Shown piece by piece: positions 1 to 64,000 of a stretch of DNA of 64,000 nt. The notes under the pieces are model-generated. The model saw nothing but the letters and a program-made list of their open reading frames with translations, had not been told where the DNA came from and ran no database searches. A program made the position numbers and the translations under genes. Origin of the DNA: a virus (taxonomy: Duplodnaviria; Caudoviricetes); IMG/VR virus record IMGVR_UViG_3300032328_000860, positions 128,001 through 192,000 of that record, one strand, 5' to 3'. The number at the start of each line of letters is the position of its first letter. Positions within the stretch are counted from its first letter, which is position 1.

Positions 1-35
1 GGCGAAAAGTGTTTGATTGTTATAAGGACTAAATA

Positions 36-323
36 ATGGAATGGTTTAACTCTCATAAGAATCCGCCAGAAGTTGGGCAGAAGATTTATTACTTTGGTCC
101 CAATATTGGTATAGGGATTGGTACTTATAAATATGAAGAACGAGCCATTAAAAGCACTAAGGGCAATAAAGATATAGAACTTTGTCCACATATTTTTGTG
201 AATACATATTGGGGCGTAGTAGATGCTTGTGATGCTCCATTCTGGTTGCCTTACAATGAGGAACGAGCAAAGAGTTGGTGTCCAATTATTCCAGAAGAAT
301 ATACTAAGGGGTTGTATGACTAA
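36..323 (+). CDS. hypothetical phage protein
   Basis: 95-aa ORF with AAGGA RBS. Confidence 0.6.
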   Translation: MEWFNSHKNPPEVGQKIYYFGPNIGIGIGTYKYEERAIKSTKGNKDIELCPHIFVNTYWGVVDACDAPFWLPYNEERAKSWCPIIPEEYTKGLYD

Positions 324-585
324 CGATAGAGAAAAGGCCATGATCTATATTCTTAGTTTTTTTAAGAGCAGAATGGCCGCTGCGAATAAGCATAATGTAG
401 ATAGGACTAAAGAACTTATTTCTACTCATCAGATTACGATGAATGAACTTGTGGACAAATATGTGGAGTTAGTTTATGAAAATTCTTAGTGATATTTGCC
501 AGTGTGGCGAAAATAATGATATGGCCTATAGGCTAGATGATCGTGGGGTGTGGTGGTATTGGTGTGGAACTTGTGGCTGGTGGCA

Positions 586-667
586 CCTAAGTGATTGGAA
601 ATAAAGGACTTAGGAGCAGGGCGGCGGGGCGGATTCGTCGTAAGTGCTTACGTATCAATGACTTAGG
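586..667. repeat. 82-bp paired-dyad element, copy 1
   Basis: CCTAAGT-N15-ACTTAGG, 24-bp GC-rich linker, CGTAAGT-N15-ACTTAGG. Confidence 0.9.
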
Positions 668-685
668 ATTTTTTAAAGATTACCC

Positions 686-714
686 TTGACAATATCCGAT
701 AATAGAGGTATACT
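686..714 (+). promoter_or_regulatory. sigma70-type promoter with CCGAT in spacer
   Basis: TTGACA-17-TATACT directly downstream of paired dyad. Confidence 0.8.
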
Positions 715-806
715 AGAACACGATAAGTAGATGAGGGCCGCTGGCAGAATGATATCAAAGAAGCCACGGTTAAATGCAAGGCCGAGTATGGCATAACCCA
801 ATCTAT

Positions 807-853
807 TTGTCTTGCCTAATCCTACGGATTTGGATAGAGTGGATGTAGTCAGC
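807..853 (+). repeat. 47-bp asymmetric motif, copy 1
   Basis: TTGTCT-N3-CTAAT-N5-GGATTTG-N7-TG-N4-TAGTCAGC. Confidence 0.85.
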
Positions 854-872
854 GAAAATAAGGGAACTATTT

Positions 873-1268
873 ATGCAGTGTCGTGCTATTGCTGTTGGGA
901 TGATTGAGGAAACGTATAACACATATAAGAATGAGTGGTCTGTTGATGGAAGTCTATTTAGCGAACTGAATAAGTTTGATATTCCTGTTTGGAATAATAT
1001 GAACAGTGATACTAAGCGGGCTGCTATAGAGTACGTTTACCAAAATCGCAATACTATCGAACTACACTCTGGGGAGGTTGAGTCTTGGGTACAGGCTACA
1101 GCCTATTTTATGATTATGAATTTTGCTTGGCTTTTTAATCCTAATGGTGAAGTTGATATTGAAATCTTTTTCGATGATATGGACTTTATGATGGACGAGG
1201 ATGTTCTAACGGATAGCGACGTTCAAGAGCAGATGGGTATTCGAAAAAATTTCACGGATAAGTTTTAA
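873..1268 (+). CDS. hypothetical protein
   Basis: 131-aa ORF with RBS. Confidence 0.6.
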   Translation: MQCRAIAVGMIEETYNTYKNEWSVDGSLFSELNKFDIPVWNNMNSDTKRAAIEYVYQNRNTIELHSGEVESWVQATAYFMIMNFAWLFNPNGEVDIEIFFDDMDFMMDEDVLTDSDVQEQMGIRKNFTDKF

Positions 1269-1533
1269 AGGTCTTGACAACGATTGGTCGATAAGGTATA
1301 GTAGTAGCACAGAGGTGATTTATGTTTAAAGTAGTTGTTTGTGGTGGCCCGTATGACGGGGAAGTTATTGGTAATGATGGATGGATTTCATTCTCTGCTA
1401 CCCCGACATATCGTTTCGATAGTTATTCCGATGCTCAAGAGTTTATTGATAGCCGAAGTGCTAGAACAGCAGATGGTGATTATGGTATTGGTGCAACACT
1501 AAATATTGATGAAATAGATGGAGATATCTATTA

Positions 1534-2022
1534 ATGAAACCTAGACCACCACATGCCGAAGTGCGATTTCATCTCAGCCAAGGTGATCATTATATGCACT
1601 GGCAAGTTAAGGTGAAGCAAGGTGGGAGGACTATTGATGTCTATTATTATGACCCTAAAGAATATCAGTTAGAAATGAGGGGTTGTAAGTTATGGAACAG
1701 GCCGAATAAGGCTAAACAGGTATTTGAGGCTGGGGTGCATGATGTGAGTGGATGGGTTAGATGTAATGAGTTTATGTTGCGTAAGGATTTTTATCCCTCT
1801 TTGCCTGTTGACAATCTGGAAAAGTTGTATTATAATCCAATTCGTGACCCACACTGGCGACGAGAAAGCGATAACAATGAGTTCATTTGGGACAATAGCG
1901 AATATGATACCTTGATTACTGATGGTAAACAGGTATATGTCCTAGAAGAACGAAACGGAAATTTTGACGGTATTTACGAGATCGAACCTAAATATACAGA
2001 AAGTTTTGGAATATATGATTAA
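1534..2022 (+). CDS. hypothetical phage protein
   Basis: 162-aa ORF coupled to 1322..1534. Confidence 0.6.
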   Translation: MKPRPPHAEVRFHLSQGDHYMHWQVKVKQGGRTIDVYYYDPKEYQLEMRGCKLWNRPNKAKQVFEAGVHDVSGWVRCNEFMLRKDFYPSLPVDNLEKLYYNPIRDPHWRRESDNNEFIWDNSEYDTLITDGKQVYVLEERNGNFDGIYEIEPKYTESFGIYD

Positions 2023-2395
2023 GTTGGAACTGACGGTGCGTGAGTCTATGAATCTGGCTACCAGTTGGGCATACAATAACGATATCGAATTGTATCACAA
2101 AATCGTGAACGCTTTTGAGGCTGCTTTGGGCGTGAATCAGCGTCGGAGGGTGACGATCACTGGCGGTATGAGTACGGATAACCGTATCATGTGCATCAAG
2201 AGCATTCGTGAGCACACCGGATGGGGCTTGAAGGAGAGCAAGGATTGGACTGACGTTATCGTTGGTCATTATGACTCTTATGGTGTGTGGATCAACGGTG
2301 GAGACAAGAACACTGTGCTTCTGAAAACGCCACAAGCGGCAGAGCAACTGCTGCGCGAGCTGGTTGAGCGGGGTTGTGAGGGTTTTATCTCTTGA
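2015..2395 (+). CDS. ribosomal protein bL12 (L7/L12) C-terminal-domain-containing protein
   Basis: RIMCIKSIREHTGWGLKESKD matches bL12 KIxVIKxVRxxTGLGLKEAKD; C-terminal AEQLLRELVERG helix. Confidence 0.75.
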   Translation: MIKLELTVRESMNLATSWAYNNDIELYHKIVNAFEAALGVNQRRRVTITGGMSTDNRIMCIKSIREHTGWGLKESKDWTDVIVGHYDSYGVWINGGDKNTVLLKTPQAAEQLLRELVERGCEGFIS

Positions 2396-2477
2396 CCTAA
2401 AGCCTTGTCCCTAAAGAACTTAGGGCGAGGCGGGCCGGCCCGATTTGACGTAAGTGCTTATCCCATAACGACTTAGG
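2396..2477. repeat. 82-bp paired-dyad element, copy 2
   Basis: same 29+24+29 geometry; promoter TTGACA..TAGAAT at 2517-2545. Confidence 0.9.
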
Positions 2478-2677
2478 AACACTAAAAATTTTTTGAGGCT
2501 ATCTCAAGTTTGCGGCTTGACAATGCCGATACTATACTGTAGAATGATAGAGTACGAAGCAAGACGCTGCCACGAAGCCAACAATAGAAACCCTCATGGC
2601 ACTCTTGACAAGTAGGTATCTGTAGAGTATACTGATACTATAACGATTGGAACTGTAACACTTTTGGAGAATGTAAC

Positions 2678-2929
2678 ATGAAAAAGTTTTCTTTTGTTGT
2701 TGATGTGGTTGCTGATGATCTTGACCGTGAAGTTGTGACCGATTCGATTCGTTCGTGCCTGAGTGATACTCTGCCGGGTGACGTTCATGCGAATGTCAAG
2801 GCCGGTGAGGTCAAGGCGTTCAGCGAGCAGGGCTATAAGGTGTGGCGTGCCCGCGTCACGGGTGTGACTGCCGAGCAGGCCGGTGATGCTCACGATAGCA
2901 AGGTTGAGAAGGAAACTGTCGAGGCTTGA
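2678..2929 (+). CDS. hypothetical protein (GC-richer, probably early)
   Basis: GGAG RBS, upstream TTGACA/TATACT promoter. Confidence 0.7.
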   Translation: MKKFSFVVDVVADDLDREVVTDSIRSCLSDTLPGDVHANVKAGEVKAFSEQGYKVWRARVTGVTAEQAGDAHDSKVEKETVEA

Positions 2930-2975
2930 ACTTGAAATAACTGGACTATGCCAGTATAAATAGATTTTAGGCATA

Positions 2976-3180
2976 GTGCGGCGGGGTCAAACCCGCGTAA
3001 TGATGGTTAGTTGCAAGACTAAAAGGTGCAACTTAGAGGGTCTAACCAACCAGATAAGTCGGGTGGTTCCGTCGAAGTTATCGACCTCTAGCGTATATAC
3101 TAATGACGATGGTAAGACGATAACGCCATCAAACCGTATAGCCTACATGGGACGCCATGTGGGCTTGCGGCGTTGAGTGG
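2976..3180 (+). ncRNA. candidate structured ncRNA
   Basis: series of GC-rich hairpins in an AT-rich genome, between a CDS and tRNA-Arg. Confidence 0.4.
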
Positions 3181-3201
3181 GTTCTGTTATAATATCGACA
3201 C

Positions 3202-3273
3202 GGCCCCATAGTTAAATGGATATAACAAGTGCCTTCTAAGCACTGGTTAGAGGTTCGATTCCTCTTGGGGCTA
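3202..3273 (+). tRNA. tRNA-Arg(TCT)
   Basis: cloverleaf; AGTGC-CTTCTAA-GCACT; GTTCGA T-loop. Confidence 0.93.
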
Positions 3274-3328
3274 TTATGAATAATCACGCAGAAACGACCG
3301 AACAATTCTTAAAAGCTTGTGAGCTTCT

Positions 3329-3410
3329 CCTAAGTTCTTTACGCATAAAGACTTAGGGCAAAAGCGGCCGGCCCGATTCGACGTAAGTGCTTACCACACA
3401 ACGACTTACG
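3329..3410. repeat. 82-bp paired-dyad element, copy 3
   Basis: CCTAAGT-N15-ACTTAGG / CGTAAGT-N15-ACTTACG; promoter at 3440-3467. Confidence 0.9.
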
Positions 3411-3488
3411 ATTAAATTTTCTCTGCTAAAGTTTCTCTCTTGACTTGTCGATAATATAGTGTAGAATCGGTAGACACAGGAGAAGAAT

Positions 3489-4199
3489 ATGAAAACGGCA
3501 AATGGTAACGATAAGTTGGGTAAGGAAAACTGTATCGTAGTGAGTCGTCCGGTTGGTGATACTTGTCCTCCCGATTGTGATTTTCTCGGTAATGGTTGCT
3601 ATGCCGAGGATTTGGAAAATATCTATCCCGGTGTTCGTCCTGCTGCTATGCAAAATCTTATCACGGAAAAAAACCGTATCCGTGCGATGCTCGTAGATGC
3701 TGTCAAGAAAAATAAAGATGTTCGCTGGCATGAACGTGGCGACTTTTTTAAAGACGGTCAACTCGACAATGAATATGTCGATAATGTATTGTGGGCTTGT
3801 GAGAGTATTCTTGCTAGTGGTGGTAGTCTGCCGACCATGTGGGCTTATACCCATATCTATGATACTCGCTTGTCTACTGAACTTGGCAAGTACATAAATA
3901 TGTATGCTAGTATCCACGATGGCGAAGATATGAAACAAGCCAAGGTCGCTGGTTTCAAGCATTTCGCATGGTGTGATAGTGATACCAAAATCGCACCCAA
4001 GCGTCCGCGTAGCAAGGCCAAGGCCGATGCTTGGCGAGCAGCGTTGCCGAAGCTGGTTGTGTTGGAGGGTGAGAAGTTTATTACTTGTCCAGAAATTCGT
4101 CGTGGTCGCGGTGTCGTGACTTGCACCAAAACCAAAAATAGTGTACATTGTGATTTGTGTCCGCGTGGTTTGGCTAATGTCTTGTTTCCCTCCCACTAA
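3489..4199 (+). CDS. Gp88-like Cys-rich (putative Fe-S) phage protein
   Basis: TCPPDC..GCYA, RWHERGDF and WAYTH motifs; C-terminal CxxC. Confidence 0.55.
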   Translation: MKTANGNDKLGKENCIVVSRPVGDTCPPDCDFLGNGCYAEDLENIYPGVRPAAMQNLITEKNRIRAMLVDAVKKNKDVRWHERGDFFKDGQLDNEYVDNVLWACESILASGGSLPTMWAYTHIYDTRLSTELGKYINMYASIHDGEDMKQAKVAGFKHFAWCDSDTKIAPKRPRSKAKADAWRAALPKLVVLEGEKFITCPEIRRGRGVVTCTKTKNSVHCDLCPRGLANVLFPSH

Positions 4200-4208
4200 G
4201 AGAATATA

Positions 4209-4820
4209 ATGCCTACTAAATATAGCTATGTTGGAAAGTATGCCGATGGTGGAAGCCAAAACTCTTTTTATAAGGTAAGGGGTAAGGGTTATGGATTTAA
4301 AGGTTTTCCGAATAAGAGTTTGGCTACTTTTGCCCATGCGGTACAATCACACCTAGCACCATTGTCTGCCCCCCAGGTTCATAGTCCGGTTTGTAGGATT
4401 AGAGTTCCTAACTATTTTGTTAAGCAGAATAAAAAAGGAGAGATGATTACGGTTACGGAAATGGTATTGAGCGATTGGGGATATTTGACCGAAATCGCTA
4501 AACCATACCGTTGTCCTAGTAGTATTGATTGCTATGGTGATTGTGGTCATTGTACTGATTGTGGTAATTATTATCTTGTACAAGATTTGCTGAGTGATAT
4601 GGAAGATAATGGTATACTTTATACTGATGCCCATACAAAGAATCTGGGCTATGTTACCAGAGATAACGACAAACTATTGGTTGCTATTGATTTTGGTCGA
4701 GAAAGTTTAACTCCGATTAACGAAAAAGACTGGCCCGAAGTTTGTTGGGATGGTGCAGAAGAAGCGTACTGTAACTGTGAAGCTTGCTGTGGACAATATG
4801 AGGAGCCCGAATATGTCTAA
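4209..4820 (+). CDS. minimal protein-kinase-like protein
   Basis: DAHTKN catalytic-loop-like motif, IDFG motif, Gly-rich N-terminal loop. Confidence 0.65.
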   Translation: MPTKYSYVGKYADGGSQNSFYKVRGKGYGFKGFPNKSLATFAHAVQSHLAPLSAPQVHSPVCRIRVPNYFVKQNKKGEMITVTEMVLSDWGYLTEIAKPYRCPSSIDCYGDCGHCTDCGNYYLVQDLLSDMEDNGILYTDAHTKNLGYVTRDNDKLLVAIDFGRESLTPINEKDWPEVCWDGAEEAYCNCEACCGQYEEPEYV

Positions 4821-5053
4821 GTATTATATTAAAAGTAACACACTAGAGTTAATTTATTCTACTAATAAAAGTCCTCTTGAGGCGGCTTGTGATGCTCTGT
4901 GGGAATTGAACGATTTTGACGTATTAGATGAACATTTCTATATTGATGAAAGAGGATTTAAAGATTATTCAACAGCATTACCAGACACTAAAGTAATTAC
5001 CACAGAAAAAGTGATGAAAAAAGCTGGCTGGACTATGGAGAAATAAGATATAG

Positions 5054-5135
5054 CGTAAACCCTTGCTGCACAAAGACTTACGTGCAGCGGGGCCGGCCAA
5101 ATTTGTCGTAAGTTGTTTGGCCGCAAAGACTTAGA
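5054..5135. repeat. 82-bp paired-dyad element, copy 4
   Basis: CGTAAAC-N15-ACTTACG / CGTAAGT-N15-ACTTAGA, 24-bp linker. Confidence 0.88.
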
Positions 5136-5176
5136 ACCGATTAAAGATTTTCAGTCCGAATGTCGATAATTCTTCT

Positions 5177-5557
5177 GTGGGACAGAAAAGACTCTTGACA
5201 CGGAATGAACGTATGATACAATGGATTGGTGTAGCTATAGCTTTAGTGGGTTTCTTGTGGAATGGCATAAAGGACTATCAAAAGGGTGAAATTAAGTTGC
5301 CCTCTTTGCCACAAAAACAAGAGTTGACAAAAGTAATTTATCCGATACAATACTGCTTAATGGCGTATGATCCTAACGTAGATAAAGTTTTCTATAAACA
5401 CGAAGATGGGTTATGGTATGAGTTTCCACCGACACAGCGAAAATATCAAGATCAAGGTCAAGAAGCCGTGGCAATTGTCAACGGGACATCGGCAAGACCG
5501 CAGCGATACTACTATGGACAATCGGCCCAAGCGTCAGCGAACACGCAGCGGTATTGA
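5177..5557 (+). CDS. hypothetical membrane-anchored protein
   Basis: hydrophobic WIGVAIALVGFLW segment; start uncertain. Confidence 0.5.
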   Translation: MGQKRLLTRNERMIQWIGVAIALVGFLWNGIKDYQKGEIKLPSLPQKQELTKVIYPIQYCLMAYDPNVDKVFYKHEDGLWYEFPPTQRKYQDQGQEAVAIVNGTSARPQRYYYGQSAQASANTQRY

Positions 5558-5648
5558 CAAAAGTTGGCGTAAAGAGTATGATATATAGTCGTGTCTACCC
5601 ATGTGGATAGAGCGATCTGGGTTCGTTAGAGATAGCGAACCTTGCAGT

Positions 5649-5721
5649 GCCGGTATAACTCAGTTAGCAGAGTGTCAAATTTGTAATTTGAATGTCGTGG
5701 GTGCAAATCCTACTACCGGCT
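5649..5721 (+). tRNA. tRNA-Thr(TGT)
   Basis: GCCGGTA/TACCGGC acceptor; TCAAA-TTTGTAA-TTTGA. Confidence 0.9.
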
Positions 5722-5774
5722 TTATGAGTCGAAAGAATATGAACAAAGGTAATGGTAGAGAATGTAGAAGATGA

Positions 5775-5846
5775 TCCGGAGTGGTGAAACTGGTATCACA
5801 AAAGGTTTTGGCCCTTTTATTTCTGGATCGTACCCAGACTCCGGAA
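5775..5846 (+). tRNA. tRNA-Gln(TTG)
   Basis: TCCGGAG/CTCCGGA; AAAGG-TTTTGGC-CCTTT. Confidence 0.88.
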
Positions 5847-5851
5847 TTTGA

Positions 5852-5933
5852 TGCTCGGTGGCGAAATTGATAAACGCAGTTGACTGTTAATCAACCGTCG
5901 AAAGACTTGCTGGTTTGAGTCCAGCCCGAGCAG
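5852..5933 (+). tRNA. tRNA-Asn(GTT) with long variable arm
   Basis: TGCTCGG/CCGAGCA; GTTGA-CTGTTAA-TCAAC; variable arm GTC-GAAA-GAC. Confidence 0.88.
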
Positions 5934-5936
5934 CTT

Positions 5937-6023
5937 GGAATGTAGGCAGATATCGGCTCGCTGCACAGCTTTGCTAAAGCTGGCCGGGTAAAACCGGTGA
6001 AAGTTCGACTCTTTCACATTCCG
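5937..6023 (+). tRNA. tRNA-Ser(GCT)
   Basis: GGAATGT/ACATTCC; CAGCT-TTGCTAA-AGCTG; long variable arm. Confidence 0.92.
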
Positions 6024-6028
6024 TTTTT

Positions 6029-6099
6029 ATTGGCGTAGTTCAATAGTAGAATAACTGTCTCCAAAACAGTAGATGGTGGTGCAATTCCACCCGCCTTTG
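6029..6099 (+). tRNA. tRNA-Trp(CCA), imperfect acceptor stem
   Basis: ACTGT-CTCCAAA-ACAGT; acceptor ATTGGCG/CGCCTTT has two U-U mismatches. Confidence 0.8.
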
Positions 6100-6111
6100 C
6101 TTAATAAGTTT

Positions 6112-6182
6112 GCGTGTGTAGTTCAATGGTAGAACCTTTGATTTCCAATCAAATGACGAGAGTTCGATTCTCTCTACACGCT
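6112..6182 (+). tRNA. tRNA-Gly(TCC)
   Basis: GCGTGTG/TACACGC; TTTGA-TTTCCAA-TCAAA. Confidence 0.93.
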
Positions 6183-6243
6183 TCAAAAACTAAAGACTGG
6201 TCTTGACTCTGGACGATAGGTGTATTAGAATAGATCACAATAC

Positions 6244-6318
6244 ACTGCGTGTGCTCGCCGGTAGTGGGCATCAGGCTTATATCCTGAGTAAGAGGGGGTT
6301 CGACTCCCCAACGCAGTA
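6244..6318 (+). tRNA. tRNA-Ile(TAT), atypical
   Basis: ACTGCGT/ACGCAGT; TCAGG-CTTATAT-CCTGA; TTCGACT T-loop. Confidence 0.8.
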
Positions 6319-6406
6319 TTTTTATGTGACGGAGGCTGACGTTAGAGTTACGAATACCAGTTGTGTTGCGAGGTGTCTGGGCTTAAATTAAAACATCTCG
6401 CTTTAT

Positions 6407-6478
6407 GGCCCCATAGTATAATAGTTAGTATACCGGGCTTTCATCCCGGAGATCTGGGAGCATAACCCAGTGGGGTCA
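6407..6478 (+). tRNA. tRNA-Glu(TTC)
   Basis: GGCCCCA/TGGGGTC; CCGGG-CTTTCAT-CCCGG. Confidence 0.88.
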
Positions 6479-7030
6479 TTTTTTACTCTCTGTATATTCT
6501 ATTACCTCTCTGCATAGTTGAATATATTCATCATAAGTTAATTCTGTTTTAGAAAGATTAGCTATTCTGCAAGCTATTTGACAATTATCTAAACTATTAT
6601 CCCCTCCTTTAGATTTGGGTATGATATGATCTAAATGATATGATTTTGAATCATTCAAATCTATATTTCTTCCTGTTAAATAGCATTTAGGATTTGTACC
6701 TATTTTCTCTAAGAGATCTTTTGGCTTAAACATAGGTTTACCAACTCCGAACTTTCTAATTTTAGATGATAGTTTTTGTTCTATAGTTTTAATTTTAAAA
6801 GAATATTTATTATTGTCATTTTTTTTAGTTGAATAAAATTTATATATTTTGTTATTTAAGATGTGAGAATCTTTATAGGATTTATTTCTTGTTAATGTCT
6901 TAATTTTTTGATTAGCACCACAATAATAAGAAACAGTGCCTTTAGAACAATTAAGTTTAGAAGCTATATAGCTGTATGTATGGTTTTGACTTCTTAAGAA
7001 GAAGATTTTATCAGCTAATTTATCTTTCAT
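6476..7030 (-). CDS. HNH homing endonuclease
   Basis: N-terminal HTH; LDHIIPKSKGGDNSLDNCQIACRIANLSK. Confidence 0.9.
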   Translation of the reverse strand: MKDKLADKIFFLRSQNHTYSYIASKLNCSKGTVSYYCGANQKIKTLTRNKSYKDSHILNNKIYKFYSTKKNDNNKYSFKIKTIEQKLSSKIRKFGVGKPMFKPKDLLEKIGTNPKCYLTGRNIDLNDSKSYHLDHIIPKSKGGDNSLDNCQIACRIANLSKTELTYDEYIQLCREVIEYTESKK

Positions 7031-7323
7031 AGTTCAAATCCTTAATTATTAATACACCAAAAGTTTCGGATTCGCTCAAGTTTTTTCTTGACAAAGCCGA
7101 TTCTAGTGTTAGAATGACAACCATCACCACTACCAACTAGGAAAAAATCATGAAAAATGTTCATATTTATGATATTTTGAATAGTGAAGGTCAAACTCTT
7201 GCTGATCTTATTATTCCTATGGATAGTTCTGATTTTACTTACCTTGAAGTTTTTGATAAGGTTCAAAATGCCTATTTGAATGATGTTGATAGTTATAGCT
7301 ATAGCGTGATTGAATAAATAGTT

Positions 7324-7396
7324 GGGCCTCTAGCTCAATTGGCAGAGCAAGGAGCTTTTAACTCTTAGGTTCGGGGTTCGAGTCCCCGGGGGCCCA
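7324..7396 (+). tRNA. tRNA-Lys(TTT)
   Basis: canonical cloverleaf; AGGAG-CTTTTAA-CTCTT. Confidence 0.95.
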
Positions 7397-7417
7397 CTTA
7401 ATAGATTTGGTACATTT

Positions 7418-7918
7418 ATGAAATCGTTAAATGAAATGGAAATTGAAGAAGTTCGCAATACCGATGGCGGAATCATTCAAGGAGCTAGCCATACTTGTCA
7501 TGTATTGAATCATAAGATCAGAAATAAGATTATAATTAAGGCTGTATGTGATCTTCGAAAGATTAGTAAAGACTTTGATAGTATTGTTTGTTGTGGCGTA
7601 AGCGGTTTGATGGTTGTGCCGCAAATTGCTGAGATTATTAACAAAAATATTTTGGTGGTACGCAAAGATGAAAGAAGATATAGCAATTTTACAACTGAGG
7701 GGGTTGCTCCTTTTAGGTACGTGATTATTGACGATCTTATTTGCTCTGGAAATACTATAAAGCATATTACTTCCACACTTAAAGAAGAATATCCTAGATC
7801 TAGATGTATAGGTATTTACTGTTATCTTCCACAAGAAACAGTATTCAAACCAGATACGGAAGGATCTAAAATCTGTGAAAAGAGATTTGGGTCGCCGCTC
7901 CTAAACCTAGACCACTAA
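7418..7918 (+). CDS. type I phosphoribosyltransferase-family protein
   Basis: PRPP-binding loop YVIIDDLICSGNT. Confidence 0.85.
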   Translation: MKSLNEMEIEEVRNTDGGIIQGASHTCHVLNHKIRNKIIIKAVCDLRKISKDFDSIVCCGVSGLMVVPQIAEIINKNILVVRKDERRYSNFTTEGVAPFRYVIIDDLICSGNTIKHITSTLKEEYPRSRCIGIYCYLPQETVFKPDTEGSKICEKRFGSPLLNLDH

Positions 7919-7981
7919 AGGACTTAGGACGAAGGCGGGCGGCCCGGTTTGACGTAAGTGCTTTGCTCTCAACAACTTACG
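7900..7981. repeat. 82-bp paired-dyad element, copy 5
   Basis: CCTAAAC-N15-ACTTAGG / CGTAAGT-N15-ACTTACG; promoter 8012-8039. Confidence 0.9.
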
Positions 7982-8082
7982 ACACAAGAAATTTTTTCGC
8001 AAGTTTAGCTGTTGACAGGCCGATAATCTATGATAGAATCAGCGTATCAGAGTGAGAAACAGATAACACGAAAGGGTCGATT

Positions 8083-9030
8083 ATGCCTGCTATGGTTGAA
8101 AAGATGATGTTTGTTGGTGCTACCCCCTGGCATGGTGAGGGTACGCAGTTGGATGAGAATCCGTCCATCAGCGATGCTATTGTTGCCGCTGGTCTGGATT
8201 GGGAAGTTGGTACTAAGCCGTTGTTTACTGCGGAAGGTACTCCGGTTAATGCCAAGGCTACCTATCGTAAGGATGATAATCGCGTGTTGGGTGTTGTGGG
8301 GCCACGTTATACCCCGCTCCAGAATCAGGATGCGTTCGATTGGTTTCAGCCGTTCCTCGACGCTAGCGAGTGCCAACTGCACACTGCCGGTTCGCTCAGT
8401 GAGGGCGAAAAGGTTTGGGTGTTGGCTCAACTCAACCGTGCGAACAGCGAAATTGTTCGTGGCGACGAGGTGAGTAAGTTTATTCTGCTGTCGAATAGTC
8501 ACGATGGTACAACGTCGATCCGCGTCGGATATACTCCGATTCGGGTGGTCTGCGTCAATACTCTCGCGGCTGCTCATAATAGTAAGGATAGTCAGCTTAT
8601 CCGTATTCGTCATACTCGTTCCAGTAAAGTTAATCTGGAAAACGTGCGTGATATTATGGACAATATTAATGTGCAGTTTGAAGCGACTGCGGAACAGTAT
8701 CGGTTCCTCGCGTCGAAAGACTTTAATCAGAACGATATTCAGAAGTATGTTAAGGTTATGCTTGGAATTGATAAGACCCCGGAAGAGGATATCAAGACTC
8801 GCACCAGAAATATCATGGACGAGATTCTTGCACTGGTCGAAGGCCCGCACCAGAGTGCTGCCGGAGTTCGTGGAACTTGGTGGGCCGCTTATAACGGCTA
8901 CAATGAGTACCTTAATTACAATAAGGGTCGAACGGTGAGCAACCGCCTTGACTCTCTGTGGTTCGGTCAGAATGGTGCTGATAATCTTAAGGCTCTTAAT
9001 ACTGCCGTGGATTTTGCGAACGCTGTCTGA
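8083..9030 (+). CDS. DUF932-family (phage/plasmid-like) protein
   Basis: PWHGEG, AGLDWEV, YTPLQN, NSHDG, PIRVVCxNT, GTWWAAYN motifs. Confidence 0.9.
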   Translation: MPAMVEKMMFVGATPWHGEGTQLDENPSISDAIVAAGLDWEVGTKPLFTAEGTPVNAKATYRKDDNRVLGVVGPRYTPLQNQDAFDWFQPFLDASECQLHTAGSLSEGEKVWVLAQLNRANSEIVRGDEVSKFILLSNSHDGTTSIRVGYTPIRVVCVNTLAAAHNSKDSQLIRIRHTRSSKVNLENVRDIMDNINVQFEATAEQYRFLASKDFNQNDIQKYVKVMLGIDKTPEEDIKTRTRNIMDEILALVEGPHQSAAGVRGTWWAAYNGYNEYLNYNKGRTVSNRLDSLWFGQNGADNLKALNTAVDFANAV

Positions 9031-9052
9031 TCTTTTCTTGTCACGATGAAAA

Positions 9053-9094
9053 GGGGAAGCCGCCGTAGGGGAAACTCTGCGGCGGTTCTCTTTT
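9053..9094 (+). terminator. intrinsic terminator
   Basis: GCCGCCGTAGGG-GAAA-CTCTGCGGCGGT followed by T-run. Confidence 0.8.
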
Positions 9095-9111
9095 ATCAAA
9101 ACGGGAATTGA

Positions 9112-9193
9112 CGTAAGTAGTTGCCGCATAAGGACTTACGACAAAACGGGCCGGCCAAATTAGTCGTAACTTTAAGTGCCATAAGGGTTTACG
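9112..9193. repeat. 82-bp paired-dyad element, copy 6 (single extra dyad at 9248-9276)
   Basis: CGTAAGT-N15-ACTTACG / CGTAACT-N15-GTTTACG. Confidence 0.88.
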
Positions 9194-9298
9194 TCAAGTT
9201 TCCTATAGACAAAGCGGCCAAACGACGATATACTATGGAGAGGTGGTCGTAAGTGCATGGGAGGTAAGAGTTTAGATAAAAATAGTAATAAATCAATT

Positions 9299-9345
9299 TT
9301 GTCTCTGCTAATCCTGCGGATTTGCTGACGTTGCTGATAGTCAGC
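9299..9345 (+). repeat. 47-bp asymmetric motif, copy 2
   Basis: TTGTCT-CTG-CTAAT-CCTGC-GGATTTG..TG..TAGTCAGC. Confidence 0.85.
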
Positions 9346-10445
9346 CAGCTTTTGGGGGTATATTATATTTATAGGAGATACAAACTATGAATATATTAAA
9401 GCCACCAGCGAATTTCTGTTACTATCTAATAGTTTACTTATGGATACAGATTTTATTATGGTACGGATTTTAATTATGCAGAAAAGAAAAATGAACGATA
9501 TTCTTAGATCGCTTAATTATACCTTGGATTGTTCTAATCAAAGACTCAAATGGTATATGGATACTAATAATGAGAGGTATCTTACTGATTGTGAGATGTA
9601 TTTGAGAGTTGCTAATATTTATATGGCGGAAATTAATAAGGAAAGAAAGCATGAAGATTGTTGTAATATTTGATTTTCCTGAGATTCAGGGTATTGAGGA
9701 TGGGAACCGTGCTATTGATACTCTTAAAAATGATCTAACAATTATGTCTAATACTACTTTATATCAGTGGTATATAGAAAAGGTACTTAGTGATAATAAA
9801 TTCTTAAGTACTGAACCAATTAATCTGTCTGTTAGTTGATATAAATCCTTTATAGTCAAGGGGTTGTGACTAGCCTATCAATACATGTGGTGACATATGA
9901 GGATTGGTCTGTAATACCCTTCATTTACGGTCTGCCGGGCACTATTAAAACTCTTTGTGATCATGGCTATGTGGTCTAAATGGGTTAAAGTAAAAACGTT
10001 TTGAAGACTGATAAGATATTGCAATAGTAATTTGAGGGACATTTACTCAAACTATTATAAAAATTCTCAATAAGCAAAGTACATAGAAATGATATTTGGG
10101 TAAGATTAGATCCAATTAATTATGGCTATTATTCTTCTTTGAACCTGGGTGAAATATTAATTCGTCCCCTAAAAGATTTGCTAAGAAAAATTTAACCATT
10201 GATGCTGCAACTTTGTAGTCAGCTCCTATAGCTTCATTGTATCTAAAAAAACCAACAAGTCAAGGGTTTATGATTATGAAAAATTTCATAAACGTAGAGA
10301 TAGGAATAGCCCTCATCGGAGATGATGAAGAGCCTGTGGTTGATAAGAAGTAATATATATATTATATCCTCACCCGCTGCATAATATATAATGTCTATCT
10401 GGTTGGTTGTCAAGTAGTAAACTTTTTGTAATTACAAGGTAATGA

Positions 10446-10474
10446 CGTAAGCTGTTGATTCTCAAGCACTTGCG
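10446..10474. promoter_or_regulatory. single 29-bp dyad between divergent promoters
   Basis: CGTAAGC-N15-ACTTGCG; contains IHF-like AATCAA-N4-TTA on - strand. Confidence 0.65.
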
Positions 10475-10765
10475 TCAAGTGGGTCTGTGTGGTACAATGA
10501 CTGTGTAGTGGTTAGTCTCACCTTTGGAGTTTTTTATGCTTGGTATTTGTTTGTGCTGTGGTATTTGTGTTGGAATTTTTAACGGATATATGCAAGTCAC
10601 TTACAATTAGGATAGTAATACAAACATCTATTTAACGTGTTTCTGATTCTAACTCAACTACTTTAAGATTCATTATCTAAAGATAAACCAATAATAGTAT
10701 ATAAATACATAAAACACGAACCAATGCTCGTTAATTGTATTTGCTAATAAATAGTAAATAACAAT

Positions 10766-10816
10766 AAGCCCTCTGGCGCCTCTTTACAATGCGTACTTCC
10801 AGAGGGTTTTTTATTT
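10766..10816 (+). terminator. probable terminator
   Basis: AAGCCCTCTGG...CCAGAGGGTTT followed by T-run. Confidence 0.6.
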
Positions 10817-10853
10817 AATAATTATAGGTAGTCTTCCATTATAAGAGACCCAT

Positions 10854-10900
10854 TTGTATTATCTAATATATCGGGTTTGGTGGTAATGGTGATAGTCAGC
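10854..10900 (+). repeat. 47-bp asymmetric motif, copy 3
   Basis: TTGTAT-TAT-CTAAT-ATATC-GGGTTTG..TG..TAGTCAGC. Confidence 0.85.
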
Positions 10901-11074
10901 CAATAATAGGGATCAAGGTAAAAGTTTTATTATGATGTCTATTGCTTTTCAATTCTTCTATTGTAGAATGAACTAGTCAACGAAGCCAATAGTCAAGCAG
11001 ATCGGTAAAACGAATGTGGGGCAGTTGGAATCATGGGCAAAAGTATTTTTAACTTTAAACCATGAGGTGTTCTG

Positions 11075-11374
11075 ATGAAAACTAGATATATTAATGATAA
11101 TAATCGTCAAGATGTTCAAAGAAAATATATTGACCAGATCTTGGGCGAAATGGATTTTATGCAGATTAAGGATGGGCTTAGAAATTATCTAAATCAAGAG
11201 AAAGATAAATCTGGCAATTACTCTTTGGAATCTGAAATTAGAAAAGAGGCTCCTGAAGTTTTAGTAGACAATTGGGAAGACTTTAACCAACCAGCTACTT
11301 TAACAAAAAAGAAAAACAGTTATGGTTCTGAAATAGACTATCCTTCGACACAGGAGGAACTATTCCATGCCTAA
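11075..11374 (+). CDS. hypothetical protein (paralog of 11423..11671)
   Basis: shared INxxNxxxxxxxYxDxILxxMD...EK..Y.N..LE.EI...P.VL pattern. Confidence 0.7.
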   Translation: MKTRYINDNNRQDVQRKYIDQILGEMDFMQIKDGLRNYLNQEKDKSGNYSLESEIRKEAPEVLVDNWEDFNQPATLTKKKNSYGSEIDYPSTQEELFHA

Positions 11375-11422
11375 AGACTTTAACTGCGGTAATGGTAAAC
11401 TCATAAAAAAAGAGGTGCTACT

Positions 11423-11671
11423 ATGAAACATTTTAAGATTAATAGCGAAAATAAAGAATATATAGTTAAGAGATATACTGACTATATATTGTCTCGCATG
11501 GACAACTTAGAAGTATGGGAAGGCTTCAAGGAATATTTCTATAAGGAAAAATTAGCATATCCTAATGAAACTTTGGAGCAAGAAATTAATAGATACTGTC
11601 CTTCAGTACTAGAAGATCATATTGCTGAAGATATAGTAGGGAAAGGGCGAGAATATGCCAAGACTATTTAA
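11423..11671 (+). CDS. hypothetical protein (paralog of 11075..11374)
   Basis: tandem paralog; GAGG RBS. Confidence 0.7.
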   Translation: MKHFKINSENKEYIVKRYTDYILSRMDNLEVWEGFKEYFYKEKLAYPNETLEQEINRYCPSVLEDHIAEDIVGKGREYAKTI

Positions 11672-11943
11672 TAGAATTATAAGTTTTAGAGTAGAGGGTG
11701 AAATTTATGATAACACCACTACTGCAGAACAGATCATAAAGAGTTATGATTGGTCATTTAAACATGACGGGGGTAATTCTATATTCTGTTCTGCTTCCTA
11801 TGATGATAATCGTGGTCGTATAACTAACATGACTAGATTAAATAAAATTCAGAAGTGTAAAAAATCTGACACTGAATATTTTATTGTATAGTTTATCTAC
11901 TTATTAAGATAAGATAAGTTGAGCGGCATAAAAACCCTTCAAC

Positions 11944-11990
11944 TTGTCTTACCTTATATTAACGGTTTGATTTTTTTGATAGTAGTCAGC
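11944..11990 (+). repeat. 47-bp asymmetric motif, copy 4
   Basis: TTGTCT-TAC-CTTAT-ATTAA-CGGTTTG..TG..TAGTCAGC. Confidence 0.8.
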
Positions 11991-12031
11991 TAAAATATTA
12001 TATTAATAGTCTGGCATAATATTGGGTCCTA

Positions 12032-12078
12032 TAGTCTCACCTAATATTCTAGATTTGGTTTTAGTGGTAATAGTCAGT
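12032..12078 (+). repeat. 47-bp asymmetric motif, copy 5
   Basis: TAGTCT-CAC-CTAAT-ATTCT-AGATTTG..TG..TAGTCAGT. Confidence 0.8.
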
Positions 12079-12193
12079 CAAAACTAAATGATCGAATTAA
12101 CAAATTGATTCTTGACCCTATGTACCTCAGGCTTATCATAGACAACCTAACCGTCGCATGGACGCGACATACTTTCCAACAGGAGATATTTTT

Positions 12194-12409
12194 ATGAAGA
12201 AGTTTGCACTTGTGGTAGCCCTAATGGCAATTGGTTCGTCATCATTTGCTGGTGAATGTGTTAGTGGTAATTGTACTCTGCGTAGTCGATTTGTCAATGT
12301 TACTAAGGAAGTAATTTCAGTACCAGTAACAGTAACACGCCGAACAGTTGAAGCTACTCGCAATATTGGTCGCAAAAGTGTGGCCCGCGTTCGTAGCGTT
12401 GTTCGTTGA
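12194..12409 (+). CDS. small secreted protein (signal peptide, CxxGxC, Arg/Val-rich)
   Basis: MKKFALVVALMAIGSSSFA-GECVSGNC; AGGAG RBS. Confidence 0.75.
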   Translation: MKKFALVVALMAIGSSSFAGECVSGNCTLRSRFVNVTKEVISVPVTVTRRTVEATRNIGRKSVARVRSVVR

Positions 12410-12537
12410 ACAATATTATGATTGATAATCTGAAGAGTTAGTATAATTTATCAGATTATAAATTACCAGAGAATTCCCCCAAATAAACTTGGGGGTCTTT
12501 TCTTAAATACATTTATTATTTACTCAAGGAGGAATTT

Positions 12538-12882
12538 ATGAAAAATTTTATGATTGCATTAGTACTTATTTTTGGCACTAGTTTTACCGCAGAGGCGGCT
12601 CGACCAAACTATTATAGTCAGCCAACTAATAGGACATATTCATATACTAGTGCTCAACATCTAGGTAGTGATCAAGATCGTTGCCAGGCCGAAGCAAATT
12701 ATATGGCAGCTAATAATATCTCTGGTCATGTATGGGGAACCATTGGAAATTTTGAAGGCGTGGGATATGGTGGTAGTCCAAATTGTAACACTTGTACTCC
12801 AAGAAGTCAAATGAATTTAACAGGAGATGCGTCAGCACAAGGTAGGAATGGTATGTGGTACAGAGTAAGGAGTTGGAGGTAA
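12538..12882 (+). CDS. secreted Cys-containing protein, Planctomycete-style
   Basis: Sec signal ending AEA; FEGVG..C..GDA.AQGRNGMWYRVRSWR. Confidence 0.7.
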   Translation: MKNFMIALVLIFGTSFTAEAARPNYYSQPTNRTYSYTSAQHLGSDQDRCQAEANYMAANNISGHVWGTIGNFEGVGYGGSPNCNTCTPRSQMNLTGDASAQGRNGMWYRVRSWR

Positions 12883-12972
12883 ATGACGGAAAGTTTAATT
12901 ATTACTATAGTAGTATGGGATCTTATACTGTTAAGCGGAATCATATTATATCTCATCAAAATTAATAATTAG

Positions 12973-13045
12973 GCAAGAGTAGCTCAATTGGCAGAGCGTC
13001 AGGTTTCCAACCTGAATGTTGAGGGTTCGATTCCCTTCTCTTGCT
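12973..13045 (+). tRNA. tRNA-Gly(TCC), second copy
   Basis: GCAAGAG/CTCTTGC; TCAGG-TTTCCAA-CCTGA. Confidence 0.94.
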
Positions 13046-13060
13046 TTTAATAGACGTATT

Positions 13061-13107
13061 TTGTAACAGCTAATATAACGGGTTTGGGTATTATGGGTAC
13101 AGTCAGC
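13061..13107 (+). repeat. 47-bp asymmetric motif, copy 6
   Basis: TTGTAA-CAG-CTAAT-ATAAC-GGGTTTG..TG..CAGTCAGC. Confidence 0.85.
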
Positions 13108-13336
13108 TAAATGTTATTTTATGATTACAATTAAGTTAGATAAAAATTTATCCTGCGAAAAGATATGCGCACAAATTCAGTTACTAATTAATCAGACCCA
13201 AGCTTCTATGAATATGGCTAATAGTTTATTAGTTATAGATATAAAAAATATTATAGATAGTGACACTGTTACTGAAGTGCCTAAGTTAACTTATAACAAT
13301 AGTCCCGATTGACACGGGGCCACTTAACTATTACTA

Positions 13337-13383
13337 TAGTCTTAGCTAAACATTCAACTTTGGAATTTATGGAAACAGTCAGC
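13337..13383 (+). repeat. 47-bp asymmetric motif, copy 7
   Basis: TAGTCT-TAG-CTAAA-CATTC-AACTTTG..TG..CAGTCAGC. Confidence 0.78.
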
Positions 13384-13391
13384 GAGACTTT

Positions 13392-13658
13392 ATGACAAAA
13401 AAGAAAACCAATCAGAAGAAAAGTAAAAAGACAAAGACCAAAAGATCAGGCCAAGATTGTCCAGATGGTGTTTGCCCAATCAAAAAGCCAAAGGCCCAAA
13501 TAAAGTCTAAGGCAAAAAAAGTAAATAGTAAACAGAAAGACATTGTTTCACCCCCTATTGCTGCGCCTATTAGTATTCCTGTTTCGTCTGGTAACGGAAT
13601 TCTGAGTAAATTAAAGAATATATTTTCTAAGTTTAATTTTTATGACAACAATTCTTAG
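13392..13658 (+). CDS. Lys-rich basic hypothetical protein
   Basis: very basic N-terminus, CPDGVCP motif. Confidence 0.55.
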   Translation: MTKKKTNQKKSKKTKTKRSGQDCPDGVCPIKKPKAQIKSKAKKVNSKQKDIVSPPIAAPISIPVSSGNGILSKLKNIFSKFNFYDNNS

Positions 13659-14654
13659 GTATCTAATTTCTTTTGTGACCAGCATCTTGGTTGTAGAAAC
13701 CATGGTATACTTTTTATCTCAATGGTTTATTAATTATGCGTCCAATTTTGACAATAGCCCAGACAATAAATAAACAACCAATCTGTCCTACATTTATTCA
13801 TGATCCCTTAACAAGACTAGCAGCAATAATAATACTACTAGCACTATGCTCAATAGTCCTATACCAAGTTGGGAAATATTTTAATGAGATATGATGACAT
13901 AGGTAATTATGGCCACATTATAATTCCCATCTGCATCATTATTTATATGGTACTATATTCATATTTGAACAAAGAATACGGGGCGATAGATGAGTAGTCC
14001 AGAAATAAAATCATGGCTAATTTTAGCATTCATTTATTTAATATGTATTATATTCACAATCTTTATAGTTAGGGCTGAAAATGAAAAATAAAGAATTTCA
14101 TATTCCTTTTGTCAAGAATCTAGCTTTTATATGCCTGGTAACAATAGTTTCTATGGTTTCTGTACGATTTTTTCTAGTAAACATATTATCCTCCTACCAA
14201 AAATCTCCCATTTATACCTCTCATCAATCACAGAATTCATCAGAATCACCGGAATAATAGCTAATAACATCTATTTACTATTAAAAGTATTCAATTTTTA
14301 CTTATTGAATTTGCCCGTGGTGGAAACGGTTAAAGACCAAGATAGGAAATGACCGATAACTCCTATTGACAAGTCTACTGTCTGGTGGTATACTTTCTAT
14401 TGTTAGTAGTGTGAGTTTTGTTTGTTTTGATCGGGAAAATATGTATAAACAGATTCTTTTGAGTGATAAGGAACTAGAGCTTTTAGCTTCCATAATTCAG
14501 TCTTATATTGATGAAAAAAAGACCAAACCCAACCTTCAAATCAATAATGCTCATATTATTTTAAGACATATATCGGGTAAAAAATCATCAGAAAATTCTA
14601 ATCAAATAGCCTTTTATGGTAAATGAGGACGAAATCCCACAACAATCAAATAAA

Positions 14655-15263
14655 TCAAACGTCTTTTGGGTCTGGCTCCCACAAATCCGATTTTTTGAGA
14701 TTATCAATAGCCCATAAGGGTTGTAAATTGGAATAATGAAAACATTCTTTTGCTTGAGCAGGATCGGAAAGGTCGAATGAAGATATTGGGCGAATATGGT
14801 CAATATGCCAACCGTTTAATGACCAATTTTCCCAAGTCATCCCTTCAATAAATTGTGACTCCAAATGTTTTATTAATTCTTCTTTGGAACATCCGATTAG
14901 TTCCATAGTGGAATTATTTTTATCTAATCCTTGTCTTTTTAACGCTATCCATATTCTAGTTCTCGATATATTTGCTAATTTAATTCCAACATCTTGATTA
15001 TATTTTTTATTTCTTTTTCGTTTTTTGGCTAAGTAATTTTTTCTATTTTTACCATATCTAATAACTCTACTGTATTCACTACGTTTGTCTGGATTCTTCT
15101 CAAAAAATTTTTTTATTCTTTTTTTGTTCTGTTCTTTTCTTTTAGGATTACTCTCTCTGGCTTTCCAGTATAATTTACGATATTGTATTTGACAAGAATC
15201 ACAACGCTTTTTTGGGCCTTTAGCGTCCACCAAATCTTTGTCACAGTCTAAACATTTTTTCAT
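14655..15263 (-). CDS. HNH-type homing endonuclease
   Basis: LIGCS..L..HLE.QF..GM.W.N...WHIDHIRP..CFHYSNLQPLWA..N. Confidence 0.9.
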   Translation of the reverse strand: MKKCLDCDKDLVDAKGPKKRCDSCQIQYRKLYWKARESNPKRKEQNKKRIKKFFEKNPDKRSEYSRVIRYGKNRKNYLAKKRKRNKKYNQDVGIKLANISRTRIWIALKRQGLDKNNSTMELIGCSKEELIKHLESQFIEGMTWENWSLNGWHIDHIRPISSFDLSDPAQAKECFHYSNLQPLWAIDNLKKSDLWEPDPKDV

Positions 15264-15292
15264 GATTTTCTCCTTGACTGCCGATAAGTTCT

Positions 15293-17714
15293 ATGGTAGA
15301 ATACACCGAAACCCACAAAATAAACAGAAACCCACAAATGAACATAGAATCAAATTTCAATAGTTTTGCCATTAAAGTTGCTAACTATATTGACGCTGAA
15401 TATACTGACTCAGAGTTTGAGAAACTTAATGAGGATGAAAAGCAAACCATTTATAATATGATGGTGGCTCAGTACCATTATGATGGTTGTGTTAGTAATG
15501 TGGCTAATGAAATCGTGCATTATCTAAGGTTTAGTCGGTCTTATAATAAGGAGAATATTAATGAGTAATTTGGGTATAGCTGAAAAGAATGGTAAGTTTA
15601 TTGTCGTTGATGTTAACAATGGTCAGCAAGTGCTTCTTCCCAAAAGTAATGGGGCGAATATTGTGACCGAATTTAGCACTAGAGAAGATGCTCAAACTTA
15701 TGCTAGTATTCTGGAGAGATTGTCTAAGAGGAAGAAGTATCAGAATAGTTAGGGTTGGCCGATTTTATTTATAAGTATTTGGAGAAGAATAATGAATATT
15801 AATCTTAAAAAACATGAAGTTGGCCTAATTCTTGACTCTCTGGAAAGTTATCAGTTAGATATTGAGCATGGTGAAAAGAATGGTTGCTCTTATATTTGGA
15901 CAACGGATGAAGTGGAGAATTTGACCGAATATTTGAATGATATTTTGGAGGAAAATAAGTGATTGAATTCAAGATTAAATCTTATAGTGAACACAATTTT
16001 GTTCTTGTGGAAATGTATAATTATCAAACAGGATCTAACATAACATTCTTTCATAACAAGAGTGAAATAAAGGGTTTGGCCGATTTTCTTTATAAGACCA
16101 TTGGAGAATAACTAATGAAGTATATTGAAATTAGTTCTATGAGTGGCTTTTCAATCCTTAAAAAGAAAAATATTATAATGGTATTGTGTCATACTACGAC
16201 TGGATCTAATCAATATCATATTGAGATTCAATTTAAAATAGGCGAACCACTTATTAGATTTTATGAAACAGAAGAAAAGATGATGGAAGAATATCGACAT
16301 ATCCACGATAGTTTATTTAATCACTAGACTTATAGGAGAAAAATAATGAGAGATTGTGTAGTTGATTTAGTTTATTTGTCGCTTATTATTGTTAGTTTTG
16401 TTATTTGTTACCATAGATTGTCCGTTTTATCTCACCGAATTGATATGGTTATTATTGTTCAACAATCTCAAGAAGAATCATTTCGTCGCTCTCTTGAAAG
16501 GGATGCTGATCTACTTTTAAAATTATCCAAGATAGAACAATTATTGGGGGAAAAGAAATGAATCTACTACAACAAGCCACCAAAACTTGGATAGAATCTG
16601 TGCAGAAATATTATGAGAATACTTCTCGTAATGAATTGACCCAAATTTATATGAGAGGCTATTTTAGTGGGTGGAGTGAGCGGGAGATATTGGGATTGGC
16701 CGAAAAACTACTCAAGAATGAACAAGACTATCCTTTGTATAGAGAGAATGAGAATAAATAATGAGATGGATCAGACTCAATTATCATGATGGTGATACTA
16801 GGATACATACGTTTTTTGCATGGTTTCCAGTTAGTATCAAAAAAGATGATATTTGTGAAACAAGATGGTTAACTATGGTAACTGTAGAACAACGCTTGTA
16901 TTGTGGTAGGTACTACAATCATTGGATTAATAGTGAATTTATTGGAGAAAAAAGGACTAACATTACTAAGATGATGAAAGATGTCCAAGACTGTTCTGGA
17001 TTAATTAATGCGGCAACAAAATATATATTTGAGGAAAACGGACATAAATTTTCAAATAATAATAATGAAGCGGGAGATAATTTTGCTTCTTTTCTTGCTG
17101 GTGCTAATTGGGTTTTGAATAAATATCACAAACTAGATATTGCAAAGTCAGTAATGGTTAAAGATACTGAGGCTCTTAGGAATTTGTTGGACTGAAACTG
17201 ATGTGGAGAATTTGGCTAAATATCTGAATGGTATTATGGAGAACAACTAATGGAAAATGGAACAGTTGTAGTATTTGAACCCAAAAATTTTAATCCAGAG
17301 TTTTGGAATAATCTTCCAGAAAAAGATAGGATTAAGTATTATGGGCCTTTGGGTTATGGATCGGACAAGAAGAAGTTTTTTGTATTTTTGACCGAAATTA
17401 AAAATGCTCCCGGCCATTGTGTTCTTGTTGATCTTGATGATGGACATTTAGAGGTTATGCGTCATGTTTCTGATTTTAGAGAAGTTAATGAAGAAGAATT
17501 TTAGGAGAATAAATAATGATTGATCAAATTACAAAAAAAATATCTTGTTACTATTGAGATAAGAGCTAATACTCAGTCTGATATAGATACTATTTGGATG
17601 AATATTGAAAATAATCTTAATGAAGATCGTGCCACTTATGAGGTTAAAATAACTGATCGTAAAGAAATTTATGCTATTGGGGAAAAAAAGAGTGGGTATA
17701 TAGTAGACCGATAG
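15293..17714 (+). other. array of about 10 short hypothetical genes
   Basis: closely packed 50-144 aa ORFs with GGAG RBS downstream of promoter 15274-15302. Confidence 0.7.
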
Positions 17715-17834
17715 TAGGGACTGACGAGAATGGTCAACCAATTATTATAGACAGTTGGGGAAAGAATCATAATCCCTTAAAAGGTTATCAAAATGCTGTT
17801 GATATAACTAGAGCAACTGAACTCCAAAAAGAAA

Positions 17835-18521
17835 ATGACTAAAAATTCAAAATTACTGGACGCAATAATAATAAGCGATACTCATCTAGGAAGTAGTGTT
17901 TGTGAGAGCAAACAATTATATGCTTTTTTAGGACTAATTTATACCAAAACAAATAAGTTGATTATTAATGGGGATTTTTTTGATAATCTAGATTTTCGTA
18001 GACTAAAGAAAAATCACTGGAAGATATTATCTTTACTACGACGCATGAGTAAATATACAGAAATAGTCTGGATAAGAGGAAATCATGATGGAGATGCTGA
18101 AAATATATCTCACCTAATAGGATTAGATTTTCATAATGAATATATCTTTTCTAGCGGGAATAAAAACTTCTTGTGTTTGCATGGAGATCAATTTGATGAT
18201 TTTATATACAAGTATCCTAATACTACAAAAATAGCGGATTTTATGTATAGAACTATTCAGAGATTTGATAAAAGATTTTTACCTAAATTCATTAAACATC
18301 GTTCAAAGACTTATCTAAGATGTAATGATAATATGATGGAAAAATCTCGAAACTATTCAATAGATAAACAAATTGATTGTGTTTGCTTGGGTCATACTCA
18401 TTATCCTCTACTTGACACAAACCATTCCATATGGTATGCTAACAGTGGATGCTGGACAGAAAAGACTTGCACTTATTTAGGAATAAAAGACGGGATTATA
18501 ACTCTAGAACAGTTTATATAA
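17835..18521 (+). CDS. calcineurin-like metallophosphoesterase (LpxH-like)
   Basis: SDTHLG, GDFFD, GNHD, HGD, GHTH motifs. Confidence 0.9.
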   Translation: MTKNSKLLDAIIISDTHLGSSVCESKQLYAFLGLIYTKTNKLIINGDFFDNLDFRRLKKNHWKILSLLRRMSKYTEIVWIRGNHDGDAENISHLIGLDFHNEYIFSSGNKNFLCLHGDQFDDFIYKYPNTTKIADFMYRTIQRFDKRFLPKFIKHRSKTYLRCNDNMMEKSRNYSIDKQIDCVCLGHTHYPLLDTNHSIWYANSGCWTEKTCTYLGIKDGIITLEQFI

Positions 18522-19739
18522 TCTATAGTTTAGACATTGTATTTATTAAAGGACAATAATGAGTAAATATATTCCTAGAGTTAATATTTTTGATGGTGAA
18601 TATTTTGATCTAGCTATAGGGCGTGATCGTTTTGGTGCATATTCTGATAACTTAACCAGATATGAATATGATATGGTATTTAGAACTAACAAGAAACATA
18701 ACGTAATAAATCCACCAACCACAAAAGAAGAATTACTAGCACTAGCGGATTTTATATATGATACTGTTGGAGAATAAATAATGTATACAGTTTGTTGGGA
18801 AGATACTTACGGAGAAAGATTTTGGGAAGTAATTAGCGGCGAAGATGCTATGAATATTAGGGTTAATCAGTTATGTGAATCTGGTATTGTTGAAGAAGAT
18901 ATTATTGTTGGGAAAATTATCTAAAGTGGAGAATACCTAATGACTAACGAACTTAAAGAGACTATACAAACTTTTTTGACCGTTTATGAACAGGCTAATG
19001 AAATACCTATTCTTAGGCCAATGAGTCATAATCAATGTAGTTATCTTTTGAGTATTGCTGTTGATATTTTAACACTCTTGGAGAAAAATAATGAATCTAA
19101 TCAAATGTTTTAGCACTGTTACTGGACATAAAAAGGCTCAAGAAGTTGTGATTGATCTTAATCAAATGAAATCTGTTGAATCTGAGGACTTTTACATTAA
19201 GTATGATCCAGATCAAGACTATTTTAATGATGATAATTATTTGGTGATTGGTAATGTAACCGAAAACGATTGGGTTGAACTTAATCTTGATATGGATTTT
19301 ATGAAAGCAGATATTATCTAAGATGACTAGTGAAATATATCTTGATGATAGTATGGTGCGTATTCAGCACAATCCTAATCTAAAAAATAAACCATTTTTG
19401 GTTGAGATATTCACTTTTGATAATGAGCCTTATCAGATACGTTTTAGTAAAGATGATCTAGAGTTATTGACTGGATTTATAAATAGAACTATAGTGAACA
19501 CTTGACGATAGCCGATAAGTGTGATATACTAGCAAAACACACTATGGTACACTCTACAAAGGACTAATGAGGGTTAATATGAATTATTATATTGAAAAAC
19601 ATGATATGGAAATTATTCTTGATGCTTTAGAATGTCTGAGTGAACATATCAAGACTAATAACAATAGCCCATATCCTTGGACTGTTGAAGATATTGATGG
19701 TCTTTTTCAGAGTTTTGACAACAGTTTTGTGGATGAAAA

Positions 19740-20129
19740 ATGACTGGCTTGAATATACAGATTCCTTGGTCAACTCTTTTAATTGATGAGCTGAAAAGCA
19801 TAGAAACACGATCCTATCATATTCCAATCAAATATGTTGGGTATCCATTATGTCTGATTGAAACTCCGGGTAAGCTTGGCAAATTTAAAGCAAGAATTAT
19901 TGGTACTATTACCTTTAGTGGTAGTTTTAAATATCCAGATAAGACTTCTTGGATTAATGATTTTAATAAACATCTGGTATCACAAAATGATCCTCTTTAT
20001 GGTTGGAATGATAAGCCTAAATATGGTTGGGTAGTTTCCTATGTCGAAAAATTCGAAGAACCTATTTCAGCACCAGAGAAAAGGGGAATAGTTTTTGCCA
20101 AAAACTGTAAAGTGCCGCTTGACAGATGA
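19740..20129 (+). CDS. ASCH-domain protein
   Basis: LNIQIPWSTLL..KSIETRSY; IIGTI; YGWVV. Confidence 0.8.
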   Translation: MTGLNIQIPWSTLLIDELKSIETRSYHIPIKYVGYPLCLIETPGKLGKFKARIIGTITFSGSFKYPDKTSWINDFNKHLVSQNDPLYGWNDKPKYGWVVSYVEKFEEPISAPEKRGIVFAKNCKVPLDR

Positions 20130-20175
20130 CGATAGTATGATATACTGCCATGTACACCCACAAAGGAGAATAAAA

Positions 20176-20463
20176 ATGATTGATCTGAATATTCCAAAGT
20201 ATAGTCTTATTACTTATTATCGTAACAAAAGGGGAGAGCCAAAGGGAGTATTGGTTGCTATTCCAACACAATATAGCGGAGATTTTTCTATCGGCTATGC
20301 TCAATGTCGCAAGGGTGATAAGTTTAGTAAGAAAATGGGACTAAAGATTGCTCTTGGTCGAGCGGTTTTTGATTCTAGTCATTCTTCTTTTGACACTATG
20401 CCACATAATCTTCGTAAGATGATGCCAGCTTTTGTGCAGAGATGTGAGCGTTACTATAATTAG
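20176..20463 (+). CDS. hypothetical phage protein
   Basis: GYAQC..DKFSKKMGLKIALGRA; own promoter and RBS. Confidence 0.65.
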   Translation: MIDLNIPKYSLITYYRNKRGEPKGVLVAIPTQYSGDFSIGYAQCRKGDKFSKKMGLKIALGRAVFDSSHSSFDTMPHNLRKMMPAFVQRCERYYN

Positions 20464-20487
20464 TAAGTCTTAAACAGGAATAGAGCG

Positions 20488-20934
20488 ATGAATAATGAAA
20501 AATCTTGGGATACTCTTTATGAAGAATATCCAGATCTATTTTCTAATAGACTAAAATCTCCTGAAGAATCTTGTATGTCTTGGGGCTGCGAGATAGGAAT
20601 GGGCTGGTATGATATTCTGTCATCTGTTTGTTGGAGAATTTTTCAACATGATGAAAATATAGCAGACAGAATAAGAATTAGGACAGAAAAAGGAAAAGAA
20701 AACGAGCAGTTAGATTTGGACTATATTCCTGTAAAATTTGACCAAATAAAAGAAAAGTTTGGCGGATTGAGACTATATTATAGTGGTGGTGACGATTATG
20801 TAAGAGGTCTTGTGTCTTTAGCAGAAGAGTTAAGCTATAAGATTTGTGAAGTTTGTGGCGATAAAGGCAAACCAAATAAAGGTGGGTGGATTAGCGTACT
20901 GTGCGATAAACATAGAGAAGAAAGATCAAAATAA
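20488..20934 (+). CDS. conserved phage protein with C-terminal Zn finger
   Basis: GW..I, QIKEKFGGLRLY, CEVCG..LC..H. Confidence 0.7.
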   Translation: MNNEKSWDTLYEEYPDLFSNRLKSPEESCMSWGCEIGMGWYDILSSVCWRIFQHDENIADRIRIRTEKGKENEQLDLDYIPVKFDQIKEKFGGLRLYYSGGDDYVRGLVSLAEELSYKICEVCGDKGKPNKGGWISVLCDKHREERSK

Positions 20935-21644
20935 TGTTAAGACGATCACGCGATAATCACTGGACTTGTTCAAATTTAGCCAATCTTATTAGGGGTACAA
21001 AAAAGCCCTATGCTTTGGATTGGGAAGAGTGGGACGATTGGCATAATAAAGCACAAAATAAACATCCGGTAAGATATTGGTTGGCTGAAAAGGGTCTTAA
21101 AAAGCTACAAGACTTTGTAATGTTTCCCGGCGACTTGTATTATACGATAAAGATTTATATACAAAACAGATGGATAGATCAGACTCATGTATTAAAAACC
21201 GGACTTAAACCCGGAGAATACTATGAGTTTGACTATAAAGTATTGTATGGTTTGTTCAATGAGTTGTCTGATTATGTCGAAATAGAATTAGCAGCAGTTA
21301 GCAGATGTGTTAAATCTAAGAGATATAAATTTGTTAATGGTCGCTCAAGAGAAGCCGGATTAGACCATTTGAATTGGGCCTCTTCTTTGATATATAACGA
21401 AGATTACGGAACATTAAAAGGAGATAAACATTACGGAGAAATCACGCCCCAAGCCTTATCCGCCCAAAAAATTAAAGAGCTTTATCTGTGGTGGAAAGAT
21501 ATTAGACCTAATAGATCAGACTTTGATGAACTTTGTAAGTCTAAAGAGTACAAAAAAATAGAAGAAGTAGAAAAAAAATACGATAAGGAAGATACTGAGA
21601 AACTCATTGAACTAATTAAGATACGAAGAGAAATTTGGTCATGA
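20934..21644 (+). CDS. conserved hypothetical phage protein
   Basis: 236-aa ORF, coupled start; IKELYLWWK..RP motif. Confidence 0.65.
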   Translation: MLRRSRDNHWTCSNLANLIRGTKKPYALDWEEWDDWHNKAQNKHPVRYWLAEKGLKKLQDFVMFPGDLYYTIKIYIQNRWIDQTHVLKTGLKPGEYYEFDYKVLYGLFNELSDYVEIELAAVSRCVKSKRYKFVNGRSREAGLDHLNWASSLIYNEDYGTLKGDKHYGEITPQALSAQKIKELYLWWKDIRPNRSDFDELCKSKEYKKIEEVEKKYDKEDTEKLIELIKIRREIWS

Positions 21645-21858
21645 AAGCTTTACTAAGATTTGATTTGCCGAAAGATGAAAGAGACTACGAGATAGTAATA
21701 CAAGCACCAAAAGCTCAGAGATTTTTATGGGAATTTAATGAACAACTGAGAAGTTGGTATAAATATCACCATGATTTTACAAGTGCTGACGATGCTCTTA
21801 ACAAGATTCGTGAAGAATTTTATAGATTGCTAAATGAACACGATGTGAATATAGATCT

Positions 21859-22236
21859 ATGAATAATTTAGAATACGACTTGATTAATACTGATTGGATA
21901 ATAGAAAAGTGTAAGAAAAACGATACTTATGCACAAAATTTGTATAGTGCTATGTGTAATAATCGCTTTTTTAAAAATGATGAAGAATGGACAGCTACAT
22001 GGAGAATGGCTGGCGGAATAGTAGCTGATATAAGAAATGTGGGCGAAGATTATATGACTTGGTATTGTTCTGGAATCGGATGCGACCATATATCAGAATA
22101 TATGCCAGAGGGCATTGTTACTGATGAAATTAGGGAGGATTTATCAAAATTAGGATGGATTATTAAACCTTATGAGCCTAGACTAAAACCTGGGATTTAT
22201 AGAAATGACTGGGGAAGTTATGACTCAGGAAAATGA
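21859..22236 (+). CDS. conserved hypothetical phage protein
   Basis: YAQNLYSAMCNN, WRMAGGIVAD, DYMTWYCSG. Confidence 0.65.
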   Translation: MNNLEYDLINTDWIIEKCKKNDTYAQNLYSAMCNNRFFKNDEEWTATWRMAGGIVADIRNVGEDYMTWYCSGIGCDHISEYMPEGIVTDEIREDLSKLGWIIKPYEPRLKPGIYRNDWGSYDSGK

Positions 22237-22892
22237 AGAAACTTCTTTGCCAGATAGTAAAAGTCCTTGGTGGGATAATGAATATGAAGGGGTTTATAGT
22301 GACGATCCTGAAGATGGCTACCCTTATGATATGGGAACCAAAGTGCAAGAATGACTAAGTATACCGAACAGTCCGCTAAAGGAGTTAAGGGCTTTCTTCT
22401 TTATAGCCCATTTCATAAAAGTCATTTCTTTAGAGTATATAATGATAAAGACAAAGGACAGTTTAAGGATTATAAGATTACGGCAGAAGATATAGAAGTC
22501 AAACTGCTATCTAAATTTAATTCTTTAATAGAGTTTGATACTGGCGAAAATATTTTAGATTATTCTAGCGAGGTTATTAAAAGAACTAATGGATAACTAC
22601 AAAAAACAATCAATATCAATTAATCCAGAAACATACATTGAAATACATCATAATTTTAATCTGAGTGTGAAGCCTTATCTTCTTAAAGTATTTGCCTATG
22701 AAGGATATACTGAGCATAGACTAGATCAGAAAGAAATGTTAAATTTAGCGGAAAGTTTGGCGGATTTTGTATTTGACAATCCCAACACAACGGGGTATGA
22801 TGATAAATGGATTGGTTTGCCTAGACTTTGGCTACATCGCAGAAGCGAAGTGTTAGATACTATAGAAGAATTACAGAACAAAATACAAAAAT

Positions 22893-23501
22893 ATGAAGAA
22901 AATAACTGTAATAGGTGATGTTCATGGTAAGTATGCTCATTACCATAAAATTATTAGACAAACAGAACAGCATACTTATACCATACAACTTGGGGACTTT
23001 GGTTTTAAATATGATACATTGAAAAATGTAGATCATACTAAGCATATTATTATAGGAGGAAATCATGATAATTATGATATTTGCTGGAATTATCCTCATT
23101 TTTTGACCGACTACGGCTATATGAATAATTTTAATGGAATAGATTTTTTCTATTATCGTGGAGCATATAGTATTGATAGAAATTATCGTACTGTCGGAAT
23201 AAATTGGTGGGAAAATGAACAAGTTAGCATAGAACAATTTATGCAGGCTAGAGAACTTTATAGAGAAATCAAGCCGGATATTGTTATTACCCATGATGCT
23301 CCAATGGAAATTGTACCATATTTATTGCCTCCTGGTAGTAGAATATATGAGAATAATACTAATTGGGCTTTAAATGAGTTGTTTAATATTCATCAACCTA
23401 AGATTTGGCGGTTTGGACACTATCACAAATCTTGGAGAATGACTATTAATGGTACAGATTTTAAGTGCTTGGATGAACTAGAAACTGAAAGTATTTCTTG
23501 A
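22893..23501 (+). CDS. calcineurin-like metallophosphoesterase
   Basis: GDVHG, LGDFG, GNHD, THD, GHYH motifs. Confidence 0.9.
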   Translation: MKKITVIGDVHGKYAHYHKIIRQTEQHTYTIQLGDFGFKYDTLKNVDHTKHIIIGGNHDNYDICWNYPHFLTDYGYMNNFNGIDFFYYRGAYSIDRNYRTVGINWWENEQVSIEQFMQARELYREIKPDIVITHDAPMEIVPYLLPPGSRIYENNTNWALNELFNIHQPKIWRFGHYHKSWRMTINGTDFKCLDELETESIS

Positions 23502-23547
23502 TCTGGTGTATGGATATATGTACCTAGTCATGAAATAGAAAGTTTTT

Positions 23548-24336
23548 ATGCAAAAAATACTTAAACGGTTATTTATAAAGGAACAGAAATCAGCATCAAA
23601 AATTGCTAATATTTTGGGATGCACAACCAATCATGTATATGGTCAGTTAGCAAAATATAAAATTAAAAAAAATAAACCTAGGTCTACAGAATGGTTTAAT
23701 CAAAAACTTAAAAATTTGACGGACGAAGAAATTTATATATTAGGCTTTTTATGGGCTGACGGATATTTAAATGGAAACGACAAGGCAAAAAGAAATCTAA
23801 AGTGCGAAATAGTATATGATGATTTCTTAGATCTTGAAAAAATCTTTAATAGTGTCGGTCAATGGGGTAGGTGTAAAAGAGAAGCGTCGATAAAAAATGG
23901 TATATCAAGACAAGCCAGAATGTGTCTAACAATAAGTGATACTCAACTTATCAATAAATTTATTGTATTAGATTTTGATAAAAAATCCTATATATCCCCT
24001 AATAAATTCTTAAAAATAATACCAAAAAATAAACATTATCTTTTTTATAGAGGATATGTTGATGGCGATGGTTGTTTCTATATTACAAATAAAGCGAAAC
24101 ATTTTTTTATAGGCAGTACATACAATCAAAATTGGTCACATATTGAAAAACTGTTCAAAAAATTAAAAATAAATAAATACAATATACAACATAATATATC
24201 CAAAAAAGGACATAAAGACTCTAGAATCAGAATATCTAATTTAGAGGGCGTCAAAAAAATAGCACAGTATCTCTATCAAGATAGATTGGATATCGGATTA
24301 AAAAGAAAATATGAAAAAGTTAAAGACTACTGTTGA
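23548..24336 (+). CDS. LAGLIDADG homing endonuclease
   Basis: two motifs ILGFLWADG and YRGYVDGDG; N-terminal HTH. Confidence 0.9.
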   Translation: MQKILKRLFIKEQKSASKIANILGCTTNHVYGQLAKYKIKKNKPRSTEWFNQKLKNLTDEEIYILGFLWADGYLNGNDKAKRNLKCEIVYDDFLDLEKIFNSVGQWGRCKREASIKNGISRQARMCLTISDTQLINKFIVLDFDKKSYISPNKFLKIIPKNKHYLFYRGYVDGDGCFYITNKAKHFFIGSTYNQNWSHIEKLFKKLKINKYNIQHNISKKGHKDSRIRISNLEGVKKIAQYLYQDRLDIGLKRKYEKVKDYC

Positions 24337-24366
24337 CAAATGACGATAATGTGATACAATTGAATA

Positions 24367-24432
24367 GTCGAGCCGAAAGGCTAGGGTCGCGGGTATCCCT
24401 TTAATCAACTGCCGTAGAGGTTTAGCCTAATT
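24367..24432 (+). ncRNA. candidate structured leader or small RNA
   Basis: follows promoter 24333-24360; AGCC-GAAA-GGCT and AGGG..CCCT stems. Confidence 0.3.
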
Positions 24433-25944
24433 TTCTGTATACACTGAAAAAGAGGCTTTTATAATAAAAATCATGGAAAAAGAAAAAATTAATAAAAGAT
24501 ATAGCAAAACCGATTATGGTTACTTCTTAAAAAAAGAAAACGGCGAATGGATTTTCCTGCCTTTTGAAAAAGAATTAGATGTTGGTGATCTTGTTTATAT
24601 AACAGATATGTTGTTTACTTTTAATGAGAGAGAAAATGACGCTTGAATTAGATATAAAAGAAAGATACGAAAGTGCTAAAAAACTAGCAGAAGAACTGCG
24701 ACTAGATTGTGACAACAAAGAAACCCCCAATGATTTTTATTACTTTCAGTGTGGATTTGTGGCGGGAATGAATTATAAGGATTATACTGAACTTCGATGC
24801 AATAAGTGTTATAAAACAATAGATTCATATTTTTATAGAAATTTTTGTAAATCTTGTTATGATAAAGGTGTGCGATGAAATCCACGATTAATAATGATCA
24901 AATATTTAATAGTTACGACGAAGCCCACAAGTATAGTTTGACTATTCCTTGGAAACTATCTCTTTGTAATACTGGAGAAAGTTGCTGGTGTAGAATTATT
25001 CTTCCGTCTGAAAAGATATTTTATACGAATCACTCAAAAGATGAAAAAGCACAAGAATTTGAGTGGATAATTCCAGATGGTAGTATAGATAAAGAAACGG
25101 CTGAATATTTAGTCAATCTTCATAATTATAGTCTTGAACTTAAACTTACCATGAGTGACGATATAAATAAACCAGAACCGATGGGATGGGCAGTTATGCA
25201 ACCTGACTCTTATCGCGTATTCGTATCATACGATCAAGCACTAGAACATCGTGAGGATTGTGCTGGTGGTGATATTGTACCACTTTATAAACAAGTAGAA
25301 GTTTTGTTAAATGAGGAACAAAAACAAGCAATACAATATTTTATTGATGACTCAGATTCTTATGACAGAGTGGGAATCAAAGAAACAAAAATAGCAGCAG
25401 ACTTATTGAGATCTATTTTACAAAAATAAACAATACAAAAGAAAAACTATGGAAAATTTTGATTGGGATTCTTGGATAAAAGAAGCGACAAGATATAAAC
25501 CCTGTGCCTCTTTATGGATTGATAAAGAGTCTGATAGAGTAGAATTGTTGTTAGATACTACTTCTTTTACTTACCATGAATGGATACCGGGGGAAGGCTC
25601 AGATATTAGTCTGGTCAGGTGCAGCAAAACCAACAAGGTTATTGGGATTAATCTTCCCTTATATCAAACAGATTTTAGTATATGGCATACTCATGGCATA
25701 AGAGTTAGAACAAATCAAGGCTTCTTAAAAGAAGAATAATTATGATAGTTAACATACCAAAAGAATTAGCAAACTTAGATAGAAATGATTTTACAAAAGT
25801 TTGTGAATTAGTAGACAAAATAGTTCAAGATATAGAAGAAATTCTTACTGAGATTGGACATGAAGAAGCATTGGCTTTAACCAAAGACTATATGATAGAC
25901 TTAATTAATCCAGACTTACTAAACTTTGATAAGGAGCAAATAAT

Positions 25945-26355
25945 ATGAAAAAGAATGTTGCAAAAATATGGATAAAGGCTCTTAGAAGTGGAAAATATAA
26001 GCAAGGAAAAAGTTTCCTAAAACAATTTAATAGCAAGGGTCAGCCAAAACATTGTTGTTTGGGAGTTCTTTGTGAACTCTATAATGATACTATGAAAAAG
26101 AATCACAAAAAAACCATCTCAGTAAAATTCCGTGACGATTCACATTTATATTATGGCTATGTTAAATTTGCTAACAAAAATGGTTCGCTACCAGCCGTAG
26201 TAAGAAAATGGGCTGGGATTAAAAACGAACTGGGTACTTTTTCTTATACTGAAAGAATATTTAAGCATACTAAGTGTTTAGCAGATTTAAATGATACTGG
26301 CAAAAAGTTTTCAACCATTGCCGATATTATAGAAAAGAATATGGAGAACATATGA
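25945..26355 (+). CDS. conserved hypothetical phage protein
   Basis: W..ALRSG.YKQG..L..CCLGVLC..LND.G..F..IAD.IE. Confidence 0.7.
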   Translation: MKKNVAKIWIKALRSGKYKQGKSFLKQFNSKGQPKHCCLGVLCELYNDTMKKNHKKTISVKFRDDSHLYYGYVKFANKNGSLPAVVRKWAGIKNELGTFSYTERIFKHTKCLADLNDTGKKFSTIADIIEKNMENI

Positions 26356-26648
26356 AGGGGCCATTAATTTACTATGAAATCAAACATATGTATGGTACTG
26401 ATTTAAGCAGCATCAAAAAAGCTAGCGAATTAAGACAAAGCATCCTAGAAGAAATAGGTCTAGGATTTAATGTCGAGGTTGATTTTAAAGATGTTCGTTC
26501 CATTACTAATGGGTGGGCTAGAAATCTAATTGGTGTTATAGCTAAAGAACGCGGATCGGATTTTGTTAAGAACCATATACTGCTTATCAATATGAATAAG
26601 AGTATTAAAAAAACATTACTTGAGGGTGTGGAGGATATATTAGTATGA
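26352..26648 (+). CDS. STAS-like / DUF4325-like protein
   Basis: V.VDF..V.SIT..W...L.G pattern and size. Confidence 0.6.
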   Translation: MKGPLIYYEIKHMYGTDLSSIKKASELRQSILEEIGLGFNVEVDFKDVRSITNGWARNLIGVIAKERGSDFVKNHILLINMNKSIKKTLLEGVEDILV

Positions 26649-28800
26649 AGTTTGAAGAATTTCTAAAAAAAGTAGACGATACATTCTTGAATCATCAAGC
26701 AGCAAGATCAAGAGGTAAAATAAAAACTGAAAATCAGTGGAGATATGGTCAAACAATAATGAATGTTTTGTGGGAAGTTTGGCCGGATAAACATACAGAG
26801 ATTAAAGGTAGCGATATTGATTGTTTTTATGACAACTCTAATGTACAATTTACTCTTGATAAATTAGAGAAGGAATGGATAGTATGAAAAAGAAAAAGAA
26901 AATAACTAAAGCTAAACGTAAGCAAAAGATTGATGTTGTAATAGAATCATTAGTTCATCTTGAACAAAGGGTTAAGGAACTAATTGAAGAAGTTAACCAA
27001 CTAAAAAATAAAAATCATCACTATTATCCTCCTTACCAACCGCCAAAAGATGATAATAAGTATTGGCCCAATATCGAGCCACCTTTTTGGTACAAATACA
27101 TAAGTCAATATTCATATAACACCTAAACACAGAAAGCCCAAATGCTGTCAAATTGCGGTTGACAAGCACTCAGGCTTCTGGTATAATGAATTGTGCGATT
27201 TTTCAGAAATGTCCGCAATACATTTCTATATTAGAATACACCAAATCTTGATTATCAAACAATGAAAGCCTTTAAAGAAAAGTTAGTAAAAGTTGTCGAG
27301 AATGTCTATTGCGACTGCTGTGGCAAAAGCACCACAAACTATCTTTATGTTGGGCCAGATTATGCAACACTAGAGAGTTGTTGGGGATATGGGTCAAAGA
27401 ATGATGGTACAAAATACAGTATAGAACTTTGTGAAACTTGTTTCTTTGAGGTTCTAAACTTTATTAAGGACAAACGAAGGAAAGTTTTGGCCCCATTTAA
27501 TTATCCTTATAACAAAGACCCTTTAGAGGGAATTGAATACCTGTGAAATGAATTAACGAACTATGTATTTTATAATGGGCATCAACATCAAATAAGAAGG
27601 AACAAAGAATGAACAAAGATTTTGAATCTGCTATTGTTTGGTACTCTCTATTAATACTAATTGTTGCGATATTAGTAATAGTATCTCCTATTGTTACAAT
27701 ATGGAGTTTAAATACTTTGTTTCACACTTCAATAGAATACTCTATATGGACATATTTGGCAGGATTATGGTTAACGGGATTAATTGCTGGCAGTAACGGA
27801 ATTAAATCAAGATGATAACAAATGCTTTAGTTTTCTTTAATGTATTATTAGGTCTAATAAGTTTCATGCCATGTCTTATGGCGGGCGGCATGAGTATGGA
27901 TAGTCCTCAAGCACAACATAGTATAATAGCGCATTTAGTAATGTATATTTTTCTCAGTTTTTCATTGGTTTGCTGGATATGTGCGGGATTATCCTATTAT
28001 TTTAAGTCGTTGGCATTAGGATTGTTTCCTATATGCCAAGCGGTTTTAATTATCACAACACTATGGATACTATCCAAATGAATAATCTAACTAAAGAACA
28101 AAAGTTTATTATACTCTGGCTTTACAATAGAGTTGCCAGAAGTATGTCGTCTAATCCTATAAAGGGTGGAGGCGATGATATTATTGTTGATGGAATTAAT
28201 GTAACAGAAACAGTTAGGGATTTATTAAAGGAGAAATTATTTGTATGAATAATTTTATAGAGTATGTAAAAAATCTTAGATCTTCTTTATTAAAACAAGA
28301 AGAAAGTGAAAGACAAACAGGAAGATCAACCAGAATTATAAATCAAGCAAAACACCAAAAATCAACTGTCGTATGTTTTAACTATAGACAAAAAAAAGAA
28401 TTTGAACATTTGGGGGTTGAGACTATAACTCTAGAACAATACAACAAAGAAAAACAAGGATCATCAAAAACTTATTTATTTGATCACCTTACTATGTACC
28501 ATATAATAGATAAGCACTATTCTCAACTGGTTGAAGAATACGGAAACTAAAAGATAAAATATAAGTTTGTTACGTTGATGGAATTAATGTAACCGAAGTG
28601 GTTAAAGAACTATTACAAGACAGGTTATTTGTATGAAACTAACTAATCAAGATTTAGATATTCTAAGAGAACTAGTAGAAGACAAACTTAAAGAAATAGA
28701 TAACGGGCCAGAAGGTGTTGAAATCTATGATAGGCCGGAAGTATATATAAATATTATTAAGAAGCTGGATAGAATGTACTTTAACTAAGGAGAAAATAAA

Positions 28801-29398
28801 GTGAGTATGATATACTTTACATCAGACACTCACTTTGGTTAGCCTGCGGGCTAACTAAGGTCATAATAACATAATCAAATATTGTAATCGTCCATTTAAA
28901 GATGTTCACGAAATGAACAAAACTATTCTTGACAATATAAATGAAGTTGTCGGATATGATGATACTCTGTACATACTTGGAGATTTCTGTTTTAGAGGCA
29001 AAAAGCCGCTTACATATAGGCTTCGTATAAATTGTAGAGATGTTCACTTATTATTAGGTAATCACGACAAAAGAAAAGATTTTTATATAGATGAGAATAC
29101 TGTAGATATGCAGGGATTTAGTTCAGTACAAGAAGTTAAAGAAATAATACATTGTAATCAGAAGATATTTATGTCACACTATTGCCATAAAGTATGGGCA
29201 TCAAGTCATAAAGGCAGTATTCATTTATACGCTCATTCACATTCTAAGTTTGATACAGAAGATAGGACTTCTGATAGGAAAGTATTAGATGTTGGTGTTG
29301 ATAATTGCATTAATTACGGTAAACCTTTCGGTCAACCGTGGAGTTTCAAGGAACTACAAAAATTATTTAATCAGAAAATGAGGATGTTAAATGACTGA
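28801..29398 (+). CDS. metallophosphoesterase interrupted by a 22-nt non-coding gap (28840-28861); candidate translational bypass
   Basis: RBS AAGGAG; GTG..IYFTSDTHFG then TAG; resumes HNNIIKYCNRPF in frame with ORF 28913..29398 (LGDF, GNHD, SHY, HSH, DVGVD). Confidence 0.85.
28834..28861 (+). promoter_or_regulatory. putative ribosome-hopping signal: take-off GGT, TAG, hairpin, landing GGT
   Basis: TTTGGTTAGCC-TGCG-GGCTAACTAAG stem with cUNCGg loop; matched GGT codons at 28837 and 28859. Confidence 0.7.
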
Positions 29399-29879
29399 CT
29401 TTTATAGTAATTTAAGTTTTAATGATAATTTAAGTTATAATGAATTGGTTCAAATTAATGACCAACTAACAAATACAATTGCTAATCTTAAAAAACAGCA
29501 AGAAGAATATGAAAAATGTACCCATACAGTTTATGCTCCTGGTAAAAGCTATAAAGAATTAGAAGAAAAATTATGGAGACTCGAAAATACCAAAAATACA
29601 GAAATAGACGATTTAGTAGAACAAATAGTGAATCTTAAAGAAGAAAAGCAAAAAGAAATCGACAGACTCATAGACACTATGGTACAAGCTAATAAAGAAA
29701 TTCAAAGCTGTAGACAGGATAATTATAATCTTAAATCTAGAAATATAGATCTAGAACGAGTCATTGAAAAACAGAATGTTGTAATATCTATGGCTGCTGG
29801 TTATATTAGTACCTCTAAAAGATTTAGTAGTACTCATCCTATGGATGTTAAAAAGTGGCTAATGGGAGGAATGGAATGA
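29391..29879 (+). CDS. coiled-coil hypothetical protein
   Basis: heptad-rich 162-aa ORF. Confidence 0.6.
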   Translation: MTDFYSNLSFNDNLSYNELVQINDQLTNTIANLKKQQEEYEKCTHTVYAPGKSYKELEEKLWRLENTKNTEIDDLVEQIVNLKEEKQKEIDRLIDTMVQANKEIQSCRQDNYNLKSRNIDLERVIEKQNVVISMAAGYISTSKRFSSTHPMDVKKWLMGGME

Positions 29880-30346
29880 ATGACAAATTATACTATTGGG
29901 TAGCAATATTTACTTCTGTTGCCTCAGTCTTGTGCTGGTTTATTTTAAACCCTGTTCATAAAGCAAATCTACAAAAAATAGACAAACCTCCACTATTAAC
30001 CTGTATATATTGCAAAGGTACTGGGGAAAGATTGGAAGATGTAAATAAACTCATGTTTATGGCAAAGGTGCAACTTTATTTTAATAAACATATGATGGTT
30101 GACAAATGCGAAAAGTGTGTTAGGCTACCCAATGGTGAGTATGATTATTGCGATAAGGTAAAAGAAAAGCATGAAAGTTTTTTAAAAGACTATGAAAAAG
30201 AAGGATCAAAGTTTGAGAAGACAATGTGCGGGAAATGTATGGGTGTTGGTCAATTTCAAATATTAAGTAAAAATCCCAAAACAAATCAATGGTATACTCA
30301 AGAAGATTATGAAGAAGATGAACGAGCAAAAACAAATGAAAAATAA
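29855..30346 (+). CDS. membrane-anchored protein with DnaJ-like CxxCxGxG zinc motifs
   Basis: N-terminal TM; CIYCKGTG and CGKCMGVG. Confidence 0.6.
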   Translation: MANGRNGMNDKLYYWVAIFTSVASVLCWFILNPVHKANLQKIDKPPLLTCIYCKGTGERLEDVNKLMFMAKVQLYFNKHMMVDKCEKCVRLPNGEYDYCDKVKEKHESFLKDYEKEGSKFEKTMCGKCMGVGQFQILSKNPKTNQWYTQEDYEEDERAKTNEK

Positions 30347-31698
30347 TTTAAGCGACTCTTGCAATCTTCCGATCTATGGAGTAGAATACTCAGACGGCGA
30401 GTTGGTTCCGTTTGGCGATTTATACTTAGATTTATTTCCAGAACAATATATTGTTGAATAGGAGATTCTTATGAAAGACCGATTTAATTTGGAAGAAGAA
30501 ATTTCTGAGCTATATAATTTTGCAGATCAACTTGATACTATTAGTAAAGGTGTTTTGGAATATGATCTAAGTCCAGACGATACTTCCAATGCTTTAAATG
30601 GTCTTAGGATGCTTTTGAACCTTCATGCCCAAAAGCTACATGATACTATGAATCAATGTTTTCTTCTAGATCAGTATAGAGTTTTAGAATAAAGAGTATA
30701 CAATGATAAAAGACCTAGCCTATGGCGTAAAAGTAAGAGATATTATATACGATACTTTTATGCAAAAATTTGTTGTGAGTAATATAAACCAAAGTGAAAA
30801 TACTGTTATTTTTACTGTGATTGATACTGGCCTGAACACTCATTACTACTCATATGAAGATATGTATTTTGAAGATTTACATGGGGAAAGCGACGAAGAA
30901 AAAAGCTGGATAAATTGGGCAAAAGACAATAAAGAGTTTGTTAATAACTTTGACCACCTATCAACAATTAAGTGGATATATAAGCAGGGATTTGCTGAAG
31001 GATTTGTTTACAACCAAAAAGTATCTTATAAAGAAATGATGCAAAAATAATGTTGTGGTCAAACATACGTTCATGGGCAAAAGAAAAAGGCTATAAAACA
31101 AGCCGTTCTAAAGTAGTTTCTCAAGACAACGGAAACGAAGAGGCTGAGTATAATTATGTATGGTCTAAACTAGATGATGAGAATATTCAAGGAGAAGCAT
31201 CTAGTGTTTCTAAATTAGCTAAAGCAATATACAATAATATCACTGAAGGTATTCATATTGAGTACCAACAACAATATGTTTTAAAACAAACTATGCAAGA
31301 AGATATACATTATAATGAATAAAGAAGACAAAATCAAAAATCAGTGCGTTTCATTAACCTTTAGTGCTATTGTCGGTGCGACAGTTCAGGCTATTATAGG
31401 CTATATTGCTGTTTACTTTTTTAAACCATTATGGGACAAGATCGTAAAAATGTGGAATAAAACAGATGTACATTAAATTAGTGTCTAAGCAAGATGAATG
31501 GTTTGATGCTGGTACAGAAGTTTTTGATGCTACGATATGTGACTGGGGAAGAAGCTTAAAAAGAATGTCTAAAGAAGACTATGAAAGCGTTTGGATTAAG
31601 GCGGGACATATTCTGGGGAGAGGTTTAAAAAACGGTTTTTGGGATGAAGAGTTGTGTCCTCTAGAAGAATTTGAAATATCATATACAGAGGAACAAAT

Positions 31699-32232
31699 AT
31701 GATTACTAAAAGAAACGAAATTGGCAAATTGATGACGCAGCACGGGTATAAATATGCCGCAGAAGTCGGTGTTCAGAATGGTATTTTTTCTAAACACATA
31801 TTAGAAACATGGGATGGTCATTTAACTTTAATAGATGCTTGGCAAAAGCTAGATAATTATATTGATATAGCGAATACTGATAATTTTTATCAAGAAATAG
31901 CATATTCTAATACAATAAAAAACACATCAAAGTTTTCTGATAGAGTAAAAATAGTAAAAGGAATCTCTCCAGAAATATCTAGTATATTTTCTGATTATTC
32001 TTTTGATTTAATATATTTAGATGCTAATCATTCATATTCTGCTGTTATTTCTGATATTAAGTTTTGGATACAAAAAATTAAAACCAATGGATGTATTTGT
32101 GGGCACGACTACTTAGACGGTAATATACCACAAGGAAATTTTGGAGTCAAAAGTGCAGTAATAGATTTTTTTGGAAAGTCTCCGGATATTGTAACCAACG
32201 AAGATTGGCCTTCTTGGTTTATTTTCTTATAA
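31699..32232 (+). CDS. class I SAM-dependent methyltransferase (Methyltransf_24-like)
   Basis: AEVGVQNG, DLIYLDANHSY, GHDY. Confidence 0.85.
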   Translation: MITKRNEIGKLMTQHGYKYAAEVGVQNGIFSKHILETWDGHLTLIDAWQKLDNYIDIANTDNFYQEIAYSNTIKNTSKFSDRVKIVKGISPEISSIFSDYSFDLIYLDANHSYSAVISDIKFWIQKIKTNGCICGHDYLDGNIPQGNFGVKSAVIDFFGKSPDIVTNEDWPSWFIFL

Positions 32233-32243
32233 GGAATAGTATA

Positions 32244-32897
32244 ATGCAAACAAAACTAGTATCTATAACTCCAGACGCAGAAAAACTGATGGCCTATTGT
32301 GCTAGGGTATCGAATCCAAAAGGACAAGACTCCGAAAACTATGCCAAACTTTTAAAATACTGCATAGATCATCAACATTGGTCTATATTTGAAATGGCAT
32401 TTCTAACTCTTGAGATCAATACCACAAGAGGAATTGCTGCTCAAATTTTACGTCATCGTAGTTTTACCTTTCAAGAATTTAGCCAAAGATATGCAGATAC
32501 CACACTATTATCAGAAGATATTCCTGTTTTTGAGTTAAGGCGTCAAGACAATAAGAATCGCCAAAATAGCATAAACGATATAGATGATAAAATTAAAGCT
32601 AAATGGAATATGAAGATTAGAGAACATTTCTCAAAGGCTAAAAGTCTTTACGACGGTATGATAGCAGATGGAATCGCTAAAGAATGTGCTAGATTTATTT
32701 TGCCTTTGGCTACTCCTACTAGACTATACATTAGTGGCAGTATCAGATCTTGGATACATTATATATCATTACGAGAAAAAACCGGAACCCAAAAAGAACA
32801 TCAAGATATTGCTAAAGAATGTAAAAGTATCTTTTGTGAACAGTTTCCTATTATAGCAGAATCTTTAGGTGGCTCAGATAAAGACTGGAATATATAG
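32244..32897 (+). CDS. thyX: flavin-dependent thymidylate synthase
   Basis: ARVS, HWSIFE, QILRHRSFTFQEFSQRY, R..LP, QKEH. Confidence 0.95.
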   Translation: MQTKLVSITPDAEKLMAYCARVSNPKGQDSENYAKLLKYCIDHQHWSIFEMAFLTLEINTTRGIAAQILRHRSFTFQEFSQRYADTTLLSEDIPVFELRRQDNKNRQNSINDIDDKIKAKWNMKIREHFSKAKSLYDGMIADGIAKECARFILPLATPTRLYISGSIRSWIHYISLREKTGTQKEHQDIAKECKSIFCEQFPIIAESLGGSDKDWNI

Positions 32898-33086
32898 CAT
32901 GAACAAGTATAATGTAACAGCACAAGTTTATAATAAATTTGACAACGACAAGCAAACTCTTCTAATGAATGATATTATATCAGCATCTTCTAATCAAGAT
33001 GCTATAAAAACTTTTCAAGAAATATATTCTGTCGATCATGAGATAGTTAAGATTTATTCGGTTGAAAATCTATAAAGGAAAATGGT

Positions 33087-33710
33087 ATGGATACTAAACT
33101 AACTTTTATTACCAAGGTAGTTAAAGAACTTCTTTATAATGGATTCTCAGTTTTTTTACACAATAAAGAATCCTTGAATGGTTATGGAGGATGGTTTGGT
33201 ACTGATACTGGAGAAGAAGAATTTGTGGTGGCTATGAAACATCATATGGGTTTTGAAATATTCATCCACGAATATTGTCATTTTTTACAATGGAAGTATA
33301 ATAGGGCTTTTTGGGATAGTTCAACAGAATATTACGACATATTATTTGATTGGATAGAGAACAAAGACATGATAGTTGCAGATGAGATTCTGGATAAAAG
33401 CCTACATACCATATTAGCCATAGAACACGATTGCGAAAGTCGTGTTTTAAAATTAGTGGAGCTTAATCCTATAGAAAACTTTGATAAGGATAAATATATT
33501 AGAGCTGTAAATTCTTATTTATGGAGTTATCATATTAATAAAGAATTAAGGAAAAGACCCAAAAATCCCATATATACGGAAAGACTTCTAGCAAGTATGC
33601 CTAACACATTCAATAAAGACATAAACTTTTATCTAGATAAGAATAATCTAACCCAAAGCATGAGAGAAGCTTTGTTGGTGGAATACGAAATAAATTCAAC
33701 TCAGGCTTGA
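33087..33710 (+). CDS. putative HExxH metallopeptidase-like protein
   Basis: IHEYCH plus downstream E.DCE. Confidence 0.5.
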   Translation: MDTKLTFITKVVKELLYNGFSVFLHNKESLNGYGGWFGTDTGEEEFVVAMKHHMGFEIFIHEYCHFLQWKYNRAFWDSSTEYYDILFDWIENKDMIVADEILDKSLHTILAIEHDCESRVLKLVELNPIENFDKDKYIRAVNSYLWSYHINKELRKRPKNPIYTERLLASMPNTFNKDINFYLDKNNLTQSMREALLVEYEINSTQA

Positions 33711-33753
33711 CTTTGATCCGATATAGAGTACAATGCTTGAATAAGGAGTTTTT

Positions 33754-34695
33754 ATGGGTAAATTGGGCCTCTGTTGCATTAGCCTACATCTAAAAGAACA
33801 AGGTTATAGCTTTAAAACTATGACTTATAAGCGATTTTCTAGTCTACCTAGAAATGAAGCTTTGGAAATTCTTGGTGATCGTATTCGTAATAATATGATC
33901 GTTACAAATGAGACTATTAAATATTGTGCAGAGAGTGGGTGGGTCTATAGGGTTTCTTCCGATCTTTTCCCTTTAATTACTTTTGATGAAGCAAATATCT
34001 CATTAGAAGATTTGCCTAATCATGATCTAATTCAAGACGAATTCGATAATATAGCACAAACTATTATAGATACAGGAGTGCGTGTCTCAGCTCATCCTTC
34101 TGAGTATAACAGTTTAGCTAGTTTATCTGAAAAGGTTGTAGAGAAAACAATCACAGAACTTAATTTTTATAGTAGTTTTTTTGATAGGATCGGACTCCCA
34201 GCAGATCATAGATCGCCAATGAATTTTCATATACATTCTAATAGCGGAACTAGAGAAGAAATATCTCACAGATTTTATAACAATTTCAAAAAATTAGATG
34301 AGAATTGTCAAAAACGTATCACAATAGAATGTGATGATAAAATTACTTGCTGGAGCGTTAAGCGACTAACTGATATTTTTCATCCTATCACACAAATACC
34401 TATCACATTCGATTATTTACATCATAAATGTCATCCAGATAATCTTTCGGAAAGAGAGGCTATTAATATGTGTTATGATACATGGCAGACTTTGCCGCAG
34501 TTTCATTACAGTGAATCTGCACCAGGAAATAATCCTAGAAAACACGCAGATTACGCTACTCAGCCTATCAATACCTATGGTTTAGAGTTTGATTTGGACT
34601 TTGAGATTAAACAAAAAGATTTGGCTATTGCTCATTATCAAGAACTTTATCCGACTTTCGGAAATTGTCGGCAGCCCACAATGGCTGCAAATTAG
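33754..34695 (+). CDS. uvsE: UV DNA damage endonuclease
   Basis: LGLCC, YRVSSDLFP, SAHP, IECDD, FDYLHH, HYSES, HAD, EIKQKD. Confidence 0.92.
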   Translation: MGKLGLCCISLHLKEQGYSFKTMTYKRFSSLPRNEALEILGDRIRNNMIVTNETIKYCAESGWVYRVSSDLFPLITFDEANISLEDLPNHDLIQDEFDNIAQTIIDTGVRVSAHPSEYNSLASLSEKVVEKTITELNFYSSFFDRIGLPADHRSPMNFHIHSNSGTREEISHRFYNNFKKLDENCQKRITIECDDKITCWSVKRLTDIFHPITQIPITFDYLHHKCHPDNLSEREAINMCYDTWQTLPQFHYSESAPGNNPRKHADYATQPINTYGLEFDLDFEIKQKDLAIAHYQELYPTFGNCRQPTMAAN

Positions 34696-35266
34696 AATAA
34701 TGAAAACATATCTTCTGTTGTTCTGGATCAGTCATATCAAAACTAGAACAAGGAATAATATGGTCTATATGCCATCCATAAAACCCATAGTTTTCCCAAT
34801 TCATACCATCAGTAAATTGCTTTTGTAAATGTATTCTTAATTCAGTGCTAGTACATCCAATCATCTCTGTAGTTAATAAATATTTTTTGCGACTTTTAAG
34901 TATACTTCTCACTCTTTTTCTTAAATTCATAGTGATTCTAAAATCTAAATCGTTCTTATATCTATTTTGCCAATATTGTTTGACTTTAGGATAATTGGCA
35001 TAATAATATTGATTACTTCTCACTTTAATTTTATCTTTGTGTTGTTCATATCTCTGTTTATCATATTCTGATTTTTTGAGTTTATTGTTTTTACGATTTT
35101 TTGCATACCTTTTTTTATTTTTAGAATAGTATTTATGTAAATAATTATTCAAACATTTTTTGCACTTAGCAGTTAGTCCATACTTACCCAATTTCGCTTT
35201 ATTAAAATATTCATTAGTTGCCGGAAATGCTTCTTGACAGACCGTACAAACTTTGGTATAATCCAT
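34625..35266 (-). CDS. HNH-type homing endonuclease
   Basis: WHIDHIIPC..CFHYSNLQPLWAADN; N-terminal CxxC. Confidence 0.9.
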   Translation of the reverse strand: MDYTKVCTVCQEAFPATNEYFNKAKLGKYGLTAKCKKCLNNYLHKYYSKNKKRYAKNRKNNKLKKSEYDKQRYEQHKDKIKVRSNQYYYANYPKVKQYWQNRYKNDLDFRITMNLRKRVRSILKSRKKYLLTTEMIGCTSTELRIHLQKQFTDGMNWENYGFYGWHIDHIIPCSSFDMTDPEQQKICFHYSNLQPLWAADNFRKSDKVLDNEQ

Positions 35267-35737
35267 GATAAGTTCCAATAAAAAACGCCCAAGCAACAGT
35301 TGGTACGAGCAACCATCACAAGAGCGTTTGTATTATATTAATGTAAAAAGTATCTCGTACATACTTCATATTTTTATACACCAAAACTCGATAACCTGCC
35401 CCTATATCGTCGCAAACCTAATATAATAAAGAGAAACATTCTTGTTAAGGAGAGACTCATGAGCGGATGGCTAATAGCACTAACTGGTTGTATTTATAGT
35501 TATGTTAGTATAGAACAATTCTGTAAGGGAAATTATGGACTTGGCATAGCATATGCAGGATATTCGTTTGCAAATTGTGGATTATATCTTTTAGCAACTA
35601 AATAGGGTGAATTATGGATGAATTAAGAAATAGACCAGAACCCAAAAAAATAAAGATGCCTCCTCTGGTTGACCGATCTAAGATGTATGATACAATCGGT
35701 TGGCACGACATTGATGACCTTTGGATTAAAGAAAAGC

Positions 35738-36196
35738 ATGAAGATAATAACGAAAACAATTCGCAAGGCTTACCAGAACTGGAATCCTTGTAAAAGCGTT
35801 AGATGTTATCACTACACAGGATGTTTTGATGGCACTAAGCTTATAGCGTTCACTCAAAATAATCCTATTAAAACCCACGCCGGTGCTTATCGAATAGGTG
35901 AAGATTTTAATCTTCCTAAATATAAGGAATATCCATATTACCACTCTGAATCTCATCTTGTTTCTCAACTTTTGGATCGCTACAATACCATTGATCCTAA
36001 TTGGTCGATTGTTGTTATGCGAATTAATCGAAAGGGATTGATTCTTGGCAGCAAACCTTGTGAAAATTGTAGTAAATTGCTTAGTGCTGTTGGTTTGAAC
36101 GACATTTATTATAGCACTGATGATGGAAATTTTAGCGACAGTTTTGGAAATTTTATTACAGTAGAAGGGTTGACAATGTCGATGGCTAGGGTATAA
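35738..36196 (+). CDS. cytidine/dCMP deaminase-like Zn protein
   Basis: HSE and KPCENC zinc motifs. Confidence 0.8.
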   Translation: MKIITKTIRKAYQNWNPCKSVRCYHYTGCFDGTKLIAFTQNNPIKTHAGAYRIGEDFNLPKYKEYPYYHSESHLVSQLLDRYNTIDPNWSIVVMRINRKGLILGSKPCENCSKLLSAVGLNDIYYSTDDGNFSDSFGNFITVEGLTMSMARV

Positions 36197-36373
36197 TCTT
36201 AGAACAAAAGAGGTTGAATATGCTATTGTCTTTAAGTGACAATGAAACCGATACGTTAAAGTGGGTGCTATATATTGCAAAATTAGAAGCGAACAAAAGT
36301 TTTCCTAAGTCGGGTTTGTTAGCCAATGTTGAAAACATTATACTCAAAGTAAAGAAACAAACAGGAGAGTAAT

Positions 36374-36592
36374 ATGAACTGCATCTACTGTAAAAATTGT
36401 GTTGGAATTGATCGGTATGAGTTTCTTGTTGAAACTGGTCGTAGAATAGTCTGTAAAGAATGTAGCGTAGAAAATAGAGCGGTGGGGTACAATGATTTTT
36501 CTCATAAAACAGCCCCACAACTTGTAATGGTTCCATCAAACGCTACTGAAACTATTCGTAAACTTGATAGAGCAAACCGGAGAGCAAGATGA
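36374..36592 (+). CDS. DksA/TraR-like C4 zinc-finger protein
   Basis: CxxC..I.RYEFL......CKEC spacing. Confidence 0.55.
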   Translation: MNCIYCKNCVGIDRYEFLVETGRRIVCKECSVENRAVGYNDFSHKTAPQLVMVPSNATETIRKLDRANRRAR

Positions 36593-37158
36593 ATAAAATG
36601 ACTTGGCTAGACTTGTACAATTTTCTAAACGAAAGAGCCAACAATATTAATGCTGTTGGGACTTTTGATTGGAATAGACCAGTATTAGTACATGATGCTG
36701 CTACTGGTGACGAGTTTTCATGTGATACTTATTATGTAAGCGATGATCGCGGAGAGGATCGTCTGGTATTAATTACTAATATTGAAAAAATTTTTGAGGA
36801 GAATTCTTAATGGATATGGAAATCGAAAGTCTTTTGTTTAAGCAAGTTGAAAAACCAAAACAATTTTTAATGACAAAAATAATTAATATATTCGATAATA
36901 GATATCGTATTAACGTATATATAGAAATTTTTGAAGATAATTTGATTAAAAAGCGTATCCACAGCAGTTATTTCTGTCATTATAAGCCTGGATCATTAGT
37001 TATTATCTCTGATACAGACGGGGAAAAGGATGTTAAATCTGTTAGGTCTTGGTGATCTGATGCTTCTGAGAAAATTCTTAAAGAGTCTGTCTTGACAAAG
37101 CCGATAGTTCTGGTATACTTAGAGCATACTTACTACTAAACTACGGAGACTGCTGATT

Positions 37159-37566
37159 ATGGCTAAAGGACAAAAAACTTGTGAAAAATGCGGAACAATG
37201 ACTGGCCCAAGAGCATATATGTGCAAGAATTGTAATACTCCTTTTATTTTCAAGGCAAAAAGTAAGGAAGCAAAAAACACAAAAATTATTAAGAATGTTA
37301 ATTGGCGTGAGTTGATTAAGGGTGATAGAATTAGAGTTGCTGGTGGCCCATATTTTGTGAGTAAGGGTGAATTTATTCCTATGGGTTATAGGGGTCGTTT
37401 TGTTGTGGAAGGTGTTGACGAGCATGGTATTAGGGCTTTTGGCCTTGATAAGCACCAAGGATTCTGTCATATCTATATGGCTGGAGATATTCAAAATCCA
37501 GAAACTAAGGTATGGAAAACAGCACATAAACTTATTAAACTCAAGCAAAAAGAATTGGTACAATGA
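37159..37566 (+). CDS. Zn-ribbon hypothetical protein
   Basis: CEKCG..CKNC; promoter 37092-37119. Confidence 0.6.
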   Translation: MAKGQKTCEKCGTMTGPRAYMCKNCNTPFIFKAKSKEAKNTKIIKNVNWRELIKGDRIRVAGGPYFVSKGEFIPMGYRGRFVVEGVDEHGIRAFGLDKHQGFCHIYMAGDIQNPETKVWKTAHKLIKLKQKELVQ

Positions 37567-37862
37567 CTTTTACACAAGAACAAAAACATCAGCTTAATCG
37601 CTTAATGGATCATCGTGATGAGATAATCAAGTCTTTGTTTCATATTGAACGTATTCTAAAACATTATTTTCCAGAAGAATTTGATGTTGCCTATCAACAC
37701 TGGATTCCTCAAATCAGTACCGCTCTTTATGAGGATAAAAAGTGGCTGCCTAGAGGTCAGCAAACCATGCAGCATTGTCTAAATCGGCTATTTGATAAGT
37801 TAAAAGAAGAACAAGACGAAAAGGGTGTATATAAATACGTAGTTTAAACAAGGATTTATGTT

Positions 37863-38252
37863 ATGTCTAAAATTTATGCTATTGTTGATGTACCCGGTTA
37901 TGTTTCTCAGATGAGAGAAGCTGCTGCTAAGAGTTTATCTGAAAATTATTCTGATAATTTAGACGATTACATTAGTATTGGTCAGATGGTCGTGCTTCTT
38001 AAAGAGGAGTGTCTTGGTTTTGATGATAACAACAGACCACTATTGAACGAGGATACTAATTCAGAAATTTTTGATCAAACTGCTACTTGGATATATAATG
38101 TCGGCCTTGCCAAATTAGCCTCTCAAGACCTAATAGAATGTGCTTGGGATAATACTACTAATGCAATGGTATTTTGGTTTAAACAAAAAACATCAGAAAC
38201 TAAGGCCAAAAATGAATACAAACGAAACAAAAATAAAAAATCTAAAGGATGA
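37863..38252 (+). CDS. hypothetical protein (paralog of 58589..59023)
   Basis: shared L..LA....IE.A.D...N..VFW C-terminus. Confidence 0.6.
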   Translation: MSKIYAIVDVPGYVSQMREAAAKSLSENYSDNLDDYISIGQMVVLLKEECLGFDDNNRPLLNEDTNSEIFDQTATWIYNVGLAKLASQDLIECAWDNTTNAMVFWFKQKTSETKAKNEYKRNKNKKSKG

Positions 38253-38647
38253 AATAAATCATCTAAAAGAATATTTACTATCTGATTGTTGCCGACAATG
38301 TTCGGAGATAGTTTCTAAAATTGAAGAATACGAAAAGAAAATAAAAAAACTCACAGACGAATATATTGGATAACCCAATTATTGTGAAAATAATGCCGTG
38401 GACGCTAGTGCTGCCATGATAAATAAAGGATTAGGAGTAAATAATGATAGATAGAATGAAATATTTTCCAACTAAAACATTTATGTTTATTATTTTAACT
38501 ATTTCTGTAGTGATCAATATTCATTTATACAACGAATTAAAGAGTGAACAAGGAAAAAGATACTGGATTAGCACCAGTGAATATAAGCAAATTGTGAATG
38601 AGATTGAGAGGTTGGAAAAATCTTCTTTGGGTGTACAATAGAGATAT

Positions 38648-38997
38648 GGGCTAGTAAAGGTATCGACAGGTAAAATAGGTATAGATCGCATCGACTGGTT
38701 AATCGACCGGCCAGTTTAAAAGTCGATTAAAATTGTTAATTGGCGAAAGAACTTTCGCTCTCGCTGCCTAATTAGTTAGGTACTGAGTGGGGCGGCATGA
38801 GCCTTATTACCCAATCATGCTGACTCCGATATTCGGATACGGTAGTCCTACCAGACATAAATAGGAATGATGATTGTACTCAATCTGACGCAGATAACTC
38901 TGATAGCTTTGTTGGTAGTGTGATAACAATCAACTAACGATGTAGAAGTTTATATTGATGTTTATTCTGGACGTGAGTTCGACTCTCACCTAGTCCA
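38648..38997 (+). ncRNA. ssrA: tmRNA; tag (A)GERTFALAA
   Basis: GGGCTAG/CTAGTCC-A acceptor with G3-U70; T-arm GTGAG-TTCGACT-CTCAC; tag ORF 38742-38771. Confidence 0.93.
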
Positions 38998-39018
38998 CTG
39001 AATTTAAAAGGATAGATT

Positions 39019-40263
39019 ATGAATCGTCGCCACTTCTTAAATCACTCTGCTGCAATTTCATCGTTGTCAGCATCTTCTTTATTCTTTACTGATTCTATCC
39101 TAGCAAATGCCAATGAGCTAAAAAAGAAGAATAAGAGTGCTATACTTTTGTGGATGAGCGGAGGCCCAAGCACTATTGATTTGTGGGATTTAAAGCCGGG
39201 TGCTGCTACTGGTGGAATTTTTAAGCCAATATCTACTAGTGCTGATGGAATTCAAATATGCGAACATCTGCCACTAATGGCACAACAAATGCACCACATG
39301 AATATTGTTCGCTCAATGAGTACCAGAGAAGCAGACCATACCAGAGGTCGCTACTATATGCACACAGGATATGTCCCTAATCCTAATATTGAACATCCTA
39401 GTTATGGATCAGTAATTTCTCATGAATTAATGTCCAGTATACCACAGATTGATATTCCTCCGTTTGTTAGTATTGGAGGAGCTAGTATTGGTGCTGGATT
39501 TTTAGGAACATCTTATTCTCCATTCGTAGTTAATTCTAATGGAACTGTTCGTGATCTTACTATGGATATAGATCAATCTAGATTAGATCAAAGACTTCGT
39601 ATGCTTAAAACTATTGAGGATAAATTTGTTAATGAAAAACGTGGAGATTATGCTTCTGACCACTCTAAGCTATTGACTAAAACAGTTAAGCTAATGACCA
39701 GTCTTCAGATGGATGTATTAAAAGTATCTAAAGAACCAAAAGAAGTTCAAGAAAGATATGGCAATACAGGATTTGGTAAAGGTTGTTTAATGGCACGAAG
39801 ATTAGTAGAGATGGGTATTCCATTTATTGAGGTTGATCTTGGTGGCTGGGATAATCATACTGATATTTTTAAGACTCTACAAGATCAAAAGTTGCCAGAA
39901 TTAGATAAAGCTATGAGTGCTTTGATTAGTGATCTAAATGATAGAGGTCTACTACAAGATACTGCTATTATTTGTATGGGAGAATTTGGACGAACCCCAA
40001 ATATCAATAGTAATGGTGGACGAGATCATTGGGCTAAAAGTTGGAGTGTTGTTGTTGGTGGAGCAGGATTTAATGGTGGCACAATTATCGGAGAAACCAG
40101 TAATGATGGTAAGGAAGTAATTACTGAACCATATACGTCACAGGACTTGATGGCGAGTGTTCTTAAATCACTAGGAATCTCATTAGAAACAAACTTTACT
40201 GCCAAAAATGGACGACCAATGAGAATTGCTAATAGTGGCAAACTTATTAAAGAACTATTTTAA
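39019..40263 (+). CDS. DUF1501-family protein with Tat signal
   Basis: MNRRHFL; WMSGGPSTIDLWDLKP; CLMARRLVE.G; WDNH; GEFGRTP; GRDHW. Confidence 0.92.
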   Translation: MNRRHFLNHSAAISSLSASSLFFTDSILANANELKKKNKSAILLWMSGGPSTIDLWDLKPGAATGGIFKPISTSADGIQICEHLPLMAQQMHHMNIVRSMSTREADHTRGRYYMHTGYVPNPNIEHPSYGSVISHELMSSIPQIDIPPFVSIGGASIGAGFLGTSYSPFVVNSNGTVRDLTMDIDQSRLDQRLRMLKTIEDKFVNEKRGDYASDHSKLLTKTVKLMTSLQMDVLKVSKEPKEVQERYGNTGFGKGCLMARRLVEMGIPFIEVDLGGWDNHTDIFKTLQDQKLPELDKAMSALISDLNDRGLLQDTAIICMGEFGRTPNINSNGGRDHWAKSWSVVVGGAGFNGGTIIGETSNDGKEVITEPYTSQDLMASVLKSLGISLETNFTAKNGRPMRIANSGKLIKELF

Positions 40264-40655
40264 TGTCTAGAAAAATTTGTACTTATTGTGAAAAACGTAA
40301 AAACTTAGCAAGTTTTCCCAAGCATAGTATGTACAAAGATAATCTTGATAGCAGATGTAGAAAATGTGTCAAGAAACACTCCAAGATTAGAAGCAAGCTA
40401 CATAAAAAAGCACCACCAAAACCAGAAGTTTGTGAGTGTTGTGGAAAAATTCCATTTAAATGGTGTTTGGATCATGACCATAGTGATGATAGCTTTAGGG
40501 GATGGTTGTGTAGCAAATGTAATGAGGGTCTTGGTAAATTAGGAGATAATTTAGACGGTGTAATTAAAGCTGTTAACTATTTAATAATGACTAAAAATAG
40601 GAATCAGCAAAATGAATCTTTACAACAAATGGATTCAACACCTAAAAGAAAATAA
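40263..40655 (+). CDS. endonuclease VII-like protein
   Basis: CECCG..LDHDH..RGWLC..CN.GLG. Confidence 0.85.
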   Translation: MSRKICTYCEKRKNLASFPKHSMYKDNLDSRCRKCVKKHSKIRSKLHKKAPPKPEVCECCGKIPFKWCLDHDHSDDSFRGWLCSKCNEGLGKLGDNLDGVIKAVNYLIMTKNRNQQNESLQQMDSTPKRK

Positions 40656-40815
40656 TATGACATATTTTGAACATTTAATTTTTGCATTTTTTTATGGGTG
40701 GTCTTGTTTACTTGCGGGATTTTTTTTGATTATTCATGCTTTTTTACCTTGTTTTTTTCCAACAGCAGGAAGTGATTTGGTAACTAAACTTAATAAAATA
40801 TTTAATAAATTCTAA
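40612..40815 (+). CDS. small membrane protein (DUF6356-like)
   Basis: HL....TY.EH..FA ... HA..P pattern. Confidence 0.55.
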   Translation: MNLYNKWIQHLKENNMTYFEHLIFAFFYGWSCLLAGFFLIIHAFLPCFFPTAGSDLVTKLNKIFNKF

Positions 40816-40824
40816 GGATTTATT

Positions 40825-41370
40825 TTGTCTAGACATTCTTCTTTACCATTTCATTTTTACGCTAAAGTAAATAATAAATATTTGGGAAGTAATATGCCCA
40901 GAGGTTATACTAGTTGTATTTGGCATGGAGTATTTGGTAGACTAAACCAGATTCTCTCTTGTCATATTCTATTAGAAAGCGGAGCAAACTGGAGTGGACT
41001 TCCTATTAATGCTCTTTCATCATCTGGTGATTTTTCTTATCTTCCAGAAGAATTAATGCCATGGTCAACAATGGGAGAAAATATAGAAACTATTCATATG
41101 AAATATTTAGAAGGTATGAAGTGTGTTACAAGACAGGTTATTAAAAATTGTGAGGCTAGACATACTGGAGTAGTAATTGATTGGACAGATGGTTTTAGTA
41201 GGTATCCACAAGAGCATAAACCTTTAAATCTAATAGAATTGAATAATGGACAATTTGCACTGTACCCTAATAATTATTTAGAGTTTGAGGACAAACACTT
41301 TGTGCTAGAATCAGCTAAAGAAAATTTAAGATTTTACAAAAGAGAAGAAAATGTATACTGGGGAAATTAA
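40825..41370 (+). CDS. conserved hypothetical phage protein
   Basis: GA.W..LPI.A, EHK...IEL.NGQFALYPNN. Confidence 0.6.
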   Translation: MSRHSSLPFHFYAKVNNKYLGSNMPRGYTSCIWHGVFGRLNQILSCHILLESGANWSGLPINALSSSGDFSYLPEELMPWSTMGENIETIHMKYLEGMKCVTRQVIKNCEARHTGVVIDWTDGFSRYPQEHKPLNLIELNNGQFALYPNNYLEFEDKHFVLESAKENLRFYKREENVYWGN

Positions 41371-41757
41371 ATGCTTACAATAAAAACCAAACTAGATAAA
41401 AGTTCTATAGCAGGCATAGGTTTATTTGCAGATCAAGATATATTAAAGGGTGAAGTTGTATGGAAAATGAATAGTCTTTCAGTATTAAAAATTACTCCAA
41501 ATGAGTATAATAATTTATCTCGAACAGAAAAAGACTTTATACAAGAAAAGGACTATTTCTGGGCAGATGAAGATGGTAACTATATGATTCCGATTGATGA
41601 TAGTAGATTTATTAATCATTCTTGCAATCCTAATATTATTGATTTAGATGACAATACTTGCGTGGCATCTAAAGATATTAAGAGAGAAGAAGAACTAACT
41701 ATAGACTATAAAACATTGGTTCCAAAAGAACAGTGGCAAAACTATTATCACGCATGA
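41371..41757 (+). CDS. SET-domain methyltransferase
   Basis: GIGLFA..DI.KG; RFINHSCNPN; EELTIDY. Confidence 0.92.
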   Translation: MLTIKTKLDKSSIAGIGLFADQDILKGEVVWKMNSLSVLKITPNEYNNLSRTEKDFIQEKDYFWADEDGNYMIPIDDSRFINHSCNPNIIDLDDNTCVASKDIKREEELTIDYKTLVPKEQWQNYYHA

Positions 41758-41848
41758 GACAAGTATTCAAGAAACGATACAGCATTGACGATACTTGACA
41801 TAGGACTTAGCGTATGGTATACTACGCTAAACACAGGAGACTATTTAG

Positions 41849-42676
41849 ATGACTCACGATTTTAATTATGTTTGGGATATGGTTCGTGATCTTAGGGCTA
41901 CGAGTAGCACTATTGACAAGCAAGGAATTATTCTAGACTATTGTGGACACAAAAGTTCCGCAGCATCTTTTACCAAGAAAATTCTTCTCTATACATATCA
42001 TCCTCTATGGCAGTATAATGTTACCAGTGATAATCTGAAAAAAAAGAATTATCTTGTAGCAAGAAAGAACGAGTACAACAATTTTTTTGATTTGCTTGAC
42101 GCTCTAAAGAGTCGTAAAATTACTGGGCATGACGCTATCGCTGCGGTCAATAGTTTTATTGAACATAATGACGAATACGAAGAACTTATCCATTGCATTA
42201 TTGACAAGGATTTGAAAACCCGTGCTGGTGACAAGATTATTAACAAGGCTATTCCTGACCATATTCCAGAATTTAGTGTTGCTTTGGCAGATAAGTACGA
42301 GCCTAAACTTGTAGATTGGAAGGATGAATGGTATGTTTCCCGAAAAATTGATGGTTGTGTTGATTATCATACTCTCGTAGAGTTTGATAATGGAGACATA
42401 CTAAGTATTGGTTTTGTTGTAGAGAATAAAATTAATGGAAATATAAAGTCTTACAACCATAAAACTGGTCAAATTGAGTACAAACCAATTCTAAATCATA
42501 TGCAAAATCTAGAAGATGTTTCTGAAAAGTCCTCAACACAATGGTATGAAATTGTATTAGAAAATGGTCAAAGTTTAAAAATTACAGGAAATGATACTGT
42601 TTATCTACCGGAATTGAAATGTTATCGTAGAGTTGATGAACTTAATGGTGATGAAAAAATTCTATTTCACAAGTAA
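41849..42676 (+). CDS. ATP-dependent DNA ligase N-terminal part fused to split-intein N-fragment (42356-42673)
   Basis: ends ligase at SRKIDG, then intein block A CVDYHTLV and block B LKITGND. Confidence 0.92.
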   Translation: MTHDFNYVWDMVRDLRATSSTIDKQGIILDYCGHKSSAASFTKKILLYTYHPLWQYNVTSDNLKKKNYLVARKNEYNNFFDLLDALKSRKITGHDAIAAVNSFIEHNDEYEELIHCIIDKDLKTRAGDKIINKAIPDHIPEFSVALADKYEPKLVDWKDEWYVSRKIDGCVDYHTLVEFDNGDILSIGFVVENKINGNIKSYNHKTGQIEYKPILNHMQNLEDVSEKSSTQWYEIVLENGQSLKITGNDTVYLPELKCYRRVDELNGDEKILFHK

Positions 42677-42731
42677 TGTCCATCAAATTTTCTGCTTATT
42701 GGTGTAATCTATACCAGATAAGGAGATTATT

Positions 42732-43643
42732 ATGAAATGTAAATATTGTAACAAATTAGGATTTAAAGAATTTAAAAACTTATACGGACATCAAGCAAGG
42801 TGTGACAAATATATAGATTATATTTCTAAATATAGAAATAATATACTTACTAAAAAATATCTAAATTTAAATATTACTAAATTAAATAAACCGTGTTATC
42901 AATTAGAATTAGAATTAAACGATCCGCAGATTAAAACCAAACATATTATTGCTAGATGTAAGGAACTTGGAATAAAAACTCAAACCCTAAAAGAAGCAGC
43001 AAATAATAATAAAACAAAAAAGAAACGAGAAGAATTTAATCTTAAAAAATATGGCTATAAAAATAATTTTCAATCTAAAACAACAAAACAAACACTAAAA
43101 AGAAAATATGGCAAAAATATTACTAATGTTTTTCAATTAGACGAAGTGAAGCAAAAGAGTAAAAAGACATTACGAGATAGGTACGGTATTAGTAATCCTG
43201 TCAATCATCCAAATTTTAGAAGAAATGTTGGTAATATATCTTGGCAACACAAATCTATAGAAACAATTTTAGATAAATATAATATTAAATATGATAGCGA
43301 AAATAAAAATGGGATAGATTTTACTAAATACAACAAAAATTTAAAAAGAATTTATAATCCTAGACCAGATATTATCTTGCATGATTATAAAATAATTATA
43401 GAAATTTATGGAGATTATTATCATGCTAATCCTAAAAAATATAAACCGAATGATGTGCTGGTTACATGGGCTGGAGAAATAAAAGCAAAAGATATATGGA
43501 GTAAAGACAAAGCAAGAGTGCGTCACTTGCAAAGTTTTGGCTACAAGGTATACTGTATCTGGGGATCAGAGATAAGAACCAATAAGAATAAAATAGAGAA
43601 AAAAATATGCAAACTGTTAAAATTAAAAGTATTACAAAAATAG
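42732..43643 (+). CDS. free-standing Vsr/DUF559-like (PD-(D/E)xK) homing endonuclease
   Basis: PDII..IIEIYGDYYH..D..R...L...GY.V..IW. Confidence 0.85.
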   Translation: MKCKYCNKLGFKEFKNLYGHQARCDKYIDYISKYRNNILTKKYLNLNITKLNKPCYQLELELNDPQIKTKHIIARCKELGIKTQTLKEAANNNKTKKKREEFNLKKYGYKNNFQSKTTKQTLKRKYGKNITNVFQLDEVKQKSKKTLRDRYGISNPVNHPNFRRNVGNISWQHKSIETILDKYNIKYDSENKNGIDFTKYNKNLKRIYNPRPDIILHDYKIIIEIYGDYYHANPKKYKPNDVLVTWAGEIKAKDIWSKDKARVRHLQSFGYKVYCIWGSEIRTNKNKIEKKICKLLKLKVLQK

Positions 43644-44524
43644 ATAGTAGGGATAAATACGAACTAGAAGTTGCAGATAATGCTAATTTTTTTGCTAATG
43701 GTATACTCAAACATAATTGTAGATGTATTGGTATTGTTGATAGTAATGGTGATACTACCTTCTATTCCCGCACGGGAAAAGAGTTTGATACTCTTGGCAT
43801 CGTTAGGGATGGTATTAAGGCTCTTAACATTACTGATGTAGTATTTGATGGCGAACTTTGTCTCGTAGATGATGAAGGTAATGAGGATTTTCAAGGAGTA
43901 ATGAAACAACTCAAGAAGAAGGATCACACCATCCCTAATCCATCTTATAAAATTTTTGATATGATTTCTCACGACGAATTTTATAGTAAGAAGGGTGATA
44001 AAAATAAAACTTATACCCATCGCTATAATAACCTACGAGAAGTTATGAAAAATAACTCTTGTGTTTGTCTTAGTGTTCTTGGTCAAGAATTGATTAAAGA
44101 TGATGACCATTTTGCTGAGTGGACGGGGAAAGCCAAGGAATATGGTTGGGAGGGATTGATGCTTCGTGCTAACGAGCCATATAAAGGCAAGCGATCCAAA
44201 GACCTCCTCAAGTTTAAAAGTTTTTGCGATGACGAATATGAAGTTGTAGACGTTGAAATGGGGCCATTTAGATATGTTAAAGATGGTGCAGAATGTGAGG
44301 AGACTATGCTCTCCTGTGTTATGATTAACCATAAAGGATATACTGTTAGGGTTGGTAGTGGTTTCGCTATTGACCAGAGACAAGAATTCTTTCAGAATCC
44401 TAAGAAAATTCTTGGAAAGATTATTCAAGTACAGTATTTTGAAGAGACAAAGAATCAAGAGGGGAAATTAAGTCTTCGTTTTCCGACCTTTAAGTATCTC
44501 TATGGAAAAACAAGAGACATTTAA
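43607..44524 (+). CDS. split-intein C-fragment (43607-43717) fused to DNA ligase C-terminal part
   Basis: YELEVADNANFFANGILKHN/C; then FDGE, IFD, EGLMLR, LLKFK, VGSG, LRFP ligase motifs. Confidence 0.92.
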   Translation: MQTVKIKSITKIDSRDKYELEVADNANFFANGILKHNCRCIGIVDSNGDTTFYSRTGKEFDTLGIVRDGIKALNITDVVFDGELCLVDDEGNEDFQGVMKQLKKKDHTIPNPSYKIFDMISHDEFYSKKGDKNKTYTHRYNNLREVMKNNSCVCLSVLGQELIKDDDHFAEWTGKAKEYGWEGLMLRANEPYKGKRSKDLLKFKSFCDDEYEVVDVEMGPFRYVKDGAECEETMLSCVMINHKGYTVRVGSGFAIDQRQEFFQNPKKILGKIIQVQYFEETKNQEGKLSLRFPTFKYLYGKTRDI

Positions 44525-45159
44525 TCATTTTTCCAATCTAATCTCGCACCCTTTTCTCTATTTTTACTAGATTCTAGAGGTTGAAGATTAGAGTAATGGC
44601 ATAATTCTCTGAGCTTTTTCTGATCTTTGGCAGAGGCTAGTGGTATTATGTGGTCTATCTCCCAGTAAGTCCCATGATTATTCCAAGACATTTTTTCGGT
44701 GAATTGATTTTCTAAATGTTTACGAACTTCTTCAATAGAGCAACCTAAAATATCTCTGCTTTTTTCTGTTTTTCTTATAAATGCTTTACTTATTCTAGAT
44801 CTTAATATATGTTTTAATTTATACAAAGTATCATTTTTCATTCTGTATTGATGTATCTCACTCATTCTTTTTTTTCTTTCTGGTCTTTGACGATATTCTA
44901 TACTTTTTTTGAGTAATTTTGTTTTATTTTTACGATAATATTTCTGCCCCTCCTCTTTTAATTTTTCTGGATAATCTTGTCTCCTTTGTTTAACTCTTTC
45001 TTTTATGTCATCACTATTTTTTTTGTATCTTTTTTGATCTTTAGATTTCTGACATATTTTACAGTATGGATGAAGTCCGTACTTATGGTTTTTACTTTTA
45101 TGAAAATTTTTATTATTAGCAATTTTATATTTACCACATGTACTACATTGTTTTGTCAT
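44521..45159 (-). CDS. HNH-type homing endonuclease
   Basis: WEIDHIIPL..LCHYSNLQPL..N. Confidence 0.9.
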   Translation of the reverse strand: MTKQCSTCGKYKIANNKNFHKSKNHKYGLHPYCKICQKSKDQKRYKKNSDDIKERVKQRRQDYPEKLKEEGQKYYRKNKTKLLKKSIEYRQRPERKKRMSEIHQYRMKNDTLYKLKHILRSRISKAFIRKTEKSRDILGCSIEEVRKHLENQFTEKMSWNNHGTYWEIDHIIPLASAKDQKKLRELCHYSNLQPLESSKNREKGARLDWKND

Positions 45160-45302
45160 ATTAACCCCTCTTTTGATAGACCATATTATGTAATACACCA
45201 AAAAGTTTTAGATTCCTCACACTAAAGAAACGACATTTGACAAGACGATACCAGTAGTGTAGAATTGTAGCATACCTGTTGGAAACAAACATTGGAGAAG
45301 AT

Positions 45303-46001
45303 ATGAGCGGAACAATTGTTGAGAAAAAGCCCATTGTTATGAGTACGAGCAAGGCTGACGAGTTTTTTAAAAACTTTCCCAAGGATAAAGTTGTTGCCTA
45401 TAAAGACTATTGGGAAACTGTTCGCCCAAAGAATAATGATGATATTTTTAGGCGTTATCTTTTTGCTTTCATGAGTGTCCATACTACATGGGAAAGTAAT
45501 GTTAAGGGTTATAATGCTGTTAAAAACTTCGATGAATGGATTGATGACGAAACATCACTTCTTGAAAAAATCAAAAACAGTGGAGTCGGTCTTCATAATA
45601 ATCGTACAGAATATATTTGGAATTTTAAGGATAAGTTTTGGGCCAATCCTAAAGATTATATTATAACCACTAAGAAATATCATGTTAAGAAACGTGATAG
45701 CATCATAAATAAAATTCGCGGATTAGGAGCAGCGAAAATCTCATTCAGTTGCGAGATGCAGAATCCTAATGAATGTAGAGTAGTGTGTTTGGACGTTCAT
45801 TTGCTTAGACTTTATGGTTGCGAGAATCTAAAATATAACAAAAGCCCAAAGGGCATGGCTATGTACAAAAATATCGAAAGGCATTGGAGTATTAACTGCG
45901 GTCGAACAAATGTGCCTTGTTATATCATGAGGTCTTTGTATTGGAATACTTTACAGAATCAAGAGAATTGTCGCTATTGGAGTCATTGTTTAGAATCATA
46001 A
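45303..46001 (+). CDS. HhH-GPD N-glycosylase/AP lyase (8-oxoguanine glycosylase-like)
   Basis: HhH IRGLGAAK and catalytic LDVH. Confidence 0.8.
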   Translation: MSGTIVEKKPIVMSTSKADEFFKNFPKDKVVAYKDYWETVRPKNNDDIFRRYLFAFMSVHTTWESNVKGYNAVKNFDEWIDDETSLLEKIKNSGVGLHNNRTEYIWNFKDKFWANPKDYIITTKKYHVKKRDSIINKIRGLGAAKISFSCEMQNPNECRVVCLDVHLLRLYGCENLKYNKSPKGMAMYKNIERHWSINCGRTNVPCYIMRSLYWNTLQNQENCRYWSHCLES

Positions 46002-47086
46002 AGCTACGCCAAAACTATTATTTTCTTGACAGCCCGACAATCAGACGATATTATACACATAAAAGGGACATTTCTGTATGAGCCAAAACGGAAAAGGATC
46101 AAAACCTCGACCCAAAAGTGTAGATCAAGAAACTTGGGATAAAAACTACGAAAGAATCTTTAAGAAAGAAAAAGATGGGAAGCACAACAAATCTAAAAAC
46201 AAATAAGACTCTTTTTATTCCTTGTGGTTGTCGTAGTGAAATTCTTATGATAGAATATGATCATGAAATGCAAATGGCTGATTTTGCTATTTATGAACAT
46301 CAAGTAGCCTATAAATCAAAGATGTCATTATGGCAGAGATTACGGTACTGTTGGCAGGTTTTATTCCATAAAAAACCGTATGCTGATCAAATAATGCTGG
46401 ATCATAAGCAACTAAGTGATCTTAAAACTTTTTTATCAGGCTTAGATCTACGATCATAGTGGTGTATATTATGGTGAGCCAATCTTCTTTTTTCAAGGAG
46501 GTTTACCTATGGTAGTAAGAAGTATGAACAGTTATGTGGCTGATGAACTTGCTAATAAAGTAAAACACCTACAGATTGCTTTGTCTAAGGCTAATCATAT
46601 TATTTCTATATTAGAGTTTGAAAATCAAAGACTTAAAGACGTTCTTATGGGTTTAGCGTCTGAAAATAATGAAAGCTTAGTTTTAGACAGTGAGGTTATA
46701 AGTGTCTAATCCTCCTAAATGCAGGAGTTCAAACAAAATAACTGTTACTCAAATTGAGGACAATCAGTTTATTATAGAAAGTTTTGACGAAAAAATAAGA
46801 ATTGGTGGTGAAGACGAGTATGCCATTAGTTATTTAGATTTTAACGGCGGCCCATTAATCCATATAGGTAGAGAGTTTTTAGGTAGAGGCTACATTAATA
46901 ATATTGAAATTCTAGATACAGAGAATAAAAATTATTTAATAGCTAAGATCACTCTTGCTAACGCAAAGGATGAATAATGATAGAATTAGATTTAATATCG
47001 TATATAGGATATTATGACACTATGAAAATATATGGTTTTTTTGATTATCAAATAAATGATATTATTAATAATACAACAGTGAAAAT

Positions 47087-47275
47087 ATGAGCAAACTACA
47101 TAAATCTAATAAAGACAGAATGTTGTTTGGTGTTTGTGGAGGATTATCAAAGAGTTTGAGTTTAGATCCTACTATTCTACGCTTAGGATTTGCGCTCGGA
47201 GCTGTTTTTAGCGGCAGTATTCTTTTGTGGATTTATATATTGTTGTCTATGATACTACCCACCCAAGAAGATTAA
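47087..47275 (+). CDS. PspC-domain protein
   Basis: KL.KS..DRML.GVCGGL...LDPTILR; TM helix. Confidence 0.88.
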   Translation: MSKLHKSNKDRMLFGVCGGLSKSLSLDPTILRLGFALGAVFSGSILLWIYILLSMILPTQED

Positions 47276-47345
47276 TTGGCAATTTAATTGCTAGTAATAG
47301 GTGTATACTCTATTATAGAGATCACCTTTGTCAGGGAGGAAAGTA

Positions 47346-47834
47346 ATGTCCTCAAAATATATATTATTAATAGCAGGACTATTAATAGGCTATTATTTCC
47401 TAAATATTAATAGTCTGAAACCATTATCTCCAGAAGTTCCTGCTGTTATTGTTCCTGTGCCTCTCATACCAGAGATTAAACAATATATTTATTATAACAA
47501 CTATAATAAATGCAAAGAATTAGCTTATATACATAATAAAAAAATAGTAATAATATTTGGAGCAGAATGGTGTCCCTATTGTAGAGTCTTAAAAAAAGAT
47601 TTAGATCAACTAGATGTCCTTAAAAAGTACATAGTATGTGTTATTGATATTGATAGTGATGCAAACTCTGACTTAGTTAAAAAATACAGGATTATAGGTT
47701 TGCCAACATCAATTATATTAGACAATAAAGAAAATGAACTATCTAGAAAATCAGGGTATAAAAAAACAGATTATATAGATTGGGTAACTAATGATTTAAT
47801 GGAGAATTATATGTCATGGATAAACAAAAGATAA
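47346..47834 (+). CDS. membrane-anchored thioredoxin-like protein
   Basis: N-terminal TM; FGAEWCPYC; GLPT. Confidence 0.88.
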   Translation: MSSKYILLIAGLLIGYYFLNINSLKPLSPEVPAVIVPVPLIPEIKQYIYYNNYNKCKELAYIHNKKIVIIFGAEWCPYCRVLKKDLDQLDVLKKYIVCVIDIDSDANSDLVKKYRIIGLPTSIILDNKENELSRKSGYKKTDYIDWVTNDLMENYMSWINKR

Positions 47835-48616
47835 TTTCTCTGTTAGTTTTTATATGTTTAATACTTAGTATGCTCCTACCAGTTTATTCTGCTGAAAGAG
47901 CTGTTCCTTTAGGATTACGCCTAATCAAACTTAAAAAGTTTAAGGAACTGCCTCAAATATCTGTATACAATGATGTTATTAGTTATTCTAAAGAAGATCC
48001 ATTTGGAGATCATCATGGCAGAAGTACAAATATACACGAAACAGTGCATGGCATAAATTCTAGTATTAGAAATCAGTATTATAAAAATAATATGAATGGA
48101 TTTTATGCTGGAAATGGTTATGCGATATTGGTAGAAAATCCGAAACTTAAACTAAGACACATTAAACAATATGTTCCTTATTCATTAAGAGGCTATAGAT
48201 TCAAACTATATTTTGAAGAACAATTAGGGCATTGGGACGATACGCCCACATATCATATTGATGAATGGTCGGCATATATAGCCGGTGCTGAATGTGCTGT
48301 GGATGATGCTAAAACAGATATTAAAATAAAAGAAAAAGAAGATAGTGTTTCTGGAGCATTAGAATTTAGTATATATTGTACAGCATTAGCAATGGCTACC
48401 AAAGATGTTGATCCAGAATACTGGGAACAGAATATTCAACTAAAACAAGCTATTAACTATTTTCTTATTAAGGCAGAAAAAGTATTTTTTGAAGGCCAAG
48501 AATTATTTCCATCAGAAAAACAGGAAGTTTTACTAGATAATCTTAGAAATAGCGATGACGCTAAATTTATAAGAAGTTTTTTAATACTTGAGTTTGGGGG
48601 TATTTTTATTGACTAA
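47816..48616 (+). CDS. secreted HExxH metallopeptidase-like protein
   Basis: signal peptide; HETVH; downstream DEW.AY. Confidence 0.55.
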   Translation: MDKQKIISLLVFICLILSMLLPVYSAERAVPLGLRLIKLKKFKELPQISVYNDVISYSKEDPFGDHHGRSTNIHETVHGINSSIRNQYYKNNMNGFYAGNGYAILVENPKLKLRHIKQYVPYSLRGYRFKLYFEEQLGHWDDTPTYHIDEWSAYIAGAECAVDDAKTDIKIKEKEDSVSGALEFSIYCTALAMATKDVDPEYWEQNIQLKQAINYFLIKAEKVFFEGQELFPSEKQEVLLDNLRNSDDAKFIRSFLILEFGGIFID

Positions 48617-48913
48617 ATTACATTTACCAAAAACTTCTGGACTTTGGAAAAATCATCAATGCTGTGTATGGAATGAACGATATATTGCATTGGTGCATAT
48701 GCTTGCCTGAGACAGGATTTAAAATTCTTGATGCGGTGGTTGTATCGTCTTTAAAAATGACTCTTAGGGCGAGATACGTTGATCAAAAAAAAATCAAGTC
48801 GGACAGTTGACAAAGACGATACTAGGTTGTAGAATGAGATAGTTGGTCGCGGGTTTCGGTTGTGTAACTGAGCGTGGCCGACAAATTGATTTATAAGTTT
48901 TGGAGGTTGATTT

Positions 48914-49195
48914 ATGGCTGAAGTTACTACTATTGATAAGCAGACCAGAGTGCGTTGCTCTGACGAGCAGTTTCTTGAGGCAGTTTTTTCTAGCAAGACA
49001 TATGCTGAAATTGCTTCTAAGACTGGTCAAAAGATTGCTAGTACAATGGCTCGTTATGCTCGCACTAAGGCCGCATTGTCTAAGAAGGGTATTGAACTGC
49101 CCTCTATGGAACGTGCGAAGCCCATTAAGACGGTTGATAATGTTGAGGCTATGGCCGACATTGTTCGTCGCCTCAAGGCTCACAGCAACGGTTGA
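48914..49195 (+). CDS. putative HTH DNA-binding protein
   Basis: TYAEIASKTG helix-turn-helix-like; GGAGG RBS; promoter 48807-48835. Confidence 0.55.
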   Translation: MAEVTTIDKQTRVRCSDEQFLEAVFSSKTYAEIASKTGQKIASTMARYARTKAALSKKGIELPSMERAKPIKTVDNVEAMADIVRRLKAHSNG

Positions 49196-49299
49196 TTTTT
49201 GTAAATTTCAACTTATAATAAACTCTGACTACACAGATATGATAGAGACACAACATTAGTCAACCTCAAATCAGTGGTTTGTGTAGTCAGGGTTATTAT

Positions 49300-49383
49300 G
49301 GCCTCTTGGCGTAATCGGCAGCCGCAACGGACTTAAAATCCGTTGGGAGAAATCCCGTGTGGGTTCAAGTCCCACAGAGGCCA
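49300..49383 (+). tRNA. tRNA-Leu(TAA)
   Basis: GGCCTCT/AGAGGCC; ACGGA-CTTAAAA-TCCGT; long variable arm. Confidence 0.94.
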
Positions 49384-49455
49384 CTGTAGTATAAAAAGCA
49401 GAGAATAAATTTTCTTGGTGTATTCTAAATTAGACTACACATAAGGAGATTTATA

Positions 49456-49926
49456 ATGAAAAAATGTCGAAAATGTCAGAAAGAATTTGCCAATAGGATA
49501 AAGATTAATGGTTCGATAAAAGTCTTGAATAGACGCAAATATTGTTTAGATTGTTCTCCTTTTGGTCAAAGAAATACTAAGAAATTACATCTTCCACAAA
49601 GAGATGAGAATACTACTAAACAATGTCCTCAATGCAATAAAGACTTTAAATGGAATAAAAACAATGTTTGTTGGACTTGTAGATCTTTTAATAGACGAAA
49701 AGCAAATAGACAAAAAGGAATTAAATATTTAGGATCAAAGTGTCGGTGCTGTAAAATTAAAGATATTGAGGTGTTGACATTTCATCATATAGACAGAGAT
49801 GATAAGTATGATAATTTGTCGAGCCTATGGCATAGTCAATGGGATATTATTCAAACAGAGTTAGATAAGTGCGAATTGTTATGTGCTAATTGTCATATGA
49901 AATTACATCGAAAGGAAAATTTATGA
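49456..49926 (+). CDS. HNH endonuclease
   Basis: LTFHH.D...K ... ELDKCELLCANCH...H. Confidence 0.88.
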   Translation: MKKCRKCQKEFANRIKINGSIKVLNRRKYCLDCSPFGQRNTKKLHLPQRDENTTKQCPQCNKDFKWNKNNVCWTCRSFNRRKANRQKGIKYLGSKCRCCKIKDIEVLTFHHIDRDDKYDNLSSLWHSQWDIIQTELDKCELLCANCHMKLHRKENL

Positions 49927-50667
49927 GCAAAAATGTTCTAGAACTATACAAGATCGGAAGCAGGGTTAAGTTGACAGAAGATGTTTTTGGTACAATTATT
50001 AGTATCACTATTCATGGCAATAACAATATTACATATGAGTGTGGTTGGTGGAATGGTCGTTCATATTCGACACAATCTTTTGCCCCTAACGAAATTGAAG
50101 TAACTCTTGCAGACAAAATGAGAATCGGTTTTGCTTGAAGATTTATCTTGGAAATATGAGACTCGTTTAACTTTGATAGGACTAAGTACTCTTATGGATA
50201 AAGTTGCTGATCCTTTAGATGCCATTATCGATTTTGCTTGGGCGGCTGGCGCTGATCGTTTTTGGGTAAATAATGCTAAAGATGAACTTAAAAGACTAAA
50301 ATCAAAAATAAAGGAAAATACCAACAAACAGGAAAATACAGATGGTGAGCATACCTAATAGGTTTTATCGTGGAATTGTTCATAGTCCTAAAAATCAAAA
50401 GCATCCTAATTTTAGATTCTTAATCGTAGACACTGTCTATGAGAAACAGAATGAAAATGGAGAATATTATATTGATTCCTTCAATAGCCGTGAAGATTTT
50501 CTCCTGCACAATCCAGATCAGGGGGACTCTTTTTATGGGGTATATGGTTCTTATTGGATAGATATTCCAAAAAGCTGTTTAAAGATTACAGAAACCAATA
50601 ACTTAAATGCAGCAATTCTTATTGCTGAATCAATTATGGGCAATACTATTATAGATACTACCTTCTA

Positions 50668-51204
50668 ATGATTAATACACAATACAAGATTGATTGTAGT
50701 GATTGGTTTGATGAGGGTGGATATTGTCAAGTATATCCTATAAAGGGAAAGTCAAACTGGATATTCAAAGAATTTCATACCAAGAAGAAAGCCAGAGGCT
50801 CATATAATTATCATAAACAATTAGTCAAATTTGATTTAGCCCCTAAAATCTATAGCAGTATTTGTAGATTAAAATTTGCTGACTATGGAGATATTTGTTT
50901 TGACCATACTAGTGATTGGGGCTATATTACAGAATATGCTAAGACTCACGAAGCCAATACTATTATAACGATGAAAGATATACAAAATCTGGTTGATGAA
51001 ATTTATCAAAAAACTGGACTAAAATTTTGGGATTGTCATTGGTATAATGTGGGTATTGTAAAAAGAAAAAATAAAAACAAAATTGTTTGTATTGATACTG
51101 GTGAAGAAAGTTTTCAAAGCATTAATAATTCTTGGAGATTTGCTGAACCTGGGCCAAAATGTAATTATTGTGATCAATATCAGTGTAAATGTACAGAGGA
51201 TTAA
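50668..51204 (+). CDS. minimal protein-kinase-like protein (paralog of 4209..4820)
   Basis: EGGYCQVY, FKEF, LAP, SDWGYITE, DCHWYN, IDTG. Confidence 0.65.
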   Translation: MINTQYKIDCSDWFDEGGYCQVYPIKGKSNWIFKEFHTKKKARGSYNYHKQLVKFDLAPKIYSSICRLKFADYGDICFDHTSDWGYITEYAKTHEANTIITMKDIQNLVDEIYQKTGLKFWDCHWYNVGIVKRKNKNKIVCIDTGEESFQSINNSWRFAEPGPKCNYCDQYQCKCTED

Positions 51205-51206
51205 TT

Positions 51207-51554
51207 ATGCCATATATTAAAGAAGAGAATAGAATTAGTCTAGACGATTGTATAGATCATATGGTTATTTGTTTGAAAAATAGCGCTTTTAGAACATCAT
51301 TTGATCCAGATAAAACGAATTATCTAAAAAAGGAACTGAACAATGAAGATTTTCTAGCAATAGTTGGCGATATAAATTACTGTTTTTCTCGCATAATTAC
51401 AGGTACTATGGGTGATGTTTCTTACCCTAAAATTGCTGTCATTACTGGTGTATTAGAGAATATTAAGCAAGAGTTTTATCGTCGTGCTGCTACTCCTTTT
51501 GAAGATTTAAAAATTAAACAGAATGGTGATATTAAGGAATATAAAAAATACTAA
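51207..51554 (+). CDS. conserved phage protein (DUF6899-like)
   Basis: MPYIK..G..NY..GVLE.IKQEFYRR..P.ED.K...NGD. Confidence 0.65.
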   Translation: MPYIKEENRISLDDCIDHMVICLKNSAFRTSFDPDKTNYLKKELNNEDFLAIVGDINYCFSRIITGTMGDVSYPKIAVITGVLENIKQEFYRRAATPFEDLKIKQNGDIKEYKKY

Positions 51555-52200
51555 AATAAAGAGAATAACAATGTCAAGAGATTTTGATAATATAGCTAAA
51601 GAAGTTATAAAAAATAATAAAGAAATTCATAAGGTAGATGATAAATTATCTAAAGAATTATTTCTTATTGATAAAGATATACAAAATTTAAAAAAAGATC
51701 TAAAAGCCATAGGCACTAAAGTAGATACTATCTTAGATCTATTGAATACTCTTATTATAGTTATGGAAGATGCAGAAGATATTGTTGCAGAAGATGATGA
51801 TGGTGAGGATTTTGAATCCAATGAGGGATGGTTGCCAGAGCTTAATAAGTGGGAAAACGAACAAGATGATGAGGATGAGGATTAATGGCCGGGTTAGCTC
51901 TAATAGTATCAATAATTTTTTTATCTGTACTAATCATAGGGCCATTAAGTTATATCTTATCTTTGTTTGATTGGATGCCAAAGTTTTTTATATGGATTAT
52001 GGGATTGCTTTGCATACTGGTAGGAGGTCTTACATTCGCTTTGCCAGTGGTCTTTTTAAAAGTTTTGGGTCTGATAGACATAGCCATCGGGTTTAAAATA
52101 ATCTCAGACAGACAACAAAAGAAAAGTGGTGCTTGACAAGACAGTTTGCCGATGGTATACTTGAGCCATCACAGGAACGATAAAACATTGGAGAACAAAG

Positions 52201-54888
52201 ATGAAACTTGCAGACAGAACTATTGAGACGCATAACAGAGGTGTTGTTTCCGAGAGCCAATTTACTATTTCGCAAAATGCGAAAATGTTTAAAATCCTTT
52301 CAGACTCTCTTTATTCTGATAAGGTTATGGCTGCGATTCGTGAGCTTTCTACTAATGCTTATGATAGTCATATCTCTGCTGGGAATAAGAATCCTTTTAA
52401 GGTAACCTTGCCCACAGCTTCCAATCCTACTTTTATGGTAAGAGATTATGGTACTGGTCTTAGTCAGGAAGATATGGAGGACTTGTATACCACTTATGGT
52501 GCTTCCAATAAGAATGATAGTAATGATTTTGTTGGTTGTCTTGGTCTAGGATCCAAGAGTCCCTTCGCATATACCAAAAGCTTTACCACCGCATCATATT
52601 ACAACGGTAAGAAGTATACCTATATTGCGGCGATTGATGAGAGCGGTGTTCCTACTTTGAATCTTTTCAATACTTCAAATACGTCTGAATCTAATGGTCT
52701 TGAGATTAGTTTTGCTGTTAAGCAGCATGACTTTCAAGAGTTTACCGATAAGGCTAAGAGAATCTTCCATTATTTCCGTATGAAACCCATCCTTGAGGGT
52801 GGTATCGGGAATAGTCTGCAAGATCATAAGTATAGCAACACCAATATTATCATTAGCGGTGAGGGTTGGAGGGTTTGCCGACTTAACAATGACAATACTT
52901 ATTTTCCAAGTAACTACCATCGAATTGATAGTGGTATCGTAGCTATCATGGGTAATATCGCCTATCCTGTTCAGACCGCACAGATTGTGGGTCAAGAGAA
53001 GGATGAGATGCCCGATCACATTCAGAAGTGGAATAGAGCTTTCCAAAAGGCTGATATTGATTCTTGGAAGAGTTTTGTTAGTGAGATTATTAATTCTGGT
53101 CTTTATCTTGAGCTTGATTTTAATATCGGTCAACTTGAGATGGATGTAAGTCGAGAAGGACTACAGTATACTAAAGATGTTATCAAGACTCTGCGTAAAA
53201 AGACTCAAGAAATTTACATGGAGATGAAGGAAGAATTCTCCAAGAAAATTCAAGCTGCCAAGAACAAGGTAGAAGCAATTACTTCATACTATACTATGAA
53301 TGAATTGGCTGGCGGCTGGGGGGTTGGTGCTACTTGGACTGATCCCAAGGGCAAAGATCATTCTATCAACTCTGGCAATGATCTGGAATATAAAATTCCT
53401 GCCGGTAAGAGTCTGTACGTTTTTAATTATAAGACTGCTGGCTACCGTTCTCGTCGCCAAGTTGCTCTAACAGACAGAATCCATCACGAAACCCTTACTG
53501 GTAAAGGTTCTTATTATTGGAGTAACCAGAAGAAGAAGGGTAATATGGCTTTCTTTATCTGCGACGTTAAGGGTGAAGAAACTGCCAAGAAAATTATTAC
53601 AAGGTACTGTAATGCAAACGATTGCTTTGCATATCTTTTGATCGACACTAAAGATCATACAAAGAGCGGAGAGGGTTTTGATCAACTAGTCGAAGATGTT
53701 GGGGCTGAAAATCTACTCAAGGTTTCAGACTACAAGCATCTGACACAAAGTTCTGGCCCAAGAAAGTCTTATGGTAGAAATTCTAATGGTAGCGTCAGTG
53801 ACCAAGACGTATTCTTTATCCACGGCTATAATGAGGATAGTAAGCAGATTACTAATCCCTATAACGACGCTACTTGTCTGAGAATTCTTTCAGAAAAACA
53901 ACTAGAAGATTTTCTGGAACAGGATGAGATTGTGTACGTTCCTATGCTTCGATATAAGACTGAGGATCAGTCTGGTTATCCACAGATTAATGATATTGCA
54001 ATTACTCTTAGGGATCAAACACTCAAGAGCATAGTCAAGGACTTGGTTGGAGACAGCAAGATTTATGCTATTAAAACAGCTTTCGCTAAAAAGCTTGAAA
54101 AAGATGGATACAATCTTGTTAACTTCAATGACTTTTTGAAGCGTCAACTTAAAGTTGTAGCACACAAGCACTTCAAGAACCTCTCTTCCATTAACAAGTT
54201 TGTTGAATATTGCAAGAAAGACTTTAATGAAGAAGAGAAAAGGAGTAAGGGAGTCGGCTACGGTTATTATAACCATGGGACAACTGATAAGCAGTTTATG
54301 TTTCATATTCTAAATATCTTTGGTCTAGATTATGATAAGTTTATTAACAACAAGACTCTTGTGGACTGCTTGAATAAAACAATACTCACAGAGTTTTTCG
54401 CTTATACTGTTCATATTAGTCCTTACAGTATTACCAAGTTCAACCAAACAGAGTATCTGTCTCATATCTCTAAGCTTATGAAAGAGGCTGGGATAGAAGA
54501 TGTTGATGGTAAAGAGATTCGTAATGCTAACTTGGCTTATAACACTTTGACAAGAATGATTTCTCACAATTTGTATAATGGTCAAGTAGATAAGATAGAG
54601 AGCTATCTTAAAATTATCCGTGGGACTTCTACTCAAGATATCAAGACATGGAAAATTTCTGAGATTAGGGAAAAAATTAAGGCTGAAGTAGATAAGAATC
54701 CTATGCTGAAACTTATTATGAGTAATCATCAAGTATCTGGTAATCTGACAGACCTAAAGCCTGGTCAGAATCCTATTCTTGAGGATCGTCACTCATACTA
54801 TGGAAATTTTGGTAAGGATTGGATCCAACAGATGAGTCAGGAGAATATTGATCTATTAAAGATTCAGTTGAGTAGTTTAATCAAGTAG
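52201..54888 (+). CDS. rIIA: rIIA-like protein (GHKL ATPase N-terminus)
   Basis: LSDSLYSDK, RELSTNAYDS, DYGTGL, GCLGLGSKSPFAY, SREGL; upstream of rIIB. Confidence 0.9.
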   Translation: MKLADRTIETHNRGVVSESQFTISQNAKMFKILSDSLYSDKVMAAIRELSTNAYDSHISAGNKNPFKVTLPTASNPTFMVRDYGTGLSQEDMEDLYTTYGASNKNDSNDFVGCLGLGSKSPFAYTKSFTTASYYNGKKYTYIAAIDESGVPTLNLFNTSNTSESNGLEISFAVKQHDFQEFTDKAKRIFHYFRMKPILEGGIGNSLQDHKYSNTNIIISGEGWRVCRLNNDNTYFPSNYHRIDSGIVAIMGNIAYPVQTAQIVGQEKDEMPDHIQKWNRAFQKADIDSWKSFVSEIINSGLYLELDFNIGQLEMDVSREGLQYTKDVIKTLRKKTQEIYMEMKEEFSKKIQAAKNKVEAITSYYTMNELAGGWGVGATWTDPKGKDHSINSGNDLEYKIPAGKSLYVFNYKTAGYRSRRQVALTDRIHHETLTGKGSYYWSNQKKKGNMAFFICDVKGEETAKKIITRYCNANDCFAYLLIDTKDHTKSGEGFDQLVEDVGAENLLKVSDYKHLTQSSGPRKSYGRNSNGSVSDQDVFFIHGYNEDSKQITNPYNDATCLRILSEKQLEDFLEQDEIVYVPMLRYKTEDQSGYPQINDIAITLRDQTLKSIVKDLVGDSKIYAIKTAFAKKLEKDGYNLVNFNDFLKRQLKVVAHKHFKNLSSINKFVEYCKKDFNEEEKRSKGVGYGYYNHGTTDKQFMFHILNIFGLDYDKFINNKTLVDCLNKTILTEFFAYTVHISPYSITKFNQTEYLSHISKLMKEAGIEDVDGKEIRNANLAYNTLTRMISHNLYNGQVDKIESYLKIIRGTSTQDIKTWKISEIREKIKAEVDKNPMLKLIMSNHQVSGNLTDLKPGQNPILEDRHSYYGNFGKDWIQQMSQENIDLLKIQLSSLIK

Positions 54889-54981
54889 TCAGAAATTATT
54901 CAAGACCCCTTGACAAGCTTGCCGATTAGTGTAAAATGACAGTATCACGGGTATCGTAACTATAAACTAGGAGTTCGGATT

Positions 54982-55845
54982 ATGGCTGTTCCATTTATGT
55001 TTGTTGATGGTAATTTGACGCTGGTTCTTAATAACCAGAGTTATCAGGTGTTGCCGGATCATATCAACTATAAGTTGATTCTGGAAAAACTTCCCTCTGC
55101 TACAGCAGAGGAACTGTTGGAAGTTGTTGATGTTCAAAAGGCTGTTGCTACTTTCAGTGATGGTCTTGTGGAGATCAAGAATGGACAGGTTCTTTACGAA
55201 GGAGAGCAAGTTCATGGTAGTATTAGTAAGTGTATTCTGGAGTTTATGAGCAAGGGATTGCCGTTCCAGCCCCTTGTTAATTTCCTGAATAATCTCATGG
55301 AAAATCCAAGTATGCAGAGTCAGAAGGAACTGTATGATTTCTTGGAGCATGAGAATTTGGCTATTACTTCAGATGGTCATTTTCTAGCATACAAGGCCGT
55401 TAGGAATGATTTTAAAGATAAGTATAGAGGAACATTTGATAACAGTATCGGAAATGTTGTTACAATGCAGAGAGCAAAAGTAGATGATGATCGTGGTCGT
55501 GGTTGTTCTAATGGGCTTCATGCTGGAGCATTAAACTATGTTGCCAGTTATGGTTCTGTTGATAATGGTGATCGTATTGTTATCGTCAAGATTAATCCTC
55601 GTGATGTAGTTAGTGTTCCTACTGACTGTAATTGTGAAAAACTTCGTACTTGTCGTTATGAAGTTGTGGCAGAATACGAGGGGGAACTCATTAAACCATT
55701 GTATTCGTCTGATTTTAGTTATGCTGAACAAGACGATTATGACGATGACGATTATAATGTAGATGATTCTTATTGGGATCAATTTGACGACGATGAAGAG
55801 GAAGATGAATATAGTGAGTATGACGATGAGGATGAGACTTATTGA
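54982..55845 (+). CDS. rIIB: rIIB-like protein
   Basis: NPS...ELY.FL, FLAYK, CSNGLH, VKINPRDVVSVP.D, C.YEV. Confidence 0.92.
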   Translation: MAVPFMFVDGNLTLVLNNQSYQVLPDHINYKLILEKLPSATAEELLEVVDVQKAVATFSDGLVEIKNGQVLYEGEQVHGSISKCILEFMSKGLPFQPLVNFLNNLMENPSMQSQKELYDFLEHENLAITSDGHFLAYKAVRNDFKDKYRGTFDNSIGNVVTMQRAKVDDDRGRGCSNGLHAGALNYVASYGSVDNGDRIVIVKINPRDVVSVPTDCNCEKLRTCRYEVVAEYEGELIKPLYSSDFSYAEQDDYDDDDYNVDDSYWDQFDDDEEEDEYSEYDDEDETY

Positions 55846-55920
55846 TTAATAATAATTATAGCCTTTGGAGTTTGAATGGTGTATTACATAAGAAGTATTC
55901 ATTCTCCAGAGGCTACTATT

Positions 55921-56499
55921 ATGACAATTCAAGAAATCATTAGAGACAAGAAAAGATTAAAAAAACTTATAATCGAAGGAAAAACGGCCAAAGAGTTATC
56001 TGAGATATATAATTGCTCAAAAAGTACTATTCATGAAGTAAAAAACAGATTAGGTTATTTAAGTAATAAATTACGTCCAGAGGATAAAACTAATAGAAAG
56101 GCTCTTGGAATTGTTGGTTGTGAGATTTGTGGTAAATCTGGATCTTTAAGAACTTGTACTAGATGTGCTAATAAAATAATTAAAATCGCCAAAAAGAAAA
56201 TTTTGATAGAAAAACTTGGAAATAAATGTGAAATATGTGGATATGATAAATATCAAAACGCTTTAGACTTTCATCATATAGATCCAGAATATAAAGAATA
56301 TGTAATTGGAGAAATTAATACAGATTTTAGTAAACTTCTTAAAGAAACAGATAAATGTAAATTACTATGTAATAGATGCCATAGAGAATTACACTACGAA
56401 GAATCAGATACGATTGGTTTTATAACTAAGAGCAAATCAAAAATTGATAGGACAATAAAAAATTTAAAACAAAAATATAAAGTGGAGTCTGGTGACTAA
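55921..56499 (+). CDS. HNH endonuclease
   Basis: CEICGY..ALDFHH.D..KC.LLCNRCHRELH. Confidence 0.88.
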   Translation: MTIQEIIRDKKRLKKLIIEGKTAKELSEIYNCSKSTIHEVKNRLGYLSNKLRPEDKTNRKALGIVGCEICGKSGSLRTCTRCANKIIKIAKKKILIEKLGNKCEICGYDKYQNALDFHHIDPEYKEYVIGEINTDFSKLLKETDKCKLLCNRCHRELHYEESDTIGFITKSKSKIDRTIKNLKQKYKVESGD

Positions 56500-56636
56500 G
56501 ATAATAACCTCTGGTTGGGAAACTCAACAAACGCTATTTGAGAGGGTTCGATTCCCTCCCGCTATTTTATATCGCTAATGATAGTAAGGGTTACTATCCC
56601 GATATGGTTTGAGATTATTAAAATTAATGGTGAAAT

Positions 56637-57824
56637 ATGTTTAAGATGGAACTTGGTTTTAATCCCTACGATAATAAAACTAATCAAGCTTTTAATCAAC
56701 GGGACTGCGAAATGAGAGGAAAATTTATCCACTCTTTTGGTGGCGAGCAAAATATTTATTGTTACAATGGAGATCCTCGTAAAAAAATCAGTACTATGTC
56801 TCATACTGCTGACCTAACTCTAGCGGTTCATGCTAATCTAAATAATAGTTCAGATGTTTACTTTTATGTGAACGGTGGACGAAAGCAATATGCTATTAAT
56901 GAGTTCCGCTCCTGCTTTGTTGATATTGATGCTGGGCGAGATTCTACTGGTAACTATCTTTCCTCAAAAGAGGTTATGAGGTTTAAGCAGGCTACCCTTG
57001 ATAAGATAAATAGTTTTTCGGTAACTCCTAGTTGGGTTGTTGATACCCGTAATGGTTATCAGGTTTATTGGATTTTGGATAAAAATAGCAGATATATCAA
57101 TAAACAAAATTGGAATGGTATTCAGAAGAAGTTGGTAAATTACTTTGGAGGAGATGCACGAGCCATCAAGACTAATCAGATTTATCGAGTTCCTTATACT
57201 TGGTGGCGTAAGTGCTGGGAGAAGAAAGCTTCTTACTACTCTACTGTTCTTCAAGGTTCAACTGGTCAGATCGTTAATGTTCAAGATTTAATAGCTGCAT
57301 TAACTGGTCAACCAGCAACAGTAAATATTGTTCCTAATGCTACTAGTGATGCTTGGTTTGATAAGTGGCGTGAAACTTATAAGAAGTCTGATAATAATGG
57401 ACTTCCAGTAAGTTTTGATGCTGCCACAAAGATTCTGAATGAACTTAATAGTCAAAAAACAGTCTATACTAATAGTGTCTCTGATAGTTGTTGTCAAAAG
57501 AATACTAAAGATAATGCGTGGGGAGACTTTGGTAAGACTTATAGTATTAATAAAGAAGATCCTAATAAGTATGTTGATTATAAGTGCAATAAGTCTTTTG
57601 GCAATAATTATGAGAAGACTTATGGTGATCCGTCGCCAACGCTACCTTCTCATGCTGGCAAAAGCGGTTTAGATTTGAGTGAGTCACAGGCCAAACTTTT
57701 AAAAACGGTGGTCGAGTACCTCAACCAAGCGTCTACAGCGTTGTATTTCAGCAACAACCGATTCCTTTCTGGTGCTGCCAGAGACTTGGCAAATCAGATT
57801 AGTGACAAGTTTTGTATCGGTTGA
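56637..57824 (+). CDS. RepB-primase / AEP-like domain protein
   Basis: FVDID, PSWVVDTRNGYQVYW, GD......RVP motifs. Confidence 0.75.
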   Translation: MFKMELGFNPYDNKTNQAFNQRDCEMRGKFIHSFGGEQNIYCYNGDPRKKISTMSHTADLTLAVHANLNNSSDVYFYVNGGRKQYAINEFRSCFVDIDAGRDSTGNYLSSKEVMRFKQATLDKINSFSVTPSWVVDTRNGYQVYWILDKNSRYINKQNWNGIQKKLVNYFGGDARAIKTNQIYRVPYTWWRKCWEKKASYYSTVLQGSTGQIVNVQDLIAALTGQPATVNIVPNATSDAWFDKWRETYKKSDNNGLPVSFDAATKILNELNSQKTVYTNSVSDSCCQKNTKDNAWGDFGKTYSINKEDPNKYVDYKCNKSFGNNYEKTYGDPSPTLPSHAGKSGLDLSESQAKLLKTVVEYLNQASTALYFSNNRFLSGAARDLANQISDKFCIG

Positions 57825-58985
57825 GAGTTCTGTGTCAGGGGTATTGGAGATTCCATACCCTTTTGACACAACAATAATATAAGGATAAAATAAATGGGTA
57901 GACATATAAATCCTCTGTTAAAACTTTTGTTGAATGATAAAGAAGCAAAAAAAGATTTTATTGAATTAGTTCAAAACCATGGAGATAAATGGACTACTTC
58001 AAAATATCTTGAAGATGGTAAGTTTAGAAACACCAAATGGTTTGTTAGTGGTCAAACAATTGGTAATATTATGAAGAGGTTGGGTTTTGTTGGTCGTCGA
58101 GGTAAACCGGCAAGAAAACCAGAGTCAATAGTGAAAGAACAAAACAGATGGATGTATGGTGATCCAGGATGTAATTAAATTATGAACCAAGATGAAAACA
58201 ATTACAATGACTATGATGATAGTCAGGACAATTTAGAGAGTCAGTATAAACATTATTTTAAGTTTGATCCCGAAGCGTGGGATGCTTGGGGCAAATGGTT
58301 ATATGATGCGTTAAATGAAGCTGTTGAGATTTCACCAAATGTGTGGTATACTTATGGTTTTCCATCGAAGTCGATTCCTGTGAATAGTTATATCTCCAAT
58401 ACTGACAAGGGTCACTCCTTCCAGTATTTGGGGAATAACTATCAAAACCAAGAAGTGTGGAAAGCTAAATATTTTATACATAACCCAATAAATACAGAAT
58501 ATGCATTACACATCCAATCTCACGCTAAATATTTTTTACAACAGCCTAATTACTATAAAGGCCTATTCGATATTCTTAACTAGAAAGTATGTGTATTATG
58601 ACAGATATGTTTGTAATTAAAGACCTGGATCATTTTATAGATAGTACTCGTAAATTAGTGTTTAATAGCTTTGGTAAACAAGATGCTTCAAATCAATCTA
58701 TAAACCAAATGTTGTATAGCGATATGTCAGAATCAGACATTAATGAAATGGATAGAGTGCTCAGTATTTCTGAAACAGAAATTATCATAAAAAATCGTCT
58801 AAAAAAGCAAAAAAATAAAACAACAGGAGAACATAGATATATATTGACAGAATCACAATTCTGTGATATAGTAGAAGATCTTAATTCTAGGATGGTTAGT
58901 AACTTACTAAGCGAATTAGCTGCCAAAGGCATGATAGAATCCGCATACGATTCCGAACTCAATGACTTTGTATTTTGGATTAAAG

Positions 58986-59396
58986 ATGATGAACAAACAA
59001 AAGAAGACAATACGTCAAGTTAAACCATGTGATATTGATATACACTTCAAATACAAGTGCTCAAATGAAGAGTGTAATATTGAACACTGGTTATTTCTAA
59101 AAGAATCTAAAACTAAAAACTTTAAAATCGTATGTGAATGTGGTAATATTTATATTCCTAAAAGAGTTTCTAAATTAGTTATTAGATATGCTGGTTCTCT
59201 AAAACAAAAACACTCAACACAAAAGTTATCCAATAATATTTTACAAAAATGCATTAAGATATTGGATAAATACGGTTTTGATAAGACGGAATCAGAGAAA
59301 CTTATACAGCAGGCTTTTGAACAAAGCAAGAGTGAAGAAATAGGTTCATTAATTAAATTGGCTTTACAACTATTTGGAGGTAATAATAATGTCTAA
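58986..59396 (+). CDS. Zn-ribbon plus RuvA C-terminal-domain-like protein
   Basis: CxxxxC..H..CECG; C-terminal IL.KYGF...E....I..A......LIKLAL; overlaps ruvB start. Confidence 0.6.
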   Translation: MMNKQKKTIRQVKPCDIDIHFKYKCSNEECNIEHWLFLKESKTKNFKIVCECGNIYIPKRVSKLVIRYAGSLKQKHSTQKLSNNILQKCIKILDKYGFDKTESEKLIQQAFEQSKSEEIGSLIKLALQLFGGNNNV

Positions 59397-60276
59397 TGGT
59401 ATGCGTCCTACGTCGTTTGATGAAATTGTTGGTCAGAGCGAAGTTATAAGCAGACTCAGAGTGTCTGTGGTCGGCTGTAAAAACACTAATACGGTGATGC
59501 CTCATGTTTTAATAGACGGCCCTCCTGGGCTTGGTAAAACAACAATAGCGGGCGCTATCGCAAAGGAGTTGGATGTGAACCTATATACAACCAACGCTGC
59601 TAATATACGTAGTGTTAAAAATATTATGTCTTACTTGTTAGGAATAGCTCCTAGATCAGTATTATTTATTGATGAGATTCATAGGCTTCCTAAATTAGTA
59701 GAAGAATTTCTATATCCAGTAATGGAAGACTTTGTTCTTACTATTACTACTGAAGATAAACCTGAACAAATAGATTTGCCAGCTTTTACTGTTGTAGGAG
59801 CAACTACTAGTGGAGGTAGTCTGAGTCAACCGTTTTATGATAGATTTAGTATCAAAGAACACTTGTCTTTTTATAATACTGATGATTTAGCTAAACTAGC
59901 AAAGTTTAACTGTGAAAAGCTGTCTATAACTGTTAGTGATGAGGATTTATTAGAAATTGCTAAAAGAAGCAAAGGCACACCAAGAATTTTAAATTCACGC
60001 TTACAATGGTATAGAAACTATACAAGTTGTCATGGCTGCAACGATCCTATATCAAAAATCTATGATCTTCAAGGAATTGATGAGCACGGTTTGGACACTT
60101 ATGATCGTATGTACTTAGAAGTTCTAAAGAAAAATAAAAATAATCCATTGGGTCTTAAGGCTATATCTTCTATGACAGGTATTGCCATAGACACTATAGA
60201 GAATAGTATTGAGCCATTCTTAGTGCGTAAAGGATTGGTTATGCGTACTCAAAAAGGAAGAGTGCTGTCTAGTTAA
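59389..60276 (+). CDS. ruvB: Holliday junction branch migration ATPase
   Basis: RP.SF.E.VGQ, GPPGLGKTT, FIDEIHRL, LYPVMED, GATT, GTPR, EPFL. Confidence 0.95.
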   Translation: MSNGMRPTSFDEIVGQSEVISRLRVSVVGCKNTNTVMPHVLIDGPPGLGKTTIAGAIAKELDVNLYTTNAANIRSVKNIMSYLLGIAPRSVLFIDEIHRLPKLVEEFLYPVMEDFVLTITTEDKPEQIDLPAFTVVGATTSGGSLSQPFYDRFSIKEHLSFYNTDDLAKLAKFNCEKLSITVSDEDLLEIAKRSKGTPRILNSRLQWYRNYTSCHGCNDPISKIYDLQGIDEHGLDTYDRMYLEVLKKNKNNPLGLKAISSMTGIAIDTIENSIEPFLVRKGLVMRTQKGRVLSS

Positions 60277-60311
60277 AAAAGATATTAATATTACTAATAT
60301 AGGTTTTGGTT

Positions 60312-60341
60312 AAAGGGGCATTATTGCCCCTTTTTCTTTTT
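60312..60341 (+). terminator. intrinsic terminator
   Basis: AAAGGGGCA-TTAT-TGCCCCTTT plus T-run. Confidence 0.85.
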
Positions 60342-60368
60342 GTATAATGGTGTAAATGTTACTGGAGG

Positions 60369-60686
60369 ATGTTGACTATGGAGATTTTATTATCTATATT
60401 GACCATAATATTATTATTTAATTTAGTATTTATCGCTGGTATTTATATTGGCTTAAACTACAATAGTCAGGCTAATTTTGGGAGCCAGTTGATTTTTAAT
60501 AAGACAGACAAATTAAAAAATACAAATAATAATACTATAAACAAAATATCTATTGATGATACCAAATATGTAACTAAGATTAATACAGATAATCTGGAAA
60601 AAAAATACGACGATATAGCCTCAATAAAATATTCAGAAGACACAATAGAAAGTTCTGTAAATAAACTCAAAACACTAAAAGGTTAA
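60369..60686 (+). CDS. membrane-anchored hypothetical protein
   Basis: N-terminal TM helix; co-transcribed with actin-like gene. Confidence 0.65.
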   Translation: MLTMEILLSILTIILLFNLVFIAGIYIGLNYNSQANFGSQLIFNKTDKLKNTNNNTINKISIDDTKYVTKINTDNLEKKYDDIASIKYSEDTIESSVNKLKTLKG

Positions 60687-60693
60687 TTAAATT

Positions 60694-61695
60694 ATGGCAA
60701 AAGGCTTAGACGTAGGTACTAGTTTTATAGTATTGTCTGAAGAAATAAACGGGAAAATAGTCTATAAAGACTTTAGAGATGCTTTTTATAATATTAATCC
60801 AACAACGCCCGTTGCTTCTAAAATGATTGAAAAAGGTTTAGCCGGTAAAATCTTTATAAAAGATACTAATGGTTCATTTATTTTATTAGGTCAAGATGCT
60901 ATTGATAAAGCTATTGAAAGAAACGATAATGCTAAAAGACCCATGAGCAAAGGTGTGGTGTCTGCTAAAGAAAAAGACGCTAAAAGAGTTTTAGCTTTTA
61001 TCTTAAAAGAAGTTGCTGGACAAGCAAAAGAACAAAATGAAAAACTGGTCTTTTGCGTTCCTGCTCAACCAGTAGATCAAGAAGATGAAGATTTTGATAT
61101 AGGATATCATGAAGATGTAGTCAAATCTATTTTATCAGAATGTGGTTATTCTGCAATATCAATAAATGAAGCAGAAGCGTTGTGCTATGCTGAATTAGAA
61201 ACTGAGGATTATACTGGCATAGCTGTCAGTTGTGGGGCTGGTATGACTAATGTTTGCGTGATGTTAAACGGTGAGCCAACAGTAGTATTTAGTACAACTA
61301 AGTCAGGTGATTGGATCGACCGTATGAGTGCTGTTGCTACTGGAGAAAAAGATAGTGTAGTTCAAGCAGAAAAAGAGGGAGGAAATTTTACTATTGGAGA
61401 AAAGAATGATAATCCAGTATTAGCAGCAGTATCGTCATACTATGAAAGACTTATTGATTATACTACTAAAAATTTATCTTTAGCATTAACAGAGCATAAA
61501 TTATTACCTAAGTTTAAAAATCCACTAAAAATAGTTGTTGCTGGTGGTACTTCTCAAGCTAGGGGCTATATCGATAATTTTAGTCGAAAATTAATTGATA
61601 ATAAATTTCCATTATCTATAAAACAAGTTATTCACGCAGAAGATCCCTTACATGCGGTGTCTAAGGGTTGTCTAATAGCCTCTAAAATATTATAA
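60694..61695 (+). CDS. actin-fold ATPase (MreB/MamK/ParM-like)
   Basis: [36 protein letters not shown] motifs. Confidence 0.85.
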
Positions 61696-61720
61696 TCTAT
61701 TAAACAGTATAAAAATAATT

Positions 61721-63529
61721 ATGAGCAAGATTAGATCAAAATGTTGTCCAGAGGTTTCCTTAACACCATCTCCAACACCTTCTAGAACACCATCTCGTAG
61801 TCCTACTCCTACACCGTCTCTAACGGTTTCTCTAACAAGAACTAAAACGCCAACACCAACAAGAACATATAGTTCAACTGCTACTCCTACTAAAACTCCA
61901 ACACCTACGGCAACGCCTACTAAAACTCCAACACCTACGGCAACGCCTACTAAAACACCGACCGTTACACCAACCAATACTATTAGTCCAACAAGAACAC
62001 CAACATCTAGCATAACTCCTACAAGAACGTCTACAATAACGCCCACTGCAACTACTACTAGTTCTGTTACTCCTACTAAAACACCTACTCCTACAATTAC
62101 TAGAACCTCAACAGCTACTCCAACACGTAGTCCAACAAGAACAGCGACCCCTACTCCCACAAGAACAGTTACTCCTACTATAACAAGTTCGGTGAGTCCC
62201 ACTAAAACTGCTACTCCAACAGTAACTCCAACTAATACTCCTAGCATTAGTGTTACTCCTAGTGTTACACCTAGTTTAAGCGTTAGCGTTTCTATTACTC
62301 CAACACTTACTCCAACACGATCATTAACTCCAACGCCAAACCCGACACCATCTTCAACTCCTGAACCGACACCATCTCCAACTCCGCCGAGCATCTTCAC
62401 ATACTTCTGTGAACCCACCACCGGATGCTTAGGCGGCGTAGTGCCCGGCCCTAACCCGCCACCTGGCTACACAGGGTACGAAACCCCAGAAGAGTGTGAG
62501 GCCAACTGCGAATATCTCGGGGTTTTTTGCGACCCATTCCAAGCTTGCCTAGGACCGTCATACGGCCCGCCGGGTAGTCCTCCTGTGGGGCCAGCAACGT
62601 GCTTGGATTGCAGGCCGTCTTACGTCTGCGACGGCGGCGGCGGCTGTGGGGGGACAGGCTATTACGACATCAATGATCCGGCTTATGTCTCCGAAGACGA
62701 ATGTATAGCTGCTTGCGTATTGACAAACACCGGGTGTGACCCGGCAACCGGAGAATGTTACGAAGGATACGGACTAGGATATGCAAATGCGGGCGGGTGT
62801 CCGGGATGCACAGCATGCCATGTTTGTGACAATGTAAATGGATGGACATTCGTGGCCTTCAGAGAAGGAGACAATTGCACCGGCGCCGGCGAGCTTAACT
62901 CGAGCTTTGATCCAGCAGGATGCAAACAGTGGGTCGAGTGCGATCCCTTCAACGGATGTTCAGACCTAGGATATACTTTATCTCTTGGAATGAACCCTGT
63001 TGAAGGAACCTGCGCCGACGGAGTATGTGAATTAACTAACACCGGGTGCGACCCGGCAACCGGAGAATGTTACGAAGGTTACGGGGCCGGATATGCAAAT
63101 GCGGGCGGATGTCCGGACTGCTCATTAACTAACACCGGGTGCGACCCGGCAACCGGAACGTGTGACCAAGGTTACGGGGCCGGATATGCAAATGCGGGCG
63201 GATGTCCGGACTGCACATCATCTTGGGGCCCCTATGTTTGTAGAAAACAGACTCTACAGGACACGAGGGATCTTCCCACGGAAGACTTAATTTTTGGAGG
63301 AGCTCCTACTTCATATTATATCTGCCTAGGAGGCTCTGGAGAACCAAATGGGTGCAATTCCAATCCTTCTCCTTGCGACGCTCCTGATTATCCCCATCAT
63401 TGCAACCGATCTGGGGATTGCGGCGAACTGACACTTCCTGATCAATGTGATGGCTGGCCTTTGGATTCAACTACGACCTATGTGTCCGAATGCTATAATG
63501 TCAATAGTTGTTCGGAATGTCAGGGCTAG
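61721..63529 (+). CDS. Pro/Thr-repeat stalk plus Cys/Gly-rich repeat protein (putative virion fibre or adhesin)
   Basis: about 215-aa (T/S)P low-complexity tract followed by Cys-rich repeats. Confidence 0.7.
62720..63214 (+). repeat. three copies of a ~31-codon Cys-rich repeat
   Basis: [30 protein letters not shown] at 62720, 63032 and 63125 (last two 93 nt apart). Confidence 0.9.
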
Positions 63530-63802
63530 GGGCAAATTCATCATGCAAGATCAAATGTCATCCTCGTCCATGTCGTTATCAAGTGGAACCTCCCAGTAGA
63601 GTTTGTCTATCCAGTGCTTCCAGGTGTCAAGAACCCTCGTGCTGTCCCTTATGACTGAATAGCCTGGCTTTCGGGAGCCTTGAGGAGCCTCCAAAAGAAA
63701 GTTAGAGAAATAACATTTCCTATATCATTCTGAGTGTTGACTTTTATTTTGATAAGAATATAATATAAAAACAGTGATTACTCAATGTATTAAGGAGAAA
63801 TT

Positions 63803-64000
63803 ATGATCAATTTAGGAAATTTACACGATGTTCTAGCATTGTTTGTTAAAGATGATACTATTTTTAATTCTTTACAAAATGATTTTACAGAAATTTTAGC
63901 AGACTTGGTTAGTTATAAAAATAATCCTAATTGTTCCTGCAAAGGAAGAGTGAATAAATTTTTTGCAGATAAACTACAAGAAAATCCACAAATCCTCAAT
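63803..64000 (+). CDS. hypothetical protein, truncated by window end
   Basis: AAGGAG RBS; upstream TTGACT..TAATAT; open to end. Confidence 0.6.
   Translation, partial: MINLGNLHDVLALFVKDDTIFNSLQNDFTEILADLVSYKNNPNCSCKGRVNKFFADKLQENPQILN

Follow-up and report, generated by a model that had tools for sequence, protein, structure and literature searches.

A repeated, co-oriented intergenic element of 47-52 bp in the early-gene region of an uncultured freshwater phage: a candidate phage-specific promoter

The early-gene region of an uncultured freshwater phage of 223 kb (one contig, 223,437 bp) carries a repeated sequence of 47-52 bp in about ten copies, all in one orientation, and the question is what such an element does. 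The window analysed here is the 64,000-nt stretch at genome positions 128001-192000. An initial annotation of this window proposed an origin iteron or initiator site, a packaging or injection signal, a phage-specific promoter or a directional recombination site. As far as the sequence allows us to judge, we think it somewhat probable that the element represents a class of promoter confined to this phage group, with the ECF/sigmaE-like geometry GGATTTG-N16-(G)TCAGC and a transcript start near column 54 of the motif. The phage-specific promoter is favoured by this geometry, by where the ATGs and tRNA 5' ends lie downstream, by terminators directly upstream of the motif, and by a sigma factor encoded by the phage.

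Copies of the element in the phage and its relatives

The pattern TWGTMW-N3-CTAAT-N5-NGRTTTG-N7-TG-N4-YAGTCAGC, with up to three mismatches allowed, matched exactly the seven + strand sites of the window that had been annotated (Table 1), and none in 100 dinucleotide-preserving shuffles. As first described, all seven copies are intergenic, their alignment in the window needs no gaps, and three of them end 8-19 nt before an ATG. The whole genome contains eight strong copies, a ninth of 46 nt and a weak tenth, all on the + strand and confined to 20 kb (genome 120.9-141.4 kb), with 88 bp to 8 kb between neighbours. Six copies fall in the zone at 9.3-13.4 kb of the window. Calling this zone gene-poor was an overstatement, as it is densely packed with small ORFs of 60-115 aa.

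Table 1. Copies of the element and its two proposed core blocks. Coordinates are those of the window unless genome or motif columns are named; distances to ATGs are counted past column 47.
Feature	Position	Strand	Bits	Class and boxes	Surroundings
46-nt copy	genome 120988	+	39.9		
Weak copy	genome 122865	+	21.3		
Strong copy outside window	genome 126764	+			
Copy 807	807..858	+	67.3	class I, perfect AATCC/GGATT dyad; GGATA/GGATG	within leader of sigma70 promoter 686-714; followed by SD (AAGGGA) and ATG at 873 (19 nt)
Copy 807, GGATTTG	826-832	+			
Copy 807, boxes	833-835 and 842-844	+			
Copy 807, GTCAGC	848-853	+			
Copy 9299	9299..9350	+	60.3	class I; TTGCTGA/TTGCTGA	downstream of DUF932 gene and strong terminator 9058-9087; ORF start at 9388
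Copy 10854	10854..10905	+	64.3	class II, weak dyad; GGTGG/GGTGA	terminator-like hairpin with T run ~50 nt upstream (~10765-10805, read by eye); heads operon 11075-11891, no + strand sigma70-like promoter in between
Copy 11944	11944..11995	+	53.1	GATTT/GATAG	first member of tandem pair, after ORF 11655-11891
Copy 12032	12032..12083	+	63.2	GGTTT/GGTAA	heads ORFs 12158-12409 and 12538-12882; position syntenic in relatives
Copy 13061	13061..13112	+	56.7	GGGTA/GGGTA	14 nt past tRNA-Gly (12972-13046); ATG at 13121 (13 nt), no SD
Copy 13337	13337..13388	+	54.7	GGAAT/GGAAA	ATG at 13392 (8 nt), no SD; heads Lys-rich 88-aa protein; same layout kept in relatives
GGATTTG, proposed -35-like element	motif columns 20-26				basis: column conservation and sigmaE geometry
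GTCAGC, proposed -10-like element	motif columns 42-47				A41-G46 invariant

The motif is conserved in related phages. IMG/VR loci yielded 246 distinct instances, a number that rose to 430 with the addition of freshwater metagenome contigs, and the copies of relatives stand at syntenic positions in front of the same small operons.

Internal architecture and comparison with known promoters

The conserved blocks are centred near columns 3.5, 12, 23.5, 34.5 and 43.5, which bears out the earlier description of about one block per helical turn. The protein site on one face of the DNA that had been proposed on this ground would be compatible with binding of an RNA polymerase holoenzyme. In relatives, TTTG and AGTCAG are separated by 13 nt in 437 matches and by 12 nt in 40.

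A housekeeping sigma70 promoter was rejected, in line with the first reading of the sequence. No register, with the columns read by eye, gives a TTGACA-N16-18-TATAAT-like pair of hexamers; the sole candidate, TTGGxy-N18-GARAAT, would place the start past the ATG of conserved genes; and a promoter scan found true sigma70 promoters elsewhere and none at the motif.

The promoter of E. coli sigmaE (ECF, group 4) reads GGAACTT-N16-(T/C)GGTCAAAA (Rhodius et al. 2006, PMC1312014), with a strongly preferred N16 between GGAACTT and (G)TCAAA, a discriminator of 5-6 nt and UP-like elements upstream (PMC1312014). At promoters of the ECF type, transcription begins at a purine 5-7 nt past the -10. Like sigmaE promoters, the motif is bipartite, with highly conserved -35 and -10 parts and a rigid 16-nt spacer; it holds GTCA in its -10, has conserved sequence upstream of its -35, and leaves a short discriminator before the putative start. 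However, the bases match only in part, 4/7 for GGATTTG against GGAACTT and 3/5 for TCAGC against TCAAA. The motif also differs in being conserved over about 52 bp, with two specific blocks upstream in place of A/T-rich UP elements, in a -35 that is the 3' arm of an inverted repeat, and in a spacer with two boxes that must match.

If the element is a promoter, its copies would head about ten small transcription units (small ORFs and some tRNAs) of an early or accessory region, and its reader would most likely be host core RNA polymerase carrying a phage-encoded sigma with a -35-reading domain. Numbered from a start near column 54, upstream contacts would fall on TTGTCT (about -53 to -48) and CTAAT (about -44 to -40), followed by the -35-like GGATTTG (about -34 to -28), the 16-nt spacer, the -10-like (A)GTCAGC (about -13 to -7) and a purine-rich discriminator, GARAA. 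Transcripts starting 6-8 nt past AGTCAGC would be mRNAs with no leader or a very short one, or tRNAs almost without a 5' leader. Where a host-type sigma70 promoter lies just before or after the motif, the two would act as tandem promoters used at different times.

As in ECF systems, the phage encodes a sigma of ECF size. This protein of 198 aa matches Sigma70_r4 at 53 bits and, weakly, Sigma70_ECF (E = 3.7e-4). Foldseek searches with its AF2 model (pLDDT 75.5) gave top matches that were all sigma factors aligned over their full length, including the ECF factors sigmaL and sigmaE, and by this predicted structure the protein is a genuine two-domain sigma (sigma2 + sigma4). Its gene has a host-type promoter about 270 nt upstream, and homologues of the protein share contigs with the motif. 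We infer that this sigma reads the motif. The two co-occur only within one phage family, so that shared ancestry alone would produce the association, and the protein could instead serve the genome-wide GGTGTA class or another motif.

Phage sigma factors made from host-type early promoters redirect host core RNA polymerase to a phage-specific consensus, as with gp28 and gp33/34 of Bacillus phage SPO1, gp36 of phiEco32 and gp55 of T4. The present phages resemble these systems in that tandem early and phage-specific promoters would precede the same genes. Those regulons, in contrast, comprise middle and late genes throughout the genome, whereas the motif has about ten copies in a 20-kb region of tiny ORFs and tRNAs, and their promoters have no matched boxes.

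Most copies contain an inverted repeat between columns 12-16 and 20-24 (AATCC-nnn-GGATT), and the initial statement that the motif is not palindromic needs to be qualified to this extent. The corresponding hairpin is paired in 75.7% of cells versus 73.5% in shuffles, its covariation score is 0.149 versus 0.137, and 79 of 225 instances retain at most three of the five pairs; it is missing in about one third of the copies. Promoters of the N4 virion RNA polymerase depend on a template-strand hairpin with a stem of 5-7 bp and a 3-nt loop, and occur in few, co-oriented early copies. The motif is similar in stem, loop and copies, but its inferred start lies about 36 nt from the loop, compared with about 11 in N4. 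A hairpin promoter of this type was rejected, given a hairpin that is not obligatory and the result of the polymerase search: Pfam, PHROGs, PDB sequence searches and a DxDxD scan revealed no phage RNA polymerase, virion polymerase included, with two giant virion proteins being unannotated.

Two boxes, at columns 27-29 and 36-38, show covariation by identity, in the manner of a direct repeat, over 68 box types. This is the only strong covariation; none of the complementary kind was detected in columns -25 to +85, and a search for a long-range or complementary partner of the boxes found none. Box identity, the most unusual feature of the element, and the inverted repeat were both absent from the initial annotation. 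We know of no mechanism that accounts for two short boxes forced to match, nor of a role for such boxes in any known promoter. The promoter interpretation does not explain why both must be identical; if it is right, they might point to an undescribed form of promoter recognition or initiation.

Genes, terminators and sigma70 promoters around the element

Where the ATG lies 4-13 nt past column 47 (peak at 7-8), a Shine-Dalgarno sequence is absent in 30 of 32 ORFs; where it lies 14-20 nt past, one is present in 10 of 11. This crude scoring yields 45% among ordinary genes and 14% in random sequence, and the absence in 30 of 32 is partly built in because the scored region, -16 to -4, overlaps the conserved motif; GAG at columns 48-50 could also serve as a weak Shine-Dalgarno sequence. 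tRNAs directly downstream begin 6-8 nt past column 47 (6 instances, 2 locus types). For comparison, 115 cases in these phages have a sigma70 -10 hexamer that ends 7-11 nt (mode 9) short of the 5' end of a tRNA. Such downstream features suggest a start near columns 53-56.

On the upstream side, T-tails of terminators accumulate over the last 20 nt ahead of column 1 (24 versus about 5 per bin), and 52 of the 430 instances begin within -5 to +4 nt of a tRNA 3' end, involving six CCA-less tRNA types. The order terminator, motif, ORF, with no sigma70-like site of at least 9/12 in between, occurs in 13 cases, and 59 further instances run into an ORF with no such site intervening. The window has about 12 sigma70 promoters with scores of 11-12 of 12 at 0.6-8 kb, and hardly any at 9.3-13.4 kb, where six motif copies are found. 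Other instances have a close sigma70 neighbour: 45 sit in leaders of strong sigma70 promoters, 80-99 nt 3' of the -10, and in 45 a strong sigma70 -35 begins 13-16 nt past the motif, a fixed spacing at several distinct loci. A sigma70 promoter adjoins 63/125 copies with a perfect dyad versus 8/79. In one group of leaders (family A), the first block of the motif forms the 3' strand of a covarying RNA helix.

Other explanations

The main rival, which we regard as rather unlikely, is an RNA punctuation or processing element in long early transcripts, cut by a host or phage endonuclease or by itself. Cleavage at its edges would free the 3' end of an upstream tRNA, ncRNA or mRNA and make the 5' end of a downstream tRNA or SD-less mRNA. 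Such an element would fit the abutting CCA-less tRNAs and the short distance to downstream tRNAs and ATGs, the instances inside sigma70 leaders, the closing of the family A helix, the conservation over 52 nt and the co-orientation of every copy with transcription. The inverted repeat, moreover, tolerates + strand changes of the U-G type (T-G at columns 14/22, 50 times, versus 1 of the A-C type). A Pistol self-cleaving ribozyme model matches the same region (2940-3002, 51 bits), and ribozyme classes tend to cluster in phage genomes. The same match indicates that the Rfam search works on this sequence, yet no Rfam 15 covariance model matched any copy at E up to 10. The missing complementary covariation and the weak formal support for the hairpin also argue against an RNA element. 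Because many copies directly follow efficient-looking terminators, upstream transcription through the motif would be rare. tRNA 5' ends are already accounted for by RNase P, and true -10 hexamers stand just as far from tRNAs as the motif does, for which a promoter is the simpler explanation. T7 RNase III sites and mitochondrial tRNA punctuation involve stretches of about 50 nt that fit exactly between genes and run in the direction of transcription. The motif, like them, abuts upstream RNA 3' ends and downstream RNA 5' ends, but it has neither long double-stranded RNA nor covarying structure and often follows terminators.

A bolder variant, to our minds improbable, sees in the element no promoter and instead a novel RNA spacer that is cut out on both sides: a tRNA would end at column 1, and the following tRNA or leaderless mRNA would begin at columns 54-56. 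Excision would be by a new ribozyme or a phage nuclease, and the boxes, free in sequence provided that both are alike, would be used for a step of re-pairing or templating. To our knowledge, such steps otherwise occur only in the take-off and landing codons of translational bypassing, in prime-and-realign polymerases and in template jumping.

We give little credence to a non-promoter DNA site where a regulatory phage protein (repressor, activator or insulator) would bind one face of about 50 bp and control neighbouring sigma70 promoters or block read-through between units. The roughly helical periodicity of the blocks, the fixed distance to a downstream sigma70 -35 and the preference of perfect-dyad copies for sigma70 neighbours are in its favour, and the pair of tandem boxes, spaced by 9 bp, is reminiscent of operator half-sites arranged as direct repeats. 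However, about 70 instances lead straight into an ORF and have no sigma70-like promoter that could be regulated, and one protein cannot account for boxes of free sequence that need only match. Among the early proteins encoded nearby, we found no candidate for the regulator.

It is very unlikely that the element is primarily the boundary of a recombination module, whether a homology patch or the site of a specific enzyme, at which small cassettes are shuffled among co-infecting relatives. Its flanks are indeed mosaic. One upstream leader is joined at the motif to at least three different downstream modules, pairs of instances share a single flank at 0.84 at the motif versus 0.43 at 150-200 nt downstream (a crude ungapped measure), and four contigs terminate 2-8 nt past column 47. 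The expectation that genes between copies vary as cassettes holds in that the genes just downstream differ, own_873 and own_1322 being present or absent in relatives, although positions are largely syntenic. Since any conserved repeat turns into a recombination patch, mosaicism is no proof of function, and what stands of the proposed directional recombination site is a side effect: no recombinase is associated with the motif, and no site-specific crossover signature was seen. Homology exchange, for its part, needs no strict orientation, fixed distances to ATGs and tRNAs or invariant bases. A transposon would predict that box 2 of one copy matches box 1 of the next, and a by-eye comparison found no match.

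The PeSL of T4-type phages, reportedly described by Arbiol, Comeau and Krisch in 2010, combine a host sigma70 early promoter with a terminator-like stem-loop. PeSL cassettes have been proposed to shuffle small genes between co-infecting relatives. The motif shares with them repeated, co-oriented intergenic elements, small variable ORFs, a plastic early region and mosaic junctions, but it has no sigma70 -35/-10 and only a short 5-bp dyad. With mosaic flanks and no sigma70 promoter in the motif, the element thus behaves in a PeSL-like manner without being a PeSL member.

The remaining early proposals are both unlikely, a packaging or injection signal because about ten copies stand at syntenic gene starts, and origin iterons or an initiator site because iterons would be direct repeats clustered tightly at a single locus beside an initiator gene or an AT-rich unwinding element, whereas the copies here are spread over 20 kb at intervals of 88 bp to 8 kb, each in front of a conserved operon.

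Copies and conservation of the motif

The initial annotation had described seven 47-bp elements on the + strand, at window positions 807, 9299, 10854, 11944, 12032, 13061 and 13337. A degenerate 47-mer allowing at most three mismatches matched exactly these seven sites and nothing else in the window, and 0 matches were found in 100 dinucleotide-preserving shuffles. The observation was borne out and is far stronger than was visible from the one stretch. The source is a single contig of 223,437 bp with 34.6% GC. We searched all of it by pattern and with a covariance model trained on 97 diverse copies, and found eight copies that score strongly (53-67 bits), one of them at genome position 126764, a ninth of 46 nt at 120988 (39.9 bits) and a weak tenth at 122865 (21.3 bits). 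Every copy is on the + strand, and together they fall within 120.9-141.4 kb. An exact-pattern scan located the motif at at least 119 IMG/VR loci and at least 120 metagenome loci, mostly freshwater contigs; at least 246 distinct instances came from IMG/VR, and at least 430 when the metagenome loci were added. The motif is no quirk of a single genome.

The consensus is TTGTCTCACCTAATCCTnCGGATTTGG..nnnnTGG..ATAGTCAGCGARAAT. Numbered by alignment column, with column 47 as the last base of the AGTCAGC block, the invariant positions are G3, A13, T24, G42, A45 and G46, and conservation extends to about column 53. The gap between TTTG and AGTCAG was 13 nt in 437 and 12 nt in 40 among the matches listed, and other lengths never recurred. 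A literature search for an 8-mer of the motif returned primer noise only.

The phage encodes rIIA/rIIB, a clamp loader, a DNA ligase and a tape-measure protein of 4,355 aa, and 12 tRNAs lie in the window. Its named relatives are distant only: megablast against named phages matched nothing, and rIIA is only about 32% identical to theirs. Large ORFs on the - strand form a structural block from 38 to 114 kb, and a + strand block of small ORFs starts near 115.3 kb. The host evidently relies on canonical TTGACA/TATAAT promoters: some twelve sites on the + strand, at window 686-8039 and 14366, score 11-12 of 12 against TTGACA-N16-17-TATAAT. These strong sigma70 promoters (window 686-8039; L120:14583, in another piece of the genome; and others) make up a family of their own, in which TTGACA and the -10 flank a conserved spacer word, (C)CGATAA(T). 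Strong sigma70 sites are nearly absent from the 9.3-13.4 kb zone, which contains six motif copies. Relatives are syntenic and carry the motif at equal positions before equal small operons. At the locus of own_7150 (the window ORF starting at 7150), relatives carry both the motif and a sigma70 promoter, and a swap of one for the other was therefore rejected.

Features in the window and in the whole genome (own_N, window ORF starting at N; L-numbers, loci, of which L120 and L245 are pieces of this genome)
Feature	Position	Strand	Details
Syntenic motif positions	before own_873/1534; after DUF932 gene; before own_11075, 12158, 13121, 13392		
Family A leader RNA	window 721-806	+	~85 nt; also L088, L094, L096, others
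Pistol self-cleaving ribozyme	window 2940-3002	+	51 bits vs gathering score 34.5
HNH homing endonuclease, N-terminal HTH	window 6476-7030	-	
DUF932 protein	window 8083-9030	+	315 aa, E = 2.7e-49
Two giant virion-module proteins	genome 38075-46162 and 46174-52833	-	2,695 and 2,219 aa
Second sigma-like protein	genome 114592-115257 = L120:2592-3257	-	221 aa; weak region 2 match only
Sigma factor	genome 214593-215189 = L245:1093-1689	+	198 aa; Sigma70_r4 53 bits, weak ECF match

Downstream starts, flanks and a predicted promoter

We tallied Shine-Dalgarno (SD) sequences in those collapsed instances whose downstream ORF encodes at least 45 aa. Where the ATG stood 4-13 nt after column 47 (peak 7-8), an SD-like sequence was absent in 30 of 32, and where it stood 14-20 nt after column 47, an SD was present in 10 of 11; the same measure gave 45% in ordinary genes and 14% in random sequence. 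The tRNAs directly 3' of the motif start 6-8 nt past column 47 (six instances, two locus types). In the same phages, 115 tRNAs start 7-11 nt (mode 9) past the -10 hexamer of strong sigma70 promoters, and their 5' leaders would therefore be only about 1-4 nt long. Since both ATGs and tRNAs start at a -10-like distance from AGTCAGC, functional RNAs begin where a -10 element predicts. Transcription would then start near columns 53-56, which would imply leaderless or near-leaderless mRNAs. The order terminator, motif, ORF occurs in 13 instances in which no sigma70-like site of at least 9/12 intervenes, and 59 further instances have no such site between motif and ORF.

If numbered from a start near column 54, GGATTTG would occupy about -34 to -28 and (A)GTCAGC about -13 to -7, with a spacer of 16 nt. 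Given that start, the layout is the same as that of the E. coli sigmaE promoter, which consists of GGAACTT, a strongly preferred 16-nt spacer, (T/C)GGTCAAAA, a discriminator of 5-6 nt and upstream UP-like elements (PMC1312014). Among the four candidates of the initial annotation (origin or initiator site, packaging or injection signal, phage-specific promoter, directional recombination site), the phage-specific promoter is the best supported. From its sequence, the motif is best described as a putative, previously undescribed and unusually long alternative-sigma, ECF-like promoter, which may generate leaderless transcripts. Compared with consensus sequences, the motif did not fit sigma54, T4 MotA box, DnaA box, IHF, Bacteroidetes -33/-7 or G-quadruplex in spacing or bases.

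Two sigma-like proteins are encoded. The AlphaFold model of the 198-aa protein (pLDDT 75.5) gave sigma factors only as top structural matches, with full-length alignments; the protein is conserved in 47 IMG/VR loci at 60-92% identity, and about 270 nt ahead of its gene there is a TTGACA-17-TAAAAT site. The gene of the 221-aa protein, in which region 4 was not found, heads the structural block under a perfect sigma70 promoter of its own, TTGACA-17-TATAAT. GGTGTAWWA words occur genome-wide and, by sequence, look like -10-only promoters; we infer that the 221-aa protein is their natural partner, and the two sigmas would thus be paired with two promoter classes. A possible D5-like transcriptional regulator of 271 aa adjoins the 221-aa gene. 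No phage RNA polymerase was detected in the genome, a negative that is weak for the 2,695- and 2,219-aa proteins, for which searches of Pfam, PHROGs and PDB sequences gave nothing at all; a PF00940 search gave no match, but control genomes were unmatched too. A virion polymerase within the tape-measure protein was rejected, as only a lone DVDID is present, in contrast to the DFDGD of P23-45, whose polymerase is fused to its tape-measure protein (PMC10770324); that precedent does not apply to this phage.

A serious alternative, which we consider unlikely all the same, is that the motif is an RNA punctuation or processing element. It abuts tRNA 3' ends exactly (within -5 to +4 nt of column 1 in 52 of 430 listed instances; six tRNA types, none with an encoded CCA), and other copies have an ORF stop 0-12 nt upstream. 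It is also placed inside promoter leaders, as 45 listed instances have the end of a strong sigma70 promoter 80-99 nt upstream; the leader between falls into two conserved families, A and B, and in the structured RNA of family A, which includes the copy at 807, the closing helix uses the first block of the motif. Variation on the + strand is of the U-G type, and a Pistol ribozyme lies nearby. However, complementary covariation is absent, hairpin statistics are weak, the motif has no Rfam match, and terminators stand directly upstream, with T-tails in the 20 nt before column 1 in 24 instances versus about 5 per 20-nt bin.

That the motif binds a regulator is improbable. Such a site would fit the fixed spacing of about 15 nt to sigma70 promoters, the -35 of a strong one beginning 13-16 nt 3' of column 47 in 45 listed instances, but the remaining instances lead into an ORF or tRNA, and about 70 ORF contexts without a promoter do not fit. 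Copies with a perfect AATCC/GGATT dyad (columns 12-16 and 20-24) are mostly promoter-adjacent (63/125), and those with a weak dyad mostly stand directly before ORFs (40/79). A recombination boundary, to which mosaic flanks and four contig ends point, is very improbable as the function and best seen as a consequence of the conserved repeat. The four independent metagenome contigs (L128, L138, L185 and one further) end 2-8 nt past AGTCAGC, above chance; branching of the assembly graph at a mosaic junction is the probable cause, but the ends may be real DNA ends or nicks.

Should the motif be a promoter, freshwater jumbo phages of a widespread and uncultured family would possess a compact, sequence-rich regulon, made up of about ten units with tiny ORFs and tRNAs, and a sigma-promoter pair open to direct test. 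Such a pair, if true, could aid the annotation of hundreds of phage genomes from metagenomes and might find use as an orthogonal expression part. A leaderless layout, if true, would add to the few systems reliant on leaderless mRNA a phage that we call proteobacterial-type because of the promoters its host evidently uses.

Two matched boxes within the spacer

A strange feature lies between GGATTTG and GTCAGC, where columns 27-29 (box 1) equal columns 36-38 (box 2). In mutual information over all column pairs, identity dominates, not complementarity; the strongest pair is 28/37 (1.13), followed by 29/38 and 27/36. On collapsed sets the excess identity has z = 10.3, 8.2 and 6.4, with observed identities of 0.91, 0.82 and 0.63 versus expected values of 0.61, 0.29 and 0.28, and neighbouring positions are at chance. 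The rule spans 68 box types. At orthologous sites both boxes change in concert (GGGTA/GGGTA, GGAT/GGAT, GGTT/GGTT, GGAA/GGAA), and the strong copies within this genome all differ from one another in their boxes. No complementary partner was found in the aligned columns, on the 5' strand or within 300 nt. Because the sequence is free, changes in concert and has no complementary partner, selection acts on the match itself: the selected property is the sameness of the two boxes.

Matched boxes are not, to our knowledge, predicted by any promoter, operator or RNA-structure model. In known mechanisms that depend on sameness, a tRNA, primer or transcript re-pairs onto a second identical site; none of these could be connected to the motif. 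Slippage or phase variation of a 9-nt unit was rejected, as one-box, three-box and length variants are absent. So was pairing of the boxes with the 5' strand (no covariation with columns 5-10) or with any flank (no excess helix within 150 nt); a small upstream excess of exact reverse complements came from one orthologous terminator loop, counted repeatedly. A mini-ORF from DTG (columns 33-35), coupled through an ATGA overlap to the downstream gene, was likewise rejected: the overlap was as common in a control frame (14 cases versus 13), and the conserved codons lack synonymous variation. Translational bypass with matching take-off and landing codons was also rejected, as copies read by eye showed the element to be intergenic, the 9-nt shift to be in frame and a stop codon not systematically between the boxes. 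A transposon with target-site duplication was dismissed, box 2 of one copy being, by eye, unlike box 1 of the next. Whichever reading of the motif holds, the rule that the boxes match is a clean, statistically strong constraint, and an explanation might uncover a new principle of recognition or templating.

Some relatives (L087:405-830, L100 and other loci) carry extra stand-alone TAGTCAGC/TAGTCAGT words 10-18 nt 3' of the full motif. TGG or TGGGT stands directly before each of them, which makes box 2 plus the 3' block look like a repeatable sub-unit.

Leader RNAs and neighbouring genes

The sigma70 promoter at 686-714 drives the family A leader, which matched no Rfam family. Its fold resembles a three-way junction, with covarying stems CCGCTGGC/GCCACGG, GATAGCC/GGCTATC and ACAACC/GGTTGT and an invariant 17-nt loop, AGAATGATATCAAAGAA. 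The family B leader (GACGTAAGG...GGGTTAGG) occupies the equal position at other loci. Many tRNAs in this phage family lack an encoded CCA. The Pistol ribozyme shares the early region with the motif and sits between a small ORF and a tRNA-Arg.

The - strand HTH gene was rejected as a regulator, its product being an HNH homing endonuclease; it is the only - strand gene within the + strand tRNA/early region, and a GGTGTA word precedes it. The DUF932 protein is the most conserved of the region (75-91% identity in relatives), and members of its family have been described in the leading regions of conjugative plasmids. Its gene is overlapped by a similarly long antisense ORF, which is probably a GC-content artefact.

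Follow-up and report, generated by a model that had tools for sequence, protein, structure and literature searches.

A candidate compact ribosome-hop cassette in a phage metallophosphoesterase gene, with similar gaps in a glycosyltransferase gene and in bacterial yyaL

The closest described relative of the element reported here is the translational bypass of phage T4 gene 60. In the T4 take-off complex, as resolved by cryo-EM, the tip of the take-off structure is folded into a 12-nt hairpin that sits in the ribosomal A site and there hinders release factor 1 (RF1) and readthrough (PMC5462505). All gene 60 homologues surveyed lie in Topo2L together with a MobA element; CC-UUCG-GG and the stop codon are conserved among them, and the Aeromonas clade has a gap of 20 nt (Manning & Atkins, bioRxiv 10.1101/2022.08.31.505936). 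In the terminase of the Streptomyces phage Hau3, bypass takes place at a rare UUA codon, and the junction peptide was found by mass spectrometry in E. coli (PMC10732093). Natural bypassing in the literature that we searched is confined to the T4 gene 60 family, one Streptomyces phage terminase and yeast mitochondria. The mitochondrial 'byp' elements of Magnusiomyces, which Lang et al. are said to have described in 2014, are reportedly mobile inserts of tens of nucleotides in the coding sequence of many genes, with matched take-off and landing codons, an undecodable codon in the A site and a hairpin.

The DNA analysed here (the window, 64,000 nt) comprises bases 128001-192000 of a 223,437-bp IMG/VR virus record from an uncultured phage. 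A reading of the window from its letters only (the sequence-only reading) had proposed a ribosome hop over 22 nt in a metallophosphoesterase gene, and its AAGGAG, GTG at 28801, GGT-TAG at 28837-42 and second GGT at 28859-61 all lie where it had placed them. The features of the locus are as follows.

28787-28792, + strand: Shine-Dalgarno sequence AAGGAG, 8 nt before the GTG at 28801 (from the sequence)
28801 and 28807, + strand: start codons GTG and, in frame with it, ATG (from the sequence)
28801-28839, + strand: upstream coding piece MSMIYFTSDTHFG, with metal-binding motif I (DxH) (from the sequence and a codon table of 15 copies)
28832-28861, + strand: take-off hairpin with a 13-bp stem and a c(UGCG)g tetraloop at 28845-28848 (from the fold and a comparison of pairing)
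28837-28839, + strand: take-off codon GGT (Gly), which is GGT in 15 of 15 insert-bearing copies
28840-28861, + strand: 22-nt coding gap, with TAG, the hairpin tip, two TAA and the landing GGT (from the sequence and the comparison of 15 copies)
28840-28842, + strand: stop codon TAG directly 3' of the take-off GGT (from the sequence; TAG in all copies)
28852-28854, + strand: TAA in the original frame (from the sequence)
28856-28858, + strand: TAA in the landing frame, directly 5' of the landing GGT (from the sequence)
28859-28861, + strand: landing codon GGT, the 3' foot of the stem (from the sequence; kept in all 15 copies)
28862-29398, + strand: downstream coding piece HNNIIKYCNRPF..., with motifs GDF, GNHD, SHY and HSH, TGA at 29396-29398 and a match to PHROG 547

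Read along the window, the order is ATG, the codons for IYFTSDTHF, GGT, TAG, CC-TGCG-GG, CTAAC, TAA, GGT and CAT AAT AAC, after which the frame is open to the TGA at 29396-98. The frame used after the gap is shifted by +1 with respect to the one before it. As had been claimed, the landing GGT is in frame with the ORF that ends at 29398, and the TAA said to lie just before it is found at 28856-58.

The take-off and landing codons are both located inside the hairpin at 28832-28861, which has a folding energy of -19.4 kcal/mol (z -6.2) and is matched by none of 200 shuffled sequences. The sequence-only reading had correctly described a stem closed by a UNCG loop, but its estimate of about 11 bp was too short: 28832-44 pair with 28849-61 over 13 bp. 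No other C(UNCG)G hairpin in the 223-kb genome has a stem of at least 8 bp. The element is also the sole match of a generic genome-wide scan for a codon, a stop, a hairpin, the same codon and a long ORF, which found no second hop element in the genome; it is thus beyond chance. A terminator reading of the hairpin was rejected, since there is no T run 3' of the stem. The insert is not an assembly artefact, because two further samples of the same study yielded independently assembled contigs that cross it with zero indels and with 12 and 7 substitutions in the region.

The tip of the hairpin corresponds to that of T4. The T4 gene 60 record reads GAT GGA TAG CC TTCG GG CTA TC T, and the cassette TTT GGT TAG CC T[T/G]CG GG CTA AC T. 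The 14-nt tip TAGCC-TTCG-GGCTA is the same in both (the window's loop being TGCG), and the one stem pair that differs is compensatory. The likeness to T4 gene 60 proposed earlier is thereby borne out in its matched Gly codons, its adjacent UAG and a hairpin tip equal to that of the T4 take-off hairpin. The best explanation for the locus, and in our judgement a likely one, is a programmed translational bypass (ribosome hop) in a compact form resembling that of T4 gene 60; it is favoured because 15 diverged relatives keep the insert while the gene stays under selection.

In the proposed mechanism, initiation would occur at GTG 28801 or ATG 28807, and 13 or 11 codons would be read up to GGU 28837-39, as the sequence and its conservation indicate. 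By analogy with T4, peptidyl-tRNA(Gly) would then stand in the P site with UAG in the A site, and the tip UAGCC-UGCG-GGCUA would fold in the A site, keeping out RF1 and near-cognate tRNAs. Still following T4, codon-anticodon pairing would be lost, the ribosome would slide over 22 nt while holding the peptidyl-tRNA, and the anticodon would find its first cognate GGU at 28859-61, 5 nt past the tip hairpin, and re-pair there. Decoding would resume at CAU 28862 and yield one metallophosphoesterase of about 190 aa, a step for which the sequence and its conservation again speak. The window holds twelve tRNA genes (in 3202-13046 and 49300-49384), including two for tRNA-Gly(UCC); tRNA-Gly(GCC) is absent among the twelve, and a host tRNA therefore presumably reads GGU at both take-off and landing.

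The stretch translated before take-off is only 11-13 codons long. A nascent-peptide signal of the T4 type therefore cannot exist in the phosphoesterase cassette, and this counts against bypass: T4 requires its signal for high efficiency, and short peptidyl-tRNAs are prone to drop-off. No mini-Shine-Dalgarno sequence of the GAG, GGG or AGG type is present 5-7 nt before the landing codon, where the 7 nt read CTAACTA plus A; the nearest GGG (28849-51) lies about 7-8 nt upstream of the landing codon, inside the stem. The conserved lower stem pairs the landing codon with the bases just 5' of the take-off codon. It cannot be folded while the take-off codon occupies the P site, and the T4 model leaves its conserved pairing unexplained.

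Relatives were collected by protein- and pattern-based scans of IMG/VR and metagenome contigs. They form one clade, at 63-83% protein identity, of 15 distinct insert-bearing genes and, as the sequence-only reading had envisaged, close homologues without the insert (12 distinct genes). The insert measures 22 nt and sits at the same codon in all 15 insert-bearing genes. Three of the 22 gap positions vary across these copies: 28846 (the second loop base, G or T) and, in the 3' arm, 28855 (in loci L136 and L148) and 28856 (in L136). The loop is TGCG or TTCG, one G-C pair has become G-U in L148, and an adjacent G-C and G-U pair are swapped in L136. Every variant keeps 13 of 13 stem pairs, with two compensatory and three one-sided changes; compensatory change in the stem is what the sequence-only reading had suggested testing for. 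The pair swap in L136 (L136:1474-1503) also turns the landing-frame TAA into CAA and leaves the +1 frame open through the gap, in that relative only; since the landing-frame stop is lost there, a +1 shift product is possible in L136.

Almost no variation is seen in the insert or in the synonymous sites pairing with it, while the surrounding synonymous sites are near saturation. Opposite the landing GGT in the stem, the His codon reads CAC in each of the 15 interrupted copies, whereas all 12 uninterrupted genes have CAT. The 15 interrupted copies all use TTT for Phe and GGT for Gly, and CAC-TTT-GGT is fixed only in insert-bearing copies; the Gly codon of the uninterrupted relatives is GGA (7), GGG (2) or GGT (3). 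The insert-bearing copies may share ancestry, in which case these codon associations are not independent events. Two G-U pairs are part of the stem and are possible on the sense strand only. Because such pairs form solely on that strand, the comparison points to RNA, not DNA, as the selected structure.

Selection on the protein is similar with and without the insert. The uncorrected pN/pS is 0.31 in interrupted pairs and 0.29 in uninterrupted pairs, at a pS of 0.64-0.70, near saturation. All ORFs are intact, with 178-191 aa, and further stops or indels occur in no copy. Among the 15 copies, the upstream piece shows the synonymous changes TAT/TAC, TTT/TTC, GAT/GAC and Ser TCT/TCA/AGT, including a switch between the TCN and AGY serine codons (TCT/AGT), plus T/I and T/N. 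The first 18 codons past the landing codon precede any start codon and have a pN of 0.11 against a pS of 0.56; the His directly after the landing codon is invariant. Since the N-terminal changes are synonymous and the 18 pre-start codons evolve as coding sequence, the codon patterns indicate that both pieces are translated, each in its own frame, and that the protein matters.

These results bear on the idea that a selfish hairpin insert has inactivated the gene and left a decaying pseudogene or a tolerated loss. Standard gene callers do see a 13-aa ORF and a truncated ORF without the DxH motif, which fits such a loss. However, both pieces are intact in fifteen diverged copies free of added stops or indels, and the insert itself is conserved. 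Neutral decay of the flanks, raised earlier as an observation that would speak against a hop, is not what we see: both halves are under purifying selection, for which the sequence-only reading had suggested testing, and pN/pS equals that of the uninterrupted relatives at near-saturated synonymous divergence. We regard inactivation as very improbable.

The start region also distinguishes the two groups of genes. The conserved start in relatives is ATG; the GTG put forward by the earlier reading is present but is not a general start, as it is in frame only in the window's subgroup (GTG AGT ATG). All 15 insert-bearing copies keep an AAGGAG or AAGGAA leader, most uninterrupted genes have a different sequence there, and the leader as a whole (Shine-Dalgarno sequence, GTG and ATG) is common to the interrupted copies and missing from most uninterrupted ones. 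Because the leader is conserved in the interrupted copies as well, the inherited or exchanged unit may be about 75-80 nt long, leader included. In most insert-bearing copies (e.g. L003:575-585), the Shine-Dalgarno sequence is spaced for a GTG that opens a mini-ORF of three codons, GTG ATA TCA TGA, whose stop overlaps the true ATG start (ATGA). This overlap suggests that the phosphoesterase ATG is reached by termination-reinitiation.

Termination-reinitiation is common in phages, and the mini-ORF overlapping the ATG in most relatives suggests coupling at this locus. One could thus imagine that the downstream part is made alone, by internal initiation or by reinitiation after the TAG, and works without the first 11-13 residues. 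Yet there is no ATG, GTG or TTG between 28859 and 28913, and the codons from 28862 onwards, beginning with the invariant His after the landing codon, are conserved as protein. Such a product would lack two metal ligands, and the N-terminal piece is itself under selection at the protein level. Independent production of the downstream part is accordingly a highly unlikely account of the locus.

A single joined chain would give a conventional enzyme. The downstream piece matches the PHROG 547 phosphoesterase (E 1e-35) from profile position 40, and the match of an uninterrupted full-length homologue (L002) begins at position 30. At the cut-off of 21.5 bits for Pfam Metallophos, L002 passes with 23.4 bits, whereas the window's downstream piece alone stays below it with 19.0. 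The joined reading holds all five motifs, DxH, GD, GNH(D/E), H and GHxH, of a calcineurin-like metallophosphoesterase (PF00149 / PHROG 547) in one chain, and the predicted joined product, of about 190 aa, has a complete DxH motif. By sequence, the nearest solved structure is Aquifex aq_1665 (PDB 1XM7), with the N-terminus MMYFISDTHFYHENII. Because 1XM7 begins in this manner, the predicted junction MIYFTSDTHFG-HNNII is a normal N-terminus for the phosphoesterase family. Relatives in cultured phages have at most 40% identity. The sole nucleotide-level match of the region in the phage collection is a stretch of 78 nt (window 28868-28945) with 81-82% identity to Prevotella Lak megaphages.

Lak megaphages recode TAG. 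A code of this kind, stop readthrough or frameshifting might be thought to join the two frames, given the 78-nt Lak-like stretch, the +1 relation of the landing frame and the +1 frame open in L136. The stops in the gap speak against all three: the TAA at 28856-58 blocks the +1 frame of the window and of all other copies but one (13 of 14), and the original frame, were TAG decoded as an amino acid, would still end at the TAA at 28852-54. Lak-like recoding, considered for the 78-nt match, was rejected for the latter reason and because the frames differ. Moreover, TAG ends 24 of the 103 window ORFs of at least 100 aa, and a second copy of the cassette, in a GT9 gene described below, has two in-frame stops. 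With a stop in each of the three frames and a gap length not divisible by 3, readthrough and frameshifting fail, except possibly in L136; the sequence-only reading had argued likewise for simple readthrough over 22 nt. Joining of the frames by any of these routes is the least probable of the alternatives.

The one indication of the enzyme's role is an RNA ligase gene located 1.6-2.6 kb upstream in some relatives, which hints that the enzyme is a nucleic-acid end-healing phosphoesterase. The same ligase gene could be invoked for a different reading: excision of the 22 nt from the RNA, as a micro-intron or by an endonuclease plus a ligase, followed by normal translation of the mature mRNA. A precise loss of 22 nt would restore the frame, and the GGT repeats leave the cut site ambiguous. 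To our knowledge, however, no bacterial or phage splicing system removes 20-40 nt. The perfect 13-bp stem has no bulge-helix-bulge geometry, the cuts needed would fall asymmetrically in the stem, and the hairpin matches no Rfam family. Removal from the RNA also fails to explain the constant stop after the take-off codon and a tip equal to the A-site hairpin of T4. We consider it unlikely, and retain ribosome hopping as the preferred reading.

The same cassette is found in an unrelated gene. On the IMG/VR contig 3300009537_000353 (L050:10189-10260, the same locus as L216), a gene for a GT9 glycosyltransferase is split after codon 15. It reads FRSGAFG, then GGT TAG CC TTCG GG CTAAC TA GGC, then DNIILTP; the gap is 21 nt, the take-off codon GGT, the landing codon GGC, and a TAG and a TAA are in frame. 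The GT9 and phosphoesterase cassettes share 24 identical nucleotides, and the two lowest stem pairs are changed in a compensatory way. Five GT9 homologues are uninterrupted. With a gap of 21 nt instead of 22 nt, the GT9 gene would represent frame-independent reuse of the cassette.

Other matches of the broad pattern scan were rejected, being mostly an intergenic hairpin repeat, gene ends with TAG plus a terminator, or a hairpin read as normal coding sequence (L110, L128). The intergenic hairpin, GGG-TAG-CC-TTCG-GG-CTA-CCC, recurs in many IMG/VR contigs (L014-L103) within a conserved stretch of ~30 nt in a non-coding context and is probably a terminator or an RNA-stability element.

The sequence-only reading had also proposed that the insert may be mobile. 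In favour of this, the same 24 nt occur in the unrelated GT9 gene, and the insert is patchy on the gene tree: its well-supported branches require two or more gains or losses, and the best tree five. Built from a protein of 180 aa, the tree has too little resolution to tell a single gain followed by losses from repeated gains. On the other side, neither a mobility mechanism nor a homing endonuclease was found, the latter in Pfam and PHROGs scans of 27 neighbouring ORFs from the window and relatives. In L115 (1091-1990) and L136 only, the insert-bearing gene is directly preceded by an ORF of 300 aa (PHROG 23051), which contains a CPVCH motif and in which no nuclease domain is recognisable. The cassette could be a leftover, a shield against a homing endonuclease, or a means of setting expression.

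Arrangements of a codon, a stop, a UNCG hairpin and the same codon, for which the sequence-only reading had suggested searching related genomes, extend from the 24 nt of the GT9 gene to gaps in a bacterial chromosomal gene. The yyaL gene, which encodes a DUF255 thioredoxin-domain protein, is split exactly at the boundary of GYS and TCHWC in a number of bacterial genomes (loci L131/L222, L229, L223, L242, L253, L265, L267 and L294-L323); the split carries the same tip in P. peoriae, P. kribbensis, two other Paenibacillus and Neobacillus mesonae. Carriers include the named cultured strains P. peoriae KCTC 3763, P. kribbensis 6hRe76 and Neobacillus mesonae MER 107. In the order to which Paenibacillus sp. 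Marseille-Q4541 belongs, a pattern search of 401 genomes located a gap of 18-43 nt that starts with TAG at this boundary in 38 of them and an uninterrupted site in 112, with no control matches. The 29 distinct gaps cover all three lengths modulo 3, and many contain the T4-like hairpin TAG-CC-TTCG-GG. In 18 of the 29, the resume codon is preceded by a triplet whose first two bases are those of the serine take-off codon. The take-off and landing codons co-vary (AGY with AGA, TCN with TCN), being AGT/AGA in one and TCC/TCT in the other of two genes that are 77% identical. Both halves of yyaL are intact, with a pN/pS of about 0.1 in close pairs. From these patterns, yyaL looks like a widespread chromosomal bypass site.

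A full-text search of the literature gave no report of bypass in a phosphoesterase, a GT9 gene or yyaL. The recurrence of a stop codon with a CC-UUCG-GG A-site hairpin in T4 gene 60, in the jumbo-phage phosphoesterase and GT9 genes and in about a quarter of the yyaL genes of that Paenibacillus order raises the proposal of a portable minimal bypass module, which would act without a long nascent-peptide signal and would have spread or arisen repeatedly; we find this proposal evenly balanced. If it is true, ribosome hopping would be a recurrent decoding mode of bacterial ribosomes beyond T4, chromosomal genes included. The cassette keeps the A-site hairpin of T4 and drops the 46-residue nascent-peptide signal, the mini-Shine-Dalgarno sequence and 28 nt of the gap, and for this reason it would be a natural minimal construct for the requirements of take-off and landing. 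The fifteen natural variants, the GT9 host gene and the co-varying yyaL gaps provide a ready-made mutational series. As gene callers split or discard bypass genes, annotation pipelines would miss functional enzymes.

Compared with the described systems, the cassette resembles the Magnusiomyces 'byp' elements in being a short insert within a gene, with matched codons and a hairpin. It differs from them in its sequence family, in that they act on mitochondrial ribosomes, and in number, with many per genome in Magnusiomyces and one per phage genome here. The short bypass of phage Hau3 likewise lies outside topoisomerase genes, in a terminase. Its take-off, however, is triggered by a hungry UUA codon, with neither a UAG nor a UNCG-type (UUCG/UGCG) hairpin, and its sequence, host group and gene are unrelated to those of the cassette.

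The differences from T4 gene 60 lie in size, signals and context. The T4 gap is 50 nt and that of the cassette 22 nt, with the landing codon at the foot of the take-off hairpin. Gene 60 encodes an N-terminal extension of about 46 aa that carries a nascent-peptide signal, whereas the cassette has 11-13 codons and no such signal; T4 also has a GAG mini-Shine-Dalgarno sequence at -6 and an AU-rich 3' part, both absent from the cassette. The T4 host gene is a topoisomerase (Topo2L) with a MobA element. In contrast, the cassette resides in a metallophosphoesterase of PHROG 547, no topoisomerase context was found around it, and its neighbours include no MobA or other recognisable homing endonuclease by Pfam and PHROGs.

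The likenesses concern the core of the element. As in T4 gene 60, take-off and landing codons are matched Gly codons (GGT/GGT in 15 of 15 phosphoesterase copies and GGT/GGC, read by the same tRNA, in the GT9 cassette), UAG follows take-off immediately in all copies, the take-off stem-loop holds the take-off codon and the stop (with a UGCG or UUCG loop in the cassette), and the other frames are closed by stops. The short gap has its counterpart in the 20 nt of the Aeromonas clade of gene 60. From this shared architecture, the cassette would work like gene 60, but outside the MobA/Topo2L element family.

Follow-up and report, generated by a model that had tools for sequence, protein, structure and literature searches.

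Genes that are divided between two ORFs, the first carrying the N-terminal part of a protein with an N-intein and the second a C-intein with the remainder, and that hold a free-standing homing endonuclease gene between them were described as fractured genes by Dassa, London, Stoddard, Schueler-Furman and Pietrokovski (2009; PMC2677866). The published set comprises gp41-1 to gp41-8, NrdJ-1 and IMPDH-1, together with examples in NrdA, DnaE, terminase and, at Lake Gatun, one DNA ligase locus. A hairpin was reported in 15 of the 16 endonuclease 5′ regions, and the endonuclease and C-intein reading frames overlap by 6–69 bp in 15 loci (PMC2677866).

Two further systems bear on how such a locus could work. 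The nrdA gene of phage Aeh1 is split by the free-standing endonuclease gene mobE, and its NrdA fragments assemble without splicing, according to PMC3045599; the passage of PMC2677866 that cites Gibb and Edgell attributes control of mobE translation to a hairpin together with a late promoter. Inteins of the Tko CDC21-1 type naturally lack the histidine of block B and splice by means of a compensating residue, and a bulky residue at position −1 is able to compensate for the missing His (PMC6333167).

The 64,000-nt stretch of phage DNA analysed here (the window) comes from an uncultured 223-kb phage whose sole DNA ligase gene lies within it and is split at the active-site lysine motif. We consider it highly probable that this locus is a trans-splicing fractured gene set in motif I (KxDG/xR) of the only DNA ligase gene that the phage carries. 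As the layout has been known since 2009, with the ligase case included, the locus adds one more well-supported example to a known kind of element.

Organization of the split ligase gene

Three ORFs on one strand have the arrangement of a fractured gene, namely ligase N-part with N-intein, free-standing endonuclease, and C-intein with ligase C-part (Table 1). The original prediction had read the locus as a 169-aa ligase N-part ending in SRKIDG and continuing into a 106-aa intein fragment that begins with Cys, a Vsr/DUF559-like endonuclease with its own ribosome binding site, and a 37-aa C-fragment ending in KHN ahead of Cys and the rest of the ligase. All of these coordinates and lengths are confirmed, and the endonuclease proves to be Vsr-like by both profile and fold. 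Splicing had further been expected to rebuild KIDG-CRC in a ligase of about 437 aa, which agrees with the 437 aa that the two exteins would give if joined.

Table 1. Features of the fractured ligase locus, with positions numbered along the window
Feature	Position	Strand	Description
Promoter-like site	41795..41823	+	TTGACA, 17 nt, TATACT, with TG; upstream of the ligase N-half
ORF1	41849-42676	+	275 aa: 169-aa N-extein and 106-aa IntN
Ligase N-extein	41849..42355	+	169 aa; helical DNA-binding domain and start of adenylation domain
N-intein (IntN)	42356..42676	+	106 aa and stop; first residue Cys1
Block B	42584..42595	+	T-G-N-D; Asp at the usual His position of class 1 inteins
RNA hairpin in 55-nt spacer	42683..42735	+	Pairs the endonuclease AAGGAG and part of its start codon
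ORF2, putative free-standing homing endonuclease	42732-43643	+	303 aa; Pfam and PHROGs matches
Overlap of endonuclease 3′ end and C-intein frame	43607..43643	+	37 nt
ORF3	43607-44524	+	305 aa: 37-aa IntC and 268-aa C-extein
C-intein (IntC)	43607..43717	+	37 aa; C-terminal end ...NFFANGILKHN
Ligase C-extein	43718..44524	+	268 aa and stop; begins with +1 Cys (CRC...)

The SRKIDG end of the N-extein is motif I and contains the catalytic residue Lys166. In PHROG profile searches the N-extein matches phrog_114 over profile positions 97–250 (E 1.3e-24) and the C-extein matches the same profile over positions 250–496 (E 7.3e-52), so that the match is contiguous across the break. The N-extein also matches T4 DNA ligase (6dt1, E 8e-4). 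The C-extein, which supplies the remaining adenylation domain and the OB domain, matches PF01068 (profile positions 37–204 of 204, E 8e-13), PF14743 (E 2.2e-9) and the Prochlorococcus ligase (6rau, E 7e-17). Joined exteins read K166-I-D-G-C-R at motif I, and they possess the KxDGxR motif with its catalytic Lys, the adenylation domain and the OB domain of an ATP-dependent DNA ligase, which by its sequence is T4-like. The break cuts the catalytic Lys off from the remaining adenylation domain, at a distance of three residues. The genome, 100% complete according to CheckV, yielded no second ligase of either the ATP- or the NAD-dependent type.

Downstream of the locus lie one unassigned ORF on the opposite strand and an Ogg-like glycosylase gene. 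The promoter-like site upstream is a consensus match only; it agrees with the consensus at 11 of 12 positions and has the top score for its strand in the region, where the total count of such sites is no higher than expected from shuffled sequence.

The same three-ORF layout is present on independent metagenome contigs (L016, L060, L067, L084 and L088). Chance ORFs are ruled out by this recurrence, together with the contiguous phrog_114 match, the intein HMM scores and the endonuclease profile matches. An artefact of assembly is likewise ruled out, because the identical layout recurs on many independent contigs.

The intein halves are predicted to form one HINT domain

An intein HMM search had been proposed as a check, and both halves score above the curated NCBIfam cut-offs (IntN 25.0 with TIGR01445, the intein N-terminal model, cut-off 24.5; IntC 21.3 with TIGR01443, the intein C-terminal model, cut-off 15.6). 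The single halves reach 16 and 24.4 bits with Pfam PF14890, below its cut-off of 35.8, as is expected because each half alone is a fragment. Cys1 lies directly after KIDG and supplies the N-terminal nucleophile of a class 1 intein, and block G has the penultimate His, terminal Asn and +1 Cys. Cys1 and the Thr of block B occur without exception in the family (185 of 185 members). HN/C is retained, through synonymous codon changes, in every IntC sequence of the clade that was checked, and C-intein identity among the fractured alleles is 86–100%.

Single-sequence PDB searches with the intein halves gave only weak matches (gp41-1, E 0.2), and fold-based comparison was therefore used. The AlphaFold2 input was an in-frame read-through pseudo-fusion of IntN, linker and IntC in which stops were read as Gly; the linker is artificial (311 aa, pLDDT <50). 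In the resulting model both halves lie in one predicted HINT domain (pLDDT 82–98; IntC 91–94). The structural alignment range of the model is 1..464, and the closest comparisons are with the Ssp DnaB mini-intein (6fre; Z 22.0, rmsd 1.9 Å, 148 aa), the NrdJ-1 split intein (8ubs; Z 21.7, 144/150 aa, both halves covered), DnaE (4kl5; Z 18.8, rmsd 2.2 Å, 139 aa) and gp41-1 (Z 18.4, 127/128 aa). Failure of the fragments to fold as a HINT domain had been named as an outcome that would count against the original prediction, and this objection falls away since IntN and IntC together are predicted to form that fold.

The block B His of inteins normally promotes the N-S acyl shift. Here the Thr of the TxxH signature is present and the His is absent, its position being taken by Asp, and the intein is for this reason classed as a non-canonical block B variant. 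Relatives have TGNH, TGND or TGNN in the same alignment column: Asp characterizes the clade of the window's intein and Asn a sister clade, and among 144 cluster representatives the residue is H in 111, D in 16 and N in 15. Variants with Asp or Asn account for 23% of the family, which is conserved in other respects. The Asp is preserved despite a GAT/GAC synonymous change. At the block F position, usually His, the intein has Ala. Because residue −1 is Gly, the compensation by a bulky residue described in PMC6333167 is unavailable, and no clear pattern of co-variation with the block B Asp or Asn was seen either after Cys1 or at the block F position. A conserved Asp that is not accompanied by a bulky −1 residue provides a natural test case for alternative promotion of the N-S acyl shift.

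The endonuclease gene and its 5′ region

The middle gene has a Shine-Dalgarno sequence (AAGGAG, 42720-42725) located 6 nt 5′ of its ATG. Its N-terminal part contains a CxxC motif and a helical repeat region (DUF7487; 30.9 bits, cut-off 27), and its C-terminal part is a Vsr-like catalytic domain (residues about 169–298, nt 43236-43625). The whole ORF scores 20.6 with DUF559, equal to the cut-off, and 17.3 bits with Vsr, below the cut-off of 27. A profile of the endonuclease family matches I-Bth0305I (3r3p, E 2.9e-4) and Vsr (1cw0, E 3.2e-4), and the C-terminal domain of the predicted structure (mean pLDDT for the endonuclease model, 85) aligns with Vsr (1cw0; Z 11.9, 111 aa) and with I-Bth0305I (3r3p; Z 10.2, 95/98 aa).

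The sequences show no variation at D213, E224, H231 or D241, and 30 of 32 retain D259. With respect to the EDxHD motif (Vsr E25, D51, the H64 position, H69 and D97), D213, H231 and D259 align to D51, H69 and D97; the subfamily does not conserve the first Glu, and a His aligns at that position. From the profile matches and the modelled fold, the gene product is predicted to be a Vsr-like endonuclease, probably of the EDxHD type.

The 55-nt spacer that precedes the gene contains a hairpin of −16.9 kcal/mol (z −3.1), and none of 200 shuffled sequences was as stable. Hairpins occupy the same place in L016, L060 and L067 with different sequences (z −1.6 to −4.35). A clear late-promoter box (TATAAATA) is absent from the spacer of the window and is present in many relatives. 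At its 3′ end the endonuclease gene overlaps the C-intein frame, by 28–37 nt in all four fractured alleles.

Intein-less alleles, selection and distribution

Among the 80 closest ligase loci, 77 are uninterrupted. The junction reads KIDG-A-RC in 70 uninterrupted alleles, so that the +1 residue is Ala in these, versus Cys in all four of the fractured alleles. At the insertion site the intein-less allele L004 reads AAAATTGACGGT followed immediately by GCTAGATGTATT, and the insert of the four fractured alleles measures 1362–1363 nt. These sister alleles mark the presumed homing site, and comparison with them shows Ala giving way to Cys upon invasion.

All three ORFs are intact in the four fractured alleles, at which synonymous sites are saturated (dS >1). 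Values of dN/dS are 0.03–0.15 for the N-extein, 0.03–0.27 for the exteins overall, 0.10–0.15 for IntN and 0.07–0.27 for the endonuclease, and by this measure exteins, intein and endonuclease are shown to be under purifying selection. Between the four alleles, the intein and endonuclease proteins have diverged by 26–34%. On the extein tree, whose topology may be blurred by recombination, intein-bearing alleles are scattered and at least four gains or losses are forced; the nearest relatives of the window (L004 and L045) carry no intein. Terminal extein branches are long for L016, L060 and L067 (0.47–0.65, versus a median of 0.11), and that of the window is 0.11.

Dozens of further split halves, N-terminal and C-terminal and equal in length to these, are present in public data. 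Several relatives have short gaps or truncated endonuclease ORFs (L089, L100, L107, L116, L118, L120, L134 and L139), and they show that a split intein can outlast its endonuclease. None of the deposited phages searched carries the intein, the matches stopping at the N-extein with 25–33% identity, and a DNA search of deposited phages gave only 75-nt endonuclease-like matches, in Lak phages.

Proposed function and alternative explanations

The cassette, consisting of N-intein, hairpin spacer, gene for a putative Vsr-like homing endonuclease (probably EDxHD-type) and C-intein, very probably restores the ligase protein by splicing, as its sequence and modelled structure indicate. The three ORFs would be co-transcribed, with the hairpin restraining endonuclease translation, and the 275-aa and 305-aa ligase halves would be produced separately. 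Docking of the 106-aa and 37-aa fragments would then create one HINT domain, in which Cys1, the terminal Asn and the +1 Cys would direct protein trans-splicing to yield a 437-aa ligase in which K-I-D-G-C-R is re-formed. The endonuclease would cut intein-less ligase alleles of co-infecting relatives near GACGGT/GCTAGA, and repair after this cut would copy the cassette into them.

Splicing could be doubted on the grounds that His is replaced by Asp in block B and by Ala in block F, and that Gly at −1 offers no steric compensation. The halves might then be splice-dead and serve as a non-covalent docking pair for the ligase fragments, comparable to the situation of Aeh1 NrdA. For docking, however, neither Cys1 and the block B Thr nor the terminal His-Asn and the +1 Cys would be needed. 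The first pair is invariant in the family, the second is kept in every allele of the clade that was checked, and the +1 position is Cys in every fractured allele in place of the Ala of intein-less ones. A break three residues past the catalytic Lys would also be a poor site for an enzyme whose parts stay unlinked, and the Asp and Asn variants form a substantial share of an otherwise conserved family. We regard a role in docking alone as quite improbable. Ligase-deficient phages are sometimes able to use host LigA, and it is conceivable on this general ground that the cassette has inactivated a dying ligase gene in a phage that depends on the host enzyme; the long extein branches of three fractured relatives would fit such decay. 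The extein branch of the window is nevertheless ordinary, the ORFs remain intact in four alleles with saturated synonymous sites, extein dN/dS is that of a working gene, and split halves of the same lengths recur by the dozen in public data. A pseudogene is rejected on the basis of the intact ORFs and the extein ratios, and we give the dying-gene explanation very little credence.

The mobility of the cassette is a separate matter. Given the 26–34% divergence of intein and endonuclease, no recent transfer is visible among the four alleles, and the split intein persists in relatives in which the gap is short or the endonuclease ORF truncated. A cassette that splices and is now immobile, inherited vertically in this lineage with an endonuclease that is decaying or retained for some other reason, would account for both observations. 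Against this, the endonuclease keeps invariant catalytic residues and low dN/dS, and the intein is patchily present among close ligase relatives. Furthermore, several different ligase genes host homologous inteins together with homologous endonucleases, an association that requires movement in the past. We judge present immobility to be unlikely and favour a trans-splicing cassette that homes.

A wider family at motif I and its significance

The intein family, which comprises 483 clusters and is almost wholly split, occupies motif I in ligases of both DNA and RNA. A possible reading, which we offer tentatively and as a whole, is that these form a very large uncatalogued family of split inteins with Vsr-like endonucleases that is specialized on motif I (Kx[DHN]G followed by C, S or T) of covalent nucleotidyltransferases. 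The family would apparently have passed between ATP-dependent DNA ligases of the T4-like and T7-like types, into at least two RNA-ligase families (Rnl1-type PF09511 and PHA02142-type) and into a nearby site in NAD-dependent ligases, and about a quarter of its members, with Asp or Asn in block B and Gly at −1, would splice by an undescribed compensating mechanism. One NAD-ligase member (P0110) matches NAD-dependent ligases when compared with phages, and Felix 01 is not among the 15 matches listed. A search of open-access papers for a motif-I or RNA-ligase split-intein family returned nothing beyond Dassa et al. (2009), which is weak evidence.

The locus provides a complete example of a selfish element in the most conserved motif of an important replication enzyme. 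As a possible tool for protein technology, its natural split intein is compact, with halves of 106 and 37 aa, Cys at positions 1 and +1 and Gly at −1, and it may be orthogonal to gp41-1 and NrdJ-1, because sequence identity to these is only about 25%.

Comparison with known systems

The Npu and Ssp DnaE inteins, like the one described here, belong to class 1, are naturally split at a similar point and have Cys both at position 1 and at +1. Their halves are encoded at distant places in the genome, and no endonuclease gene lies between them. They differ also in keeping TxxH at block B, where Asp is found here, and identity is about 22%. Like inteins of the Tko CDC21-1 type (PMC6333167), the ligase intein is class 1-like and lacks the block B His; those inteins are contiguous, archaeal and have a bulky Leu at −1, whereas this one is split and has Gly.

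The endonuclease shares with I-Bth0305I and the EDxHD family (Taylor et al., 2011; PMC3239194; 3r3p) a Vsr fold, predicted here, in the catalytic domain, conserved counterparts (Asp, His and Asp) of Vsr D51, H69 and D97, a separate N-terminal DNA-binding region, and a link of the EDxHD family to fractured genes. I-Bth0305I is intron-encoded in recA (PMC3239194), whereas the present gene lies between the intein halves of a ligase; it also differs in that the first Glu is not conserved and the N-terminal part is composed of CxxC and the DUF7487 repeat region, in which Pfam and the family alignment did not demonstrate NUMOD motifs. As in Aeh1 nrdA/mobE, a phage DNA-metabolism gene is split by a free-standing endonuclease gene; unlike nrdA, which has no intein and a product that assembles non-covalently (PMC3045599), the ligase gene has intact intein halves with conserved splicing residues flanking the endonuclease gene.

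The closest resemblance is to the loci of Dassa et al. (PMC2677866). There as here, three ORFs lie on one strand, the host is a phage gene for DNA metabolism, the endonuclease is Vsr-like, a hairpin covers the 5′ region of its gene, and the 3′ end of that gene overlaps the C-intein frame, in the ligase locus by 37 nt, which is within the published range. Its non-coding spacer is 55 nt, compared with 27–51 nt in those loci, and its IntN and IntC of 106 and 37 aa compare with 88–105 and 33–54 aa. The split inteins of that study are said to carry the block B His, which is Asp here, and identity to NrdJ-1 and gp41-1 in the fold alignments is only 24–25%. The ligase locus reported there was incomplete and outside the five complete loci, whereas both halves are complete here; by its description as Felix 01-like it is set apart from our T4-like ligase, and a 5′-3′ exonuclease gene lies downstream of it in place of the opposite-strand ORF and Ogg-like glycosylase gene. 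The original prediction had called this architecture already known, which is right and holds more strongly than was stated, as Dassa et al. list a DNA ligase (PMC2677866), and the known picture of fractured genes is unchanged by this locus.

Organization of the fractured ligase locus

Three open reading frames on the same strand make up the locus, whose coordinates are listed with those of its neighbours in the table. ORF1 (275 aa) encodes a 169-aa N-terminal part of a DNA ligase that ends ...SRKIDG and is directly continuous with 106 residues, beginning with Cys and running to the stop codon, that represent the N-intein fragment (IntN). A spacer of 55 non-coding bases separates it from ORF2 (303 aa), which has AAGGAG 6 nt upstream of its ATG. 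ORF3 (305 aa) starts 37 nt ahead of the ORF2 stop; its residues 1–37, the C-intein fragment (IntC), end ...GILKHN and are followed by CRC and 265 more ligase residues. ORF1 and ORF3 share a reading frame, and the joined ligase parts (exteins) comprise 437 aa with K166-I-D-G-C-R at the junction. ORF calls on the window thus agree with every coordinate and length in the original prediction, including a ligase of ~437 aa carrying KIDG-CRC.

Positions 97–250 of phrog_114, a ligase profile from PHROGs, align to ORF1 and positions 250–496 to ORF3, and therefore the break loses nothing of the ligase. The N-terminal part is similar to the helical DNA-binding domain of T4 ligase (6dt1) and the C-terminal part to the Prochlorococcus ligase 6rau, beginning at 6rau residue 172, while Pfam places adenylation-domain positions 37–204 and the OB domain both in ORF3. 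By these sequence comparisons, the ligase gene is cut at motif I. No other ATP- or NAD-dependent ligase was found in the genome (223,437 bp, CheckV completeness 100%).

Features of the fractured ligase locus and its surroundings
Feature	Position	Strand	Evidence	Remarks
DUF1501 protein, full length	39019-40263		E 4e-101	
Endonuclease VII-type ORF	40263-40655	+	PF02945, E 1.7e-10	Two genes upstream of fractured ligase
SET-domain protein	41371-41757		PF00856, E 2.3e-16	
Fractured ligase locus	41849-44524		ORF calls	Three same-strand ORFs
Spacer hairpin	42683-42735		-16.9 kcal/mol, z -3.1	Pairs endonuclease Shine-Dalgarno sequence
Cys-rich ORF, 226 aa	44521-45201	-	No Pfam match	Directly adjoins ligase stop
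Ogg-like HhH glycosylase	45279-46001		PF22175	

The other three fractured alleles (IMG/VR loci L016, L060 and L067) carry hairpins at the position equivalent to that of the spacer hairpin, made of different sequence. A TATAAATA-like box lies in the hairpin loop region of many relatives, and the window copy has diverged. Most relatives (spacers of L093, L095, L100, L106, L109, L117, L127 and L133) have a T4-type late-promoter-like box ((T/C)ATAAATA) in the hairpin that precedes the endonuclease gene; the window copy reads GTAATCTATAC, without a clear box. The 3′ end of the endonuclease gene overlaps IntC by 28–37 nt in all four fractured alleles.

Two further small nuclease-like genes, the Endonuclease VII-type ORF and the 226-aa Cys-rich ORF on the opposite strand, flank the fractured ligase. 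The neighbouring SET-domain protein, DUF1501 protein and Ogg-like glycosylase form a gene set out of the ordinary for a phage. Elsewhere in this phage genome, beyond the window, a second, contiguous intein lies in a 687-aa ORF (G000:C1:5959-8022; L001:1174-3237), with a LAGLIDADG endonuclease domain (PF14890, 51.6 bits; PF14528).

The intein halves are predicted to form one fold

In an intein HMM search both halves scored above the curated NCBIfam cut-offs (N-terminal intein model, 25.0 against 24.5; C-terminal intein model, 21.3 against 15.6). As ORF1 and ORF3 share a frame, a pseudo-fusion of the halves could be made by reading through 42341–43732 with stops as Gly, giving IntN, 311 junk residues and IntC. 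An alignment joining this sequence to 17 in-frame read-throughs and 44 single halves from relatives was inspected by eye. AlphaFold2 modelled residues 1–111 and 420–464 at pLDDT 82–98 and the junk linker below 50. In VIA-align the two halves together matched the Ssp DnaB mini-intein (Z 22.0, rmsd 1.9 Å over 148 aa), the NrdJ-1 split-intein fusion (Z 21.7 over 144/150 aa) and gp41-1 (Z 18.4 over 127/128 aa). The prediction, obtained with an artificial linker, is clear-cut in that both fragments form one intein fold. Fragments without a HINT fold in structure prediction had been named as an outcome that would speak against a split intein; in the model both halves superpose on solved inteins.

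Evidence for splicing and a variant block B

The ligase is uninterrupted in 77 of the 80 closest IMG/VR loci, and in a tally of junctions 70 of these 77 have KIDG-A-RC. The +1 residue is thus Ala in these 70 intein-less alleles, whereas it is Cys in all four fractured alleles. Neither Cys1 nor the block B Thr varies among 185 analysable family members, a set that includes closer homologues, and H-N/C is retained across the whole clade despite synonymous codon changes. Among the four fractured alleles dN/dS is 0.10–0.15 for IntN and 0.03–0.27 for the exteins, with synonymous sites saturated. The +1 Cys, the invariant splicing residues, the dN/dS values and the status of this ligase as the only one in the genome are, at the level of sequence, evidence that the locus probably splices.

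Class 1 inteins use a block B His to promote the first acyl shift. Block B of the window intein reads T-G-N-D, with Asp at the usual His position; the alignment with TGNH relatives is unambiguous, and the Asp codon is GAT or GAC in different alleles. Among 144 representatives of 50%-identity clusters this position is His in 111, Asp in 16, Asn in 15, and Glu and Gln in one each. The literature treats inteins lacking the block B His as a very small subset, in known cases with compensation by other residues or by bulk at position −1 (PMC6333167); the window intein has Gly at −1. A search among the residues after Cys1 and at the block F position for one co-varying with the His-less block B yielded no candidate. 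The Asp, the −1 Gly and the absence of a co-varying candidate leave a small place for an alternative in which the intein halves merely dock the ligase parts together without splicing, but the conservation of all other splicing residues speaks against it. Trans-splicing of a split intein, as originally predicted, is supported by the sequence features and the predicted fold.

Two further observations concern these residues. A sister clade in KxHG-type RNA-ligase-like hosts (proteins P0063, P0071 and P0101; loci L108, L111, L125 and L141) has T-G-N-N, with Asn at the block B His position and mostly Thr at +1, and adds a second His-less variant to the family. In IntC codons 13–37 (window 43643–43717), dS among the four alleles is 0.16–0.33, against > 1 in IntN, the endonuclease and the exteins; the low values cover 25 codons only and extend past the part overlapping the endonuclease gene. 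Gene conversion, or constraint on the nucleotide sequence itself, could account for them.

The middle gene encodes a predicted Vsr-like endonuclease

ORF2 matches DUF7487 in Pfam, with DUF559 exactly at the cut-off and Vsr weaker. A profile of 21 homologues has hits to two solved structures, 3r3p (the catalytic domain of I-Bth0305I, E 2.9e-4) and 1cw0 (Vsr, E 3.2e-4). In the ORF2 model (mean pLDDT 85) the fold of the C-terminal domain resembles that of Vsr at Z 11.9 and that of I-Bth0305I at Z 10.2 over 95/98 aa, and the helical N-terminal region bears a weak likeness to small DNA-binding domains. In the homologue alignment four residues are invariant (D213, E224, H231, D241) and D259 varies little; the counterparts of Vsr D51, H69 and D97 are D213, H231 and D259. 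With dN/dS of 0.07–0.27 among the four fractured alleles, these profile matches, predicted fold and conserved residues place ORF2 in the Vsr-like/EDxHD homing endonuclease lineage (PMC3239194), in keeping with its initial description as Vsr/DUF559-like. The sole departure from that lineage lies in the composite motif, whose first Glu is not conserved in the ORF2 subfamily.

Family distribution and mobility

An exhaustive HMMER search with IntN returned 483 clusters at a threshold of E ≤ 1e-3, of which 168 had E ≤ 1e-10. The intein is split, the protein ending with IntN, in 142 of 144 analysable cluster representatives. The other two, P0076 and P0093, are contiguous mini-inteins at the same site, KLDG/C of T7-like DNA ligases (513 and 523 aa); they may be ancestral forms from before the split or products of re-fusion. 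Kx[DEN]G precedes Cys1 in 134 of the 185 analysable members and KxHG in 29. Hosts include the T4-like ligase of the window, T7-like ligases, Rnl1-type (PF09511) and PHA02142-type RNA ligases, and NAD-dependent ligases, the last at a TRG[DN]G site.

IntC lies downstream in 54 of 60 IMG/VR loci of the family, and the gap is ~900–1000 nt in ~43 of the loci in this set. Where such a gap holds a full-length ORF of ~300 aa (about three dozen loci), it is always homologous to the window endonuclease; in the remaining loci the gap is short or holds remnants of the endonuclease. L100/L101, L120, L111, L125, L139/L140, L089, L107, L116, L118 and L134, where the endonuclease ORF is truncated (85–181 aa) or absent (gaps of 90–400 nt) and the intein halves are still split, look like stages of endonuclease decay.

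Intein-bearing alleles are scattered on the extein tree, where well-supported branches force at least four changes on a topology that recombination may blur. The nearest relatives of the window, L004 and L045, are both intein-less. L067 is sister to L027 and L028 (SH-aLRT 91), uninterrupted ligases that read KLDG-C-RL (junction near 1980 and 6066) with Cys at +1 and no intein; this Cys may be the scar of precise intein loss or mark an allele pre-adapted for invasion. The extein terminal branches of L016, L060 and L067 are long (0.47–0.65 against a median of 0.11) and that of the window is ordinary (0.11); the long branches may reflect relaxed constraint or co-conversion in which the donors were divergent.

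Comparison with known fractured genes

A search of the open-access literature turned up no report of a split-intein family at motif I of ligases or in RNA ligases. The architecture itself was already known, as the original prediction had stated: Dassa et al. 2009 (PMC2677866) describe fractured genes with a spacer, a hairpin with a late-promoter box, an overlap and a Vsr-like endonuclease, and a 2025 preprint cites theirs as the sole report of Vsr-like endonucleases with split inteins. A single DNA ligase locus, Felix 01-like and from Lake Gatun, is in their list but not among the five loci that are complete. The window intein is a candidate for an orthogonal split intein and offers a naturally occurring example of a His-less block B. 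The layout of the window locus is exactly the one described by Dassa et al. 2009, of which it is a complete new example, with a non-canonical block B.
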